Below are positions 1 to 64,000 of a DNA stretch of 64,000 nt, one piece after another. Position 1 is the first letter of the stretch; the number at the start of each line of letters is the position of its first letter. The position numbers and the translations under genes were made by a program. Source of the stretch: Hyaloraphidium curvatum SAG 235-1 (taxonomy: Eukaryota > Fungi > Monoblepharomycota); the NCBI GenBank assembly GCA_025558095.1, contig JAIVFI010000032.1:372001-436000 (forward strand). The letters run 5' to 3'. Below the pieces are notes generated by a model. It ran no database searches, was not told the origin of the DNA, and saw nothing but the letters and a program-made list of their open reading frames with translations.

Positions 1-2552
1 AGCAGCGAGAGGTGCGACGAGGGATCGGCGAGAAGAGCGTCGTACGAGCCGCGTTCGGCCACGCGGCCGCCGGCAAACACGGCGACGGCGTCGCACAGCC
101 GGAGCGCATCCGTGCGGTGGCTGCGGAGGAGCACCGTTGGGCGGCGGCCAGGCCGCCGGACGACGTAGCGCAGCAGCTCGAGCTCCTCCTCGGCTGTGAG
201 GTGCGGTACGGGGTCGTCGAGGATCAGGATCTCGGGGTCCTTGTAGAGCGCGCGGGCCACCGCGATTCTGAGGGTCACCACAGCACGTTTCCAGTCAGAA
301 GACGTTCACCTGACTGCGCGCCGCGCTCGAACCCACCTCTCCCTCTCACCCTCCCCGAGCACCCACACGCTCGTCCCCGCCCCCCTCGGCAGGCTCCCCA
401 CCACCTCCCCCATCCCCACCGCCGCCAAACACTCCTGCACCCTCGCCTGGTCCGGCGCCTCGGTCCCCCCTCCCAATCCGTCGGCCACCGCCTCGGCCAC
501 GCTCCCCGTCAGCAGCGGCATCCCGCCAGCCGCCAGCGACACGGTCCTCCGGCGGAGATGGGGCACGTCGTACGACGCCAGCTCGACGCGGTCGACCCAC
601 GCCCTTCCCGCCTCGGGATCCGCCAGCCTCACCAAGATATCCGACAGGGCGCGCATCTCCTCGCCCCCGACGATCCCCAAAACCTCCCCCCGCGCCACCA
701 ACAGATCGCACGCGTCGAGCCCCGGCCGCAGCGCGATCCCCTCGAACGCAACCTCCCTCCCACCCCCGCCGGGCACCGGCTCGGGCACGAACCCGCCCAT
801 ATCGCTCCCCGTCGCCCCCACTATGCGCTCCTCGGCGAGCGCCACCAGCCCCGCCGCCGCCCTCCTCCCGGTCTTGATCTCCGCCAGCCGCCCGCGGAAC
901 CCTTGCGCGGCCGAAAGCCCGGCCGCGGCGCAGGCAAACACGCACAGCGCGGTGCCGGCGGACAGCTGTGCCGAGGAGGCGAGGGTGCCGGCGTACCATG
1001 CGGCGAGGGCGAACGAGCCGATGAGGAGGAAGCCGAAGACGGCGCGGGAGAGGGCGTGCCTGTGCGCCGCGCGTTCGGAAAGCAGGCTCGCGCCGCGGAC
1101 AAGGGTGTCGAAACGCGCCGAGGCGGCGGGCTGCGCGTCGGCGGAGAACACGGGGAGCAGCGAGGTGAAGGTCCTCAGCGCGTGCGAGGCGGCGGCGCGC
1201 AGGGCGGCGACGGAGGTGCGCGCTGCGCCAGCGGCGGAGCGGGCGAGGAGGAAGGTGACGGCGAATTGGAGGGGGACCAGGGCAAAGATGACGAGGGCGA
1301 GGCGCCACGAGCGGAGGAGGGCGACGGCGAGGGTGGCGATGCAGGTGGACGCGAGGGCGATGATGGAGGGGTACTGCAGGAGCGCCTTGCGGTAGAGCGG
1401 TGGGTCCCTGCGATGCGGAATCGAAGTGAGCGGAAATTGGGGACCGGCGGCGGTTGAAGCCCACCTCGAGAGAACGGTCCGCCACGCACGCTCACTCCCG
1501 TCGCGCCATCCCCCCAGCGACCCGATGGCGAGCAGGTGCGCCACCACGCGCCTCCGCAGCTCGCGCTCCTTGTCCATCGCCCACTGCTCCCACATCCATT
1601 TCCCCACGCCCGCCGCTATGGCCGCGCCGGCGCCGATCGCCGCCAAAGCCCACGCGATGTAGTTGATCTGCTGGTTGAAGGGCAGCACGGGCAGCCTGCC
1701 CAGGGAGTACTTTGCGAGCAGGTCGAAGGCCAGCCCCGCGTAGAGCGCCAGGATCGCCGGGAGAGCGCCCAGGGCCACGGAGAGGATGGTCGGGATCACG
1801 GGCGGCAGCGGCATCTTTGACCAGGGCAGCGGGTCCGGCAGGCCCAGCTTGGCGGCGGCGGGGCCGGCGGGGATCAGCTCCTTGATGCCCTTCAAATTGA
1901 GGGCGGGCATGGAGGGCAGCGAGGGCAGCGACGGCAGGGCGGGGAGCAGCGGCAGCTCGATCATGGGACGGGTGGCCTGGCTGCGAGCCGTGGGCGGGGT
2001 GGGGTGCGAGGCCGGCGAGCCGTACGACGTGTACGAGTCCGGAGTGGGGTAATCGTCGACCTGCGGCAGCTCGACGACGGGCATCTGCGGCGGCGGCTGC
2101 GCGGGCTGCTGCTGCGGCGGGAGCGGGCGGGGGCCGGCCAGCGGCAGCCCCCCCTGCGCGGCCGCCGACGGCTGAGCGCCGAACGTCGGGAAGATCGGCG
2201 CGACGAGCGGCGGCTCGATCGGCGCGGGCGGCGGCACGTTGTTCGACGCGGCGGTGCGCGCAGAGTCGGCCGGCGAGACCGGCCGCGAAGTGACGGGCAC
2301 CGGGGGGGCGGGCGCCGGCCGCGGGCCGAACGGCGCATCGCCCGCGGCAAACGGCACGGCCGGCGCGGGGGCCGCCGGCTGAGCTGCGGCTGCGACCGCG
2401 GGCGCCGCGGCGGGCGGCGGCGGCGCCGAACTCAGCGGGGCCGCCGGCGCGGGCGTGGCCGGCGCGCCGCCCCACGCGGACCGCCACAGCTCGGAGTCGT
2501 CGCCGTCGTCGGACGACAGCGTCGACGACATCGACCGCAGCGTGGCAGACAT
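1..2552 (-). CDS. ABCB (MDR/Ste6-like) ABC transporter with long Pro-rich N-terminus and degenerate NBD; runs off the window start
   Basis: ORF 306..2552 has a TM domain ('ALLRSWRLALVIFALVPL', 'ALAAWYAG'). After an intron (~268-336) it continues 'RIAVARALYKDPEILILDDP...SHRTDALRLCDAVAVFAGGRVAERGSYDALL'. Another likely intron lies at ~1408-1465. Confidence 0.75.
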
Positions 2553-3470
2553 CGGGAAGGGGTGGGGGATCTCCGCCGCAGTGCTCGGTCCCTTGCAATA
2601 GGAAAACCCCTAACCGTCCTGCGCGGCAATAGAGGCACGGGGATGATGAGGGAAACGCGTGCTGTCCCGTCCCGTCCCGTATCCGGTGCTCAGGGCATTC
2701 CTGACATGGGGCGCACGGCGCATGCGCGGTGCGTCCGGCGGCATGGTCAAACAGCTCTTTCTGGAGAGGCTCGCACTCGTCGCGCGAGCCATCAGAGAAG
2801 TCCTCCTGCCGTCATTGCCCTCGTCCCGGTCCCGGCACTCCGATGGATGACCAAGCTCCTCGTCCGCGGATGCTGGGTGCGCCATTCAGAGATGAGGAGA
2901 ATCCGGCCTCTGATGCGGTCCTGTCCTAGGCCGGATGCGTGCACAGCAGAGGCTGCCGCTACAATTGTGTGCACAATTGGACCGTCTGTGACCAGCGGCA
3001 AACGTGAGTGATGGTCAAACGCATCGCACCCCCGGTCGACGTCCAGTCCGTGCGGTGGCCACTGCTTGCAGTCCGTCCCGTCCATCCGCGGTCCGATCTT
3101 GTGCGCGGATGGAAGGGCGAGGTGCAGAGAAGCCGGCAATCGCGAGAAGATCCTTGGAAGGTCCGATCGGCCCCTCCGCGTCCCGAAGGCACAGGCTTCC
3201 AGGGCCGTCCTCCGAGCGCGGCGGGCCACGCCGCATACTCGAGGTTGGCGACGGTGCCGTCGAACGTCCGCTTCCCGTCTCTCTGGTGAAGCAGCCGCCA
3301 AAAGGTTAGCGGCGAGCCTCTGCCCTACACGGAGTACTGGGGAGGGACATGATCAAGCAGTTCTTCCGCATGCACACCAAACGAGGAAGGGGGTTACCCG
3401 CCCGAGGCGGCCGCGGTCATCGATTGGCAGATCAGTGCGTTCGAAAGGAGTCTACTCTGAGGTTCACGAT

Positions 3471-3506
3471 CCCGCTGAGGCTCGCGACCCCGCTGAGGCT
3501 CGCGAC
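3471..3506. repeat. Short tandem duplication (cccgctgaggctcgcgac x2)
   Basis: Directly visible 18-bp unit repeated twice just past the stop of the 3523..5031 gene. Confidence 0.7.
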
Positions 3507-3522
3507 CGGCTCGCCGACGCCT

Positions 3523-5031
3523 TCATCCCGGACAGACCGTCTGGAGGGTGAAGCTCACCCCTGCACCCCGGAGTAGCGTCCACATCGCGACCATCACCGT
3601 GACGAAGGTAACGGCGAACCCTCTGACGACCGAGTAGGTCACTTTGAAGCCCACAAAGGTCCCCTGTAGCCCGTCTGTCCTCCCAAAGGCATCCAGCAGC
3701 TCCGCGTGGTCCCGCAGCACGCGCTCCACTGCCGCGGGGGGCCGGTCCGCCGCCGCCACGAGGATCCGGGTGCGGTTTTTGCGGTACAGCTCTGCCACCT
3801 GGTCGATCTGCCCGTTGGCTGCGGCGATGTTAAGCATATCCTGCACCAAGAGCACGGGGATGAGGACCACGAAGGAGAGGATCCAGGCGTTGACGCAGCC
3901 CGCGCCGGCGGCGGTGACGACGCCGCACGCGAGCACAAGGGGAAGGAGTCCAATGGTCGTAGCTCGGCCGGTGGAGAGGTGCTCCAGCTCCGCGGGCCAC
4001 ACCCGCGCGAGGGAAAAGTGCAGCCGCACGTAGGGTTCCCTGGCCGCCGGGGCCGGCAGCTCGCCCGTCCGCGCGCAGGAGGCGAGCCGCGCGAGGGTGT
4101 CGCCGAGCAAGATATCCGCGGCGCGGCGGCGGAGGCGGCCCTGCAAACGGAGCAGAGCGACGCCAGGCGCGCTCCAGAGCCTGCTAAACCTTGAGTGGAG
4201 CACATACACGAACCAGTTGATCAGCCAGGACACCGTGACACACGCTATGGCCCAGGGGGTGGCCCGGAGGAGCGGGCCAAAGGTGAAGACAAGCGTCCAG
4301 ACGACGAAGATCTCGGCGGAGAGCTCGGAGACCAAAGGAGGGATGATGGCCAAGACGCGCAGGACAGCTGCCTGACCGGGCAGTGACCCGCTGCATGGGC
4401 TGCGCGGACACGTGCAAGCCGGGTCGCCGTCCCGGTGGGCGACCAGGGGCGAAGGGTCGGCCAGGAGCTGCCTCCACCGCACGAGGACTGCCATTGGGTG
4501 CCCGTTTACGAAGGGCTGCCAAAGCACGTCCCCACCGGCAAGTAACCCACGGATGCCGTAGACGATGACTCCTCCAGCCAAGAGCGCGATGGCGGCCGTG
4601 TAGACTGCGACATGAAGATGACTGAAGGTGCCCGCGACGTCGTTCAGGATCCAAGTGGGCGGAACCAGCAAGATGTGGCCCACAGCCACGGCCAAGAGGC
4701 GGATTCCCGTCCACTTGGTCAAGCCGATCGTCGCGAGGTGCAGCCGGGTGCCGGCCTGGAGGAACCTGTCGTTGTCCAGGCCGGCCACCAGCGACGCAGC
4801 GTCCAGCTGCTCGGGCGCCGGGCCCGAAGCGCCGCCGTCCTCCAAGTTGCTGTCTGAAAACTGCTGGAGAACCTCCGCCGCGCCGCCCGTGCCAGCCGTG
4901 CCGGCCGGGAAGAGCGCAAGCTCGTCGGCGGGCGAGAGGCGGAGCGGCCCGGCGGGGTCGGGATCGCGGACGGGACGGAGCGGGACCGCCGCCTCGTCGC
5001 TCTCCTTCTCCATGGGTACGTCCTTGTGCAC
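3523..5031 (-). CDS. Uncharacterised 7-TM membrane protein, family copy 1 (candidate OR/GR-like 7TM ion channel)
   Basis: Intronless 502-aa ORF with about 7 hydrophobic segments. Motifs CTCPRSPCSG, AAANGQIDQVAELY and GFKVTYSVVRGFAVTFVT..WTLLRGAGV are shared with the genes at 39631 and 58011. Confidence 0.75.
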   Translation of the reverse strand: MHKDVPMEKESDEAAVPLRPVRDPDPAGPLRLSPADELALFPAGTAGTGGAAEVLQQFSDSNLEDGGASGPAPEQLDAASLVAGLDNDRFLQAGTRLHLATIGLTKWTGIRLLAVAVGHILLVPPTWILNDVAGTFSHLHVAVYTAAIALLAGGVIVYGIRGLLAGGDVLWQPFVNGHPMAVLVRWRQLLADPSPLVAHRDGDPACTCPRSPCSGSLPGQAAVLRVLAIIPPLVSELSAEIFVVWTLVFTFGPLLRATPWAIACVTVSWLINWFVYVLHSRFSRLWSAPGVALLRLQGRLRRRAADILLGDTLARLASCARTGELPAPAAREPYVRLHFSLARVWPAELEHLSTGRATTIGLLPLVLACGVVTAAGAGCVNAWILSFVVLIPVLLVQDMLNIAAANGQIDQVAELYRKNRTRILVAAADRPPAAVERVLRDHAELLDAFGRTDGLQGTFVGFKVTYSVVRGFAVTFVTVMVAMWTLLRGAGVSFTLQTVCPG

Positions 5032-6090
5032 AGCGTGGTCCTTTTTCGGGCCCTGGCTCTTCGGCGGGAGATTGTGGAAGGACCCGTGGGTGACAGATCT
5101 TAGCTAGAGGCGCCAAGAAACCCGAGGTGCACTTCCGGGCCCCTGCTGGACGACGACTCGGCTATCGATCTCTTCGCCACGTTCGCTCACTACATCGCCT
5201 GACCCCCGCCCCGCCCGACCTCTGTTTGTTTGACAAACTCTGCGTCCAGGAGACCGTGCGGCTCAACAACTATAACGACCAGCTCGCGTCCTCGGGCCGC
5301 TATACCCACTACTACGGGGACCAACAGTGCCAAAGTGGTACTGAAGAACCATCACCCCAAGGGCAACGGCGCTCCGGCACCGTCGGCTCGTCCCACGGCG
5401 AGTGAAGCTGCCGAAACGACCTCCCCACACTGCGCGGGTAGCAGTCGAGCCCTCCGGGCAGTCCGGGGCGCGGTCCGCAGCCCCTCGTGTGCACAGTCGG
5501 GCCAGGGTGACGCTGGAGAACAGAAGAACGGAGGCGTTGTTGCATGTATGCTGACTCGGTCCGCCCGATCATGATGCCCATCCGGGAGTCGCACTCCAAG
5601 GCATGCCCATCCGCGCCAGCTGACTCGAGTCCGAAACGGCAGCGAGTCCAAGATCGTTCCGTCCGCTGGGGTCTCCGTCCGGCCCGCGTTTCTCCGGTCG
5701 CTGTTCGTCCGGTCGCCACGGGACCCGCGACAGCGAACTTGGCCGGCGCCGCGCGGCCGCCTTCCCTGCGCTCTTTAAGCGCAGGAGAGCTTCGTCCTCT
5801 GCGGGCACACCGAAACGGGGAGGCGGCCGCCGGAGGAGGACGAGGGGCGCAAACGTGGAGTGCGACTACTCATCGGAGCGGAAAGCCCGCAGCTTTACTG
5901 TAACTCGGCCGCACCACACTTCGCTTGACTCGGATGACAGCAAAAAGCACGGTTTGTACTGAACTCAGAGAAAGCACCATTTCTGCGCAACATCCGCCTT
6001 CATCCAGCAGTCAGGTTGGTCGGTCGGGGCATGCACGTCGTGCTAATGTCCCCGCACGAACTTCCTTCACCATCAGCCCAATGCGTTGCT

Positions 6091-7077
6091 TCAAAGCCTC
6101 GCCATCATGTCCCTGCCCGGGAACGGATCCCCGTCCTTGACCCCCGCGTACCCGTCCATGACCACGCCCTGGTCCTCCTGCGACGCCCTCCCGTCGTACA
6201 CCACGTCGGGCCCCATGAACCTCAGCGACACCCTCCGTGACCGCATGCCCTTGTCGACGCCCGCGCCGCCGTGCAGGATGGACAGGTGGAAGATGAGCAG
6301 GTCCCCGGGCTGCAGGTCCCAGGCCACGATGTCGTAGGCGGCACGGTTGGCCTCGATGTCCGGCAGCCGCGGCAGCTCAGAGTCCTTGTACAGAGGTTCC
6401 GTGTCGTCGTCGGGAGAGAAGGCGGAGCCGTTGAAGAGGATGCCTTTGTGGGAGCCGCGCACGAACTCAAGCGAGTGCTTGGCGGACAGGGGGTCGAGCG
6501 AGATCCAGATCGCCACTTGCTGCGAGCCGCGGGTGCGGAGGCTGGGTAAAAGCAAATTGTCAGCGCTAGGACGTTGCTCCGACGTCCGCCGGTACCCACT
6601 AAGGCGAATCCTGCGTAGAGAGCGGGGTTAGACGGATGGTCATGGCACGTGCTCCAGAAGACCCACCTGGTGCCACGGTGTCCTGCGCACGGCGCCGCCC
6701 TCCTTCTTGAAAAGCTGCTCGTACATGTAGCGCACCTCGTCGTGCTGGCCCATGCCCCACAGCGCGCGCACGATGGTGTCGATGCCGGCAGCCCGGGCGA
6801 TTGGAGCCATCTTGTTTGTCTTGTCCTCGAAGAAGACCTCGGGGCTGCCCTCCTTGCCGAAGAGGTTGTTTGCGGTGGGGCTCGGGTTGGCGAAGGCGTG
6901 CTCGCACGCGGCCTCGATCCGCGCGAGGCCGTCCTTGGTCAGCGCGCCGCGGAGGCACACCACGCCGTCGCGCTCGAGCACGCGCGCGGCCTCGGCCCAG
7001 TTCTGCGGGGGCAGCGCGGAGAGCGGCACCGGCGGCGGCAGCTGCGGCGGCGCCTCGGGCGCGAACACGGACGCCAT
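6091..7077 (-). CDS. PhyH-family Fe(II)/2-oxoglutarate dioxygenase (3 exons)
   Basis: Exons 7077-6667, 6610-6600 and 6541-6091 give 'RRTPWHQ|DSPY|LRTRGSQQVAIWISLD...LEFVRGSH...PGDLLIFHLSILHG', an HxD...H triad. Confidence 0.85.
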
Positions 7078-7329
7078 CGCTCGGAGTTCGTGGAGGGTGG
7101 CGAGCGGGGGACAGAGTCCACTGAACGTCCGCGTGGCTGATTTTCGCCACCTCGCCACCCCGACGAACCGTCCGCTCGTGACCGACTCGCGAAGGCGGCC
7201 GCGAGCGAGTCTTCGCCGATCCGCACGCCGCGAGGGATACTTGGGCAATCTCACATGATCGGCAGCGCGCGAATCTGATCCCCGTTCTTCAAAATCTCTT
7301 CCACCTTGCAAGAGTACAGATTATTCGCT

Positions 7330-10300
7330 TCACCAGCTCAGCAATTCCTCCAGCTTCGCCACGTCCGCGTTGGACCTGTCCAGGTCCGCCCCGTTCTTGA
7401 GCCGCCGGAAGAAGATGTCGCAGTCCTCGTTGGTGCAGAGCACCTCGTCCACACGCGAATGCTGGCACTGCCTGCAGATGCTGTGCAGGTACGCGGATTC
7501 CTTGGCGAGGCCGGCGAGCTCCGAACCGAGGGTGGAGTAGATGATGGAGCGCTGCAGCGGCAAGTCAGGAGAGAGCAGGTCCGCATGGCAATCGAAAGCA
7601 CTCACCGAGGGCATGCATTCTTCGCAGAGCGCCTCGCCGCCCTTGGTCAGCTTCCGGCACCAAGTGCAGTTGCTGGTCTCGGCCGACTTGGAGAAAAAGG
7701 TCGCGATCGACCCCTTCCTCGGCGTCCCTGCGCTCCGCGCGACCACCTTGGTGTGGTCGCCCTTGAAAAGACTCTGCACTTCAGTCGGCGGCAGAATGAG
7801 TTCGAAGAGGCGCGTGAGCTGGTTCTCGATCTGGTGCGTCAGGTAGTAGGGATAGTCGAGCGGAAGCTCGTTGCGGAGCGCGTAAGCCGGGTCCTCGGAC
7901 TTTTCGAAGCCCTTGGCCGTGGCGGCGCCGGCAACGTAGACAAACGAGATGCTGGACGACGCAGGGAATCAACTCCTCAGCCGTGATTCCGGAATCGAGG
8001 CAATCAACCCACCGCTCGCCGTCCTTGAACTCCCGCCACGGCTCCCTCTTCCGCATGCGCTCGACCAACTCCACGTGAGGCTGCTTCGCCTTGTAGTCCC
8101 CGCTCTCGTTGCCCAGCCAGAGCCCCTTGGTGAGCACGAACTCGCCCGCGTGGTTCCTCCCCTCGAGCATCCTCCTGATGGCCCACTTCGTGTAGTCCAC
8201 CGCCCTCGCGATGTATCCCGCGCGCTCCGCCGGCGACACCTTGCCCGCGGGACCGTTGTCCTTGTCCCGGGCCATGAGGATGTCGACGACGTTCGTCATC
8301 ATGGTGATGAGGATGGGCGAGCTGTCGCGGCGCTGCGACTCGATGCCCTTGGCCGTCACGCCGTTCGGGGCGTCCGGGTTCGTCCACTCCATGGCGCAGT
8401 ACCGCTTGCGGTTGATCAGGAGGGAGGGGAAGAAGACGCTCTGGAACTCGAGCTGGATCGGATCCGGGAAGGTCTTGGAGACCCGCGCCGCTATGTCCTT
8501 GCCCAGCCGGAAGGCGTCCTTGACAGAGGTCTCGGGCAGGCGCACGAACAGGCTGTCGGTGTCGCCGTACACGACCGCCGCGTCCACCTCGAAGCCCTCG
8601 GCGCGGATGCAGGTGCGCTCGATTTCGTCCTTGGAAGCCTGGAGCATGGTCGCACCGCGCTTGATCGTGGTCTCGGCGCTGAACAAGACAACCACGTCAA
8701 CAATGACCCTCGCAGAAGGAAGCAGATGTCGACTCACATCGGCAAGCACTGCAAGGGCGACTCCCGGCTCCCTACGGCCCCGTAGATGGCATTCGCAGAC
8801 ACCTTGAGCGCAACCTGCCTCCCGTTGAGGATCGTCTTCATGACCGGGTCCGACGTCTCGGCCATCTGCTTGCGGACTTTGCGGCGCTCCTCCAGAAAGA
8901 TCTCGAGGATCGACGGCACGATCCCCTTCTTGACCTGCGCCGTGACAAAGTACGATTCCTCGGGCGCCATCCCGGCCTCGTACTGGTCATCCTGCAGCTC
9001 GCCGCGATCGCTCGGCTTGAGCAGCGTCGAGAAGCAAAGGTTGTGCGCGATGATGATGGACGGATAGAGCGACCGGAAGTCGAGCACGGCGACCGAGTTG
9101 GTGGTGTCGAAGCCGGCCTCGGGCATCATGACCAGCGATCCCTCCTGCATCTGGGACTCGTTGCGCTGCTTCTGCGTTGGGATAGCGACGCCGACCTGCT
9201 TGCAGTACCGGAACAGCTGGCACCAGAACCTGATCATCTGTCCCCTCTGGAAGGTGTTGCTGATGTTGAGCCCCGTCACGCGGGCTAGCTCCAGGTACGT
9301 GATGTAGGTCGCGCCGCGGCGGACGAGGTTCATGGCCGCGTGGACCTCGCGCTCGCAGTAGTCCACGAGCCGCTTGCGGCCCGCCCGGCCCTCGGAGCGG
9401 AAGAGCGAGGTGAGCACGGATTCGTCCAGCGTCTCCTTGGTCACGCCCAGCACGGCCGAAACGCAGTCAGCGAGGGTGTAGCTGCGCAGCCTCTCGTCGC
9501 GCTCGATGATCTGCCTCGAGTCCAAGACTGAATGGATGGAAGTCAGCGCGCGCTGGCCCTGGCCGCCCTTTTACCCACCGATCCGACCCGTCATGCTCAG
9601 CGTCACAAACTCGCGGTTGCTCGTGCTGGCCATCCTCCTCTGTCCCCTGACCCAGTCCGAGCGGTAGATCTGCTTCTTGCCGGTCTTGGTGTCGAGATGC
9701 GGGATCCTTCCCAGGCGGTTGAACACGAGCTTGAGCTCCAACGCCCGGGCCATGAGGACCGCAAACTGCTCCGTCACGTCGAATCCGGTTACAATATCGG
9801 GGTCGTACGCCATGAGCATGCTCTGGAAGCCGGCAAGCATCGACTTTTCGTCGGGATATCGAAGAATCCGGGTGCGTCCGTCGAGGTAGGGGTGCGAGGG
9901 CTCATAGTCCGAGTAGGTGTGGCAAAAGACGAGCACGACGTCGTTCTTGCAGGATTCGGGGGTGGATTCGGTGTGGTTCCGGGTCAAGAGCACCGTGATG
10001 ACGCCGACGAAACGGTCCGGAGATTCGGGCTCCGAACCCGTGTCCGTCGCCGCTTTGCTCGGAGTCTTTGCCGGAGTTGTCGTCTTCGACGCCACGCGGG
10101 AGCCCTGTCCCTTCTTCAGAGTCGTAAACGCGCTGGCCGCAGGTTTGGCTGCTGGCTCTTCCGGGCGCTCCTGCAGGAGCTGGGTCACCGAAACGGCCGC
10201 GATCCTGTGCTCCGCCACGGAAGACCATTCCAGCTCCGAGTGGTTCCTCGCGAGAATGTCCTCAAACTGGCACGTCACTCCGACCGAACACCGCGTCCAC

Positions 10301-11337
10301 ATGAAGTTGGTCCGCTGGTTCTTGGTCTCCAGCACGCGGTAGCGCCCCGCCCGCAGGGTGCACCACCCTCCTCCGACGAGTCCCGACTCGACCATGAAGC
10401 GAAGGTCGTGCGAGATGTTTGCCTCGTAGACCTGGGTGTCGTAGAGCTTGCCGGCGGCAAACATCTCGGCCAGGCCGGGGACGTTGTCGGCGGATTCCAG
10501 GAGCTTGGTAGTCCTGTTTATCATGTAGGGATTGGAGAGCCGGATCTGGATGAAGTGGCGGTAGGTGTCGCCCGCATTCGGCCGGTAGTACCTGTTGAAG
10601 AGTTTTAGCTTGCCGCAGACGTCCAGGAGCCAGAGAACTCACATCAAGGGATCGCGCTCAATCTTCGTGACTGAGTGGACAGTAATCTTGTTGTCCGCCT
10701 TCTCGACGGCTTTCCGGAAGGCACCCCCGTCTAGGCTGGGTGTGAGTTTCGTTCGAGAAGCCGAGCAACAAGACCAACCCTTGTCGACGTCGAACTTCCT
10801 CGTGACGGGGAACAGGAGGAAAGGGTAAAACCCAGACACGTACGCGGTCACCGAGTACCCGTCGGCAGTGATGCCAAACAGCCGAACCAGGGGCGAGCCG
10901 TCCGTGTTTGGGTTTGCGTTCCCCGCGCGGTCGCGAGATGCGTCCTCGACCTCCAGGACCTGGAAGGAGAGGTCGCCTGTTGGTTTCCAGCCCGTGGGCC
11001 GCACGACGTCCGCCCAGATGTCCGGTGTCGCCCAGCCGGCGGCGGGAGGCTGCCCCGGTCGCGCATCGGGTTCCTCGACCAGGTCGAGGTCCATGGCCTC
11101 CCCATCGTCCGCCTGACCCTCGGACTCCGACACATTGTCCTCGTCCAGCGCAAACACAGGCAGCTCATCCGCTGGCTCATCGTAGGAAGCGGCCTCGTCG
11201 TCTTCATCGCGGGGTCGCTTCCGCGACGGCTGTCCCCCGGACGTTGGTCCGGACCGAGGCTCGGGTTTGGCGCGGCCAGCGGCGTCCGACCCAGGCTTCG
11301 AGTATCTGAAGCGGTCGAACGGGTTGCTCGACGCCAT
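7330..11337 (-). CDS. DNA polymerase delta-like family B polymerase with degenerate proofreading exonuclease (multi-exon)
   Basis: Polymerase motifs VLDFRSLYPSIIIAHNLCFSTL, RQVALKVSANAIYG, VVYGDTDSLFV and LINRKRY. Pol-delta-type segments LRSYTL and KQPHVELVERMRKR. C-terminal CysA (CTWC..CEEC) and CysB (CRQC..CTNEDC). Confidence 0.88.
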
Positions 11338-11530
11338 AATGGTCGGCGCCCGCGGTAACGCGAAGTCCGACCTCCTTGTTTGTTGCGGGCCGCGCCATGG
11401 CGCGGAAAGCGGAGCGAACTCCGATAGAGGCGAACTTCCGAGGCGCACTGGATGTTCTGGCACTCCACCGGAGATCAGAAGATGATTTCAAGAGCATTAC
11501 CTTCAATGCGTTCCCCGCGGTCTGCAAAGA

Positions 11531-12241
11531 TCAAGCATCCACCCTCAAGAACCTCCACATCCGCCCGCTACCGCCAGAGATCTGCCGCCCCACTTCTTCC
11601 CCTGCCTTCAGCGATCGCTGATACAACACCCTGAGCCTTTCTGCAGCCAACTGGGCCCGCTCCGAGATGAAAGTCCTCGCGGTTTCGAAGTGCTGGGGCA
11701 CGGCTTCCCCCACATCATCGATGCGGCTCCGCAAAACGTCGAGACGGGAGGGCGCAGAGGGCGTGAAATATGCGGAAAAGGGCCGCAGTCCCTCCTTGGC
11801 CCTGGCCTTGTACGGAATTCGAACGACATAGACCTGCTTTCCACGAGTGACGCGGACCCGGATCCAGGAGTTCGCCTCTGCGGCGCCCGGCAGGTCGTCG
11901 ACCGTCGCCTCCGTCGACGATGCGGAAGAAAGAACGGAAAGAACGCGCCGGTGGTGCTCCGAGTCGGTCAGGCGAACCTCGACTGCGTGGACCGAAGGTC
12001 AAGCCAGAGAAGCCCAAGAGGCGCACGTCAGTTTCAGGCCATATCGGACCCCAAAAAACCACTCACGGCCCTTCCAAGTGTTGAAGAACTCGACATCGAG
12101 CTCCTCGATGCTCATAGTGGCCACGGGAAGCGGGCTGGCCGCCGCGAGGGTCGGAGCGCCGAGGTGCGGCGGAGCGAGGCCCACGGCGCACCAGGCGGCC
12201 GCCGCGAGGACCACCCAGAGCCGCGGAGCGAGCGTGCTCAT
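11531..12241 (-). CDS. Hypothetical protein with N-terminal signal/TM segment (2 exons)
   Basis: MSTLAPRLWVVLAAAAWCAVG..., a GTGAGT donor at ~12066 and an acceptor at ~11983, then an open frame to the stop at 11531. Confidence 0.5.
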
Positions 12242-12493
12242 CGCAGGACGGCGCATCACTGCAGGCGAGGCGGGGGGGATGGTTGTTCGTGTTGCGTTGT
12301 GATGGGTGACTCGAAGGTAAGAGCGGAGTCAGACGAACTAGTCAAGCGGTCGCACCGAAATCAACGAACTGCCGGACTGCCGCAGCCATCAGCAAATTTC
12401 AGCATTCATGATATCAACGAGCTGGAATTTGACGAAGACAGTGCTCAACGTGTTGTTTCATGCTATACACGAACTTCGCCACCTCCAGGAGCA

Positions 12494-14257
12494 TCAGGCA
12501 ACGTCAGTGCCGGCATCTGAAGAGCTGTCCGACAAGTCCGAGTCGGCCTTGATCTCGGCGTCCGCCTTCTTCTTGGCCCTCTTCACCGCGGCCTTGTCCG
12601 TACCAGCACACTCCTCCGCCGTCTTCGCCTCCGCCGCCTTCTTGGCCTCCTCCACCTTGTTCGCCAGCCTCGCCTCCTCCTCGGCCTGCTCCTTCAGCCA
12701 GTTGTCCAACCCGTCCAGCACACCACGGGGACCATCAACGCGGAACGCCATGAACAGCCCCTGAAGCGCGGCCGTGGTCTGCGTGCCCTCGCCGATCCGC
12801 TCCGCGATCTCGTCCGCCAGCGCCTCGACATCCTGGCCGGGGTACGCGCCGACGGGGAAGAACTTGAGCGCCATCCTGCGGACCTGGCTGCGGTCGGCCT
12901 TGCCGAAGAAGATGCGCTTGTCGACACGGCCGGGGCGGAGGAGGGCTGGGGGGAGGCGCTCGGGGTGGTTCGTGGTGAGGAAGACGAGCGAACCCTCCTG
13001 CGCCGCGATGCCGTCCAGGGCGTTGAGAAGGCCGGAGAGGGTGACCGAGCTGCCGTTGCCGGCGCGCATGTTGTTGCCTCCTTCGACGGGGCCGGTGGGC
13101 TTCGAAGTGTCCTCGGGAGGGAAGGCTGCGTCGACATCCTCGAGGAGGAGAATCGAGTCCGGAGGAGCCGCGATCATGAGCTCATTCAGGGTCTGGTCGC
13201 TCATGACGGGCGAGGAGAGCGAGACAACGCAGACCGAGAGGCCGAGGTGGCCAGCAAGCGCCACGATAATCGAGCTCTTGCCGCAACCAGGGGGGCCAAA
13301 AAGAAGGTAACCGCGCCTGTAAGGGACACCGCAGCCGGCGTACCAGTCCCGAGAGGTTTGGAAGGTGCGGATGTCGTTGACCAGGTCCTCCTTCACGCCG
13401 TCCTTCAGGATGACCGACTCGAAGCTGCGGGGCTTCCTGGTCGCGGTCCGCCTCCAGCGGTCGTAGGTCGGCGAGAACACCATGGTCTTGTCAGACGCTT
13501 CGGCGTAGCCCAGGTCGACCGCCTCCTTGATCATGTCGCGCAGCAGCTTCGTGTCCCCGCGAGGCGCCCAGGTGGAGAAAGTGATCACGGACTCGGGCCT
13601 CTTGCGCGAGGATCCACGCCCCGCGTCCTCGGAAGCCGCCGATGCCTGCGATCCGCACGAGACCCGGACGCGCCGGCCGTGAACCCAAAGATCATAGTCT
13701 CCCTGGTCGGGAACGAAGACCAGCTTGGGCCGCCGGGCCTCGGGGTCCATCCGCTGATCGTAGTACGGATCCGTCTGGTACTTGTCGACGAAGAACGACT
13801 TGGCCACGAGCCGGCGGACCTTGCCCGCGGTGTGTACGGCCAGCTGGTCCGCCTCGATGCGCTCGCCCGTGATCTCCCCCGACAGGCGCTGGTACAGATA
13901 CTCCGAGACATGGCTGTACACCTCCTCCTTCTCCGTGATGGTCAGCGAGACGTAGCACATGTCCAGGAGGTGGCGGTACAGGCTCAGCGCGCGCTGGCGA
14001 AGAGAGTCCAGCAGGAAACCCATGACCATGAGCGCGAGGCCGCCCGAGAAGATCTGGTTCGAGAGGAAGAGCGACGCCGCGGGGCCGAAGAAGTACGTGG
14101 CCAGGAAGGTGACTAGCGTGCCCTGCAAGCCGGGGAGGGAGAAGGCGCCGTCGGCGGACGCGTTCGCAGCCTGCGGCCCGGCGAATGCCTGCGCATGCCC
14201 GGCGAAGGTGCCGGGGCCCGCGAGGAGGAGCTCGGCGATGATGTTGGCGCTCGCCAT
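12494..14257 (-). CDS. BCS1: BCS1-like mitochondrial AAA+ ATPase
   Basis: N-terminal TM (NQIFSGGLALMVMG), GVPYRRGYLLFGPPGCGKSS (Walker A), ILLLEDVD (Walker B), VTLSGLLNALDG and TTNHPERLPPALLRPGRVD. Intronless. Confidence 0.88.
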   Translation of the reverse strand: MASANIIAELLLAGPGTFAGHAQAFAGPQAANASADGAFSLPGLQGTLVTFLATYFFGPAASLFLSNQIFSGGLALMVMGFLLDSLRQRALSLYRHLLDMCYVSLTITEKEEVYSHVSEYLYQRLSGEITGERIEADQLAVHTAGKVRRLVAKSFFVDKYQTDPYYDQRMDPEARRPKLVFVPDQGDYDLWVHGRRVRVSCGSQASAASEDAGRGSSRKRPESVITFSTWAPRGDTKLLRDMIKEAVDLGYAEASDKTMVFSPTYDRWRRTATRKPRSFESVILKDGVKEDLVNDIRTFQTSRDWYAGCGVPYRRGYLLFGPPGCGKSSIIVALAGHLGLSVCVVSLSSPVMSDQTLNELMIAAPPDSILLLEDVDAAFPPEDTSKPTGPVEGGNNMRAGNGSSVTLSGLLNALDGIAAQEGSLVFLTTNHPERLPPALLRPGRVDKRIFFGKADRSQVRRMALKFFPVGAYPGQDVEALADEIAERIGEGTQTTAALQGLFMAFRVDGPRGVLDGLDNWLKEQAEEEARLANKVEEAKKAAEAKTAEECAGTDKAAVKRAKKKADAEIKADSDLSDSSSDAGTDVA

Positions 14258-14496
14258 GGATTCAATCGGCGGAAAGGACGTGGAAGAACTGGACCACGAC
14301 CGTCTGGCAACGCGCGTTTTTGAATACTTGGTGGAGAAGCTCGAGGCTGCGCACCTGAGTGTCGGGGCGAACTGGCCGTGGGGGATTTCCCGCCCACAGC
14401 CACGTTGCGATTCGCGCCTGCTGAATCCACTCCACCCCGCGCAAAAGTGGAGAAGCAACGAGATGAATGATCACGACTACATCAGAGTTCTTCAAT

Positions 14497-17400
14497 TCAA
14501 GCACGCACGCTGTCCACGAACGGAGGGGCCACGAGGTAGGTGAAGAGGTTGTTGTCGATATGCAGGAGCCGCTCGCGGTCCCGAGCCCGAAGGCCCTTTA
14601 CGATGATGTCGTAGAGATCGTCGACCAGCGATCGCTGAAGGCCTGCAGCAAAATCAGTCAGCCACGGGCTCCCCGGGGGTCGGGGGTCGAGATAAACCCA
14701 CTAAAGTAGGCATGCCGCAGGGCCTGCACGTTGACCTTCAGCAGCGTCGTGTCCACCACGTCCATGTCCAAGTATCGCTTCCAAAACTTGCCACCGGGCC
14801 TCTCGACCGTCCCCGGAGCTTCCCACGACGCCCTGGATTGGCCGCTGATCCCGCCGCCTATGACCTCGAGCTCGTAGCTGCGGCGCGCCTCGGTCGTCCC
14901 CATTCCGGCTTCAAGGTCGACCGTGGGGGATTGCAGCACCCCGTCCTTGAATTTGTGGTACAGCCCGCCGATCTTGTAGCCGAGCGCGCGGTAGTCGGGC
15001 TCTTTGGGCTCAAACCAGTTGAGCTTGGTGAAGATCTCGGCGTAGCTGAGCGCGCCGTCCTCCTGGTCGGCATACAGAGTTATGAGCTCCGTGTAGCGGC
15101 GCAGCTCCTGGAACTGATGGTTCACGAAAGGCTTGAGCGGCGCTTCGGCGTTGAGCATCGTGAAGGACAGCAGCCTGGGCTTCAGGCCGCCGTCGCCCAG
15201 ATCTTCACCGGCGTCCATCCTTCGCACCTCCTCCAGGTCCAAGAACACCTCGCCGAGCCGGTCCGAAATTCCCAGCGGTATTCGCGGCCCCATGGAATGA
15301 GCAAAGAGGTGAACGGCTCGGAACCGCTTGCCCAGCTGCTTGAGGGCTTCGACAAAGTCGTCGTGGCACAAGGGATTCATGGCCATGGCCTTCGCCTGGA
15401 AGAACGAAAGCTCGCGGCCTCCCGGCCAGCTGAACACGAACGGCTTGATGCGGTCGGGGAACTCGGCGTAGGCTGCCACGTATCTCGTTAGCAGAACGCA
15501 AGAAAGGAGTCCGAATCCGCTCACTAAGAAGTTGACCCAGCACCCTCATGGCCCACTTCGAATTGGAGTTGAATCCCGGCACAAACACGAGGGCCTCTTG
15601 CGCCTCAATCGGCGCTGGCGAAGACAGGACCGCCGACGGCTTCTGGCTGGCCCGAAACATCGGTTCCGTCTCTTCCGAACTCGTAGGTTGCCGTTCTAGG
15701 GCAGCCACGCGACTTGTGTCAATCACCGCAGCGGTGCCCGATTCCGACTGCAGGGGAAGCGTTCCTGCATTCATGCCGTCGATCACGTCGTCCACAATGT
15801 CCTCTTGGTCCTTCATGAAAGTCGGCGCGATGATCATCTTGGCCTCCGGGAGGTTGGTGAAGAAGCTGCCGGCGACCGAACACTCCACGGTCGCAAAGCC
15901 CCACGACAGGCCGTTGGCGTTCCGCTCGGGGATGAACGTGGGGTTGTCCCACGGCTTGCTTGAATTCGAGACGAACCCGATGCGGATGCACTTGAAGGCA
16001 TTGCCGGTGCCCGTCTCGCGCGACCTGAAAGGACCGACGGGGAACCCATCCTCCCACCAGCCAGCCAAGCACTCCCCAGAAAAGGCTGCGAGAACGCGTG
16101 GAATGAGAAAAGATGGTTCCTACCGGCAGGAGTGCCGCGTACCGTCATCTTTCCATTCGCCAAAGCCGTGAGGCTTTCCGTCCGTGCCAATGCTGCCGCG
16201 GTAGCTGAAGGTGTTGGTGGCCATCTTCCACTTTCGAGGCTCCCAGGCCTCGTACGACTTCGAGCTGCAATCAGAATGGTGGACGTTGGGGAAACCGCGA
16301 CAGAGCTCACATAGCTAGCCCAAGCCCAGTGCCCTGCCGAACTGACGAACGCGTTCTTCATCGGCTTGATCCTCCACCACTTGACGGCGTCCTGTTCCGA
16401 GCCGACTGTCCCCTGCCTGACCAGCCACGGATAAAGGTACCTCAAGGCTAGGTGAGCCAAAAGGGCTACAGCCATCAGGCACACCGTGGTGATGATGATG
16501 GCCCGGATCGCGACGCCATACTCGGGATCGCAGAGAGGGCAGTTCACGTATTCGGGCTTGGGGTTGTAGACGAACGCGACGTTGGCGGCGACGTACGCAA
16601 GGAGGCCAAGAAGAAAGAAGTAGAAGACGACGCGGGCCAGCAGTGTAACCTCGGAACCAACACAGTGAGACACGGGTCAGAGACTGTGGGCGCACCACAC
16701 ACCTTGACGACGATATAGAACAGCAATGGGAAGACGAAAAGGGTCAGGAGCAAATTTACGACGCTGCTGCCAATCCCGGCATAGGTAGTCCCGCCCAAGA
16801 GGCCCAGGAAGCCGAGAAAGAGGATGACCGTGAAGGAAATCCACATAATCCGGGAAGAGTTCGACGACTTGTAGCGGCCCGTCCTCTGCCGTTCCATTTT
16901 GCGGTACTGCATGTACCGAAAAGTGTCGATCAGGTTGACGCCCTCGATCTTGCTGCGGACCGACATCCTCCGCCGCTTCGTGCGGAATGTCAGCCGACCG
17001 TCGCGGACCAGCCTCTCCCCTTCAAGCTCCGATTGCGCGCGCAGAAGGTTCAGAAGTTCTTGACCGCGAGGATCCTGGGAGAAAACGTCCTCTGTGATGC
17101 CGCCCATGATTGGGTACCCGTCCCCGTCGAGCACGGCCTCCTCCGCCGTGGAGAGGTAGAGCTTCACAGGCCCCGGCGGAGGCCGTTGGCCGGCCATCGC
17201 CATGCTCCGCGCCGCCCTGGCAGACGCGTCGAGCGAGGCGCTAGAAGCGCCGGGTTTCGCGTCCGGGGTCGCCAGATTTCCGTTCGTGGTTCCCGTCCCG
17301 CCCGCGTGCTCAACACTGTCCATTGCTGCCGCGACGTGATGGACCAGAATAGGGCTAGGAACACGATTCGGCGCCTCGGGCGGGTCCCCGCTGCCCAGCG

Positions 17401-17500
17401 TCTCCAACGCGGGCGTCGAAGGCGACGGAACGACATGCGGGGGTTCGGGCTCGGCCGGGCGCGGTGCGCCGACCAGGCCTCCTCCCTTCTCAAGGTCCAT
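14497..17500 (-). CDS. Multi-pass membrane protein with C-terminal alpha/beta hydrolase (DUF900-like) domain
   Basis: About 4 N-terminal TM helices, then ALVFVPGFNS, VFSWPG, VHLFAHSMG (nucleophile elbow) and TLYADQEDGAL. Last exon LQRSLVDDLYDII...SVRA*. About 4-5 introns. Confidence 0.7.
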
Positions 17501-18211
17501 GGCAATAGGATCGCGATGTCCGATTAGAAAGGAGGTCTAGCTGCCCATGTGGGCCGTGGAACGCGCGTTGAGGTCCCTTGTGAAAGGTGCGGAGAAAAGC
17601 AGCTCCGATCAGCAGAGTCCGACGCAGCGCATCGGCCGGAGAGCGGCCGCCAAGCGGTTGACCATATTTCGCACGACGGCCGATCGCATTCGTCTTGTAC
17701 GATCTCATCCAGACAGAGCTAGCATCGACCGACTTTTTGAGCTAGAGCACCGGTCCACGCGACGGCAACTATCGTCGGACCTAGACGCAAGCAAGCCACG
17801 CAACATCGCTGGAAAGCGATGGTTCTGCATTTCTCTTACAGCTAACTGAAGAATGTCGTTAGCGATCATCTTTGATCGTTGCCGCTCTTTATGGAAGAGA
17901 TCGTCATCACCGTGGGAACCGTGGAAGGGCGTACCAGGAACAAATGCGCACAGCAAATGAACGACCGCCGTTCACTGACTTACTGGATTAAGTCTGCTCC
18001 CCGTCTTGCCTGCGGCCTACAGTGGCTACGTGGAGATTATGTGGTGCTTACTAATCCGTCCCTCCCTTCCAATGTAGCGCAACGTCCATCCACAGCACAA
18101 CATTGTGGCCGCTTCGCCACGCCCGCAAGACAGACGGACGAGGACCGACCATGTAAGATAAGATCGGTCGGTCCGAGTGGCGTTGACTCATGACGATCAG
18201 TGGCTGTGTAA

Positions 18212-20005
<1,794 letters not shown>

Positions 20006-20236
20006 CTTGCAGCAAGGAATCGAGAAGAGGAGTCGGCGGGAGCTTTGACTTGGATCGGGCGCTTGGAAGGGGCGGGACATAGACAGATAATTGGCATGCC
20101 GTCGTTGATGTACCTATGTAATTGGAACGCGATGAGATTCGAGAGGATGGATGTTTGGGCCCCGGCGCCACCGGAGATACCGGGTGATTGTGGCGAAGGG
20201 GCGACACTCTCATCCTCGTCTCCCAGGGAAGTCACG

Positions 20237-21646
20237 ATGATTCCGCCGGAGTTCCTCCCCGCGGCGATCGCCGCCGCCTCGCAGCCTTCGGACGTGCTGC
20301 CCTACGCGGCCGTCGTGCGCTCCGGCGAGCCCTACAAGTCGCTGCAGAAGTCGAACTACCACCTGGGTTCCTCGGGCGGCCTGGGCGTCCGCTCCCGCGA
20401 GAAGACCGCCTTCGCGTCGAACCCGGCTCCCGGGCTGAACCTGGAGGATGAGAATCTGTTCTACAACACCCGCGGCGCGGCGGAGAAGTACTGGGCCGGC
20501 ACCAGGCTCCCGCAGCCCACTCGGGACCTGCGTCGTCTCCGCGCCGATTTGGTGGAGTTCGGGTACGCGCTGCTGGCCGATGGGATGAGCAAGGAGCAGG
20601 TGGCGGCGGTGAGGGAGCGGGTGTACGAGCAGGCGAGGAACGAGCGCAAGGCCGGGTTGGCGTCGCTGGATGCGGGGCCGCCCCCGCCGGGACAGACGGT
20701 GCCGCCCGTTCAGGTGAAAGTGATCGCCGAAATGGAGCATTCTGTGCCACTAACGGTAGTTCGGGCAGCTCGTGCACTCGCTGCTCAACAAGGGCGACGT
20801 CTTCCGGCGTGTGATGGAGTTCGACCCCGAGGCGTTCCAGGGCGGGCCGGTGGTGGAGCAGATCCTCAAGGAGTGCCTCGGAGACGGGTTCCTGCACAGC
20901 ACTTTCGTGTGCCTCATTGCCGTGAGCGCCGCCTACTCGGGTTTTGCGCGCAAGGTGTGCTCACCTCCCTCGACATGGATCAGTCGCAATTCAACCTGCC
21001 GCAGTACATGCACCAAGACCAGGTCATGGCCCCCTTTCAGACACCCCTCGGACCGGTTTCTGTCAACACCATGGTCTTCCTGGACGACTTTTCGGCGGAA
21101 AACGGCGGAACGCTTGTGGTTCCGACCTCGCACCGCCTCGTCTCGTCGAGCGAGCCCGGCAAGATGCCCCCGCTCCCTCCCCCCGTCGCCGCCTCGGGCC
21201 CCGCCGGCACCGTGCTCTTCTTCGAGGGCCGCCTGGTCCACGGCACCGGCGTCAACCGCACTCGGAAACCGAGAGCGGGCCTGATCCTCGACAACAGGAT
21301 GCACTTCCTCCGGCAGCAGGAGCTCTGGCTGCTCTCCCTCGCCCCCGACGTGATCGCCAAGCTCAAGCCGCGCACGCTCGCCCGGCTGGGGTTCCACCCC
21401 GTTGGGATGGGCGGCGCCGAGGGCACTTTCAGGGGGTGGCAGGTGGAGCACAGGCTGGCCATCGCCGAGGGGCGGTACGTGCCCGTGAGGGAGCTCCGCG
21501 ACGGGGCGGGCGAGGAGGAGCTGGAGAGGGACTATACGTGGCGGCACACCGACACCGGGAGGAGGCTGGGGCCGCACCAGATGGAGGCGACGGAGGGGGT
21601 GAGGAGGCGGTTCGCGAACGTGGCTGGGAGGGATCCCAAGCTTTGA
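20237..21646 (+). CDS. PhyH-family Fe(II)/2OG dioxygenase (second copy; 2 introns)
   Basis: DLVEFGYALL, MHQDQ (HxD), NTMVFLDDFSAENGGTLVVPTSH and FEGRLVHGTGVNRT. Introns at ~20713-20768 and ~20922-20982. Confidence 0.85.
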   Translation: MIPPEFLPAAIAAASQPSDVLPYAAVVRSGEPYKSLQKSNYHLGSSGGLGVRSREKTAFASNPAPGLNLEDENLFYNTRGAAEKYWAGTRLPQPTRDLRRLRADLVEFGYALLADGMSKEQVAAVRERVYEQARNERKAGLASLDAGPPPPGQTVPPVQVKVIAEMEHSVPLTVVRAARALAAQQGRRLPACDGVRPRGVPGRAGGGADPQGVPRRRVPAQHFRVPHCRERRLLGFCAQGVLTSLDMDQSQFNLPQYMHQDQVMAPFQTPLGPVSVNTMVFLDDFSAENGGTLVVPTSHRLVSSSEPGKMPPLPPPVAASGPAGTVLFFEGRLVHGTGVNRTRKPRAGLILDNRMHFLRQQELWLLSLAPDVIAKLKPRTLARLGFHPVGMGGAEGTFRGWQVEHRLAIAEGRYVPVRELRDGAGEEELERDYTWRHTDTGRRLGPHQMEATEGVRRRFANVAGRDPKL

Positions 21647-21946
21647 GCTTTGTGGGGGGCGATGGATCGATCGATGGAACGTGCGAATTGGCGATTCGGC
21701 TGTATGGATTCGAAGTAAGGAATTGAATTCGTCTCTCCTCCATCAATCAGGGGCGAGGAGTTAGTAGAGATGTGCCGCCGCCGCGGGCTCGTGCAACCCC
21801 GACACTGGCCGAGGGGGGAAAGTGGGACACGGCGTCCAGAACCACCCGGGGTCCAATCGCGGATCTCGGCGGCGCGCTGCGGCGCATTGGTGCGGCACCC
21901 GCTTCGCCGCGCGTATGCGCGCGGCTGCCGGGCGGTCCTCCGCGCC

Positions 21947-24136
21947 ATGAAGGTCCCGCTCGGCCGCACGGCCGTCGCGGTGCTCGCGGCGCTGGCCGTC
22001 GCGCTCGTGGTGTTCGGAACACCGAGTCCGCGCGGGGCATCGCGGCCGCCCGCGCCCCCGCCGGGCGCGTTCCGCGGGGCCGTCGCGGGCGGGCCAACTC
22101 CGCCGCGGGTCGCCCCGCCGCCGCCGCCCGACAGCCTCCGCTGGCAGGCCGGCGGGCCTCCGCCGACGGACCAGCAGCAGACTGATCTGAATGCTGCGGG
22201 CGGGGCCCCGGGTGCAGGTGGGGCTGCCGGTGGGACACGCTCGGACCCGGATAAGGATCCTGCCGAGGACGAGGCGGGGGCTGATGGAGGCACCGGCAGA
22301 GAGCCGCATGGCGCTCCGAACGACCGGGAAGACGCGGGAAATTCGGACGAGAGTCCAGCGGATTTGGAGGAGGCCGGGGTGCCCCGACCAAAGGGCCGGC
22401 ACACCTTCTCCTCGGCAACCGGAGCCCAGGAGGGACGCGAGGAATCTCCCGCACGGGATTTGGCAGAGGACCGGGACAGAGCGGAAGACGGCGCCGATCC
22501 TGCGCCTGCGGAGCAAGGCGTGCCGCCCGCGGCCCCTGTTGTTCAGCCGCCCGACCCGGTCGCGGGAAACGACGACGGCCCCGCGGGCGACTCGGCTCCG
22601 CCTGCCCGCTGGTCCCCAGCGGGAACCCTCCCCTGCGTCATTTACAGCTCGATAAAGGGCCGGCACGGGCACGGCAACCAGATCAAGATCCTGCACCAGC
22701 TCATTGCCGCGGCCCGTGCCGTGGGATGCCGCCTCCTGCCACCGCAGATGGCCCGCTCTTCCGCCGTCATCATACCCATCGTTCCCATGTCGGACCTCTT
22801 CGACCTGGAGGTGGCCAGGACAAAGGACGGCTCGGGGCCGCTCTTCCTCGACATTGCCAAGCGGCCCGACGACCTCGAGCTCCTCCTCAGGCTCGCCAGC
22901 GCCTCGGGGGACCAGAAGCGCTTCAACGTCCGCGCGCTCCCGCTCTCGGGCCACGAGAACAAGGTGCCGTGGCGGCTCCCCTGCCTGGTCCCGACGCTGG
23001 GCGCCAAGGACGCGCGCCGCAACTGGACGCAGCCCTTCTTCTGCACCACCTTCAACGTCTTTCCCGAACCCGAACTCGCGCGGTACGCGTCGGCCTCGGA
23101 GGTGCCTGAATCGATATCGGGTCCGTTTGCGGGCAAGCTATGGGGCCTGACCATGCCCTTCTCCCTCAACCTGAGCTGCGGCATGGAGCTCGAAGCCGCC
23201 TCCATGCTGCCCCCACGGAAGGAGATCGTCGCGGCCGCGGGCAACTTTGTCAAGCAGGTCTTTGGCGGCGACCCGTTCCTGACCGCGCACGTGCGCTTGG
23301 GGGACATGCTGGCCTACTGCAAGGAGCGGCTGCGGTTCCCGCTCTGCGGATCCACGTGGGAGAGCGTGCTGCCCGAGATGGCGAGGTGGATGGCGGACGC
23401 GGGTGTGCGGTCCGCGTTCGTCGCCGGGGTCGCGGACGGGTGGGACCGGCTCGGCGCGGGGGTGTCGCGGCAGCTCGGCGACATGCCGCCAAAGGACAAT
23501 TTCGACGCCTCCCAGGGGATCCAGATCGTGGTTTCGGCTACGGGAGGGAACTGGCACATGGTCTCGGTGAAGGACACCGGCGCCGATCCCCAGCTGCGCG
23601 TGCGGGTTGGCGTCCGCGTGGCCTCGGACCTCGCCGCCGCGCTGCGGGACCAGCGCCTCCGCCCCTCGGCGGAGCTGGTCCGCGCCGCGGGGAGCGACGA
23701 GCGCGCGCGGAAGATGCTGGGCGACATGGCGGGCCAGATCGTGGACCAGCTCGTGCTCTCGTGCGGGCAGCCCTTCCTGCAGACCTGGTTCTCGACCTTT
23801 GGCGGGTCGGCGGCGCTCATGCGGCACCACATGGCGGAGCACTGCCCGGACTTTTCGGCGCCCGCGCCGGCGGAGGACCCCGACGACAGGAGCACGCAGC
23901 AGGCCGCGTTCGAAGCCGCCGGCGTCTCCTTCGACCGGCTCCCGGCCTCGGTGGACCGCAAGACCCGGCCGCCGGACCGGTACTGGGCCATCGGGTGCCT
24001 GGGCCGAACGCTGCCCCCCCTCGGCGACGGCACCGTGTCGACGGCCTTCTTTTCGAGCATACCCTGGAGGGACAGGTTGAAGTGGAAGGAGGGGGAGAAG
24101 TGCCACGAGTGCGTCGGGCCGGACCATAGGTGGTGA
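21947..24136 (+). CDS. Type II membrane O-fucosyltransferase-like (GT-B) glycosyltransferase
   Basis: N-terminal TM and acidic/Pro stem, then fucosyltransferase-superfamily motifs GHGNQ, FLTAHVRLGD and VDQLVLSCGQPFLQTWFSTFG. Intronless. Confidence 0.7.
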   Translation: MKVPLGRTAVAVLAALAVALVVFGTPSPRGASRPPAPPPGAFRGAVAGGPTPPRVAPPPPPDSLRWQAGGPPPTDQQQTDLNAAGGAPGAGGAAGGTRSDPDKDPAEDEAGADGGTGREPHGAPNDREDAGNSDESPADLEEAGVPRPKGRHTFSSATGAQEGREESPARDLAEDRDRAEDGADPAPAEQGVPPAAPVVQPPDPVAGNDDGPAGDSAPPARWSPAGTLPCVIYSSIKGRHGHGNQIKILHQLIAAARAVGCRLLPPQMARSSAVIIPIVPMSDLFDLEVARTKDGSGPLFLDIAKRPDDLELLLRLASASGDQKRFNVRALPLSGHENKVPWRLPCLVPTLGAKDARRNWTQPFFCTTFNVFPEPELARYASASEVPESISGPFAGKLWGLTMPFSLNLSCGMELEAASMLPPRKEIVAAAGNFVKQVFGGDPFLTAHVRLGDMLAYCKERLRFPLCGSTWESVLPEMARWMADAGVRSAFVAGVADGWDRLGAGVSRQLGDMPPKDNFDASQGIQIVVSATGGNWHMVSVKDTGADPQLRVRVGVRVASDLAAALRDQRLRPSAELVRAAGSDERARKMLGDMAGQIVDQLVLSCGQPFLQTWFSTFGGSAALMRHHMAEHCPDFSAPAPAEDPDDRSTQQAAFEAAGVSFDRLPASVDRKTRPPDRYWAIGCLGRTLPPLGDGTVSTAFFSSIPWRDRLKWKEGEKCHECVGPDHRW

Positions 24137-24216
24137 TCCGCCCCGGGGAAAGGAGAAGCTGTAGCATGGCGATCAATTGGCATAGACTGGCGGCTCCACC
24201 GCCCCGGATGCTCGAC

Positions 24217-24708
24217 CTAGCGCGCAGGGTCCGTCAGCAGCGTTTCCATCTTTGCCTCGAGATCCTCGATCCGGCTCGTCAGCGACGCCACCGCGCGCTC
24301 GAGCTGGTTCATCCTCCGCAGCATTCTCTCGTCGAAGGTCAACATCGCGTAAAGCTGGCTGTAGAGCACATCCCGTGCCCTCCTCTCCATCGCCAGCGCT
24401 GCCGAGAATTGTCCACCTGCTGAATTGACCAGCTCCATCCCGGGGACAGTCAGTCCCGCGATGCCGGAGGGAGCGGTCTCCAGCTGGGAGTTGGCCGCGG
24501 CCCTCGCGCCGTCCGCGCCGGCCATGGGCCCCTGGCTCTGCACGCGGAGCGTGACGTTGATCGCCGACAGATCGGAGAAGCTCTGCGCCGCGGCGGGTGG
24601 ACCGGCCAGGGCGAGGAAGGCGAGGAGGGCGGCAACGAAAAGGGCGGGAAGGCCTGGGGAACACGGTCAGCGGCGCCGCTGGAGCGGGCTGCGGGACGCA
24701 CGAATCAT
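24217..24708 (-). CDS. Small secreted protein with C-terminal coiled coil
   Basis: 7-nt first coding exon (ATG ATT C), a GTGCGT..CTGAC..CCAG intron, then MIRLPALFVAALLAFLALAGPPAAAQ (signal peptide) and MNQLERAVASLTSRIEDLEAKMETLL heptads. Confidence 0.6.
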
Positions 24709-24984
24709 GCTGAATGGAATGTTGGGGATCTCGGTTCGGCGCCGCGGATTTCTTCCGCGATTGGGCAGACACCGGGGGAGACGCTGACGGATACCTCCCT
24801 CCCCCTCAACCACCATGCCGCCCGACCCTATCAGCGAGTCCCTCAAAAAGTCGGCCAGGAAGGCAAACGATCAAGAATCAAAGATGATTGCAGCACAGCA
24901 CAGACAGGGCCGCCGGTGATGTGGAGGCAGAAGGCACGCTGATCGCGATTTCAGATATCAAAATTCACCATACAGACTCCGTTT

Positions 24985-25950
<966 letters not shown>

Positions 25951-26237
25951 GGTGGGGCAGGAAGCGGGCGACGCGGGGAGGGTTGTTGACCGGTTTAGGG
26001 GCCCGGTGCGCCCTCGTGCGGGGTCGAGACCGGGTGCGCCCGGTCCGAGGTGCTCCGATGAGACCAGGGAGAGACGTTTCCCGTCCGCGATGGCCCGGTG
26101 AAGATTGTCCGAGAGCCGGGAATTGGTTTGCCGCTTTGACGCGCGAGGGCCCAACAGCATTTTCGCGTAGGAGTCCCCTAGCCTTGGCGCGCACTACGCA
26201 AAAAACGCCCTCACCTCCCGCGGAGCCTGCGCACGCC

Positions 26238-28622
26238 ATGGCGGCGGTCGGGAACCCGCCGTGGCTCGCGCAGTCGGATTCGGGGCGGGGCGGAGGAGGC
26301 GGCGGGGGCGGCGGGCCGCAACAGCACTTCCAGCGTGCGGGGCCGTCGTACGTCCAGACGGCGAGCGGCGCGACGGTGCCGCCGTGGCAGCGCGGCCTCG
26401 CAAACGTCAGTGGTGGTGGTGGTGGCGGCTTTCAGCGTGAGCCGGGACAGTACAACGCGTCGACGGCGCTCGCGATCTACGATGGTGGGCGGCACGGACC
26501 ATCCCAGCGAACGCGTCTCACGGGCGCGTCCAGAGTACCGCCAGTCGGGCAAAAAGCAGCGCAAGGCGATCCAGCGGAGGACGGTCGACTACTACGCCCC
26601 GATGATGCGGTGGAACGAGAAGAAGCACGTGCTGCGCGAGGGAGAAAGGGCGGACCTGGTCACCATGCAGCCGGACCCGAACTTCGTCTCCGACGTGAGT
26701 GCTCGCTCTCTTCAATTGCTACGCGTGGACTCAATGTCTTCTCTTTGTCAGCTCCTGCCTCCTTTTGTCTACAAGTCGCAACCCATTACCTCCGTCACCG
26801 CCAAGTTCATTCATACCAGCATCAACAAGAACCGCTGCCCGATCAACGCGTGTCGCTGGTTCCCCGACGGTCGCCGCCTGATTACGGGGGCCCACTCGGG
26901 CGAGTTCACGCTGTGGAACGGCTTCACCTTCAACTTCGAGAACATCCAGCAGGCTCACGACTCGGCGGTCCGTGCCTTGACCTGGACTCCCTCAGACAAC
27001 TTCCTCGTTTCGGCGGACGATAAGGGCTGGATCAAATACTGGCAGCCATCTTTGACCAACGTCAAGGTTTACCAGGGCCATAAGGAGGCGATCCGCGGGC
27101 TGAGCTTCAGTCCCAGCGACGCGAAGTTTGCCACATGCTCCGACGACGGCCTGCTCAAGGTGTGGGACTTTGTGCGCGCCACGGAGGAGCGCGCTCTTTC
27201 GGGGCACGGATGGGACGTCAAGTGCGTAGATTGGAACCCGTCCAAGGCGCTGCTGGCTTCCGGCAGCAAGGACAACCTTGTCAAGCTGTGGGACCCTAAG
27301 AGCGGCAAGGCCTTGGCGACGCTGCACGGGCACAAAAATACCATCCTCGCGCTTGCCTTCAACCAGAACGGGAACTGGCTGGCTACCGCCTCCAGGGACT
27401 CTCTCGTGCGCGTGTTCGACATCCGCACCCTGAAGGACTTCCAGAACTTCCGCGGGCACAAAAAGGAAGTGACCACGCTCAAATGGCACCCTTTTCACGA
27501 GCGGCAGGTTGCATCGGGTGGCTCGGACGGGTCGCTGATGTTCTGGGAGGTCGAGGGCGGGGAGGCGCCCATCGCCAGCGTGGAAGGGGCGCACGAGAGC
27601 CAGATCTGGGAGTTGGACTTCCATCCCATGGGGCATCTGATGGCGACGGCGAGCAACGACGTCACGACGCGGTTTTGGGGCCGCAACCGGCCCGGGGACG
27701 GGATGCCCGAGATCTTCTTGAAGGGCTACGAGCGTGGAAAGAAGACCATGGTTCTCGCCCACGAAGAGGGCTACGAGGGTAGGTTTCTGATTTTGATCCG
27801 CCTCCAGTCTCGTTCTAAACGATTGGTTCCGCAGACGACCATGAGCACCGACCTCCGAGTCTCGACAACCGCAACGCGAACCCCTTTGCCAGTGCCTCTG
27901 CGGCGGCTACCGCTCTCCCCGGGTTTGGCGGCGGTGCCCCGTCAAACCCATCTCCTCTTCCTCTTCCTGGTCTCCAAGGCGGTCCCCCGCCGAACCGCGA
28001 TCGGGATTTGGGTCCTGGCCGCGAGACGGGTCGAGACGTGGGCCGCGGTCGGGACAGGGACCGACGCTCTCCATCCCCGGGGCGACGGCCGCCAACGAAT
28101 CGGCCGAACCCGAACCGCGGCGGACGGGGAAGCGGACGCAACGTTGACCCTGGCTCCGATTCCGACAGATCGCGTTCGCGCTCGCCGCCCAGGCGGCTTC
28201 TGCGAAGGGACAGGAGTCGAAGCCGCTCCCGGTCGCGCTCCCCTCCGCGTCGGTTCGCACGGCGGGACCGCAGTCGCAGCCGAAGCCGCGATCGTCGACC
28301 GCCTCCCCCGTCGGGAGGCGGTTCCGTCACCGCGTACCCTTCCGCGCAGCCCCAGGCCTACCCGAGCGGTGGCGCCCCGCAGGCATACCCCGGCGGAGCC
28401 CCGCAGGCGTATCCCAGCGCAGGTGCACCGCAGGCGTACGGCGGTGCCCAGGCCTACCCCTCGCAGCCTCTGCCCGCCATTCCTCCGGAGCTACAGAACC
28501 TCACGCCGCAGCAAGTGCAGGCGCTGCTGGCTTCGGGAGCGGACCCGGCGCAGGTGGCAGCGCTGCTGCAGTATCAGCAAATGATGCAGGCGCAGCAGGG
28601 TGGACAGCTGTATCCGAGGTGA
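26238..28622 (+). CDS. PFS2: Pre-mRNA 3'-end processing WD40 protein WDR33/Pfs2/FY
   Basis: RRTVDY, KFIHTSINK, GRRLITGAHSGEFTLWNGFTFNFENIQQAHD, GHGWDVKCVDW, SKDNLVKLWDP and TTRFWGRNRPG. RS-rich and QAYP-repeat tail. About 3 introns. Confidence 0.92.
28330..28465 (+). repeat. Coding tandem repeat (P)QAYP(S)GGA in the WDR33 tail
   Basis: AYPSAQPQAYPSGGAPQAYPGGAPQAYPSAGAPQAYGGAQAYPSQP in ORF 28008..28622. Confidence 0.7.
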
Positions 28623-28767
28623 CCCGGGGAATGGACCACGATACCCACCTCTTTTGCTCGATTTGCTCCCTTACATCCGAGGCTTGGTGGAAACGGCGAT
28701 GGCTTTGAGCTGTAGTTGCTTTGCCCGTTTCTGTAGAGGAGTTTGTCAATGATTGGGAGTCACCGCA

Positions 28768-29969
28768 CTAGTCCGCTTGTCCCACCAAAATCTCCACGAA
28801 GTCCTTCGTCGACGGGAGATCATGTCTTGGCTCCGCAGCGTTCATCGCCTTCTGCGGCAGTGGAGGATACTCGATCTCCACTTTCCTCTTCGCCGCCTCT
28901 TTTGCGGCCGCCTTTACCGAGGGCCTGCGGGGCTGAGCCGAACGCTGCTTCAGCTCAAGCAGCTCGCGGGTCATCTCGGCCAGCCGCGTGGAAAAAAGAT
29001 GGTTTTCAATGCGAAGCTGGTCGAAGTCCACCGCCCGAACCGATTCACCCGTGCTCTCGCGGAACGAAAGCCTGGCAGCCAGCTTGCGGGCGTGAGATTG
29101 CAACGATGCGTTCTGCAGCTGCAGCAAGGACAGCGTGGCGTCCTGCAAAAGGTCGCATTTCGTTCATAGACGACCGGAAAGGTTCCAATCCGGCCCACCT
29201 TGGCGCGCAAACTCTGTTCCCATTGCTTGGCGATTGCCTCGTTCCTCACCCTGCCGGTGCGGGGATCCTTTTCTGCGTCCGCCTTGACCACCTCCCGTAT
29301 CTCCCGTTCCAGGTCCGTAATGTATGCCCGTAGCGAGTCACCGCGAGCGCGAAGCTCGTCCTCCTCGGCTTCCCGGGCGGCCCGTTCGGACTCCACGAGG
29401 TCACGGAGCTCCTCCGTCTCGCGGACCACGAGCTGGTACCTTTGCGCGAGGGTCAGGTGAGCAGCCGAGGGCGTTGACGAGAGAAATTCGAGGAGGGAAG
29501 AAGTCGTAGAGGGAAACGGTATGGTGGGCTCGGGAATGGGATCCGCAGCCGAGAAGCTGTCGGGAAAGAGGCCTTCGCGAAGCAGGTAGGATCGCATGAC
29601 CCAGAGCTCCAAGTTCTGAATGGCAGCTTTCGCTTCCGCGTCCGGGTCGTCCGCTACCTCTTCTCCTGGTTCGCTCGGCGCGTCGGCCATTTCGAGCCGT
29701 ATAGACGGCAGAGGATCTGGCTCTTGCGGCGGATCTGGGCCGCCATCGAGGTCATGTGCGACATCAATAGAAAGATTATCCAGCGTGAGAGAAGCATCTT
29801 TGGGGCCATCCTCGACGGGGTCGTCTCGTGGAGCTTCGGATGCTGGCGGGACCTCCACTTCTGGCGGACCCCGGCTCGGTCCCTCTCCCGCAGAAGAATC
29901 GCCCAGTGGAGCTCCCACAACGTCGAGCACGTTGGAGCTTTCTTCCAATGGGTGGGCGGGTTCCTCCAT
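28768..29969 (-). CDS. CCDC113/CFAP263-like coiled-coil protein (cilium-associated family), divergent
   Basis: LTLAQRYQLVVRETEEL, DPRTGRVRNE, an intron at ~29144-29199, then LQLQNASL..ESTGESVRAVDFDQLRIEN (cf. CCDC113 DFxQLxIEN). Confidence 0.65.
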
Positions 29970-30079
29970 GGCGGGGGCAGGGCTCCGAATTGCAGGACGG
30001 CACGGGGGACAGTGAACAACCAAACAGTGTTCGCGGCCGGCCGCGGACGGAGGCTCCCTTGGATAGCGGACGAGCGTCG

Positions 30080-31606
30080 ATGGAGGCTCCCCGCCCAGCG
30101 GCTCCTTCAGAGTCTTTCGTCCGCCTGCCTGCGCGGTTCGCTCTCGAGGGAGTACGCGCAACGGACGGCCTCGTGTCCGCTGCCCGTTTCTATGTTGAGG
30201 CAGCGCTGCAGTTCGCCACCACTCGTTCAGGAATCTTTGATTTCCCCACGGTAGACTTTTTCCTGCGTCAGCCGCACTTTGGGAGCGAAGGAGGGCCGCC
30301 CGCGGAGTGGGCGGTCCTGGGAGGCGAGACGACCGCTGGACTCGCGGCACTTGCTTCGGGGCAAGGCAATGAAGGGACACGCTCTGAGTGGCCGGCCTCG
30401 CTCAAAAGCTTCATCGAGGACTGTCGCGAACTTTCCCTGCCGAAGCGCTTGCCGGATAGGAAGCTCTTCGGCCGGACCGAGCTACCTCCGTGGGAAGCGA
30501 ACAGAGAGCTTTTCCGCGGCATGTCGGCAAAGAAGCGCCGGGAATGCGAGTTGCTAGCGCCACTCGTCGCCTCGGAAGCGGCGGGCAAGGTTGTCGTGGA
30601 CCTCGGTTGCGGACAGGGTTACCTGACCTCCGTCCTGGCATTCGGGTACGGGATGGAGGCCATCGGGATCGACGGACAGGCGGTGCAGAAGGAGGGCGCC
30701 GACAGGAGGGCTGGCAGGCTGTCGAAAGACGGCAATGGGCGAGCCAGATTCTTCAGGAGGACGGTGTCGAGCGCCGACGAGCTCGAGAGCCTGCTGGAAG
30801 AGTGCGGCGAGGACGGTGTGGACGGACGGAAATGCTGCATCGTCGGGCTGCACACATGCGGCGACCTGGCGCCGACGGTGCTCAAGCTTTTCAAGTCCTC
30901 GTCGGCGGAATCGTGCGTTTTTGTCGGCTGCTGCTACAACCTCCTCACCCGGCACGGCTTTCCGATGTCGGACTTTGTGCGCGAGCTGGACCGCAAGCTC
31001 GCCGGTGTGACCTACAACGCCATGCAGGTCGCGTGCCAGAACGCGGACGGCTGGCAGGAAGGGCAGGAAGCCGAGCTCGACATGGTGTTTAACAGGCTTT
31101 TCTTCAGGGCGGTCCTCCAGGTTCTCCTGGTGGAAAACGATTTGATTTGCAGCGCGTTCAACCCCCGCTGCGATTTCGCTTCACCCGGGGCAGCGGACGG
31201 AGCGGATACCCTCTCGCCCATACCTTCCCGCAACTGTGTCGCTCACCCCTCCCGCACGATGGCCCTCGGCCGCTTCCGCTCGCAGTCGAGCTTCTCCTCC
31301 TTCAACGCCTACGTTGAAACGGCCCTCAAACGGCTGGGCCATGCGGGCACCCTATCTGCGGACTCGATCGCCTCCGCCCTCGCCCGCTTCCAAGGCCGGA
31401 GGGGCGAGCTGGCTGCCGCGTGGACGCTCCGCACGATGATGGCGGGCGCGATCGAGGGCATCGTGCTCATCGATCGATGGCTGTGGTGCGCCGAAATGGG
31501 GATAGCGTGCCGATGCGGACCGGGCTGGGAGCCGGGGGAAAGCCCTCGGAACTGGGTATACGTGTGCAGGAAAACAGCTCAACCTGCGTCATGTCATCTG
31601 GAATGA
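30080..31606 (+). CDS. METTL25/RRNAD1-like methyltransferase
   Basis: MSAKKRRECE, VVDLGCGQGYL (SAM motif), IVGLHTCGDLAP, VGCCYNLL, IEGIVLIDR and SPRN. Confidence 0.85.
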   Translation: MEAPRPAAPSESFVRLPARFALEGVRATDGLVSAARFYVEAALQFATTRSGIFDFPTVDFFLRQPHFGSEGGPPAEWAVLGGETTAGLAALASGQGNEGTRSEWPASLKSFIEDCRELSLPKRLPDRKLFGRTELPPWEANRELFRGMSAKKRRECELLAPLVASEAAGKVVVDLGCGQGYLTSVLAFGYGMEAIGIDGQAVQKEGADRRAGRLSKDGNGRARFFRRTVSSADELESLLEECGEDGVDGRKCCIVGLHTCGDLAPTVLKLFKSSSAESCVFVGCCYNLLTRHGFPMSDFVRELDRKLAGVTYNAMQVACQNADGWQEGQEAELDMVFNRLFFRAVLQVLLVENDLICSAFNPRCDFASPGAADGADTLSPIPSRNCVAHPSRTMALGRFRSQSSFSSFNAYVETALKRLGHAGTLSADSIASALARFQGRRGELAAAWTLRTMMAGAIEGIVLIDRWLWCAEMGIACRCGPGWEPGESPRNWVYVCRKTAQPASCHLE

Positions 31607-31752
31607 AATGCTTTGTCTGTGCGAAGATCCGAGGTGGAATCACCTCGGCTGCGATCGGGGTTTGATCGCCGGTCGCCCATCACGCGCCGTGGCGCGGCGG
31701 AAGATTTGACGCGCGCATCTCCGCACCCCATTTGCAGCGACTGCTCGACGCC

Positions 31753-32937
31753 ATGTCCCGTACGCCTGTCACCATTGCAATTTCCGCTGCCGTAGCAGCG
31801 CTATCCGCGTACGCTGCGTGGCGCCTGCTCGGGGGACGCCGCTCGTCCCCCGCGGACCTCTTTGCGGAGGTCCGCTCGTACGAGGGCGACCCGCGCTCGC
31901 GCGAGCAGGAGGTTGTCGTACACCAGATCAGCGGCCGTCCGCAAAGGGCGTCGATGGGCCTCATCCCGTTGGACTTGGGGGACTGGGTCCGTATCGACGG
32001 CGCATACGCCGCCCGCATCCAGGAGCGAAAGGAGCTGCTCCAGCTCGCCTACGCCAACGTCGTCATGAAGCAGAAGGGTTCTGACGAAGCCGTGCGCGAG
32101 CTGTGGGCGCTGTTGTGCAGGTTCCTCGTCCTCAGATATCCCGCGCTATTCGAGCGCATCAATGGCGGCAGGGGCATGCTCAACAAGGCCACGGGCGACT
32201 CGTGGGAGGACATTGACAAGGTCGACGATCCCCTGGCAGCAATGTTGGTGACAGTGCCCGACGATTTCTTCGTCTTGATCAGGCACGAAGACACGGGCCG
32301 CTACCACTTTGACGCCGCGAGCGTGACGTACGCAATCCCCCCGCAAATGGTGCGCGAGCGGGCCGGCATGTCGATGGATGGCGTACACGGTCCGGTGCCG
32401 GGGTTCAAGCGTCGTGTGCTGGCCCCCGTGGACAAGTGGTTCTCTGTGTTCGCCCGGCCGGCCTTCCGTGCCAACTGGAACCTCACTGACTCCGGGGACT
32501 ACACCCGCCCGCACGCCGTCATCAGCAACGAGCTGGCTCATCCCGCTGGCCCTCCGCCCGCGGACCTTGCGGACCTCAACGCCTTGCGGTTTACGGACGG
32601 CACATCTGACTCGGTGGATTTCGAAAGGATCCACTTCCGCATCGAGAAGCAGAGCTTCATCCGACTGCCGCGCACGGGTGCCATCGTGTTTGCCGTGCGC
32701 ACGCACATCTACCACCTCCCCTGGCTCCTGGAAAAGACGGCGGAGATCGAGAAGGGGAAGCAGGCCGGAGAGGATGATCCGCCGCCGTTCGCGAGAAGGC
32801 TGTACTCGGCGACGTGCAGGATGCACGAAGAACCGGGAGTGGTGGAGTACCGGTCTGCTGGGCCACTGAATGCGGCGGTACGGAAGTGGATGGAGGACAA
32901 CATGGGGATGGGCGAGAAGGACCTCGTGCCGGGGTAG
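31753..32937 (+). CDS. DUF3445 / heme-dependent oxidative N-demethylase alpha-like protein
   Basis: N-terminal TM, SMGLIPLDLGDWVRIDGAYAARIQERKELL, HGPVPGF, FRANW and RIEKQSFIRLPRTGAIVFAVRTH. Confidence 0.8.
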   Translation: MSRTPVTIAISAAVAALSAYAAWRLLGGRRSSPADLFAEVRSYEGDPRSREQEVVVHQISGRPQRASMGLIPLDLGDWVRIDGAYAARIQERKELLQLAYANVVMKQKGSDEAVRELWALLCRFLVLRYPALFERINGGRGMLNKATGDSWEDIDKVDDPLAAMLVTVPDDFFVLIRHEDTGRYHFDAASVTYAIPPQMVRERAGMSMDGVHGPVPGFKRRVLAPVDKWFSVFARPAFRANWNLTDSGDYTRPHAVISNELAHPAGPPPADLADLNALRFTDGTSDSVDFERIHFRIEKQSFIRLPRTGAIVFAVRTHIYHLPWLLEKTAEIEKGKQAGEDDPPPFARRLYSATCRMHEEPGVVEYRSAGPLNAAVRKWMEDNMGMGEKDLVPG

Positions 32938-33071
32938 GACTGGTACATCTTGACGTCTTCTTTCATCGTATTAGCCCTCGTCAATGGACATGATTTGATT
33001 CGGCAGGGCGGATGAACCCTCTCGATCATCGGGTCCGACTGTCAATCGCGTCGCAAACACCCGCCGCCCAA

Positions 33072-34045
33072 ATGGACGCGAATCGCGAAGTTCGCCAGCG
33101 CCGGGCTGCGAATTCCGCGAAGGCCCCCGCCGCGGACGCGCCACCGGCTACCCCGGCCGCTCCGGCCCCCGCCCGTGTATTGCGGCTTCGGCTCGCGGTC
33201 ATCCTGCTGCTCCCGCTCGCGCTCCTCGCGGCCCCGTTCTTCCTCCCTTCGACCGACGCGCCCGAAGCGCAGGCCACATTTTTCCTTCCGCAAGGTGCTC
33301 GCCCCGCTCTCCAAGCTCGCCCGCACCGTGCCTTCGACCGCCCGGGCCACGGTCTTTCCTCCCGTCCGCTTCCCCCGTTCACCTCTTCATCGCCCTACGC
33401 GCCCTCTTTCCAGCCCAAACTGGTCATATCCCTCCTCGACGCCCTAGGCATCCGCACCGCCATCGTCGTCGGCAACTCGGCTGGCGGATCCGTCGCCCTC
33501 GCACGGCCCTCGCGTCGGACCGCATCCTCGGAGCCGTCTCAGCGAATTCGGACTGGATCACGCGCGGGTCGATGCCCGCCCCCGAGCTGGCGTGGCTGTG
33601 GCGCACGCCGTGGATGCGGAGGCTTGGGGGCTGGGGTTTCGGGAAGCTACTTGGGCCCGGGAACGCAGAGGCGCTTCTCGAGCTCGGGTGGCACGATCGG
33701 AAGCGGTTCACAGAAGAGGAGATGGAGGCGTCGGGGAGGTACTACAAGGTCCGGAACCTTGGGCGGGCGCTGTGGGAGTATGCTGCGGCGGGAGAGCCAA
33801 ACGAGCTTCCCGAGCGGGTCGGAGAGCTCAAGGTCCCCCTGCTCGTCATCACGGGGGCGAACGACAAGATCGTGCCGCCCGGAGACAGCGCAGAGCTCGC
33901 AAAGAGCGTGCCGCAGGGGACCGAGGTGATTGTGGACGAGTGCGGGCACCTGCCACAGGAGGAACAGCCGGAAGCCTTCATCAAGGCAATTTCTGAGTTC
34001 TACGAGACCATCAGGGAAAGAAAGGGGAGTCGGGATGCTGTCTGA
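33072..34045 (+). pseudogene. Membrane-anchored alpha/beta hydrolase, frameshifted (pseudogene or sequence error)
   Basis: AFDRPGHGLS, VVGNSAGG, VPLLVITGANDKIVP and CGHLPQEEQP are split over different frames, with shifts near 33280, 33330 and 33502. No HGF oxyanion segment is visible. Confidence 0.65.
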
Positions 34046-34560
34046 AGACGATAGGACATTGTGCTGCATTATTGGGGATGTGGTCCAATAGATCCTGTTA
34101 CTATAATGCGAAGCGGCGTACGTCATGCAGTGACTCCGTAGTTCCCTCTCGCTCTTCCGAAAGGCCGGGGTGCCGGGACGGGAGCGAGTACTCGGATTCA
34201 GTGCCTCCTGTACCTTTGGAACCTTGAAGTCGCCCGACCTTCTTTTGAACCTGTCCTTCACTGTCCCTCGTTGGGCTGTGTTTCTGTGGCAAATGCACGG
34301 CGGGATCTCCGGGACCGGCCACTCGCACTTACCCGCCGATCGGATCCCATCACCCAGGGTCCGTGGGCGTATTATTCTCGGAAGCGGTTCGATTGCTTCG
34401 ACCGACCGCCGAGGATGCGCTGCGGTCGCATCTGGGTTGCTTGAAGTGTCCTTCCCGGATGACTCCAAACAGGGGACGGCCATCCGAACCTCGTCCCCTG
34501 TTCTTCAAAACACTACTAACTCCCTCCGACACACCGCCCCCTTATCACGCTCGCCGAGAC

Positions 34561-34743
34561 ATGGCCCGCGCTATGCTCGCTCTCTGCCTCGTGCTGGCGC
34601 TGCTCGCCGTCGCAGCGCCTACCCTGGCCGCCCCCGGCAGCGCCCGCGCCGTCTTCAAGCGCTCGTGCGGAGACTGCGGTCCGCAGGAGTTCTGGTGGGC
34701 TGTCGCGCGTCCCCAGGCAGCAGGTTGGCCATCTGCTTCGTGA
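34561..34743 (+). pseudogene. Truncated first exon of a secreted 'KR-SCGDC' protein
   Basis: MARAMLALCLVLALLAVAAPTLA signal peptide, VFKRSCGDC, and a GTGGGC donor at 34695 with no recognisable downstream exon. Resembles the N-terminus of the 54288..55797 gene. Confidence 0.5.
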
Positions 34744-35524
34744 TGAATGCCGCGGCCCTCTCCGGGCTGATCCTGTATATCGCGTCCATGAACTTTGCGT
34801 CCTGCCCCACCAAAATCCTCAGCCTGTTGGCCTCGATGCCGTCCAGGATGATCTTGGCGGCGTCGGCCGCCGACGTCAGCTTGTACTCCCGCTGCTTCTT
34901 CCCCGCCTCGGGCTCGACTTTGGGCGCATCAACGCCCGAGTTGGCGGTGATGTCGGTGGCGATGGCCCCCGGGAACACAACGCTGACGCCGACGTTGGTG
35001 CCCTTGAGCTCGCATGCCAGCGCCTCGGTGAACAGCTTCACGCCGGCTTTTGCACTCCCGTAGGCTGACTGACCCGGAACAGGTAGGAATCCGCCCATAC
35101 TGCTCACGCAGGCGATGTGTGCCTCGGGGCGGGCGAGGAGCACGGGGAGGAAGGCCTTTGTCAGCCTTATCGTCCCGAACAGGTTGACTTCCATGACCCT
35201 GTCGATCGTCTCCATAGGCAGGTCCGCTATGCGGACGAAAGGTTGTATGACGCCAGCGTTGTTCACGAGCCCGTCGGCTTCGCGGCCGAACCTCTCCGCG
35301 ATGCGGGCGGGGGCGGCGGCGGCACCTGCGCGGTCCGCGACGTCCAGCTCGAACGTCTGCAAGCGGTCCCCCGCGTCGGCCAGCTCCGCGGTTTTCGAGA
35401 GCAGCGCCGGGTTGCGGTCCAGCGCCGCCACCGCCGCGCCCCTCGCAAGCGCACCGAGCGCGAGCTGCCGCCCGATCCCGGAACCGGCGCCCGTGATAAC
35501 GACCAGCTTGTTGAGGAGCTTCAT
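34655..35524 (-). CDS. Short-chain dehydrogenase/reductase, bacterial-like, intronless
   Basis: MKLLNKLVVITGAGSGIG, LVNNAG, VSSMGG, YGSAK (YxxxK) and VFPGAIAT. Confidence 0.9.
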   Translation of the reverse strand: MKLLNKLVVITGAGSGIGRQLALGALARGAAVAALDRNPALLSKTAELADAGDRLQTFELDVADRAGAAAAPARIAERFGREADGLVNNAGVIQPFVRIADLPMETIDRVMEVNLFGTIRLTKAFLPVLLARPEAHIACVSSMGGFLPVPGQSAYGSAKAGVKLFTEALACELKGTNVGVSVVFPGAIATDITANSGVDAPKVEPEAGKKQREYKLTSAADAAKIILDGIEANRLRILVGQDAKFMDAIYRISPERAAAFITKQMANLLPGDARQPTRTPADRSLRTSA

Positions 35525-35727
35525 TTCGGGGCGTTGAAGCCCGGGCAAGCGGTTTCTGAGGGCGTTGACGCTCGTTGGCGTTTCTTCCGCTGTTTAGCCT
35601 CGCCGGTTGAGCGGGACGCCCTTCGAAACTCCGCCTTCAGCCTAATCGTTTATACGGGCCTTCCGGACGGTTCGGGCGGTACTGGCAAGCGACGACGTCG
35701 TAATACTCCCGGTTTACTTTCCATCCC

Positions 35728-37689
35728 CTAGATCCCGTTTGTCCCCACCCTCTCGTGCAGCCCGGCCTCCTCCTCGTGCCCGTGCGCGGCGCGCTCGGTG
35801 ATGCTCCGCAGCCACTCGAGGTACGTGCGGGGGGTGTATAGCTGCAGCCACTGTTTCCCGGAACGGTATGGTCAGCCGACATCATCGCCTGCGGGGAGCG
35901 AGCATCAACGACGCACCTCGTTGCCGAGCGCCTCGGCGGCCGTCATCCTCGTCCCCGGCTCCTTGTCCAGCAGCCTCCGCACGAACTCCTTGCCCTCGGG
36001 GCTGACCATCGCCCAGTCCGTACCGTCGGTGTCGGGCTCGGTCCCCAGGATGCAGTCGATGGCGTCGCCGACGGTGCCGCGGCCGCTGACGAAGGGGTGC
36101 GCGCCGCTGAGGAGCTGGTACGCGAGGATGCCGAGCGACCAGCAGTCCGCGGGGAAGGAGTAGGGGCGGCGGCGGAGGATTTCGGGGGCTGGAAAAAGGG
36201 GCGAGGGAGGCCGGGTCAATGGCGAGACGGCAGGGGCCTGCGGCCCGCTTACCGGCGTTGGCGACCGTCCCCACCGCCCCCGTCACGCTCCCCCCCTCGG
36301 GCACCTCGACCGCCAGGTCCAGGTACCCGAGGTACATGATGCTCTCCGGGTCCGCGTCCCTGTACAGCACGCTCTCGGCGCGCATGTCGCGGTGCACCAC
36401 GCCGACCGAGTGCAGGTACGCCGCGGCGTTGCAGATGGTGGCCATGACCACGGCCGCGTCGCGCTCGGGGAAGCGGCCGTGCTTGCGTATGCGGTCCGAG
36501 AGGCGGCCGCCCGAGACGAGGGTGAAGATTTGGACGAACTCGGTGTCGGTTTCCCACCAGTCGAACTGAAAAAGGCGCAGGGGGGATCGTCAGCGGTCGC
36601 GGTGAGGAAGGCAGGCAAGCGGCCTGCCCACCATCTTCATGACCTGCGGGTGGTCGAGGCCGCCCCACAGCTCCGAGGTCCTGCGCACCGTGTCGGCCGA
36701 CGCGCCCGTGCGGTTGCCCTGGAGGCCGGCCTTGGGGATGATGCGCATGCAAAAGTCCTGGTTGGTGGGCGGGTGGTGCGTGTGGTAGATGGTGCCCACG
36801 GCGTCCTTGCCTGGCGTGCCCGGAGCGTCAGCGGTGCGGCTGCCATTGCAGCAAGGTGCAACCCACCCATCGGCTTCTTCTTGACCAGGTACCGCCGCGT
36901 GCGCTCGGCACCGACGCCGGCGTCGCCCGCGCGCTTGCCCTTGGAGGTCAGGTCGTGGCCCACGTCGTTGAGCGACACGGGCTCGCCGCCCAGCGCGGGC
37001 CCCTGCGCCGACACGGGCACGGGGGCCGGCGCGCCCTCGTGCCACGTCGCGTTGTCGCCCTCGACATGCCTGTCGAGGTCGTACGGCACGTAGTCGTCGC
37101 CGGGGGTCGGCAGCCGCGCGCCGGCGGGAGCGGCGATCGGCGCGGCCCCCAGCGGCGACGGGTGCGGCTCGAGCCACGACGAGATGGGCGTGGCGGCGCG
37201 GGCGATGTGCGGCTCCTCGAAGGGCGAGGCGGGGCGGTTGCCGGCGGGCGTCTGCGCGCGCACGGCGAGCGGCGCGTCGCCCATGGGCGTGCCGGGGCGG
37301 TGGCCGGCGGGCGTGGCCTCGCGGTCGGCGAGGGAGGGCGCGAACGACGGCTGGCCGTGCATGGCGTCGAGGTCGAAGTCCGGGTCGGCGGCGAAGTGGT
37401 CCTCCTCGCCGGGCAGCGGCACGCGCGGCGACAGGCGCGGCGACGCCTTCGCCACCGACAGCCGCCGCGTCGCCGCCGTCTCGGCCGCCGGGTCGCCGAT
37501 CGCGCGGTGCAGATCGGGCGGCGGCTCGTCGGGCGCCAGAGCGCCGCGGTCCATCGTCGGCCGCTGGATCGCGATCGACGGCGCCGTCGACGACATCGTC
37601 GACGAGAACGTCGGCGTCGGCACACCCTGCGGCCGCGGCACCGCCGCCGCGCCCTCGCCGCTCACGGTCATCCGCGGCGCTTCGGCCAT
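35728..37689 (-). CDS. CaMK-like pseudokinase with Pro-rich N-terminus (multi-exon)
   Basis: LDHPQVM, GGRLSDRI, YLHSVGVVHRDMRAESVL, APEIL, ADCWSLGIL and LLDKEPGTRMTAAEAL. VAIK and DFG are replaced. Confidence 0.75.
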
Positions 37690-37804
37690 CCTGCTCCGCC
37701 GCGGGGGCGCTGGGCGTTGGGGGACAGCTTGACTCGACGGCAGAAATGGGCCGCGGCAAGGGACTGGCAAGTCAACCTCGGGATTCCTCGCGGCCAAGCA
37801 GGAG

Positions 37805-39502
37805 ATGGAGTACGTCCGCTTCGGCAACACCGGCCTCACGGTCTCGCGTCTGTGCCTCGGGGTGAGGCTCTCCCTGTCCCCGCCCCCACCCCACCCCAAC
37901 GCGTCCCCCCCTCTCGCGTCTCCCCCCTCGCATCGCACCTCCCCGCCGCTCAAATGGCACGTTCTAACCGCAGATCCACCATTTTGTCAGATGATGTCCT
38001 ACGGCGACCCGCGGTGGGCCGAGTGGGTGCTCCCCGAGGAGCAGAGCCTGGAGATGATCGAGCACGCGTGGTCCAAGGGTGGGCGGACGCTTGCCGCCCT
38101 CGGTTCCACAATTTGCTGACGCTGTTTTGCCCGTTGGACCCGTTGGACGCCAGGGATCAACTTCTGGTAGGTCCAGCCGCCCCCAAATTGTCCCTCCGAC
38201 CGTTCTTGGGACTGTCACCCACTCGTCACCCGGCCCGCAGGGACACGGCCAACGTTTACTCGAATGGCGAAAGCGAGCGCGTCACCGGCCTTGCCCTGCG
38301 GAAGCTCAACATCCCCCGGGAGCGCGTCGTGATCGCGACCAAGGTCCGCCCTGCCGGTCCCCGGTCGACCACCATCTTCTGACCGTTGTTGCCGTTCCGT
38401 GGTACAGGTGTACTCCGCCACCTTTGCCGAGACCATCTCGCGCCGCGCAATGGGCGAGAAGCTCACGGCGCGGGACGACCAGTTCCGCCTCGGGCTGAGC
38501 CGCAAGTCCATCATGTTCGAGGTCGACCAATCCCTCAAGAGGCTGGGGACGGACTACATCGACCTCTAGTGCGTCGTCGCGCGCTTCTTTGCGGGCGCGT
38601 GCGGGAACTGACGGGGCATTCTCCGCCCGCTGCTCACCGTGCCCTCCCGCACCCCCCCGAAGCCAAATCCACCGGTTCGATCCCAACACCCCCGTCGAGG
38701 AAACCATGCTTGCGCTGCACGACCTCGTGCGGTCGGGCAAGGTGCGCTACATCGGGGCGAGCAGCATGTGGGCGTGGCAGCTGAGCAAGATGAACGTGGG
38801 TGGCTCCGCGGGGGCCCCGGGGGGGCCGCGCTGAATGGCCCGGCAGTACACCGCCAAGATGAACGGCTGGACGCCCTTTGTTTCCATGCAGGATTTCTAC
38901 AATCTCGTCGGTGTTTTCGGTGCCCCCTCCGATGCCGCGATCTCACCGCGATCGCCCCCAGCTCTACAGGGAAGAGGAACGCGAGATGATTCCCCTCCTG
39001 CAGGACCAAGGCATGGCCTGCATCCCCTGGTCCCCCCTCGCGCGCGGCGCGCTCACGGGCAAGGGCAACCGCGAGACCGTGCGCACGCGGAGCGACCCGT
39101 TCTACAAGACCCTCGCCAAGGCCGTCGGCGCCGAGGACGAGATCGTCGCGAGGGCGTTCGAGGTGGCGGAGAAGAGGGGGGCGACGGGGGCGCAGGTTGC
39201 CCTGGCGTGGCAGTTCACCAAGCCGTACATCACGAGCCCGATCGGTGGGTTTCCGGCCGGCGGGAGGGGTGCGCCGCGGAGCGAGGAAGCTGACGTCGCG
39301 GCCGGGGCACCAGTGGGAGTGTCCAAGAAGCACCATCTGGACGACCTCGTCGGCGCGGTGAAGCTCAAGCTGACGCCCGAGGAGGTGGCGTACCTGGAGG
39401 AGCCCGTGGGTGGCCTGCGCGACGGATTCCGCGCGCGATGCGGGCTTATCGTTCGGTGGTGCATCGCAGTACCAGCCCAAGCGCGTGCAGGGGCACCTGT
39501 AG
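37805..39502 (+). CDS. Aldo-keto reductase (aryl-alcohol dehydrogenase/YajO-like), about 9 introns
   Basis: [19 protein letters not shown]|MMSYG..|GINFW|[18 protein letters not shown]|..[13 protein letters not shown]|[31 protein letters not shown]|YQPK. Confidence 0.9.
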
Positions 39503-39630
39503 GGTGGATGTGGAGATGGGAAGCTGAACCTGTAGGGATAGCAGAAGTACGGGAGAGACGGAGGGGACCAACGCCCAAAGACGAGCTCCCCCCCTCCCAC
39601 GCAAAACGGCTGCGATCCGCTCGGCCCCGG

Positions 39631-41274
39631 ATGGAGAGCTCCGTCGCCTGTGAGCAGCCCGCGACGCCGTCGCTGTTTTCCGCGGCGGAATGGGCGGCCC
39701 TTTTCCCGGCGCCGCTGCCAGAGCCCGCCGACGCCGCGGACGTCGCCTCGGAGTTGCGCGAGATCGCGGCAAACGCGGCAGCCGACGGCACCGGCGCCCC
39801 GCCGCTCGGCCCCGAGGAGCTGCTGGCCGGCCTCGCGGGAGCCCCTGCCGTGCGCCTGCTCGTACGGCTGGGCGCGTTCCTGGGACGCGTTGTCCTCCCG
39901 CGCTACGGCATCCTGCGGATCGCCCAGCAGGCCTTCACGTTGTTTTTTGTGGCTCTCATATGGATCGAGAACGACGGTCGCTTTGGCACGCGCCAGCTCG
40001 TGGTGGCCACCGTCGCCCATGTCAGGCTGGCCATCTGGGATTTTCGAGTGCTTGGCGGCCATTTCGCGCCATCCGATAAACATGTCTGGCTGCGAGAGGA
40101 AGCAGCGGCCGTTTCGGGCCCGTCTGCAGGTCGACATGCCCTCGCCAGCATAGTCCGGTACCGCGAGCTTGTGCAGAACGGAGGAAGCAAGCTTACAGAG
40201 CACGTTCTGGGAGACTCTCTCTGCACCTGTCCCAGGGCTACGTGCTGCGGCGACATCATCCGATCGGCGCTCGCCTTGTACGTGGCCGCGCCCATCGTAA
40301 ACACCTTGTTGTACTGGGCAGCTTTTGTGGTCCTCTATGTCTGGACTCCCGCTGTTACCTTCGGGTCCGCCACCTGGTCGACGGCGTGGGCCGCCACGCT
40401 CTCGGCTGTGGGAATTGCCGTGATTGCTTTTTTTCTCATCGTGGTTGTGGTGGGCACTCTGGCCAACGCGCGGAATGTGCCCCTCTTTGCGCTGGACACT
40501 CGCATGCGACGCCGAGCTGCAAGCCGATGTCTCGAGGCCCTACTTGTGGAGCTGCGGGAAACTTCCACTCGCCTAGAGGGTGCTTGGAGGCCACGCAAGG
40601 CGGAATGCGAGCCCTACTTTGCCTTGCACGCCGCTCTTGTCGCCACCTGGCAGGCCACCAAGGCGGTCGCAGAAGTCACCCGCGCCGTTGCCGTTACAGG
40701 CATGCTCGCCGAAGCAGTTGGGCTCCTGATTGTCCTCGTAGGTGCGACAGACGGCCGCTTTATTCCTCTTGTAACTTGCCCCTTTTCGTCGCAGATTGGA
40801 TCCTCGTGCATCCCCGCCTACAACCTTGGAGGGCTCCTTCTTACCATCACCGTCGTCTTTGTCAATGATTTGGTCATCCTCGCCGCGGCCAACACCTCCC
40901 CCGACCGCATCGCAGCCCTGTACTGCACCGCCGCACAATCCCTCCGCACCATCGGCATGTCCGCCGTCGCAGACGGGCGCCCGGAGGTCGCCGCCGCCGC
41001 ACAATGGCACGATCGCATCCTCACCGGTTTCGCGGACGTGGATCCGTACCGCGCCCGCGCATTCGGGATCCCCGTCACGTTCGACCTGATCCGGACGATG
41101 GTGGCCACGCTGTTCACCCTCGGTGTCGGGCTTTGGAGTGTTCTGCGCGGGGCTGGGGTGGGGGTGACGATAGATCTGGTTTGTCCGGTGAGTGGTGCTT
41201 TGCTCGTTGCAATGGCCGGGAGTAACCGCCGACGCAGTCTCCGTCATCCGTGGGATGATGGAACAAGTGACTGA
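39631..41274 (+). CDS. Uncharacterised 7-TM membrane protein, family copy 2
   Basis: CTCPRATCCG, AAANTSPDRIAALY and AFGIPVTFDLIRTMVATLFTLGVGLWSVLRGAGV..CP. Probable in-frame intron at ~40738-40794. The 3' end is uncertain. Confidence 0.7.
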   Translation: MESSVACEQPATPSLFSAAEWAALFPAPLPEPADAADVASELREIAANAAADGTGAPPLGPEELLAGLAGAPAVRLLVRLGAFLGRVVLPRYGILRIAQQAFTLFFVALIWIENDGRFGTRQLVVATVAHVRLAIWDFRVLGGHFAPSDKHVWLREEAAAVSGPSAGRHALASIVRYRELVQNGGSKLTEHVLGDSLCTCPRATCCGDIIRSALALYVAAPIVNTLLYWAAFVVLYVWTPAVTFGSATWSTAWAATLSAVGIAVIAFFLIVVVVGTLANARNVPLFALDTRMRRRAASRCLEALLVELRETSTRLEGAWRPRKAECEPYFALHAALVATWQATKAVAEVTRAVAVTGMLAEAVGLLIVLVGATDGRFIPLVTCPFSSQIGSSCIPAYNLGGLLLTITVVFVNDLVILAAANTSPDRIAALYCTAAQSLRTIGMSAVADGRPEVAAAAQWHDRILTGFADVDPYRARAFGIPVTFDLIRTMVATLFTLGVGLWSVLRGAGVGVTIDLVCPVSGALLVAMAGSNRRRSLRHPWDDGTSD

Positions 41275-41591
41275 AAAGCTAGCGCAAGCGAGCTAAGGGC
41301 CACCTTTAGGGCGGATGCGCAAATGGGAGGCCCGAGGTCGCGGCGGTGAAGGGTGCGAGTGGATGGCAGTCGTCTTCGGCGGGGCAGGCCGCAGCTGGCT
41401 CCCTGTTCCCCGATGGCATGGGAACCGTTAGCAAGCTTCGTCGTTCGTGGATATTCATTCGACATTTTGGAGGCCTTGAATCCTTCAAGTGCGGGCGGAA
41501 TCCTGGAGCCGCCACAAGACGGGTCTAGCTCGGCCGGGGGACGACGATCGAAAGTTCTGCCCTCCACTTCCCCCGCGAATCCCCGGGCACA

Positions 41592-43704
41592 ATGGCGGCC
41601 GTCAACGGCACCGGTGTCCACAGCGACTTCACGGACGCGAAAGATATGAGGAAGGACGGCTACGACTGTGCGGAGCGCGATTCGCTTCAGGGAACGCGCG
41701 GGCACTCAGTGTGTCTCCCACCCAGTCATTGTCGTCGGCAGCGGCTCGGCAGGCGCCGTCGTCGCGTCCCGACTTTCCGAAGACAAGGTGATTCATTCCC
41801 CGGGCCGGAGGGAGGCGATTCGCTTTCCCGGACCGCTCTGCTCACACATCTCTCCCCAGTCGGTTTCGGTGCTCCTCCTCGAGGCCGGCGGGGACAACTC
41901 CGCCCCCGAAATCATGACGCCGTGGAAACTCCTGAACGTCCTCGGCCGCCCCGAGTTTGACTGGAGCTTCCCCACCAGCACCCACACGCGCCTCGCCAAC
42001 ACCGCGAACCCGGGCGGCCGCGGCATGATCTGGCCGCGCGGCAAGCTGGTCGGCGGGTCCAGCTCCATCAACGCGACGCTGTACGTCCGGGGGAGCCCCA
42101 ACGACTACAACATCTGGGCCGCGCACCACGGCTGCCCGCTCTGGTCGTACGAGCACTGCCTGAAGTACTTCAACAAGGCCGAGAGGCTCCACCCCTACAA
42201 GATCGACCCTGTGTCGCCCTACGTCGGCCTGGCGGGGCCGTTGGGCGTGACCGAGTTCACCCCGACCCAGGTCAACCCCCTCTCGGAAGCCTTCCGCGCC
42301 TCGTGCGCCGCCGCGCTGGCGGGCGCGGGCTGCCCCGAGACGGACAACTACAACGGACCGAAACAGGACGGCGTGGCGCTGGCGCAGGCGTCGATCGAGA
42401 ACGGGCGGAGGTGCGACGCGTTCACGGGCTACCTCAGGAAGCCGGACAAGGCGACGGGGCTGCCCGTGATCACCAGCCGGGCGGCCCGTCTCCATGTGGT
42501 TACCCATGCGCAGGTCACGCGCGTTGCGCTCGAGGGGGACAAATGCACGGGCGTGTACGTCAGGATCGGGGGAGGAGAGGAGGTGCTGGTGAAGGCGCAG
42601 AAGGACGTCATTCTGTCGGCGGGCGCGATCGGCAGCCCGTGGATCCTGCAGAACTCTGGCATCGGCGACCGGAAGTGGCTCGAGGACGCTGGGATCGAGT
42701 GCAAGGTTGATCTGCCGGCGGTGGGCAAGAACATGAAGGGTGGGCGTTTCGCAACGCCATTCCAGCTAGGCCAGCGTCTTACCGCCCCGCAGACCACCTG
42801 TGGGCGCCTCTTGTCTGGAATACGCCACCCGGGGACACCGTTGCGTACGACGTCACCGATCCCGAGTACCCGCCGTTCAAGGCCGCGTTCGCCCAGTACG
42901 ATCTCTTCCGCTCAGGATGGTTTTCCGTAGGCGTCTCTGCGAAGCTCTTTGTTTGTATCTGACCCCGCCTCCGTCACCCCGCAGACAACGCTCGTCGAGA
43001 CGCTCGCGTTCTACAACAGCGGCCTCCCCGAGGAGTACCCCTCGCACCCGCGCTGCGACATCGAGTACGAGCAGTTCCCCGTCTCGCTCGGCTGGGTCGG
43101 CCTCGACGCCGAGGCGGAGCTGATCGGGGACGGCACGCCGCGGCACGGCATGTCGGTCATGGTCACGCAGCTGAGCCCCAAGAGCAGGGGGCACGTCAAG
43201 GTGGTCAGCAAATATCCGACCGTGCCGCCCGAGATCCACGCGAACTACCTGGAGCATCCCGACGACCTCGAGGTCCTCGTCAGGGGCCTCAAGAACCTCC
43301 GCCTGGTGGCGAAGCAGGAGCCTCTCAAAAGCATGATTGACGTGGGTTATTGGTGTTCCCGTCGACGACTGCGTCCAACTCTTGGTTTTCTCCAGTCCGA
43401 GCTCTACCATGCCAAGATCAAGGACATCGACCCCCTTGCGCAGCCGGACGAGTACTTTGCCGAGTACGTCCGCCTCTCCGGCATTACGAACTATCATCCA
43501 ACTTCGACCTGCCGCATGGGACGTGCGGACGACCCCAACGCCGTGCTGGACGAGCGCTGCCGCGTGCGCGGGGTGAAGGGGCTGAGAGTGGTGGACGCGA
43601 GCTCGATGCCGGACATCGTGTGCGGCAACACGAACGCGCCGTCCATCATGATCGGGGAGAGGGCTTCGGACCTGATCAAGGAGGACTGGGGACTGGCCCT
43701 GTGA
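41592..43704 (+). CDS. GMC oxidoreductase (choline/alcohol dehydrogenase-like), multi-exon
   Basis: VIVVGSGSAGAVVASRL, LLEAG, WPRGKLVGGSSSIN, ILSAGAIGSP, YHPTSTCRMG, LRVVDASSMP and GNTNAP. Confidence 0.92.
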
Positions 43705-44019
43705 GGCACGGGCCACAGCCGGGTGACCGTAACTTGCACCGCGGTGTACTATTTCAAGTCCTTATTGCACAGTGTGTCAGCTGATGAAGCCAGGATTTCG
43801 AATCTCAATCTTGAATGCGCTTGCGCGAAAAATCCTCGATACAGGGTGACGGTGTGAGACGGGGGGACCGGGGCGGGTTCGACGTGGACGTTCGCGCACG
43901 AGGTGATTGTGTTCGATCCTTAATCGACACTCCGGATGTGCATGCACGCACTGCGACACGCTTAGTTTCGCTTGCTCTCCTTTTCGGCCTGCGAAGATGC
44001 CCAGGCCGCCCGATCACGC

Positions 44020-44985
44020 CTACAAGAGGCAGTCCGCCCCGTTGGGCGGCGTGTACTGCACCACCGCGTAGCCCGCATTCCCCCCGTAACCCCCCTTGAT
44101 CCCACCCTTGCCGGCCTCCGCGGGCAACGCCAGCGACCCGGTGGATGCGAACCCCGCGGCGCCCTTGCCCCCGAGCAGCACCGCGGGGTAGTAGTACGAC
44201 CCCGCGTCCAAGCCCAGCGCCCCGCCGGGCATCCCCTGCCTCGCCCCGCCGGTTCCCGTGGGAGTTCCACATCCGCCGCCCGAGCCGTACGCGCCCCCGC
44301 CGCCCCCGTACGCGGGGCGGTACGAGGTCGAGTTGCCCGTGCCCCCGCTCCCGCCCGTTCCGCAGCCGGGCGCCCCGCATCCGCCGTAGTCCTGGCCTCC
44401 CACTGCGGCGTCCTTGTTCCCCCCGTTGCCCCCGGTCATTGCGGCGGCCCATTCCCCGCCGTACCCCCCGTCGCCGCTGGATGAACCCCCGCCGCCGCCG
44501 AAAGAACCCGCGCCACCTCCTCCCCCCGCGTTGTCCTTGCTCCATCCGCCCCCTGCGCCCCCGCCGCCGCCGACCCGGACGTGGAAGTACTGCGCCAGCG
44601 GGAGCACTGCGGAGCCGGTCAGCGGCGCCGCGTTGTCGCCGGGGTGGTCGCCCGACGCGGCGCGCCCGCCGTTGCCGCCGGCGGAGTAGTACCGCGCGAT
44701 GGTTGCGAAAAACGGGTCGGGCGCCATGGAGATGGTGAGGGCCGTGGAGCCGCCACCGCCGCCCGCGCCGTGCGATCCGCCCCCACCCCCACCCCCACCG
44801 ACGATGGCGAACTTGATGGGGACGTCGGCGTTATACGGGTTCGGCACGGTCAGCGCGGTGCGGATGTCGACGGTGCACGTCTTTGCCTGGCGCGGGAGCA
44901 GGTCGGCGGCCGCGGGGCACGCCGCGGGGAGGAGGAGCGCGAGGAGGAGCGCCGGCGTGGCGGTGTGGAGGAAGGGTCGGCGCAT
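44020..44985 (-). CDS. Secreted glycine-rich protein (ALK/LTK-type glycine-rich domain-like)
   Basis: Signal peptide, FAIVGGGGGGG, SAGGNGG, VRVGGGGGAGG and GGNAGYAVVQY, with terminal Cys pair. Intronless, 321 aa. Confidence 0.7.
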   Translation of the reverse strand: MRRPFLHTATPALLLALLLPAACPAAADLLPRQAKTCTVDIRTALTVPNPYNADVPIKFAIVGGGGGGGGSHGAGGGGGSTALTISMAPDPFFATIARYYSAGGNGGRAASGDHPGDNAAPLTGSAVLPLAQYFHVRVGGGGGAGGGWSKDNAGGGGGAGSFGGGGGSSSGDGGYGGEWAAAMTGGNGGNKDAAVGGQDYGGCGAPGCGTGGSGGTGNSTSYRPAYGGGGGAYGSGGGCGTPTGTGGARQGMPGGALGLDAGSYYYPAVLLGGKGAAGFASTGSLALPAEAGKGGIKGGYGGNAGYAVVQYTPPNGADCLL

Positions 44986-45387
44986 CGCGGCGGCGCGCGG
45001 CGGGAAGGGGCGCGGTGCGCTTCCGGGATGGGGTGCGGGTGCGCGGCGCCCGGATCAATCGCCGGCGCCGTGGGAAGTTGCAGTGGAGCCCGATTTGTTT
45101 GAGGGAAAGAAACCCTTGAAAAGCGCGTGAAAAAAGGGTCGTGCGGAAGACGGCTGTAGAGGCCGGCAAGGCGCCCGTTCCGCCACGGCAGACTGCGGGA
45201 AAATTAGCTGGAGACGAGATTTACGCGACCGCCGGGCGCAGGAGTCGAGTCGTCGCCAGAATCCGCGGATGGGAAGGACCGAACGGGGCTGATGTCTGAT
45301 GGCTGACCACCCGCGAGAACCTGTTTTCGCTTCGCCCCTTCCAGGCCATCCAGGGGCGAAGGCGCCGCGCGTAGCCGGCCAGCAACA

Positions 45388-46878
45388 ATGCCGCTCCCCG
45401 CATCGTCCGGCCGGGCGGCGCTCGCCGTGCTGGCGCTCCTCGCCGCGGCCGCGGTATCCCCGGCGTCCGCCCAGCAGCTCTGCGTCAGCAACGTCGTTTC
45501 CAACCTCACCGTCGTGTACCCGGCCTCGCTGCCGCCGCTCGCCGTCAACGTCACGCTCGTTGGCGGCGGTGGCGGTGGAGGTGGCGGGCGCGGGGCGGGC
45601 GGCGGCGGCGGCTCGACGGCCATCCAGTTCGGCAGCGGCCCGCGGTTCTACGCGTTCGGCGGCGACGGTGGCAAGGCGGCGACCTCCTCCAAGGCCGGCG
45701 ACGGGCAGCGCGTCACGTTCTCGTGGACGGCGATGCCCGGCGACGCCGTGGCGATCAAGGTCGGCGGAGGCGGCGGTGGCGGTATCAGCGCGTCCAAAAC
45801 CTGGCGCTCCTTCGGCTCGCACCACAACTCGCAGTACGGCGTGGGCGGGGGCGGCGGTGGGTCGGGATGGATCGGCGGCGGCGGCGGGTCGCACGGCGGC
45901 CCGGGCGGGGGAGGCGGCGAGTCCTCAGGCCCCCTGACCAACGGGGCCGGGCAGGGCGGCGGGACCGAGGGCTACGCGGACCACGGCGGCAACGGCGGCA
46001 CACACGGCGACCATCCGCTGAGCTACAACAGCGGCGGCGTCGGGGGGAGCTACTCGCAGGGCGGCGACAACCGGGGGCACGGCGCAGGCTCCGGGGCCGG
46101 ATACGGAGCCGGCGGCGGCGAGGGCGGCGGCGTCGATGCCTGCCAGTCGGACCTCTGGTGCATCGGTGACGTGCACTTCTACGAGTACGAGGGCGCAGCG
46201 GGCGGTTCCTCGGGCGCCAACGGCTCCGTCGTGTGGACCTATCCGCCCAATTCCAACGTGCAAGTCCCTATGGGGATCCCCAGCTGGGGCGCCGCGGCGA
46301 TGCAGCCCACCTGGACCATCAACCCCCCCGCCGGGGCAGGCAAGGGTGCCTACGTGCCCAAGAACTACGACGAGTACAACGGGTTCAGGCCCGGGTACGG
46401 CGGCAACGGCGGCTACGCGATTCTCGTGTACCGGAGCCCCGACGGAACCTGCCCCCTCGGCGGCTCCTCCCCCCCGTCTTCGGTCTCCCCCGCGCAGGCG
46501 CTCGCCGTCTCGCCGCCGCTGGCCGACCCGGGGATCGACCTCGTGCAGCAGCAGCAGCAGGAGGACCTCGGCCCCGACACGGAGGTGCAGCGCGCCGCTG
46601 ACGACGTCGAGCGGCGGATCGGGGAGACCCTGGATGCGATCGCCGAGGGGGAGTACGACGAGGTCGAGCTCCGCGCGGCGCTGATCGGCGCAGCCAAGGC
46701 GGACGCGGCGGCGCTGGCCAGGATCGCGGACGTGCACGCGCGGACCGACAAGCTGAGGGAGAACGTGTTGCCGCCGCTGGTGGCGCAGAGGACGGAACTG
46801 TGGGCCACGATCGAGGCGAGGATCAAGGCGGACGCAGAGGCCGCAAAGCAGGCCGGGGCGGCCAAGGGGGCCCGGTGA
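45388..46878 (+). CDS. Secreted glycine-rich protein with C-terminal coiled coil (paralog of 44020..44985)
   Basis: Signal peptide, VTLVGGGGGGGG, AFGGDGG, IKVGGGGGGG and GGNGGYAILVY, then a helical tail. 496 aa. Confidence 0.7.
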   Translation: MPLPASSGRAALAVLALLAAAAVSPASAQQLCVSNVVSNLTVVYPASLPPLAVNVTLVGGGGGGGGGRGAGGGGGSTAIQFGSGPRFYAFGGDGGKAATSSKAGDGQRVTFSWTAMPGDAVAIKVGGGGGGGISASKTWRSFGSHHNSQYGVGGGGGGSGWIGGGGGSHGGPGGGGGESSGPLTNGAGQGGGTEGYADHGGNGGTHGDHPLSYNSGGVGGSYSQGGDNRGHGAGSGAGYGAGGGEGGGVDACQSDLWCIGDVHFYEYEGAAGGSSGANGSVVWTYPPNSNVQVPMGIPSWGAAAMQPTWTINPPAGAGKGAYVPKNYDEYNGFRPGYGGNGGYAILVYRSPDGTCPLGGSSPPSSVSPAQALAVSPPLADPGIDLVQQQQQEDLGPDTEVQRAADDVERRIGETLDAIAEGEYDEVELRAALIGAAKADAAALARIADVHARTDKLRENVLPPLVAQRTELWATIEARIKADAEAAKQAGAAKGAR

Positions 46879-47235
46879 TTGGGAGAGTGGTTGCAACGGG
46901 TAGAGGGGCCGGCGTTGGAGCGCAACGGAGTCAACGGGAGGGGAATACACTTCATGCGTATCGACCTTCAACCCCCTTTTTCTGTGATTCCGTCATTAGT
47001 CGGCGCACCGCACACGGCAGTTCAGGCATGCGGCTCTCCTGCCACGGCAGGCTTCTCAGTTTTGTTGAGCGATGTGAGTTTCGATTGTCAAAAGCGCGGA
47101 TGACTGGTTGTGAGTCGACCGGCGGCTGGCCCGGCATTGTGGCAAGTTCTGGAGCGTCCCGAACGACGTCACTTCGGATTCACTGCAACACGATTCACTG
47201 CAGGCTGCCAGCTCCGCGCCCCCGGCCCCGCCGCC

Positions 47236-48791
47236 ATGAGGCGCCTTCTCCTGCTCACCCTGTTTCTGCTCCTGCTCCCGCTGGAGGGCGGGGGGCAGAC
47301 GGTGACCCGCACGGTCACCCGCTGGTCCAAAACAACGACCACCACCCGGCGCACGACGATAACCAAGAAAACGACGCTCACGTCGTTCCGCGCAACCAAG
47401 ACGGTCACGCTGTACCCGCGCACGCTGACGCGGTCGGCCACCGTGACGCGCCTGGTGCCGTCGACGACCACCGAGGTGGGCCTCCCCGCGACCCTCATCC
47501 CGACGCTTCTCAACCCCTCCCCTCGCAGATCCGGACGCAAATGTCGACGGTCACCTCTGTGCACACGTCAGTGTCCACCGTGCCCACGACCGTGACCCGG
47601 ACGCTCCCGCCCGTATCGGTGCCCTACTTTGTGACCCAGACGTGGTACGTCACGGAAACGGCCTATTTGACGACCACCTCCTATTCGACCACGACCTCCT
47701 TCTTCCCCGTAACGACGACCTCCGTGCTGACGACCACCGTGACTTCGCCCGGGGCCGCCTGCACCACCCCCGCCCAGACGCCGCGCACGACAACGTCGGC
47801 CTACTCCCCCCGCACCGCGACACCAACGCTGGACCCCGCCAACACCATCGTAAACCCTGCATGCACCTATGTGCCAGTGCCCTACGTCCTGCCGCGCGAG
47901 GACTCTACCAAGGCTACCGTGTTCAACATCGAGCTCCTGCGGTGCTCCCCCTCCACGGAGTATGACGCGACCTTCATCCGCGCTGCGCAGAGGTGGATGT
48001 CCATCATTACCGAGGACGTGCAGGACGTTTCCGCAAACATGGTGCGGCTGGACGACTGCGTGGCCACGTACGATTGGGCGGCGAACAGGTGGACCAACGC
48101 CATGAGCTGCGGCAGGATCGACGACCTCATCATCGGCTTCTCCGTCGCCCCGATCGACGGGCCCGGAAAAATTCTTGGGGCCGCGAACTGGTGGTACTAT
48201 CGAGACGGGGGGGCCAACGACAGGCTCCCATGCACGGGGTTCATGATCTTCGATTCCGAGGACGTTGCCGCGCTCGTCTCCACCGGCCAGTTCGAGGCCG
48301 TGGTCCTGCACGAGATGGGCCATGTCTTGGGTATCGGCACCGTGTGGGACCTCAAGAGCCAGCTGTGGCCGTCCAACTGCTGGGACATCATCAGCTCCGG
48401 CGGCACGGCCTTCGGCGCTCGGTACCTCGGCCCGTACGCCAACGCCAGCCTATCGCTGGTCGATCCGACAGGGTCGCTGATGCTGCCCTACGTCCCCGTG
48501 CACGACTCTCCAAACGAGAACTCGACCTCGTGCTCGCATTGGAAGGAAGCGTCGTTCGGGAGGGAGCTCATGACGGGGTACATATCTCCCCCTAGGCAGA
48601 CGAACCCGCTGAGCTACCTCACCGCCTGGTCCCTGCGCGACCTGGGCTATTCCATCGACCCGTCGAGCCCGGAAATCGACAGGGACTTCACCCTGGGGGC
48701 GCAGCTGGACATGATGCCGGGGGGCCTCCACCTGACGCATTGCTTGGACGTGCCCAAACCGCAGGGACACGTGGGAGGCATTTCGATGTAG
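47236..48791 (+). CDS. Secreted leishmanolysin (M8)-like zinc metalloprotease with Thr-rich N-terminus
   Basis: Signal peptide, Thr-rich region, intron at ~47476-47529, IDGPGKILGAA, VVLHEMGHVLGIG (HExxH), SHW and ELMTG (Met-turn). Confidence 0.85.
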
Positions 48792-48835
48792 CATGAGGGG
48801 CAGCCGATTGTACCGCGTCCGGAACATGCATCGCC

Positions 48836-51208
48836 CTACGTCTGCAGGCCCAGCCCACCGCCCGCCCCCGCCCCTGCACGAACCCTGGCAGCCACATCTC
48901 CAACCTTGTCCGCAGGCGGCCGCAGCTCCGGCTCCCACCCCAGCTCCCTCGTCACGTCGGCACCCGACTTTTCCGCCAACACCGCAAACAAGTCCGCCGG
49001 CCTGCCCCGCACTTCGCAACTCCTGTCCACGAACCCCGCCCGCCCGTATGCCGCCACGATCCTGGACGCGTTGGCCCGCGGCGGCAACTCCCACGCACAC
49101 GCCTCGGCGAGCACCGCCGCCCCGGCCCCGATCCCGACCGAGAAGCGGTACCGCGGCGCCGGCATCGCCGCCCACTTCACGAGGTGCAGCTCGTTGAGCA
49201 GGTGCACCCGCCCGTACCTCACCCGCGGGGCGCGCTGGCGGATGCCGTCCCAGAGGTTGTGGTGGAACGTCACCCTCAGCTTCCCGGCGTCGCCGACGGT
49301 CCCGTCGCCGTCCCCGACGAGCACCCCCTTGTCGTGGTCCGAGAAGCGGCACCACGAGACCGTGACGAGGTCGGAGCCCTCGGTGATGTCCAGCAGGCCG
49401 TCGCGGTGCTGGACGGGGCGGCCGAACCGTTCCTCCCGCGGATCGTCGGGCGCGGGTGTGCCGTCGGAAAAGGTGCAGTGATCGATCCACACCCTGCTCG
49501 CGTTCTTGAGCGCGAGGTTGTCGATCTCCCCGTTCCAGTTCCCGTCGGGTCCGTCGAGAGGGTCCCACCCCGGGAAATGGTCCCTCGCGCCCTCGAGCCG
49601 CAGGTGCCGCAGGACCACGTCCCCAACACCGCGGAGGAGAAGCCCGCCGTTGCGGAAGCCGGCGTCGGCTGTGACGCCCACGATGGTGGTGGACGAGGGC
49701 ACCTGCACCGTGACGTGCGCGCGCTGCCGCGCCGCTGACCTCCGCCTGGCCTCTTCCAGCGGGCCCTCGGGCGGCTTCTTGCCCCAAACGGCGGGATCGT
49801 ACGCCGCGGCATACGCGTTCCAAGAGAATCCCCCGTCGCCAAAGTGCCCCTCACCCAGCGTGCGCCCCCTCTCGTCCGCCGCGAGGTCCAGCATCCCCGC
49901 CACCCGCACGATCCGCGGGCCGCCACCGGGAGCCAGCGCTGCGAGCAGCTCGGCGCGGGTGCGCGCGAGAAAGACGCGGGAGGGGGGGGCGTCGGCGCCG
50001 CCGCGGGTGCCGGGGGGGAGGGAGGCCCAGCCGTGGCCGGGGGGCAGGGGCTCGCGGAGGAGGGCGTCGAGGGCGGGGATGGTCGGGGGCGAAGGAGGGG
50101 CGGGAGGAGAGGGGGCGGGCGGGGGCGCGGGCGGTGGGGACGGCGCGGCCTCGGCCGCCTGGGCTGCCGCCGCCTCGGCCCCGAGCAGGCGCAGCTGTTC
50201 CGCGCAGCGGGCGCGCACGGCATCCCACTCGGGGAACGCCTCCAGCCAAAACCGCCGCCGCGGCGCGCCATCCACCCACGGCTTGAACCCGGGCTGGCCG
50301 TTCCAGTGCAGGATGCGCCAGGACCGGCGTTCGGCCTCGGTCGGTTCGGCGTCGGCCGCCTTGCTCGGCGGGCTGCCCATCGGCCGCAAGGCCATCCACT
50401 CCACGTTCCACCCCTCGCCGACCATGTGCGTGTCGTGGTGGAACAGCAGGTGCATCAGCGGCTGCGTGCCCAGCTTCCACAGCGGCTCGCTGCCGCCGTT
50501 CCACTCGAGCAGCGCGCGGGCCTCGGCGTTCAGGTCGCGCGCGGCCCACTTGGCGGCGTCGGCGGCGAACACGCCGGCGTTGTAGGCGATGCCGGACAGG
50601 TTGAATTCGCGGCCGTAGCGGGCGCGGTACAGCGCTGCGGTGGGCGGGCGGAACTGCGATGCCAGCGTGCGGGCGCGGGTCGAGGCAACCACGGCGCGGC
50701 CCGAGCCGCGCACGGCGTCCTGCAGCGGGCCGATGTCTGCGACGGGCACGGCGTCGGGGTCCAAATAAACGAAGGGGCCGCGCAGGCGGAAGGGCGCGGG
50801 GAGCGAGAAGCGGGCAAAGTTGGCCTTGGCCTTCAGGTAGCTGTGCGAGGACGCGCGCACGGCGGGCTCCACGGAGTCGGGCAGCCGCCGCACGTCGGCG
50901 ATTTGCACGTCGTCGGGCGGGGTTGGCCTCCCCGAAAAGCTGCCGCTGCCCGCCTCCCCGGCGCAGCCCAGGTAATCCCGCAGCAGCGTCGCGTTGCCGT
51001 CGTACCCCACGAAGAACCGCGGGTTGCGGTGCGCCGAATGCCGCCGCACGGCCGACAGCACGGCCGCCAATCCCGGCGCGACGGCCGCCGACCCCATCGT
51101 CACCACGCGGACCCGCTCGAGGGCGGGTGCCCGTTCCGCAGGGCGCGACACGGCGAAAAACGCGCATATCGCGAGGAAGAGCAGCGCTCTGCGGCGGCGG
51201 GGAGCCAT
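48836..51208 (-). CDS. GT8 glycosyltransferase - pectate lyase (PL1) fusion, type II membrane/secreted
   Basis: GT8 motifs NFARF, VYLDPDAV (DxD), YNAGV, WKLGTQP and ILHWNG..KPW; Pro/Ala linker; PL1 motifs TRGG, VWIDHCTF, DGLLD, HDK, VTFHHN and RQRAPRVRYG. One uninterrupted ORF. Confidence 0.88.
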   Translation of the reverse strand: MAPRRRRALLFLAICAFFAVSRPAERAPALERVRVVTMGSAAVAPGLAAVLSAVRRHSAHRNPRFFVGYDGNATLLRDYLGCAGEAGSGSFSGRPTPPDDVQIADVRRLPDSVEPAVRASSHSYLKAKANFARFSLPAPFRLRGPFVYLDPDAVPVADIGPLQDAVRGSGRAVVASTRARTLASQFRPPTAALYRARYGREFNLSGIAYNAGVFAADAAKWAARDLNAEARALLEWNGGSEPLWKLGTQPLMHLLFHHDTHMVGEGWNVEWMALRPMGSPPSKAADAEPTEAERRSWRILHWNGQPGFKPWVDGAPRRRFWLEAFPEWDAVRARCAEQLRLLGAEAAAAQAAEAAPSPPPAPPPAPSPPAPPSPPTIPALDALLREPLPPGHGWASLPPGTRGGADAPPSRVFLARTRAELLAALAPGGGPRIVRVAGMLDLAADERGRTLGEGHFGDGGFSWNAYAAAYDPAVWGKKPPEGPLEEARRRSAARQRAHVTVQVPSSTTIVGVTADAGFRNGGLLLRGVGDVVLRHLRLEGARDHFPGWDPLDGPDGNWNGEIDNLALKNASRVWIDHCTFSDGTPAPDDPREERFGRPVQHRDGLLDITEGSDLVTVSWCRFSDHDKGVLVGDGDGTVGDAGKLRVTFHHNLWDGIRQRAPRVRYGRVHLLNELHLVKWAAMPAPRYRFSVGIGAGAAVLAEACAWELPPRANASRIVAAYGRAGFVDRSCEVRGRPADLFAVLAEKSGADVTRELGWEPELRPPADKVGDVAARVRAGAGAGGGLGLQT

Positions 51209-51924
51209 TGCCCTCCTGACGCGGTTGTGCCCGTTTTGTTGCGCGCGGTTGGCCAACATCGGCGCGCCAGGAACCGTTCGCCCCCGAGCAAAGGCGGCCA
51301 GCAAGAGAACGGAATCGGAAACCGGCATTCGAGAAATGGTTTGCTGCAGATCGGGATTCGGATGGCTGCGGTCGGTCCCTCGCGGGCTTCCGATCCCCGG
51401 CATCCCCGGCGGGGGGAATCAGCCGATCCCGATCCCCGGAGCCCGACTTCTGCCCAAAAACCATTCAGAGATGCCCGGCAGGTGCCATGGCCAGTTTAAT
51501 TCGCGAAACACTTGGAGCATGGGGTGTTCGCCACCTGACGATCGGGGTTCGATTGTTTGTTTACAGCAGCTACGCCAGCTCGATCCAGCTTTCGTTCGCG
51601 AAGTTCGCGCGTGCGAGGTCCCCGAACATCGCTGATGATCCAATTGATCCCTATCCTGTGCCTGCTTGCCACCACCGCGGCTTTCCACTGACGAGCCTTC
51701 CCCCCGAGGTGCCCGCGCCGCCCCGCACTCCCCCGAGCGAACACGTGCACGGGATCCTGTCGCGGGTGCTTCCCACTCCATGCTGCGTGACATGCTCCTG
51801 TTATGCTCGACGGGTGGCAATTTTCAGGGTGGCGATCGGGGCTGGGCCGATGTCCCCTCAAACGACGTCATTCGTCATCAGGCACCGTCCCTTTGAGCGG
51901 CCACCGCTGCCCCGCCCCGCCGGC

Positions 51925-53998
51925 ATGGAGGACGTGCCGCTGCTGCCGACCGCGCCCGCGGCGTTCCTCGCTGCGCTCTTCTCGTCGGTGCACGGCGGCA
52001 CGGTCCCGTTCCCCCCGCGCACAGTCGCTGAGTCGCGCTTCGGCCCCGCGCCGCACGCCGACCCGCGCTACGCGCTCTTCTTCGGGCACCGCGCGATGGT
52101 CGCGGCGGCGAACTGGGGCGGCGCCGCGCGGGTGCTGGCCGAGTGCGGCGACCCGCACCGCGCCGGCTTCGGCAGGGCGATGGGCCTCGGCGAGACCGCG
52201 GCGCGGCTCGAGGCGCGGCTGTACGCCGTGCTCGACGCCGAGCTGGAGCGGTTCTGGGGCCCGCTGGGCGCAGAAGGCGCCCCCGCGTTCCCCGGCGCCG
52301 CACCGCTCCAGACGATCGAGAACCTCGCTATCGTGTGGGCCCTGGCCGTCGCCGCCGCCGTCGCAGACTTCCAGCTCTCGCGCAAGGACGCCGTGCGCTC
52401 GCTCGCCGCGCAGGCGCTCGACGTGCTGCGCGCCGCCGGCGTGCCGCGCCACCGCCCGCCCGGCGAGCCCGGCTGGGGCCTCGACGACCTGACCTTTGTC
52501 GGCTACTCGATCGCCGCGCACTGGGCCGTCGCCGTGCTCGACTACTCGGCCTCGGTCGCCACCGGCCGCCCGCCGGTCGTCGACACGCCCCGCGAGGCCC
52601 CGGACGTGCCGGCAAATGTACCCGCGGTGTGGCTCGGCGCGATCCCGCCGCCCTCGGAGCGGCCGCCTAACGGGCCCATCCCGGCGCACTTCTTGCTGCC
52701 CTCGTTTTCCGGCATCACCGCGCGCTCCTACTTGGGCTGGATCTGCCCCGAACTCTCGCCCCCCGTGCCCGCAGACGTGCGCGACCGGATCCTCCTTACG
52801 CACGTGCGGCCCGTCGGCCAGGTCGGCCCGGCGTTCGCGGCGCACATGACCCTCTACGCGGCGGCCAAGGTGGCCGCGTACAGGCGGTGGCTCGCCGACT
52901 GCGGGCTCGGCGTCGCGGACGTCGCCTTTGTCGGCACCTTGGGCGCACCCAGGAAGCCGGGGGACCTCAGGTTCGAGGCGGCACGGCGGAGGGACCACCT
53001 GCTGGGCGCGATCGGGGCGCTGCTCGGGGCCATGCCCGAGGGGCTCGCCGCCGCGGCCGAAGCGGGCACCTTTGCGGGGGTCGAGGCCGCGCTGCCGGGG
53101 TTCGACGACGCGCAGAGGCTCGGGCTGCTCGGGTGAGTCTCACAGCGACGGTTGGCCATCCCGAGGGCTCCAAAGCTGACTGCCGTCCTCCACCCGCCGC
53201 AGACACGTCATAGGCCTGCGCCACCTCGCGCTCTCCCTCCTCGTCCCCGACGCATCCGACGACGCCCCCTCCCTCGCCTCGGCCGAGCCCCCCGCATGGT
53301 TCCGCACGCGCTCCTTCGCCCTCGCCCTCTCCCACGCGCGCTCCATGTCCCTCGTCGCCAACCTCCTCGCCGAGCGCCCCGCGCACCTCGCCGCCTCTCT
53401 CTTCGCCGCCCCGACGTGCCGCGCGTCCGCGGCGGCGGGGTGGCTGCACCTCCTCTGCCTCCGCCTCGCCCCCGCCGACCCGCTCCCCGAGGGCTACTCC
53501 CCCTCCGCGAGCCTCGCGGCTTGCCTCCGCGCAATCGAGTCCTCCGCCCTGCCCCCCGCCCAGCCCGCGCACCTCCTCCTCTCCCGCCTCGCCGACCCGT
53601 GCTCCCCTCCCCCAGCCCGATCGGATCTCGCCGCTCTCGCGGTCAACTCGTGGGGATGCGTGCACCTGCTCCCCTCGCAGCGCACCGCCGCCGGCGCATG
53701 CTGGGCGTGCCTCTCGGGCGCCCCGCCCGATCCCGCCGCGCACCTGCCCGACCAGGGCGACCCGATGGCCTCCCTCCCCCGCCGCGGATCCGACGTCTCG
53801 GCGGGCGTCACGCGCGCGGGTTCGGAAAGTTCCGGCTCGGTCGGGGGATCGGGCAGGGCCGGCTCGGTGGGGCTGCTGGGGAGGAGGGGGTCCGACGCGA
53901 GGAGGGTGAGGTTCCATCCGGACGTGTACGTGTTCCGCGCGCACTCGAGGGAGTCCTACCCCAGGGCGGGCGGGGACGGGGCGGGGGCGGCGGGGTGA
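51925..53998 (+). CDS. Hypothetical protein (2 exons; possibly lineage-specific)
   Basis: Long GC3-rich ORF to a GTGAGT donor at 53133, resuming in the frame of ORF 53345..53998. No recognisable motif; the start is uncertain. Confidence 0.5.
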
Positions 53999-54287
53999 GG
54001 CCGCGGGGCGGATTGGGGACGTGGGTTGGAGCCGACGCGGGCGTGGGATGCGTTGTTGCAGACCGCAGACGACCGATGTTCCATCCACTGCTCAACTCCC
54101 GACATGCATTTGAGACTTCCAAAAGTGCCAACAGATGCGCCTGTCCAAATCAATAGAAGAAACTTATGCGTCGAAGGGCTCCAGAGTCCCCGCTCTTTCA
54201 CTTCTTTCACCTGCTGCCTGCTGGGGGATCCTGCATGTCAACGAGATCGAGGGCATCCGCGGAGCCGCTTCCCACCCACCGGCCGCA

Positions 54288-55797
54288 TCACGAAGAATCC
54301 GGGGTGAACACGAGCGAAAAGAGCCCGACACGCTGGCCCGGCGGCCCCGTGGTCGACGGGCAGTCCGACTGCGGCGGCGCATGCACGAACACCTGCACCA
54401 CGTCCCCCGAGTTGATGGTGCAGGAGCAGCCCATGTGGTTCCAGTATTCGTCGACCACGTAGTAGGGCGCCGTGGCGTTGGTGTAGAAAACGTCAGGCTC
54501 GGGGGTCTTGTCGATGCTCCAGCCCAGCGCGTTGCCGAAGCTCTGGCAGTCAGGGCCGCCTACAAAGTCGATGGTCGGGAAGGTGAGCTGGAAGTCGCCG
54601 GGTGAAATGCGGTACTGCCGGAGCGTGTAGGAGCCGGCGGGACCGGTGATGGTCATGTTGAAGCTCCTGGCGGAGCGGTGCTGCGAGCCGCTAAAGCAGC
54701 TCTGGCCCAGCAGTATGCCGCCGATCGGCGTCCCGGGCGGCTGGGGCAAGAAGTCCTTGACGGTGAGCGTGGCGCCCGCGACGGTCCTGGTGATCGTGGA
54801 CAGGCCGGCGTCGGCGGGTTGGAAGTAGAACTCCATCGGCTTGCCCACGACGTTGGTGCAGGTGGCCGTGCTGGTCCTCCTGCGCGCCACTATGTGGTTG
54901 TAGAATGGGCTCCTGTTGACGGTGTCGAAGCTGTTGGGATGGGCGCACCCGAACGCGTGCACGTAGAGATCCGTGGCGGCCGCCAGGTTGATGGTACCCT
55001 CGATCCATCCGTTGGCGTCGGGCACGGGCCCGTCGGGACAGCTCGCCCCCGCGGTGCCCGTGCACGAGCCCCCCTGCGACGACGGGCAGCACGGCGCGCT
55101 CAGCGCGCACCCCTGGTCGACCCTGCCCCTCATCCCGGTGTCCACGAGCACGGTGCCGCACATGCTCCCGCTGCGGATGACGTACCGCATGGGCCTCGCG
55201 TCCGTGGTACCCAGGCCGTAGTCGAAGTTGCCGCTCGTGATCGAGTAGACGTACGTGCCCACGGCGTTCACGCCGCTGTAGATGGAGGGACAGCGGCTGT
55301 CGGCGTCGAGCGGTGCGTAGTAGGTCTGCCCCACCGTGCCGACGGGGATCCCGTCCGGACACTGGCAGACGCCGCGGTCGGCGTCCCACGTCGTGCCCGG
55401 CGCGCAGGTGGTGAGGGCATTGCAGAACCCGTCGTCGGCGGCGGCGTAGCGCTTGTACAGCGACACCAGATCCGGGTTCTCGACATCGTACGCCACGCAG
55501 GCGACAGACCCGTCGGGGGCGCCGGGGAAGCCGAACTCGCCTGCGGGCGGTGCAACTGTCAGCCAAAGCCCGGGCGCCCTGCCCCCGGCGCGCCACCCAC
55601 AAAGATCGTGAGTGTCGGGACAGTCGCCGCACGAGCGCCGGAACAGGACGCTGGTCGCCGCGGGGGCGATGGGGCTGCGGTGCAGACCGGGCGTCAACAT
55701 GCGGACAGAGGTCGCAGACGGCGGCGCCGAACCTCGCTTGGGCCCGAGTAAACGCGAGCGTGGCGACGAGGAGAATGATCAGACGCGCGGTGGCCAT
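54288..55797 (-). CDS. Secreted Cys-rich protein (3 exons)
   Basis: Signal peptide MATARLIILLVATLAF, then VLFRR-SCGDC, an EGF-like CAPGTTWD..VCQC and multiple Cys clusters. Introns at ~55675-55732 and ~55541-55600. Confidence 0.7.
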
Positions 55798-56567
55798 TCT
55801 GCTCGCGGTCGGCGGTGGCAGAAAGGGGCTGTTTGCTCGGCGGTGTGTTTGTGGTGGCCCCGTGGCGCGGACCTATCGGCAATGGGCGGGACAACCTGCG
55901 GTCGCGGTCCGCATCGGCAGTGCACCCTTGGCCCCGGAGCCGCCGGCGGAAGGACCTTCGGACCGTCCCGGAGGCAACTCCGCCGCGCAACGATGCGTCG
56001 CTCGTCCTGGGCGGTCCATTTCGACAGGGACCGCCGGGAGGGCTGGTGCAAACGTACGGCCACGCGCGTCCGTGTATTTTTCACCTACTAGGATGGGATT
56101 GGCGGCCTCCAGGTGCCAAGCAAAGGATGTGCGACCAGCTTCTGCCATGCCCTATACTGGATGCCTCCCAGGCGTGTCGCATGCCCGCTCGGGGAGGTGG
56201 TGTTGCGCAGGTCCGCACTCCGCACCTGACCGGGCCTGGACTCTGTTCCTGCGGCGCCCGCATGCCCGATTCGGCCGAGAGGCGGAGGGCGCTGCGGAGA
56301 TACCGCGTTTGCTGGCGTGGAAGGCGTTTCCGAGGGGACCCGCATCCGAGCCTGGCGCGAGGCGCATCCGGCGGAACCTTTGCGGGAGATGCCGACGGGC
56401 ACGCATAGCTGCAGGACAAAGGAGAGGCAGCCCCCGCCACAGGATTCCTCACACATCTCGCAGGGCACTCTATAGTCTATTGGTCATATGGATAATGGGG
56501 TCCGGCATGGACCCGCGTGCAGAGCAGTCGGAGGGCCGAAGCCCCGAAGGATGGCGGGCATGTCCCC

Positions 56568-57364
56568 CTAGGTGACGACGATCGCCCCCGACATGCCCGA
56601 GTAGCAATGCGCCAGTCCGTCCGAGTCGCACCCGCTGCCGAGAAGGGTCAGAACCGCGCCGGCACATGCCTGCACCCGCCAAGAACCCACTAGAGCACCG
56701 TGGCCCCCTTGTACTCCTCCCCGAACGTGAACCTGAAGTACTCCGGCGCGGCCGCCGGCTGGTGGTATACGCTCCTGAACCTCGGCGCCGCCGAGACGTT
56801 GCAGAACCCGGGATTCATCTCCACCACGTTGTGCTGGACGTACGCGCCGGGGGGGAACTCCCACGCCACGGTGGCGCCGGCCGTCACGGTGAGCGTCTTG
56901 GGGATGAAGGAGCCGTAGCCGAGCAGGGCGATGGAGACGGTGGGCACCGCAGGGCCCGAGCTTCTGGTGGTGCTGGGCGGGCGCTTGGTGGTCGCCCGGC
57001 GCTTGGTCGTGGTGCGGCGCTTGGTGGAGGTGCGGCGCTTGGAAGACGAGCGGCGGCGTGTCGTCGTCCGTTTCCGGGAGGTCGTCTTCCGCCGGGTGGT
57101 GGTCTTTTTCAGCTGCCGCGGCTCGAGGGGCAGTGCCGCCCCGTTCGGCCCGTCCGCGCCCGCCGCCGCCGGCACAAAGTCCTCATCGATCGCGCGGCCC
57201 GCAGAAGGGACGGCAGCGCGGCCGTCCCGCCGTTCCAGGCCCGCGCGGCCGAGCGGCGCCGGTGACCCATCGCTCGCCGCGGGCCCGGCCAGGGCGAGCA
57301 GGAGGCACGCCGCGGAGACCAGCGCCGCGACCCTGAATAGCATGCCGCGGTTTCGCCGAGGCAT
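56568..57364 (-). CDS. Secreted cupredoxin (type-1 blue copper protein) with Lys/Arg/Thr-rich linker
   Basis: FIPKTLTVTAGATVAWEF..HNVVE and, after an intron (~56634-56690), YGCDSDGLAHCYSGMSGAIVV, giving the H/C/H/M ligand set. Confidence 0.8.
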
Positions 57365-58010
57365 CGCGGGTATAGCCGGGGATGGAGCCGGGAGAAGGCC
57401 GGGGGGTTGTCAGGAGTGACCGCAGCAACGGCGTGCCGCTCAGCCACATCTGACAGACTTCTGGTAGCCTGGGCTTGATTGACTGACTGACAGACTCGCT
57501 GACAATATGAGATTCGAAGCTCGCACCACGCTTGCTCAGCGCAGTTCACGGTCCCCGCAACCTGCCCCGCGCTGACTGTCCGCCACCAGAGTCAAAGGTA
57601 GTTCGCACCGCAGTCAGCGGATCCCGGAATCGCGAGGCGATCCGGCTGTCCTTCCGACGAGCGGCTCTCATTCGCGCTCGAAAGCGACGGACGGCCGTCC
57701 ACTGCATCGCCCATGCCCGACGCTTCCGCGGGGAATTCCTTCGGCGATACTGGATTGCCACGACAAACAGCACGCGGTCGTCGCGACCGATCGCGGCCGG
57801 CGGCATACGGCCCGAGCCGGAGCGGGATCCGGCAGAGGAGCAAGAGGGCTTGGATCTGCCCGTGGACACTATCTTGAGGCCTCGGACGTATTCAAAGGAG
57901 TCGGTGGTGTTGCACGGCCCGATCGGTGCACAGCCCGCCCTTCCGGGCCGACGTTCCATCGAATCCCCCACGGCCATCGCCATCGGGCCGCCAACCTGCG
58001 CGCGGCCGCG

Positions 58011-59566
58011 ATGTCGCCGAGGCAGTTCACGGCGCTGGAGTTCGCGGCGGTGCTGCCGGGGTTCACCGCTGCCGAGGAGGAGCGCGGCATCCGCGGCGAG
58101 GGCGGGCTGGCGTTCGAGGCCGTCGAGGCCGCCGCGATGCACCGCTCCGACAGCTTCCACGGGGACGCCGACGGGCCCGCGGAGCTCCCGCTCGAGGCGC
58201 TGGCCGCCTTCCCGTCGCTGCAGCGCGCGACCGCGTTCGACCGCGCGCTGCACCGCAGGGTGTACGCGCGCGCCAAGGTGCCCGGGCTGCCGGCCATGCC
58301 GCTCGGCATCTTCCTCGCCGCCCTCTACGATGCCCTGTTCCTGCCCCTCCTGGCCTCGTCGTTCGCCCTCAACGACGGCACCTACACCGCCGCGCAGCTG
58401 GCAATCGGCTACGCCGCCACCGCCGGCGCCTGGATGTTCACAATGATCTTCTGGAGCGGCACCGTGCTCTACCACCCCGCCGCCCCAGCGGTCTACGCCA
58501 ACGCGCTGACCGGCGTCGCGGCGTGGAAAGAGCTGGCCGACGAGGGCACCTCGCCGCTCGTCGCGCACCAGGAGGGCGGACGGTGCCCGTGCCCCCGCCC
58601 CGCGTGCTCGGGCCGGCTCCCGCATGGGCCGGCGCCATCCGCATCCCCATGGTCGCCTGCATCATGTGCGGACTCTTCTTCGTGACCTACATCCTCGCGT
58701 GCTGGACCCCGCTCGTCGAGTTCGGCGCCCGCCTGTGGACCTCCCCCTGGGCCGCCCTCGCCACCTGCGCGCTGGTCGTCTGGTTCGGGCCGGGGTTCAG
58801 CATCACCATGATGATCAACCCCACCCACGCCCCGCTGATGGAGCTCTCGAACCGCGTGCAGGAGCGCGCCGTGGCGGTCGCCCTGGGCCGCTCCCTCGCG
58901 CGGTTCTCCTCGCGGCTCGAGGACCCGGCCTTCCGCGTGCCGCCCGAGGACAGGGAGGCCGACGTGGTGTTCCACGCCGTGCTCCATTCGCGCCTGGTCA
59001 GGCGGTGGCGCCGGGCCTCGGCCGACCTGCAGTCTTCCAGGGTCTACGCGGCCATGATGGTCGTCTCGTTCGTCTCGGGCGCCGTGGTCTCGGCCGCGGG
59101 GGGGAGCTGCATCCCCCTCTGGATCCTCTTTTCCATCCTGGCCGTGATGGCCTGGATCTTCCTGGACCTCGTGACGATCGCGACCTCCAACGAGGGGCCC
59201 GAGAGGATCGCGCGGAGGTACGTCGAGGCCGGCCTGAGGGCGCGGGAGATGGCGAGCAGGGCCGGGTGCAGGGAGATGGGGCAGCTGGCCGAGGAGCTCA
59301 AGGACTTCCACTGGATCGCGCAGAGCTACGCCGAGGTCGCGCGGACGACGAGGTGCGTTGCCGCTCGCGGGGGGGACGGCCGCCTGGAGCCGAGCTGACG
59401 GGCCGATCCCGACAGGGCCGGCCTGGTCGGGTACCCGATCACCTGGGGCGTCCTGCGCTCCTTTGCCGTGACCTTCCTCACCCTCGTCCTGGGCATGTTC
59501 ACGCTGCTGCGGTCGGCGGGGGTGGCGTTCGTCCCGGGGCAGTTCTGCCGCTCGCCTTCGTCCTAG
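58011..59566 (+). CDS. Uncharacterised 7-TM membrane protein, family copy 3 (one apparent frameshift)
   Basis: CPCPRPACSG, a frame change at ~58620, ATSNEGPERIARRY, an intron at ~59353-59415 and GYPITWGVLRSFAVTFLTLVLGMFTLLRSAGV. Confidence 0.65.
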
Positions 59567-59921
59567 CCGGTGCCGGTGTGCGCATGTCCTCGTGGAATGC
59601 AATTCCCGGACAGGATCGCCAGTATGCATTGCGTCTCCGTCCGACGCCGCGGGAATCCGGGAGGGCGGTACGCATTACCACCGCAGACGGTGTGTCCGCC
59701 ACAAAGCACGTGTCGCCGCGTTCGTTTTGCCCCCGGTCGAAGCCCACGCCGGGGGTTGTTCCATCCGTTGGCGGCGCTGCACGGATGCCGGCCGGGCGCT
59801 CGAAAGGACCCGAGCACAACCCCCCCCTTCCCCCCTCCCCGGGCCTCCAATCCCCTCCTTTTCCCCGCATCCGGATCCATTCAATCCCCGCGCCCCTTTC
59901 CCGGCCCCGTTCCGGCGCGCC

Positions 59922-61059
59922 ATGTCCTCCCCCGCCCCTGCCGACCGCGTCGCCACGCTCCGGGAGGAGGTGCTGGCGCTGCACTTCCTCCGCATCCAGC
60001 GGCGCCTCGATGCCGGGCAGCGGGTGAGCGAGGAGGACGAGAGGGAGGCGAGGGAGTATGCGCGGGGGATATGGAAGGGGAAGGACGGGGGAAGGGGTGC
60101 TGCGGGGAGGAAAAGGGACGCGGGCGATGAGGAAGATGGGGACGCGAGGAGGGCGGTCAGGGAGCTGAGGAGGGCGGCAAAGAGGGAGGAACCGGTGCTG
60201 GAGCTGCCTGCAGTGCCCGCCGCGCGCGGCAGGGCGCCCCCGACGCCCGCGAAGACGCCGGTCGGAAGCGGGGCGCCGCACGTACGCGTTCGGAGGGCGC
60301 TGCCGTCGCCGCCCCCGGCGACGGCGCGGCTGGGGAGGCCGTGCGCGTTCTGCACGTCCAAAAACGCGACGAGGAGGCGGTGGGACGGGCTCAAGTGCTG
60401 GTATGCTGCCCCCGATGCCGCCCGCATTCCTCCCGGGCCGAACCGGTTCCGCCTTCATCAGCGACAGGTGCTATGCCAAGCGATCGGCGGAGCGGAGGAA
60501 GGCCAGGCTCGCGGCCAAGTCCGTGGACGAGGGATCGGACGGGGAGGGGGACCGCAGGGAGGGGCGGAGCAGGCACTCGGTGCGGCTGCGGATCAAGGTC
60601 GAGGAGAGATCCGCGTCCGCGGTGCGTCATTCGATTGGCAATCTGGCCACGGCAGCTCACCCGCTCTCCGATGCACCGCTCCAGGCCACACCCAAGCCCC
60701 TGCTCGGCTTCCTCCCCACCCCCGACATCACCCCGCCCGCCCCGCGCGATTTCGCCGACGCCATGCGGGGGTTCGATCCCGCCGCGTTCGGGAGGCTGTT
60801 TCCCGTGGCGGGACCGCACGTGAGGCGCAACCGCCCCGCCGGGCCGGACGGCGGACCGAAGCTGGCGGAGCACGCCGAGTATCCCGAGGCGCCGATCGCG
60901 AGCGGGCCGAGGTCCGACGACGGGCTGGAGGAGGAGATGGAGATGGAGGACGCGGTGGAGGTCGTGCGCGGCAGTGCGATCGGGGCGGGGGTGGAGAACG
61001 AGGCGGAGGGGCTGGAGGAGGAGATGGAGAGCGCGGCGGAGAGCCAGGGCGGGAACTGA
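59922..61059 (+). CDS. Basic protein with GATA-like C4 zinc finger (2 exons)
   Basis: Splicing of GTATGC..CAG (~60400-60461) yields CAFCTSKNATRRRWDGLKCCDRCYAKR. NLS-like basic stretches and an acidic tail. Confidence 0.5.
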
Positions 61060-61472
61060 GGAGCGGGGCTGGGCCGGGGCCGGATCGGGGGGTTGCAGGT
61101 GACGTGGGGTTGGTCTTAAGCTGGAAGCGATGCCCAATATGATACCTTGCTCGATTTCGTTCCCGCTGGGGCGTCAGCGAGCCTAGAGACGGGGACTGGT
61201 ACGTCCGGTCGCGAATGAGTGCCGCGAAGCAGCGAAGCAGACACGTACACCGATTCCACCGCCCCGCTCGTATTCTCCCCCTCCGCCCGCCGACCGGGCG
61301 CGGCTCCCATTTAATTCATCCCGTGTCTATCCCCGGCACCCCACTCAGGCCGGATTCGGAGCCCATTTGGCCCTCTTTGCAGCCGAGATGCCGAACCGTT
61401 GCGCGGCCCCTCCAAGCCGCACGCGGCGATAGCGGCATTCGGCGCCCTCTCCGCACGGACAACGCACGAACA

Positions 61473-62807
61473 ATGGCCGACAAGGAGAAGCGCGGCGCGC
61501 GCGCGGGCTGCTTCGGGGCGGCGGCCGCGCTGCCGGGCCTGCCGCGGCCGCGCCGGGCTCTCCCGCTGCTCGCGCTCGCCGCGGTCGCCGCGCTGTTCCT
61601 TCTGAGACCGCTCGCCGGCTGGCTCTTTCCCGCGAACCGCGGCACGAAGGCCGGCCGCGCGCTGTGGGCGCGGGCGGCGCGCCGCATGGAGCGGGCGTGC
61701 TCCGCCGAGTACCCGCGGCTGCGCGCCCGCCTGCTCGCCGACCCGCGCTTCGAGCTCGCAAACGTGTCGGCTTTCTCGACGACCGCGCCGTCGGTGCGTT
61801 CCCTGCGCCCGGCTCCCGGGCCGCCGGCCGACTTCCCGTTCGCCGCGCAGGCATTCACCGGCGAGTTCCGCATGTGGACATACGCCGCGCGACATGGCCA
61901 CCACGACCACGTGTCGGTTGCCGCGCAGCGCGACGGCGTGTGGGAGAAGGACGCCTCGGACGCCGTCGTTGCGGCATTCGGCGTCTCCCCGCCGCTCGCC
62001 CTCGGCCGCAACATCGACCCGTTCCAGCACCCCGACATCGAGGACCCCGACGGCACCCCGCGCGCGCTGCTCGACGTGGGCTGCAACCTCGGCTGGTTCT
62101 CCCTGCTGCTCGCCTCGCGCGGCGTCCGCGCCATCTGCGTCGAGCCGATGCCCGCCAACGCCGCGCTCGCCACGGCCTCGGTGTGCGAGAACGGCCTGCA
62201 GGGTCGCGTGCACGTCATCGTGGCCGCCGTCTCGGACGTCGGGGGGGCGAGCTGCGCCATCGAGGCGGACCTGGCCAACGTCGGGGACGGAAAGCTCGTC
62301 TGCGGCCCCTCGGCGGGCGGCGGGACCCCCAGCCGGGAGCTGCCCCCGCTCGCGAACGTGCTGTTCCCCGCGCTCGCGCCCCCCGTGTTCCAGGCCGTCC
62401 CCGTGACCACCCTCTCCACCATCCTCCCGCCCCCCTCGTCGGTGTACCCGCGCGGGGTCCGCATCCGCGCCGCCAAGTTCGACGTCGAGGGGTTCGAGGA
62501 ACTCGCGCTGATGGGCTCCCCTTGGCAGCGCGACCCCGCCCAGCGGCCGCGGCTGGTGGTCGCCGAGGCCGACCCGGACCTGCTCGCGCGCGCGTCGCGG
62601 TTCGCTTCCCGCCAGAACGGGGAGTGCTGCTCCGCCGGTTCCCTCGCCGGCAGGCTCAAGGCGATGGGGTACGTACTGATGCGGACCAAGGACCACGGGG
62701 AGGACGGGCCGCGGTACAGGCCGCTGGGGGAGGGCGAGGTGGAGGGGTGGGGGCAGGGGAGGAACCTGTTTGCGGAGCTGAACGCGTCGGCGATACCCTG
62801 GCCGTGA
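61473..62807 (+). CDS. FkbM-family (Methyltransf_21) methyltransferase, type II membrane
   Basis: TM anchor, GVWE, LLDVGCNLGWFSL, VEPMPAN and AKFDVEGFE. Intronless. Confidence 0.85.
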   Translation: MADKEKRGARAGCFGAAAALPGLPRPRRALPLLALAAVAALFLLRPLAGWLFPANRGTKAGRALWARAARRMERACSAEYPRLRARLLADPRFELANVSAFSTTAPSVRSLRPAPGPPADFPFAAQAFTGEFRMWTYAARHGHHDHVSVAAQRDGVWEKDASDAVVAAFGVSPPLALGRNIDPFQHPDIEDPDGTPRALLDVGCNLGWFSLLLASRGVRAICVEPMPANAALATASVCENGLQGRVHVIVAAVSDVGGASCAIEADLANVGDGKLVCGPSAGGGTPSRELPPLANVLFPALAPPVFQAVPVTTLSTILPPPSSVYPRGVRIRAAKFDVEGFEELALMGSPWQRDPAQRPRLVVAEADPDLLARASRFASRQNGECCSAGSLAGRLKAMGYVLMRTKDHGEDGPRYRPLGEGEVEGWGQGRNLFAELNASAIPWP

Positions 62808-63484
62808 GCGCGGGGGGATGGGCGGGCGGGCCGGTGGTTGGGTGGATCGTGTGTGATGTCTATTGCACCTGGTCGGGCGGGTTGTGTGGAGTCACATGTG
62901 CCACGGTCCTCTCCCCCGGCGAGCCCGATCGGACCAACCAGCGTCTGGATCGGCAAGCCAGCATCACGATCGGTATTTGCCATGCCATGTTGCCGGTTCA
63001 GCGGTGTGCTCTCCCGATGCTGGGATGGTGCGGAGCAACCGCCGGCCTCCCCAGCCCGTGGACCCGTAACCCTGCGCCGGCCGTTCCCCCGGTCCTCCGG
63101 GCCTCCTTCCCCCCGCCAGCCCCGGAACACGTCCGCAAACACCCGCGCAACCGGCCTGCCCCCGGGCCCGGGCCGTCTCGCGGGGGTCTTCGTGGTGTTG
63201 CGCTCCGTCGCTTGGGGTCTCCGGCGCACCGCCGCGGCGCCCTTGCGCCGCGCTACCCTTTTCGGGCGAGCCGCTACAAAAGCAGCACCCCGACAGGACC
63301 GCCGGCAAACACACACCCGAAGGTGGGCATCGCGCCCGGCGGCCGCTCGGGGCGGCGGAGAGCAGCGATGGCCGGAAGCGCGGGCGATGCGCCGCGCGAC
63401 CCGCCGGCGACGCTCTCTTCCGCCACGCCCCGCAGCCATCGCTCCCGTTCGAGCACACGCTAACCCGCCCGAACCGCAGCAACG

Positions 63485-64000
63485 ATGTTCGCCCGCGCCG
63501 GCCTCGCCGCCGCCCTCGCCTCGGCGCTGCTCGCCACGGCGGCCGCCGACTACGCCTACCCCAACGTGCCCGGGGCCTTCCCCGGCTACGACCTCATCAT
63601 CAACGAGGAGTTCACCGGCCCGGCCCTCAACTCGTCCATCTGGACGCCCGACTGGGACTGCTCGGGGTGCGCTGCCCCGTCCGCCCCCCCTCCGGCCTGC
63701 CCCTGATCCGATCGGCCCTCTTCCAGATGGGGCAACGGCATGCGCGCCGCCTACACCTCGCACCCCAGCAACCTCTACATCAACGACAGCATGCTGCACC
63801 TCAACCCGATCTGCGGCCGGCTGCAGCCCAACAAGTCCATCTGCCAGCCCTTCACCGGGTATCCCGAGTGCGCGTGCGAGCCGACCAACGTCAACAACAT
63901 GGACGCGACGTCTGCGCAGATCACCTCGAGGCACAAGTTCGCGTTCAACAAGGGCAAGTTCCGCGTGAGGGCAAAGATGAGCACGGGGTTCTACACCTGG
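63485..64000 (+). CDS. Secreted GH16 glycoside hydrolase (laminarinase-like), truncated by window end
   Basis: Signal peptide, YDLIINEEFTGPALNSSIW, intron, WGNG..Y and SAQITSRHKFAFNKGKFRVRAKM..G..W. The catalytic ExDxxE lies beyond the window. Confidence 0.75.

What the first reader, a model, noticed from the sequence alone, without database searches (positions are those of the whole stretch)
3523..5031. Expanded orphan 7-TM family with insect OR/GR-like (7TMIC) architecture: possible fungal chemoreceptor channels
Seen: three dispersed, highly diverged paralogs (3523-5031, 39631-41274, 58011-59566) within 64 kb. They have no signal peptide, about 7 TM segments, long helical loops between TM4-5 and TM6-7, a very short TM5-6 loop, and the best conservation at the C-terminus (G-[FIY]-x-[VI]-T-x-x-x-x-R..T...LRxAGV). 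Known: insect GR/OR channels, plant DUF3537 and chytrid GRL-like proteins have this inverted topology, with a 'G.F.I' TM7a leading into a pore-lining TM7b and conservation concentrated C-terminally. Inference: a large lineage-specific expansion of tetrameric ligand-gated channels. The canonical TYxxxxxQF motif is absent, so this would be a new subfamily.
Basis: inference. Interest (0 to 1): 0.8.

Follow-up and report, generated by a model that had tools for sequence, protein, structure and literature searches.

The report
Huge insect-taste-receptor-like family in a fungus
The flagged gene is one of several hundred very diverged copies, found only in the aquatic fungus Hyaloraphidium curvatum, of a seven-helix membrane protein whose predicted shape matches insect smell and taste receptor channels and nothing else, which would be by far the largest such repertoire known in fungi, although channel activity and any sensory role are still untested.

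Summary
Observation confirmed. The window is Hyaloraphidium curvatum (Monoblepharomycota). Gene 1 is 3523-5013(-), with its ATG at 5013 rather than the GTG at 5031. Gene 2 is 39631-41274(+). Gene 3 is 58011-59566(+), interrupted by a frameshift near 58623 and a 62-nt intron.

They belong to a family with 469 representatives at E<=1e-3 in a 1.84-billion-protein library. All 21 members whose names I looked up are H. curvatum. Median pairwise identity is 27%, and dN/dS of the closest pairs is 0.32-0.44. No Pfam, PDB-sequence or metagenome relative was found.

New features are an invariant H/D/C-x-C/C loop motif, an outer Cys pair and an N-terminal EWLALFP motif. Tetramer formation, channel activity and chemosensory function remain inference. 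Other first readers of this scan noted the same family elsewhere in this genome.

The parts
3523..5013 (-). Gene 1: 496-aa family member (CDS plus stop), the subject of the finding
   Evidence: Open frame. It matches the family HMM at E 1e-157. It matches the public model P0001, DFJ74DRAFT_773035. AlphaFold model has pLDDT 90.3 and pTM 0.88.
4906..4938 (-). Conserved N-terminal motif [FL]-[ST]-x-x-E-W-L-A-L-F-P (residues 26-36; P36 in 99% of 145 members); a possible equivalent of the TM0 re-entrant helix
   Evidence: Seen. It forms a short helix at 28-34 with pLDDT about 87. In one Orco alignment, model 2 is aligned from residue 18, which is this helix. The TM0 assignment is inference.
4642..4704 (-). 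TM1 (residues about 104-124)
   Evidence: Hydropathy of the family alignment; helix 83-127 in the model.
4549..4611 (-). TM2 (residues about 135-155)
4393..4437 (-). Family-invariant H193-x3-D197-x2-C200-x-C202-x4-C207 in the long TM2-TM3 (inner) loop; a candidate metal site
   Evidence: Each of these residues is conserved in 94-100% of 145 members. pLDDT is above 95. The loop is placed inside by the positive-inside rule. Metal binding is inference.
4288..4356 (-). TM3 (residues about 220-242)
4192..4260 (-). TM4, membrane part (residues about 252-274)
3964..4191 (-). Cytoplasmic extensions of TM4 and TM5 (residues 275-350), part of the anchor-domain-like helical bundle. Holds the conserved R293, R297, A298, E326/Y328, L331 and W339.
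   Evidence: Helices 285-316 and 327-371; conservation. Residues 280-460 on their own match four-helix bundles.
3898..3963 (-). TM5, membrane part (residues 351-372)
3829..3897 (-). Four-residue outer turn with the invariant C373, followed by TM6, membrane part (residues 373-395)
   Evidence: C373 is in 100% of members. A strand at 373-375 is paired with 487-489 in the model.
3682..3828 (-). Cytoplasmic extension of TM6 (with the invariant N400) and the TM7a-like helix 427-444
   Evidence: Helices 376-422 and 427-444; N400 is in 100% of members.
3637..3681 (-). Conserved linker R-A-R-F-x-G455-F-x-V458 between TM7a and TM7b. It is longer than the corresponding break in insect receptors.
3565..3636 (-). 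TM7b (residues 460-483), the most conserved helix. It has a small/polar conserved face (G461, T465, V468, T472, V475/G476, S/T479, G483) flanked by R464 and R482. It is the putative pore helix.
   Evidence: Entropy 1.68 bits against about 3 bits for other TMs; helical-face analysis. A pore role is inferred from the 7TMIC fold.
3526..3564 (-). Outer C-terminal tail ending ...V-C494-P-G; C494 is invariant
39631..41274 (+). Gene 2: 547-aa paralog, 31% identical to gene 1. It has a poorly modelled insertion of about 20 aa at the TM5-6 turn and a 28-aa tail beyond the family's usual C-P end.
   Evidence: AlphaFold model has pLDDT 87.6 and pTM 0.87.
58011..58622 (+). Gene 3, first part (N-terminus to the C-x-C...C loop motif), reading frame A
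58625..59353 (+). Gene 3, second part (TM3 to TM7a), in another reading frame. Two bases lie between the last frame-A codon and the first frame-B codon, which means either a frameshifted pseudogene or an assembly indel.
   Evidence: The HMM pieces abut at profile positions 201-205 with no residues lost; sequence read.
59354..59415 (+). Gene 3: 62-nt GT-AG intron, phase 2, just before the exon that encodes the linker and TM7b
   Evidence: profile positions 435 and 438 lie on either side.
59416..59566 (+). Gene 3, last exon (linker, TM7b, tail, stop)

Best explanation
The three ORFs are members of a very large, highly diverged gene family found so far only in Hyaloraphidium curvatum: about 400-470 annotated proteins and about 700 candidate places in a 32-Mb genome. 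The family encodes membrane proteins with the 7TMIC fold of insect odorant and gustatory receptors. That fold has seven TM helices with the N-terminus inside, short outer loops, TM4-6 extended into the cytoplasm where they form an anchor-domain-like bundle with TM7a, and a separate, highly conserved TM7b.

By analogy with solved OR/GR structures, the subunits most likely assemble through the cytoplasmic bundle into tetramers, with TM7b lining a central pore. They would then act as gated ion channels, and the diversified repertoire would detect many different external or internal cues.

Shown here: the family, its size and its restriction to this species; purifying selection; the topology by charge bias; the fold match; and the conservation pattern. 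Inferred: homology rather than convergence, tetramer formation, ion conduction, ligand gating, and a sensory role.
For: Organism and family: the public models are H. curvatum hypothetical proteins. The own-genome search gave 89 matches, with 702 first-look candidates of which only 85 were scored. The profile search found 469 representatives at E<=1e-3, 419 at <=1e-10 and 302 at <=1e-30. Median pairwise identity is 27%.

Selection: dN/dS is 0.32-0.44 for the ten closest pairs. About 4-5 of the 89 matches carry stop codons, and gene 3 is frameshifted, which fits birth-and-death turnover.

Fold: both models are confident (pLDDT 90.3 and 87.6).
- Foldseek. Only GR/OR chains reach probability 0.9-1.0.
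- ESM Atlas shape search. The top six clusters are GR/7tm_7, GUR-4-like and unnamed animal clusters, with TM 0.46-0.55 by query and 0.49-0.62 by target.

Architecture: helices 253-281 plus 285-316, 327-371 and 376-422, then 427-444, a break, and 460-483. Model 2 shows the same pattern.

Topology: K+R totals 34 in the N-tail plus the three long loops, against 2.3 in the four short loops. Loop lengths are 79/79/68 aa inside and 9/9/4/16 aa outside.

Conservation: it is strongest in TM7b and the tail, and in motifs on the cytoplasmic helices. Himmel et al. 2023 describe this pattern for 7TMICs.

Language-model features: four plant DUF3537 clusters appear among the nearest neighbours at 0.93.
Against: No sequence-level link to any known 7TMIC family was found. 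Pfam gave nothing on 37 members. A profile search of PDB sequences gave nothing. The 7tm_7 and DUF3537 HMMs found nothing in the genome, but that search's controls also found nothing, so it is uninformative.

The GR TM7 motif is absent. The outer halves of all seven TMs are more conserved than the inner halves, so there is no sign of a hypervariable extracellular pocket. Conserved Arg at both ends of TM7b makes ion selectivity unpredictable.

Oligomer modelling and electrophysiology were not possible.
Confidence: 0.55

Rival explanations
1. The proteins have the 7TMIC fold and may form channels, but they are not a chemosensory repertoire. The family could serve another diversified task, such as self/non-self or pathogen recognition, membrane or cell-wall homeostasis, organellar ion transport, or metal sensing through the invariant H/C3 loop.
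For: Outside insects, 7TMIC members have varied or unknown roles (PHTF, DUF3537, LITE-1, Nematostella GRL). The outer TM halves are the more conserved ones. An invariant cytoplasmic H/D/C-x-C/C motif has no known counterpart in OR/GR. By background knowledge, H. curvatum is an aflagellate walled cell.
Against: Several hundred paralogs at 27% median identity, with pseudogenes and only moderate constraint, is the pattern typical of environment-facing receptor repertoires. Housekeeping channels are rarely expanded in this way.
Confidence: 0.25
2. This is structural convergence or model bias. It would be an unrelated, lineage-specific 7-TM family that AlphaFold packs like an OR/GR. It would not be homologous to 7TMICs, and it need not be a channel; it could be a transporter, an enzyme or a scaffold.
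Against: All eight 7TMIC representatives, and only they, give full-length matches among 48,161 chains, and this holds for two paralogs that are 31% identical. Foldseek and the ESM Atlas shape search converge independently on GR/OR. Every qualitative criterion is met: 7 TM, N-in, loop asymmetry, long TM4-6 and split TM7. Accepted members such as PHTF score the same.
Confidence: 0.17
3. These are decaying or non-functional ORFs, transposon cargo, or annotation artefacts of a GC-rich genome.
For: In a genome of 65-72% GC, long spurious ORFs are common. Gene 3 is frameshifted. The public models of genes 1 and 2 are inconsistent with the ORFs.
Against: dN/dS is 0.32-0.44. Eleven columns are invariant across 37 paralogs, and 28 positions are at least 85% conserved across 145. 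The models are confident. The copies are about 27% identical, so this is not a recent transposon burst.
Confidence: 0.02
4. It is a G-protein-coupled receptor family of one of the fungal 7-TM receptor classes.
For: It has seven TM helices and belongs to a large family.
Against: The charge bias places the N-terminus inside, the opposite of GPCRs. GPCR chains reach Foldseek probability of only about 0.06 and TM 0.08. No GPCR Pfam family matches.
Confidence: 0.01

Closest known systems
Insect gustatory and odorant receptors (7TMIC Class-A; Pfam 7tm_7 PF08395 and 7tm_6 PF02949; structures Orco 6C70, MhOR5 7LIC, BmGr9 8VC1, Gr43a 8JM9, AgamOR28 8V3D, AaegOR10 8V02)
   Same: The shared features are 7 TM helices, N-in topology, short outer loops, a 4-residue TM5-6 turn, long cytoplasmic extensions of TM4-6, a split TM7 and TM7b as the most conserved helix. 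Both are also large, fast-diverging, single-genome repertoires with pseudogenes. These structures are the only full-length structural matches.
   Different: Structural identity is 7-12% and there is no HMM-level similarity. The TYxxxxxQF motif is missing. The TM7a-7b linker is 15 residues with small beta bridges. The TM2-3 inner loop is 50-80 aa and carries an invariant H/D/C-x-C/C motif. There is an invariant outer Cys pair (C373 and C494) and an N-terminal EWLALFP motif. The host is a fungus, not an animal. Outer TM halves are more conserved than inner halves.
Chytrid GRL1 of Spizellomyces punctatus and S. palustris (Benton et al. 2020, PMC7746228)
   Same: These are fungal (chytrid-grade) proteins assigned to the same superfamily. 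They also keep at most one position of the GR TM7 motif.
   Different: They are single-copy genes that were found by sequence similarity to GRL/DUF3537. The present family has hundreds of copies and was not detectable that way.
PHTF-like Class-B 7TMICs (Benton & Himmel 2023, PMC9998090; Himmel et al. 2023, bioRxiv 10.1101/2023.08.30.555482)
   Different: PHTF proteins are low-copy, and their loop 1 is far longer. No PHTF structure or profile was available to test against, so whether this family is Class A or Class B remains open. The nearest ESM Atlas shape clusters were GR-like, not PHTF.
Plant DUF3537 (PF12056)
   Same: It is a non-animal 7TMIC family. Four DUF3537 clusters are among the nearest neighbours by language-model features, at score 0.93.
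   Different: There is no HMM match. DUF3537 families have 4-12 members per genome, not hundreds.

Membership tests
7TMIC superfamily (criteria of Benton & Himmel 2023 and Himmel et al. 2023) | Seven transmembrane helices | tested here: met
   There are seven hydrophobic segments in the family-averaged hydropathy profile and seven membrane-length helices in two models.
7TMIC superfamily | [quoted passage not shown] | tested here: met
   Positive-inside rule over 145 members: K+R is 7.9+8.7+9.6+7.8 on the proposed inner side against 1.0+0.4+0.06+0.84 on the outer side. There is no signal peptide. DeepTMHMM was not available, and there is no experimental mapping.
7TMIC superfamily | Extracellular loops shorter than intracellular loops | tested here: met
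   Mean loop lengths are 9, 9 and 4 aa plus a 16-aa tail outside, against 79, 79 and 68 aa inside.
7TMIC superfamily | Long TM4, TM5 and TM6 that project into the cytoplasm (anchor domain) | tested here: met
   The model has helices 253-281 plus 285-316, 327-371 (45 aa) and 376-422 (47 aa), with equivalents in model 2. Residues 280-460 alone match four-helix bundles.
7TMIC superfamily | Split TM7: a cytoplasmic TM7a and a membrane TM7b | tested here: met
   Model 1 has helix 427-444, a break at 445-459, and helix 460-483. Model 2 has 451-467 and 484-507. The break is longer than in insect receptors.
7TMIC superfamily | TM-score of at least 0.5 to known members | tested here: inconclusive
   ESM Atlas shape search gives 0.46-0.55 by query and 0.49-0.62 by target. 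Foldseek-derived TM is 0.23-0.45.
7TMIC superfamily | Sequence-profile connection to other 7TMICs (the PSI-BLAST network of Himmel et al.) | tested here: not met
   HMMER searches found no link: Pfam on 37 members and PDB sequences. The only hint is a language-model one, to DUF3537. PSI-BLAST or HHpred against 7TMIC profiles could not be run.
7TMIC superfamily | Tetramer with a central pore lined by TM7b | not testable with these tools
   Only monomers can be predicted here. TM7b has a conserved small/polar face, which is compatible with a pore but is not proof.
Insect/animal GR-GRL family (Pfam 7tm_7) | TM7 motif TYhhhhhQF and a match to the 7tm_7 HMM | tested here: not met
   The TM7b consensus is R-T-x-x-V-T-x-x-T-V-x-V-G-L-W-S-x-L-R-G-x-G-V, with no Y, Q or F at the motif positions. 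There is no Pfam match.
Plant DUF3537 (PF12056) | Match to the DUF3537 HMM | tested here: not met
   (the control was silent, so only one search counts).
PHTF-like Class-B 7TMIC | Structural or profile similarity to PHTF closer than to Class-A members | not testable with these tools

The most novel reading that the evidence does not exclude
Hyaloraphidium curvatum, an aflagellate, walled, planktonic fungus, independently evolved a repertoire of several hundred 7TMIC ligand-gated channels. This would be the largest outside animals. The cell would use it as a chemosensory or molecular-recognition array, and the family's own additions (a cytoplasmic H/C3 metal site and an outer disulfide) would define a new 7TMIC class.
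Probability: 0.3. Interest if true: 0.9.

Novelty: new variant of a known kind. Interest (0 to 1): 0.78.

Why it matters
7TMICs are known as the insect smell and taste receptors. Outside animals and plants they have been reported only as single or few-copy genes: one GRL in two Spizellomyces species, and 4-12 DUF3537 genes per plant genome (PMC7746228).

A family of several hundred members in one fungus has three consequences.

- It would show that explosive, insect-like diversification of this fold happened independently in a unicellular, non-motile organism.
- It offers a microbial system, with mostly intron-poor genes, for testing whether non-animal 7TMICs are ligand-gated channels at all. 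Benton & Himmel 2023 state this as an open question.
- It supplies hundreds of natural sequence variants of the fold, plus new conserved elements (the H/C3 loop, the Cys pair and the N-terminal motif), for structure-function work.

The family also shows that sequence-only screens miss large 7TMIC families. I found no paper that mentions it.

Tried and rejected
- **Pfam.** Scans of the three genes and of 37 members found nothing above noise. The best hit was DUF7692 at E 0.009, below its cut-off.
- **Word-index protein searches.** The search with gene 1 and the search with the alignment were swamped by low-complexity words and returned only 2-3 H. curvatum proteins. A search restricted to the TM7b region of gene 2 returned 8 hits, all H. 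curvatum.
- **PDB sequence profile search.** It gave only a chance TetR-like hit at E 0.33.
- **7tm_7 and DUF3537 HMMs against the genome.** No hits, but the tool's control genomes were also silent, so this is uninformative.
- **Metagenome scans.** The scan with gene 1 found no relative, but that method finds only close relatives.
- **Expression.** Transcription, the two public-model introns and the gene 3 frameshift are therefore unchecked.
- **GPCR, transporter and repeat-protein folds.** Rejected on Foldseek probability of 0.2 or less, TM about 0.1, and partial coverage.
- **Hypervariable outer pocket.** An entropy test looked for one and did not find it; the opposite trend appeared.
- **Tail of the big search.** Only the best 150 of 469 hits are listed, so members outside H. 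curvatum in the tail cannot be excluded.
Full report
**What is there.** The window is GC-rich eukaryotic DNA, 60-76% GC. The ORF at 3523-5031(-) matches a public hypothetical protein of Hyaloraphidium curvatum, P0001 (DFJ74DRAFT_773035). H. curvatum belongs to Fungi, chytridiomyceta, Monoblepharomycota. The window is contig C32:372001-436000 of a 31.9-Mb, 55-contig assembly.

- Gene 1 is a continuous 496-codon frame from the ATG at 5013. The GTG at 5031 is only the mechanical ORF start, and the public model starts at MEKES.
- Gene 2 is 39631-41274(+), 547 codons. Upstream, the same open frame runs on from the C-terminal part of an aldo/keto reductase gene.
- Gene 3 is 58011-59566(+) and lies in three pieces. 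The first two abut at profile positions 201-205 without loss of residues. Two bases lie between the last codon of one frame and the first codon of the next, near 58623-58624. That means either a frameshifted pseudogene or an assembly indel. The last 49 codons follow a 62-nt GT-AG phase-2 intron at 59354-59415.

Genes 1 and 2 are 31% identical over their full length, E 1e-40. Gene 3 is 25-31% identical to either of them.

**Size, spread and selection.** A six-frame search of the assembly with gene 1 gave 89 matches on about 40 contigs. The first look found 702 candidate places, of which only 85 were scored, so 89 is a lower bound. Some copies lie in loose clusters, for example C26:548-562 kb, C12:54-71 kb and C27:83-134 kb. 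Four or five matches carry stop codons.

An exhaustive HMMER profile search of 1.84 billion cluster representatives found 469 proteins at E<=1e-3, 419 at <=1e-10 and 302 at <=1e-30. Every member whose name I could look up (21 in total) is an H. curvatum hypothetical protein in a singleton cluster. Only 57 proteins among 5.8 billion share 5-residue words with the TM7b region of gene 2, and the 8 significant ones are all H. curvatum. A metagenome scan for close relatives of gene 1 found none. Only the best 150 of the 469 hits are listed, so distant members in other organisms cannot be excluded.

Among 145 near-full-length members the median pairwise identity is 27% (5th-95th percentile 22-32%). 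The ten closest pairs among my 37 curated genes give dN/dS of 0.32-0.44 at dS 0.57-1.2. This indicates real but moderate purifying selection. GC3 is 0.73-0.86, so dS is probably underestimated and the true ratio is probably lower.

**Anatomy.** Family-averaged hydropathy shows seven TM segments. Across 145 members the proposed inner side (N-tail and loops 2-3, 4-5 and 6-7) carries 34 Lys+Arg, and the outer side carries 2.3. Inner loops average 79, 79 and 68 residues. Outer loops average 9, 9 and 4 residues, plus a 16-residue tail. This places the N-terminus inside and the C-terminus outside. DeepTMHMM was not available.

Conservation is strongest in the last helix and the tail, at 1.7 bits of entropy against about 3 bits for TM1-6. 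The GR motif TYxxxxxQF is absent. TM7b has one conserved helical face of small and polar residues (G461, T465, V468, T472, V475/G476, S/T479, G483), bracketed by R464 and R482.

Conserved positions on the cytoplasmic helices are R293, R297, A298, E326/Y328, L331, W339, N400 (100%) and L440. I have not seen the following family-specific features described for OR/GR:
- an N-terminal [FL]-[ST]-x-x-E-W-L-A-L-F-P motif, with the Pro in 99% of members;
- H193-x3-D197-x2-C200-x-C202-x4-C207 in the inner TM2-3 loop, each residue in 94-100% of members;
- two 100%-invariant outer cysteines, C373 in the 4-residue TM5-6 turn and C494 two residues from the C-terminus.

In the model, short strands at 373-375 and 487-489 pair with each other. 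Four inner ligand-type residues and two outer cysteines would fit one cytoplasmic metal site and one extracellular disulfide. This is inference, because I could not read the model coordinates.

**Fold.** AlphaFold2 with the paralog alignment gave confident models for gene 1 (pLDDT 90.3, pTM 0.88). With a separate 115-sequence alignment it gave a confident model for gene 2 (pLDDT 87.6, pTM 0.87).

Secondary structure shows what the 7TMIC definition asks for:
- a TM4 continued by a cytoplasmic helix (253-281 plus 285-316);
- a 45-residue TM5 (327-371);
- a 4-residue turn;
- a 47-residue TM6 (376-422);
- a cytoplasmic helix (427-444);
- a break;
- a membrane helix (460-483).

Three different searches converge on one answer.
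- **Foldseek against the PDB.** The top eleven hits for model 1 are all insect GR/OR chains at probability 0.87-1.00 (E 6.5e-3 to 0.07). Unrelated transporters and designed proteins have probability 0.25 or less and TM about 0.1. Model 2 shows the same pattern, with two unrelated transporter or complex-I chains at ranks 4 and 10.
- **ESM Atlas shape search.** The six nearest clusters are arthropod GRs (7tm_7), a nematode GUR-4-like cluster and unnamed cnidarian and arthropod clusters. TM is 0.46-0.55 by query and 0.49-0.62 by target.

A language-model feature search adds a weak, independent hint. Four plant DUF3537 clusters score 0.93, although the query's recognition value is low.

**What is not shown.** There is no sequence-profile link to any known 7TMIC family (two searches were uninformative because the controls were silent). 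Homology against convergence therefore rests on structure alone. Both models come from one method, whose training set probably included Orco.

Tetramer formation, a pore and gating could not be tested.

One test went against a naive transfer of insect-OR logic. The outer halves of all seven TM helices are more conserved than the inner halves (2.4-2.9 against 3.0-3.5 bits; TM7b 1.4 against 2.0). There is therefore no sign of a hypervariable extracellular pocket. Entropy of lipid-facing hydrophobic positions may confound this test.

**Most likely mechanism.** By analogy with solved OR/GR channels (background from Butterwick 2018 and del Marmol 2021, as summarised), subunits would tetramerise through the cytoplasmic TM4-6/TM7a bundle. 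TM7b would line the pore with its conserved Thr/Ser/Gly face. A stimulus sensed within each subunit would open the pore.

My estimates are about 0.85 that the family truly has the 7TMIC fold, about 0.65 that it is homologous to known 7TMICs, and about 0.45 that it forms gated channels. A sensory role is plausible from the repertoire-like evolution, but it is the least supported step.

**Comparison and novelty.** Known fungal 7TMICs are a single GRL in two Spizellomyces species (PMC7746228), plus unspecified chytrid and blastoclad members in Himmel et al. 2023. Neither that preprint (main text and its one held supplementary file) nor any other searchable paper mentions Hyaloraphidium together with gustatory receptors or 7TMICs.

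The family fails the membership tests for GR/GRL (motif and HMM) and for DUF3537 (HMM). It meets all the structural criteria of the 7TMIC superfamily. I therefore file it as a new, highly expanded variant (a candidate new family) of a known kind. Whether it is Class A or Class B is open.

Other first readers of this scan flagged the same family at three other places in this genome (s1-701788, s1-699323, s1-705325). Those are unchecked notes, not independent evidence.

Noticed in passing
window 4488-4550 and 4141-4203 (- strand): The public gene model P0001 (454 aa) removes two in-frame 63-nt GT...AG segments from gene 1. Both segments encode residues that align with all paralogs (H-P-x-A175 and the L-x-L that precedes R293), and both are confident helix in the model. 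They are probably spurious introns. RNA evidence could not be obtained.
   Followed up: partly
window 38878-39630 (+) and 39631-41274 (+): The C-terminal part of an aldo/keto reductase (Pfam PF00248, E 2e-16) runs in the same open frame directly into gene 2. The public model of gene 2 (P0152) is only 304 aa against a 547-codon ORF, so local gene models look unreliable.
   Followed up: partly
window 58617-58630 (+): Gene 3 changes reading frame right after the L-P that follows the C-x-C...C motif. This is either a true pseudogene or an indel in the assembly.
   Followed up: partly
window 40741-40806 and 41188-41271 (+), gene 2 residues about 371-392 and 520-547: Gene 2 has a low-confidence insertion of about 20 residues (pLDDT below 50) at the otherwise 4-residue TM5-6 turn. 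It also has a 28-residue tail beyond the family's invariant C-P end. I did not check whether an intron starts at the Val codon after C-P.
   Followed up: no
P0154 (H. curvatum DFJ74DRAFT_740333, 835 aa; not in the window): In the public model, a family member is followed by a MYND zinc finger (PF01753, residues 492-529). This is either a real C-terminal fusion or two merged genes. P0003 and P0008 (772 and 739 aa) are also over-long models with no extra Pfam domain.
   Followed up: partly
ESM Atlas feature neighbours of gene 1: The second-nearest unnamed cluster (score 0.96, 417 aa) has Nucleocytoviricota as its commonest known phylum. This hints that giant viruses may carry similar 7-TM proteins.
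   Followed up: no
G000 contigs C26:548-562 kb, C12:54-71 kb, C27:83-134 kb, C28:39-49 kb, C22:533-536 kb: Family copies form loose local clusters on several contigs, and at least four copies contain in-frame stop codons. This is consistent with tandem duplication and birth-and-death turnover.
   Followed up: no

What the first reader, a model, noticed from the sequence alone, without database searches (positions are those of the whole stretch)
7330..11337. Pol delta-like polymerase with all three proofreading motifs degenerate: candidate extra, error-prone B-family polymerase
Seen: the polymerase active site (DFRSLYPS, YGDTDS) and the CysA/CysB metal-binding tail are intact. Where Pol delta has ExoI 'LRILSFDIEC' this gene reads 'HRIAAVSVTQ' (~10180-10210), followed by a ~40-aa Lys/Ala/Thr insertion. 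ExoII 'GYNxxxFD' reads 'GFDVTEQFA', and ExoIII 'YCLKD' reads 'YCERE'. Known: replicative Pol delta conserves these carboxylates, and the exo-dead eukaryotic B polymerases are alpha and zeta/Rev3. The scaffold here is delta-like (YEANI..LRFMV, LRSYTL, KQPHVELVERMRKR) and lacks the large Rev3 insertion, although VVYGDTDSLFV is Rev3-like. Inference: a second, non-proofreading delta paralog specialised for repair, translesion or mutagenic synthesis.
Basis: partly seen in the sequence, partly recalled or inferred. Interest (0 to 1): 0.85.

Follow-up and report, generated by a model that had tools for sequence, protein, structure and literature searches.

The report
Fifth, proofreading-dead delta-like DNA polymerase
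Besides the usual four B-family DNA polymerases, this fungal genome has an expressed fifth one, related to polymerases delta and zeta, that has lost its proofreading site; the same extra enzyme is kept in several early-branching fungi, so it may be an overlooked repair or damage-bypass polymerase.

Summary
The minus-strand gene at 11337-7330 encodes a 1227-aa B-family polymerase. Polymerase motifs A, B and C and the CysA/CysB tail are intact. The ExoI and ExoII carboxylates are gone and ExoIII reads Glu instead of Asp.

The same 32-Mb genome also holds a canonical Pol delta with intact exo motifs, a REV3 with its large insert, Pol alpha and Pol epsilon. This gene is therefore a fifth B-family polymerase.

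It belongs to a conserved family, here called D2, found in chytrids, Blastocladiomycota, Mucoromycota and Taphrinomycotina. All members lack the ExoI Asp. They share a new conserved motif in the exonuclease beta-hairpin region and a disordered insert after ExoI.

Trees place D2 (100% support) outside both crown Pol delta and crown Rev3, next to a small group that includes a Chlorokybus protein. AU tests reject nesting among opisthokont deltas (p=2e-7) or inside Rev3 (p=2e-52). They cannot decide between sister-of-delta and sister-of-zeta.

Only three B-subunit genes exist, so D2 probably shares the Pol31-type subunit. The function (translesion or repair synthesis) is inferred, not shown. I found no prior description.

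The parts
7330..11337 (-). Whole CDS of the D2 polymerase: 7 exons, 1227 aa plus stop
   Evidence: The spliced model translates without internal stops. The exon joints come from a transcript contig.
10779..11337 (-). Exon 1: acidic/basic N-terminal extension with an NLS-like SRKRPRDEDDE (11226-11194) and the start of the N-terminal domain
10731..10778 (-). Intron 1, 48 nt, GT..AG, in-frame (the ORF stays open through it)
   Evidence: The transcript contig skips it; sequence.
10643..10730 (-). Exon 2
10592..10642 (-). Intron 2, 51 nt, GTGAGT..CAG
9579..10591 (-). Exon 3: rest of the N-terminal domain plus the degenerate exonuclease domain
   Evidence: Pfam DNA_pol_B_exo1, 6e-15. AF2 model with mean pLDDT 74; its best Foldseek match is Pol delta 3IAY, E=1e-13.
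10180..10209 (-). ExoI position without the Asp/Glu pair (HRIAAVSVTQ)
   Evidence: Alignment with 28 canonical deltas; coordinates.
10012..10179 (-). Low-complexity K/A/T/S/P insert of about 55 aa, predicted disordered. It sits at the site where Rev3 carries its large insert.
   Evidence: pLDDT below 50 for exon residues 149-185. Inserts of 16-133 aa lie at the same site in D2 members.
9760..9786 (-). ExoII position (GFDVTEQFA): Asp replaced, plus a one-residue deletion shared by most D2 rows and the Chlorokybus group
9607..9672 (-). Family signature in the exonuclease beta-hairpin region (QIY..WVR.QRRMA.TSNREF), with a roughly 5-aa insertion relative to delta and zeta
   Evidence: The model shows strand, short helix, strand at exon residues 302-332.
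9528..9578 (-). Intron 3, 51 nt, GTGGGT..CAG
8738..9527 (-). Exon 4: ExoIII position (YCERE, 9360-9346), motif A (9084-9058), fingers with motif B (8805-8779)
   Evidence: Pfam DNA_pol_B, 2.6e-49. PDB phmmer: Pol delta 178 bits against Rev3 70 bits. Motifs.
8679..8737 (-). Intron 4, 59 nt, GTGAGT..CAG
8013..8678 (-). Exon 5: palm motif C YGDTDS (8575-8543), KKRY-like NRKRY (8413-8393), thumb
   Evidence: Pfam DNA_pol_B, 2.9e-40
7952..8012 (-). Intron 5, 61 nt, GTGGGT..CAG
7606..7951 (-). Exon 6: end of the thumb, PIP-like KGSIATFF (7716-7693), CysA C-x2-C-x10-C-x2-C (7668-7615)
   Evidence: Pfam zf-C4pol
7552..7605 (-). Intron 6, 54 nt, GTGAGT..CAG, in-frame, between CysA and CysB
7330..7551 (-). 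Exon 7: CysB C-x2-C-x9-C-x4-C (7476-7420) and the stop codon

Best explanation
The gene encodes the catalytic subunit of a fifth nuclear B-family DNA polymerase. It belongs to a distinct, conserved lineage of the delta/zeta class, here called D2.

Shown:
- The gene is intact, transcribed and spliced.
- It coexists with a canonical Pol delta, REV3, Pol alpha and Pol epsilon.
- It has orthologues in chytrids, Blastocladiomycota, Mucoromycota and Taphrinomycotina.
- Every member lacks the ExoI Asp. All but one lack a carboxylate at the ExoII Asp column, and that one has Glu there. All keep polymerase motifs A, B and C and the KKRY-type motif.

Inferred mechanism:
- The enzyme polymerises DNA but cannot proofread.
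- The exonuclease fold is kept as a structural or DNA-contacting module. It carries a new, strongly conserved beta-hairpin motif and a disordered basic, Ser/Thr-rich loop at the dead ExoI site, the site where Rev3 has its regulatory insert.
- Through its CysA/CysB C-terminal domain it binds the Pol31/POLD2-type B-subunit. It must share that subunit with delta and zeta, because the genome has only three B-subunit genes.
- Through a PIP-like motif just before CysA it uses PCNA.
- Its likely role is low-fidelity or specialised synthesis: extension past lesions, gap filling, or recombination-associated or stage-specific synthesis. It would act as an alternative catalytic subunit on the delta accessory platform.
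For: - Gene model and expression: a 3783-nt contig from a public run matches 100% and skips six GT..AG introns. The result is an open 3684-nt CDS.
- Five polymerase loci in the genome: Pfam DNA_pol_B hits at C11, C19, C14, C23 and C32. zf-C4pol hits at C19, C14 and C32. DUF1744 at C23. ORF content identifies alpha, delta and zeta.
- Similarity is closest to delta. PDB phmmer gives 178 bits to Pol3 against 70 to Rev3. The fold of the exo region matches 3IAY best, at 1e-13. Per-domain identity to the genome's own delta exceeds identity to its own Rev3 in every domain.
- Family: an exhaustive HMMER search with the exo exon gives 28 representatives at E<=1e-10, at 66-371 bits, while the remaining hits, which include canonical deltas, start at about 55 bits and mostly score about 35-50.
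- Exo motifs are degenerate throughout the family while motifs A, B and C are conserved.
- Phylogeny: D2 100/100; D2 plus the Chlorokybus group 96-98; placed outside crown delta and crown Rev3.
- Only three PF04042 B-subunit loci exist.
- The PIP-like motif and CysA/CysB are conserved.
- The exo/palm identity ratio is 0.70 in D2, 0.85-0.90 in delta and 0.64 in Rev3.
Against: - No biochemical or genetic data exist. Polymerase activity, lack of exonuclease, partner binding and fidelity are all inferred from sequence.
- The position relative to delta and zeta depends on the model. LG+F+G4 puts D2 with delta (86/89). LG+C20-PMSF (quick search only) puts it with Rev3 (SH-aLRT 85).
- Long-branch effects could pull a fast-evolving fungal delta duplicate out of crown delta.
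- Expression rests on a single run whose library type is not on record. The spliced contig itself is the evidence that it is RNA.
- The Spizellomyces orthologue lacks three of the four CysB cysteines, so B-subunit binding may not be universal.
- No binding prediction was run.
Confidence: 0.8

Rival explanations
1. D2 is a sister lineage of Pol zeta, in effect a compact second zeta. One ancestral exo-dead polymerase split into Rev3, which gained the Rev7-binding insert and evolved fast, and D2, which kept a delta-like sequence. D2 would then work as a lesion-extender like Rev3.
For: - The LG+C20-PMSF tree puts D2 plus the Chlorokybus group beside Rev3 (SH-aLRT 85), and AU does not reject this (p=0.20).
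- Motif A (VLDF[RQ]SLYPSI) and motif C (VVYGDTDS.F) match Rev3 rather than delta.
- The insert lies at the same ExoI-loop site as Rev3's large insert.
- Both are exo-dead.
Against: - The LG+F+G4 ML tree puts D2 with delta (86/89).
- Motif B and every domain are closer to delta.
- PDB sequence and fold searches rank delta far above Rev3.
- There is no REV3_N Pfam domain.
- The genome already has a complete REV3.
Confidence: 0.3
2. D2 is a duplicate of Pol delta that arose in the fungal stem. It lost proofreading and evolved fast, and its deep position and its link to the algal sequences are long-branch artefacts plus convergence.
For: - Named D2 members are all fungi.
- Overall similarity is highest to delta.
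- Other exo-degenerate delta-like proteins exist in unrelated protists, so loss is recurrent (P0062 Polykrikos and P0073).
- Many rows fail the composition test.
Against: - AU rejects D2 nested among opisthokont deltas (p=2e-7, delta lnL 160), though only under a site-homogeneous model.
- D2 and the Chlorokybus group share an indel in ExoII, a roughly 5-aa insertion with a common motif in the beta-hairpin, and S.LQC after motif B. These are hard to explain by convergence.
Confidence: 0.12
3. D2 is a catalytically silent scaffold (a pseudo-polymerase), or a decaying gene.
For: The exo site is dead. The sister algal group has YxQTDS instead of YGDTDS. The Spizellomyces CTD has lost cysteines.
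Against: - In all ten D2 rows the motif A and motif C Asp residues, the motif B Lys and Tyr, and the KKRY-type motif are conserved.
- Mean palm/fingers identity across fungal phyla is 54%.
- The ORF is intact, and the transcript is spliced with a word depth of about 200.
- A relative keeps an orthologue with 76% identity.
Confidence: 0.04

Closest known systems
DNA polymerase delta catalytic subunit (POLD1 / Pol3 / Cdc6)
   Same: [quoted passage not shown] Delta is the best sequence match (3IAY, 178 bits for one exon) and the best fold match. Motif B is delta-like, and a PIP-like motif sits at the same place before CysA.
   Different: The ExoI and ExoII carboxylates are missing, and the ExoIII Asp is Glu here. 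D2 has a disordered insert after ExoI and a new conserved hairpin motif. It lies outside the crown delta clade and coexists with a canonical delta in the same genome.
DNA polymerase zeta catalytic subunit (Rev3 / REV3L)
   Same: Both are exonuclease-dead delta/zeta-class enzymes with a CysA/CysB tail. Motifs A and C are Rev3-like. The insert is at the same site. Both would be an alternative catalytic subunit sharing the delta B-subunit (for D2 this is inferred).
   Different: D2 has no REV3_N domain and no long insert, so Rev7-binding motifs are not evident. It is not inside the Rev3 clade (AU p=2e-52 for a position beside the genome's own Rev3). Sequence similarity is much lower (70 bits). 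The genome has its own REV3.
DNA polymerase alpha catalytic subunit
   Same: A B-family enzyme with a naturally inactivated exonuclease domain and a two-metal-site C-terminal domain.
   Different: Alpha is the outgroup in all trees. It has different N- and C-terminal Pfam domains (PF12254, PF08996). The genome's alpha is at C11.
Exonuclease-degenerate delta-like proteins of Chlorokybus atmophyticus and two unnamed eukaryotes (P0056, P0030, P0134)
   Same: Sister group of D2 (96-98% support). They share the ExoII one-residue deletion, the hairpin insertion with its motif, and S.LQC after motif B.
   Different: Motif C reads YxQTDS, so the first Asp is lost. The post-ExoI insert is short or absent. 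They are not fungal.

Membership tests
Pol delta catalytic subunit (POLD1/Pol3) | B-family polymerase core with motifs A (DxxSLYPS), B (KxxxNSxYG) and C (YGDTDS) | tested here: met
   LDFRSLYPS, KVSANAIYG and YGDTDS are present and aligned.
Pol delta catalytic subunit (POLD1/Pol3) | Active 3'-5' exonuclease: ExoI DxE, ExoII NxxxFD, ExoIII YxxxD carboxylates | tested here: not met
   The ExoI Asp and Glu and the ExoII Asp are replaced, and the ExoIII Asp is Glu. The genome's own C19 delta keeps all of them.
Pol delta catalytic subunit (POLD1/Pol3) | C-terminal domain with CysA and CysB four-cysteine motifs | tested here: met
   Pfam zf-C4pol, 2.4e-10. Both four-Cys motifs align with those of delta.
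Pol delta catalytic subunit (POLD1/Pol3) | Falls inside the clade of canonical eukaryotic deltas, orthologous to the replicative enzyme | tested here: not met
   D2 lies outside the 27-28-row delta clade in both trees. Nesting among opisthokont deltas is rejected (AU p=2e-7).
Pol zeta catalytic subunit (Rev3) | Inactivated exonuclease domain | tested here: met
Pol zeta catalytic subunit (Rev3) | REV3-specific N-terminal domain (Pfam REV3_N, PF24065) | tested here: not met
   Exon 1 has no Pfam hit. The orthologue P0147 has only PF00136, PF03104 and PF14260, while an animal Rev3 shows REV3_N and POL3_N.
Pol zeta catalytic subunit (Rev3) | Long insert between the N-terminal and exonuclease regions carrying Rev7-binding motifs | tested here: inconclusive
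   A short disordered insert (16-133 aa in the family) lies at the homologous site. No Rev7-binding motif search or binding test was done.
Pol zeta catalytic subunit (Rev3) | Falls inside the Rev3 clade | tested here: not met
   Rev3 is monophyletic without D2 (100/100). D2 beside the genome's own Rev3 is rejected (AU p=2e-52). Sister to all Rev3 is not rejected (p=0.20).
D2 family (proposed here) | Delta/zeta-class architecture with the ExoI Asp lost, the ExoII Asp replaced (usually with a one-residue deletion), and the hairpin signature Y.[AS]WV[RK].Q..A.TSN[RQ]E | tested here: met
   The ExoI and ExoII changes are present in the window protein and nine orthologues. The hairpin signature is present in the window protein and, with small departures in a few members, in the orthologues.
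D2 family (proposed here) | Coexists with canonical Pol delta and Rev3 in one genome | tested here: met
   Shown for this genome only. Not tested for the other species.
D2 family (proposed here) | Binds the Pol31-type B-subunit and PCNA; polymerase-active, exonuclease-inactive | not testable with these tools
   Inferred from CysA/CysB, the PIP-like motif, three B-subunit loci and conserved catalytic motifs.

The most novel reading that the evidence does not exclude
D2 plus the Chlorokybus-type proteins form a previously unrecognised third lineage of the delta/zeta class. It would date back to before the split of fungi and green plants, close to the last eukaryotic common ancestor, and would have been lost many times. 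The textbook set of four eukaryotic B-family polymerases would then be incomplete, and early eukaryotes would have had two different exonuclease-dead partners for the delta accessory subunits.
Probability: 0.35. Interest if true: 0.88.

Novelty: new variant of a known kind. Interest (0 to 1): 0.78.

Why it matters
Eukaryotes are taught to have four B-family polymerases: alpha, delta, epsilon and zeta. Here a fifth is expressed and has been conserved across at least four fungal phyla or subphyla. It has a dead proofreading site, an intact polymerase site and the tail that docks onto the delta accessory subunits.

If it competes with delta and zeta for Pol31/Pol32 and PCNA, it adds a new player to polymerase switching, damage tolerance and mutagenesis. 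It also gives a natural experiment on what an exonuclease-minus delta-like enzyme is used for.

Its patchy retention raises a testable evolutionary question: what made it dispensable? It is present in zoosporic fungi, Bifiguratus, Saitoella and Savitreella, and no named member came from the model yeasts, Pezizomycotina or Basidiomycota.

It also matters for annotation, because databases currently label these proteins 'DNA polymerase delta catalytic subunit'.

Tried and rejected
- The joined spliced protein was never sent to any search tool. Searches were done exon by exon by reference. The joined model was used only inside scripts, for alignment and trees.
- The search for homologous proteins with P0002 and with an 11-sequence D2 alignment returned few hits and no new members. 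Only the 8000 candidates sharing most words were scored, so a blank there means little.
- The 'careful' LG+C20-PMSF tree and treekit's AU test did not finish on one CPU. I used the quick C20 tree instead, plus a full LG+F+G4 search. Direct IQ-TREE AU tests used trees from fast searches.
- dN/dS against the closest relative (L032, 76% aa identity, GC 54% against about 64%) was not attempted, because synonymous sites would be saturated.
- Complex prediction was not run. No full-length B-subunit was available by reference: the genome's Pol31-like gene is split by introns and the tool's references do not cover eukaryotes.
- Viral origin was rejected: the gene has spliceosomal introns, a CysA/CysB tail and host-like GC.
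- Pseudogene was rejected.
- Five literature searches and three papers checked by term search gave no description of such a polymerase. The library lacks most subscription journals, so prior description cannot be excluded.
Full report
**Observation.** The minus strand between 11337 and 7330 holds a chain of open frames with Pfam matches to DNA_pol_B_exo1, DNA_pol_B (two pieces) and zf-C4pol.

One public run holds a 3783-nt contig that matches the window with no differences. It skips six segments bounded by CT..AC on the plus strand, that is GT..AG on the gene's strand. Four of these are the introns implied by the frame changes: 10642-10592, 9578-9528, 8737-8679 and 8012-7952. Two more are in-frame and invisible in an ORF scan: 10778-10731 (48 nt) and 7605-7552 (54 nt, between CysA and CysB). 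Joining the seven exons gives an open 3684-nt CDS and a 1227-aa protein. The library type of the run is not on record, but a contig that lacks six canonical introns can only come from RNA or cDNA. The gene is therefore intact, transcribed and spliced.

As required, the joined protein was not sent to any search tool. Searches used single exons by reference. The joined model was used only inside scripts.

**Is it an extra polymerase?** The window's genome has 31.9 Mb in 55 contigs. It contains B-family polymerase domains at five loci.
- C11 is Pol alpha.
- C19 is a canonical Pol delta with many short introns. It has an intact ExoI (SFDIE), ExoII (GYNVNNFD) and ExoIII (YCLKDA), and a CysA/CysB tail.
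- C14 is REV3. It has a 981-aa exon holding the N-terminal domain and a long insert, a Rev3-type ExoII region, and zf-C4pol.
- C23 is Pol epsilon, with DUF1744 at 4.7e-127.
- C32 is the gene under study.

The gene is thus neither the organism's only delta nor its Rev3.

**What it resembles.** Against solved structures, the palm/fingers exon scores 178 bits to yeast Pol3 and 171 to human POLD1. It scores only 70 bits to yeast Rev3. The exonuclease exon finds only Pol delta, and weakly, at about 42 bits.

I made an AlphaFold2 model of that exon from a 21-row alignment. Its mean pLDDT is 74, and the post-ExoI insert is below 50. The model matches Pol delta best (3IAY, E=1e-13). HSV polymerase and Pol alpha follow, and Pol zeta is not among the rows listed, which reach rank 50. 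In every domain the protein is closer to the genome's own delta than to its own Rev3.

**A conserved family.** An exhaustive HMMER search of 1.84 billion representatives with the exonuclease exon gave 28 proteins at E<=1e-10, scoring 66-371 bits. The remaining hits, which include canonical deltas, start at about 55 bits and mostly score about 35-50. Named members come from these species:
- Rhizophlyctis rosea and Spizellomyces (Chytridiomycota)
- Gonapodya prolifera (Monoblepharidomycetes)
- Paraphysoderma sedebokerense (Blastocladiomycota)
- Bifiguratus adelaidae (Mucoromycota)
- Saitoella complicata and Savitreella phatthalungensis (Taphrinomycotina)

An unnamed relative (L032) carries an intact orthologue, 76% identical over residues 266-1014.

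In all ten full-length members, which I call D2, the findings are:
- The ExoI Asp is absent in all, and the ExoI Glu is absent in nine.
- The ExoII Asp column holds no carboxylate except a Glu in Gonapodya, and most members have a one-residue deletion there.
- ExoIII keeps Y...D in five members and has Glu in the other five, including this one.
- Motif A (VLDF[RKA]SLYPS), motif B (K..[AS]NA.YG), motif C (YGDTDS) and the KKRY-type motif are all conserved.
- Mean pairwise identity is 54% in palm/fingers and 38% in the exonuclease domain. That ratio is 0.70, against 0.85-0.90 in delta and 0.64 in Rev3. This is the pattern expected for a working polymerase with a non-catalytic exonuclease fold.

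The exonuclease domain is not simply decaying. The segment that aligns with delta's FSSKAYGTRE carries a roughly 5-residue insertion and a strongly conserved signature, Q.Y.[AS]WV[RK].Q(RRM)A.TSN[RQ]EF. From my own knowledge of the Pol3 structure, that delta segment is the exonuclease beta-hairpin. In the model it is strand, short helix, strand.

Immediately after the dead ExoI strand, nine of the ten members have a Ser/Thr/Lys/Pro-rich insert; the segment measured there is 52-133 residues against 29 in canonical delta, and 74 in this gene. The alignment places Rev3's large insert at the same site.

Just before CysA there is a PIP-like motif, KGSIATFF here and hydrophobic-x-x-F-[FL] in most of the family. 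It sits at the position of delta's G.L..F motif. An earlier first-reader note (s1-706040) had flagged it. CysA and CysB are kept in most members. Spizellomyces lacks three of the four CysB cysteines, and in Rhizophlyctis the first CysA pair does not align.

**Phylogeny.** The data set had 55 rows and 928 trimmed columns, with alpha as outgroup. The genome's own delta, Rev3 and alpha were entered as tblastn-projected pseudo-proteins.
- LG+C20-PMSF, quick search, SH-aLRT: D2 100; D2 plus three exo-degenerate proteins (P0056 from Chlorokybus atmophyticus, and P0030 and P0134, both unnamed) 96; Rev3 100; that 13-row clade beside Rev3 85.
- LG+F+G4, full search, SH-aLRT/UFBoot: D2 100/100; D2 plus the Chlorokybus group 95.5/98; canonical delta 74/87; Rev3 100/100; (D2 plus Chlorokybus group) with delta 86/89.
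- AU tests, LG+F+G4: D2 nested among opisthokont deltas is rejected (p=2e-7). D2 beside the genome's own Rev3 is rejected (p=2e-52). D2 with delta (p=0.30) and D2 with Rev3 (p=0.20) are both acceptable.

The robust statement is that D2 is a separate lineage of the delta/zeta class. It is neither crown delta nor crown Rev3. Which of the two it is sister to is open.

The link to the Chlorokybus group is backed by shared derived characters: the ExoII deletion, the hairpin insertion and motif, and S.LQC after motif B. That points to an origin before fungi and green plants diverged, or to a transfer between them. Long-branch attraction and compositional bias (flags 15 rows) remain caveats.

**Mechanism (inferred).**
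- Catalytic Asp residues and primer/template-binding motifs are intact, so the enzyme should polymerise DNA.
- Without the ExoI and ExoII metal ligands it cannot proofread.
- The genome has only three B-subunit genes (PF04042 at C27, C14 and C21), presumably for alpha, delta/zeta and epsilon. The D2 tail with CysA and CysB would therefore dock on the same Pol31-type subunit that delta and Rev3 use. The PIP-like motif suggests PCNA use, and an N-terminal SRKRPRDEDDE stretch suggests nuclear import.
- I therefore read D2 as a third alternative catalytic subunit on the delta accessory platform, suited to synthesis where proofreading is a hindrance: extension from mismatched or damaged termini, gap filling, or recombination-associated or stage-specific synthesis. 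None of this is shown.

**Known or new.** Databases name these proteins 'DNA polymerase delta catalytic subunit' or 'hypothetical protein'. The 2020 survey of B-family polymerases lists four eukaryotic enzymes (PMC7544198). Five full-text searches and two further papers checked by term search gave no description of a fifth, exonuclease-dead delta/zeta-class lineage. The library omits most subscription journals, so this is absence of evidence only.

An earlier follow-up note of this scan (s1-705373) names the genome as Hyaloraphidium curvatum, a monoblepharid. I did not verify that. It fits the weak grouping of the window protein with Gonapodya (support 65).

**Verdict.** The functional role and the exact deep placement remain open.

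Noticed in passing
proteins P0056 (Chlorokybus atmophyticus), P0030, P0134; L031:1001-4681: The sister group of D2 is also exonuclease-degenerate, but it has YxQTDS in place of YGDTDS in motif C, so the first Asp is lost. P0134 is encoded by an intronless gene between an FAD synthetase gene and a Rieske protein gene on a compact contig. It may be a polymerase-impaired relative in green algae.
   Followed up: partly
proteins P0062 (Polykrikos kofoidii transcript) and P0073 (unnamed): Two further delta-like proteins have degenerate ExoI/II/III but delta-type motifs A and C. They sit at or near the base of the canonical delta clade. Loss of proofreading in delta-like paralogues may be recurrent in protists.
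   Followed up: no
window 10731-10778 and 7552-7605 (minus strand): Two introns of 48 and 54 nt are multiples of three and contain no stop codon, so ORF scans read straight through them. They would add 34 spurious residues to the protein, 18 of them between CysA and CysB.
   Followed up: yes
protein P0147 (Spizellomyces sp. 'palustris'), C-terminal 60 residues: The D2 orthologue lacks three of the four CysB cysteines (the first, second and fourth) while CysA is intact. This is either a gene-model or sequence error, or a member that no longer binds an Fe-S cluster.
   Followed up: no
L032 (Logan contig, 13 kb), gene about 3563-7817: The closest relative's D2 orthologue is 76% identical in protein, but its contig has 54% GC against about 64% around the window gene. 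That is a large compositional shift between related genomes.
   Followed up: no
window 6091-7311 (minus strand) and 12494-14458 (minus strand): The flanking genes are a PhyH-type dioxygenase split over at least two exons and a BCS1-like mitochondrial AAA ATPase (Pfam BCS1_N, AAA, AAA_lid_BCS1). There is no functional link to the polymerase.
   Followed up: partly
G000:C14:about 431300-438000 (L023, minus strand): The genome's REV3 has a single 981-aa open exon. It contains the N-terminal domain and a long acidic, Pro-rich insert.
   Followed up: partly
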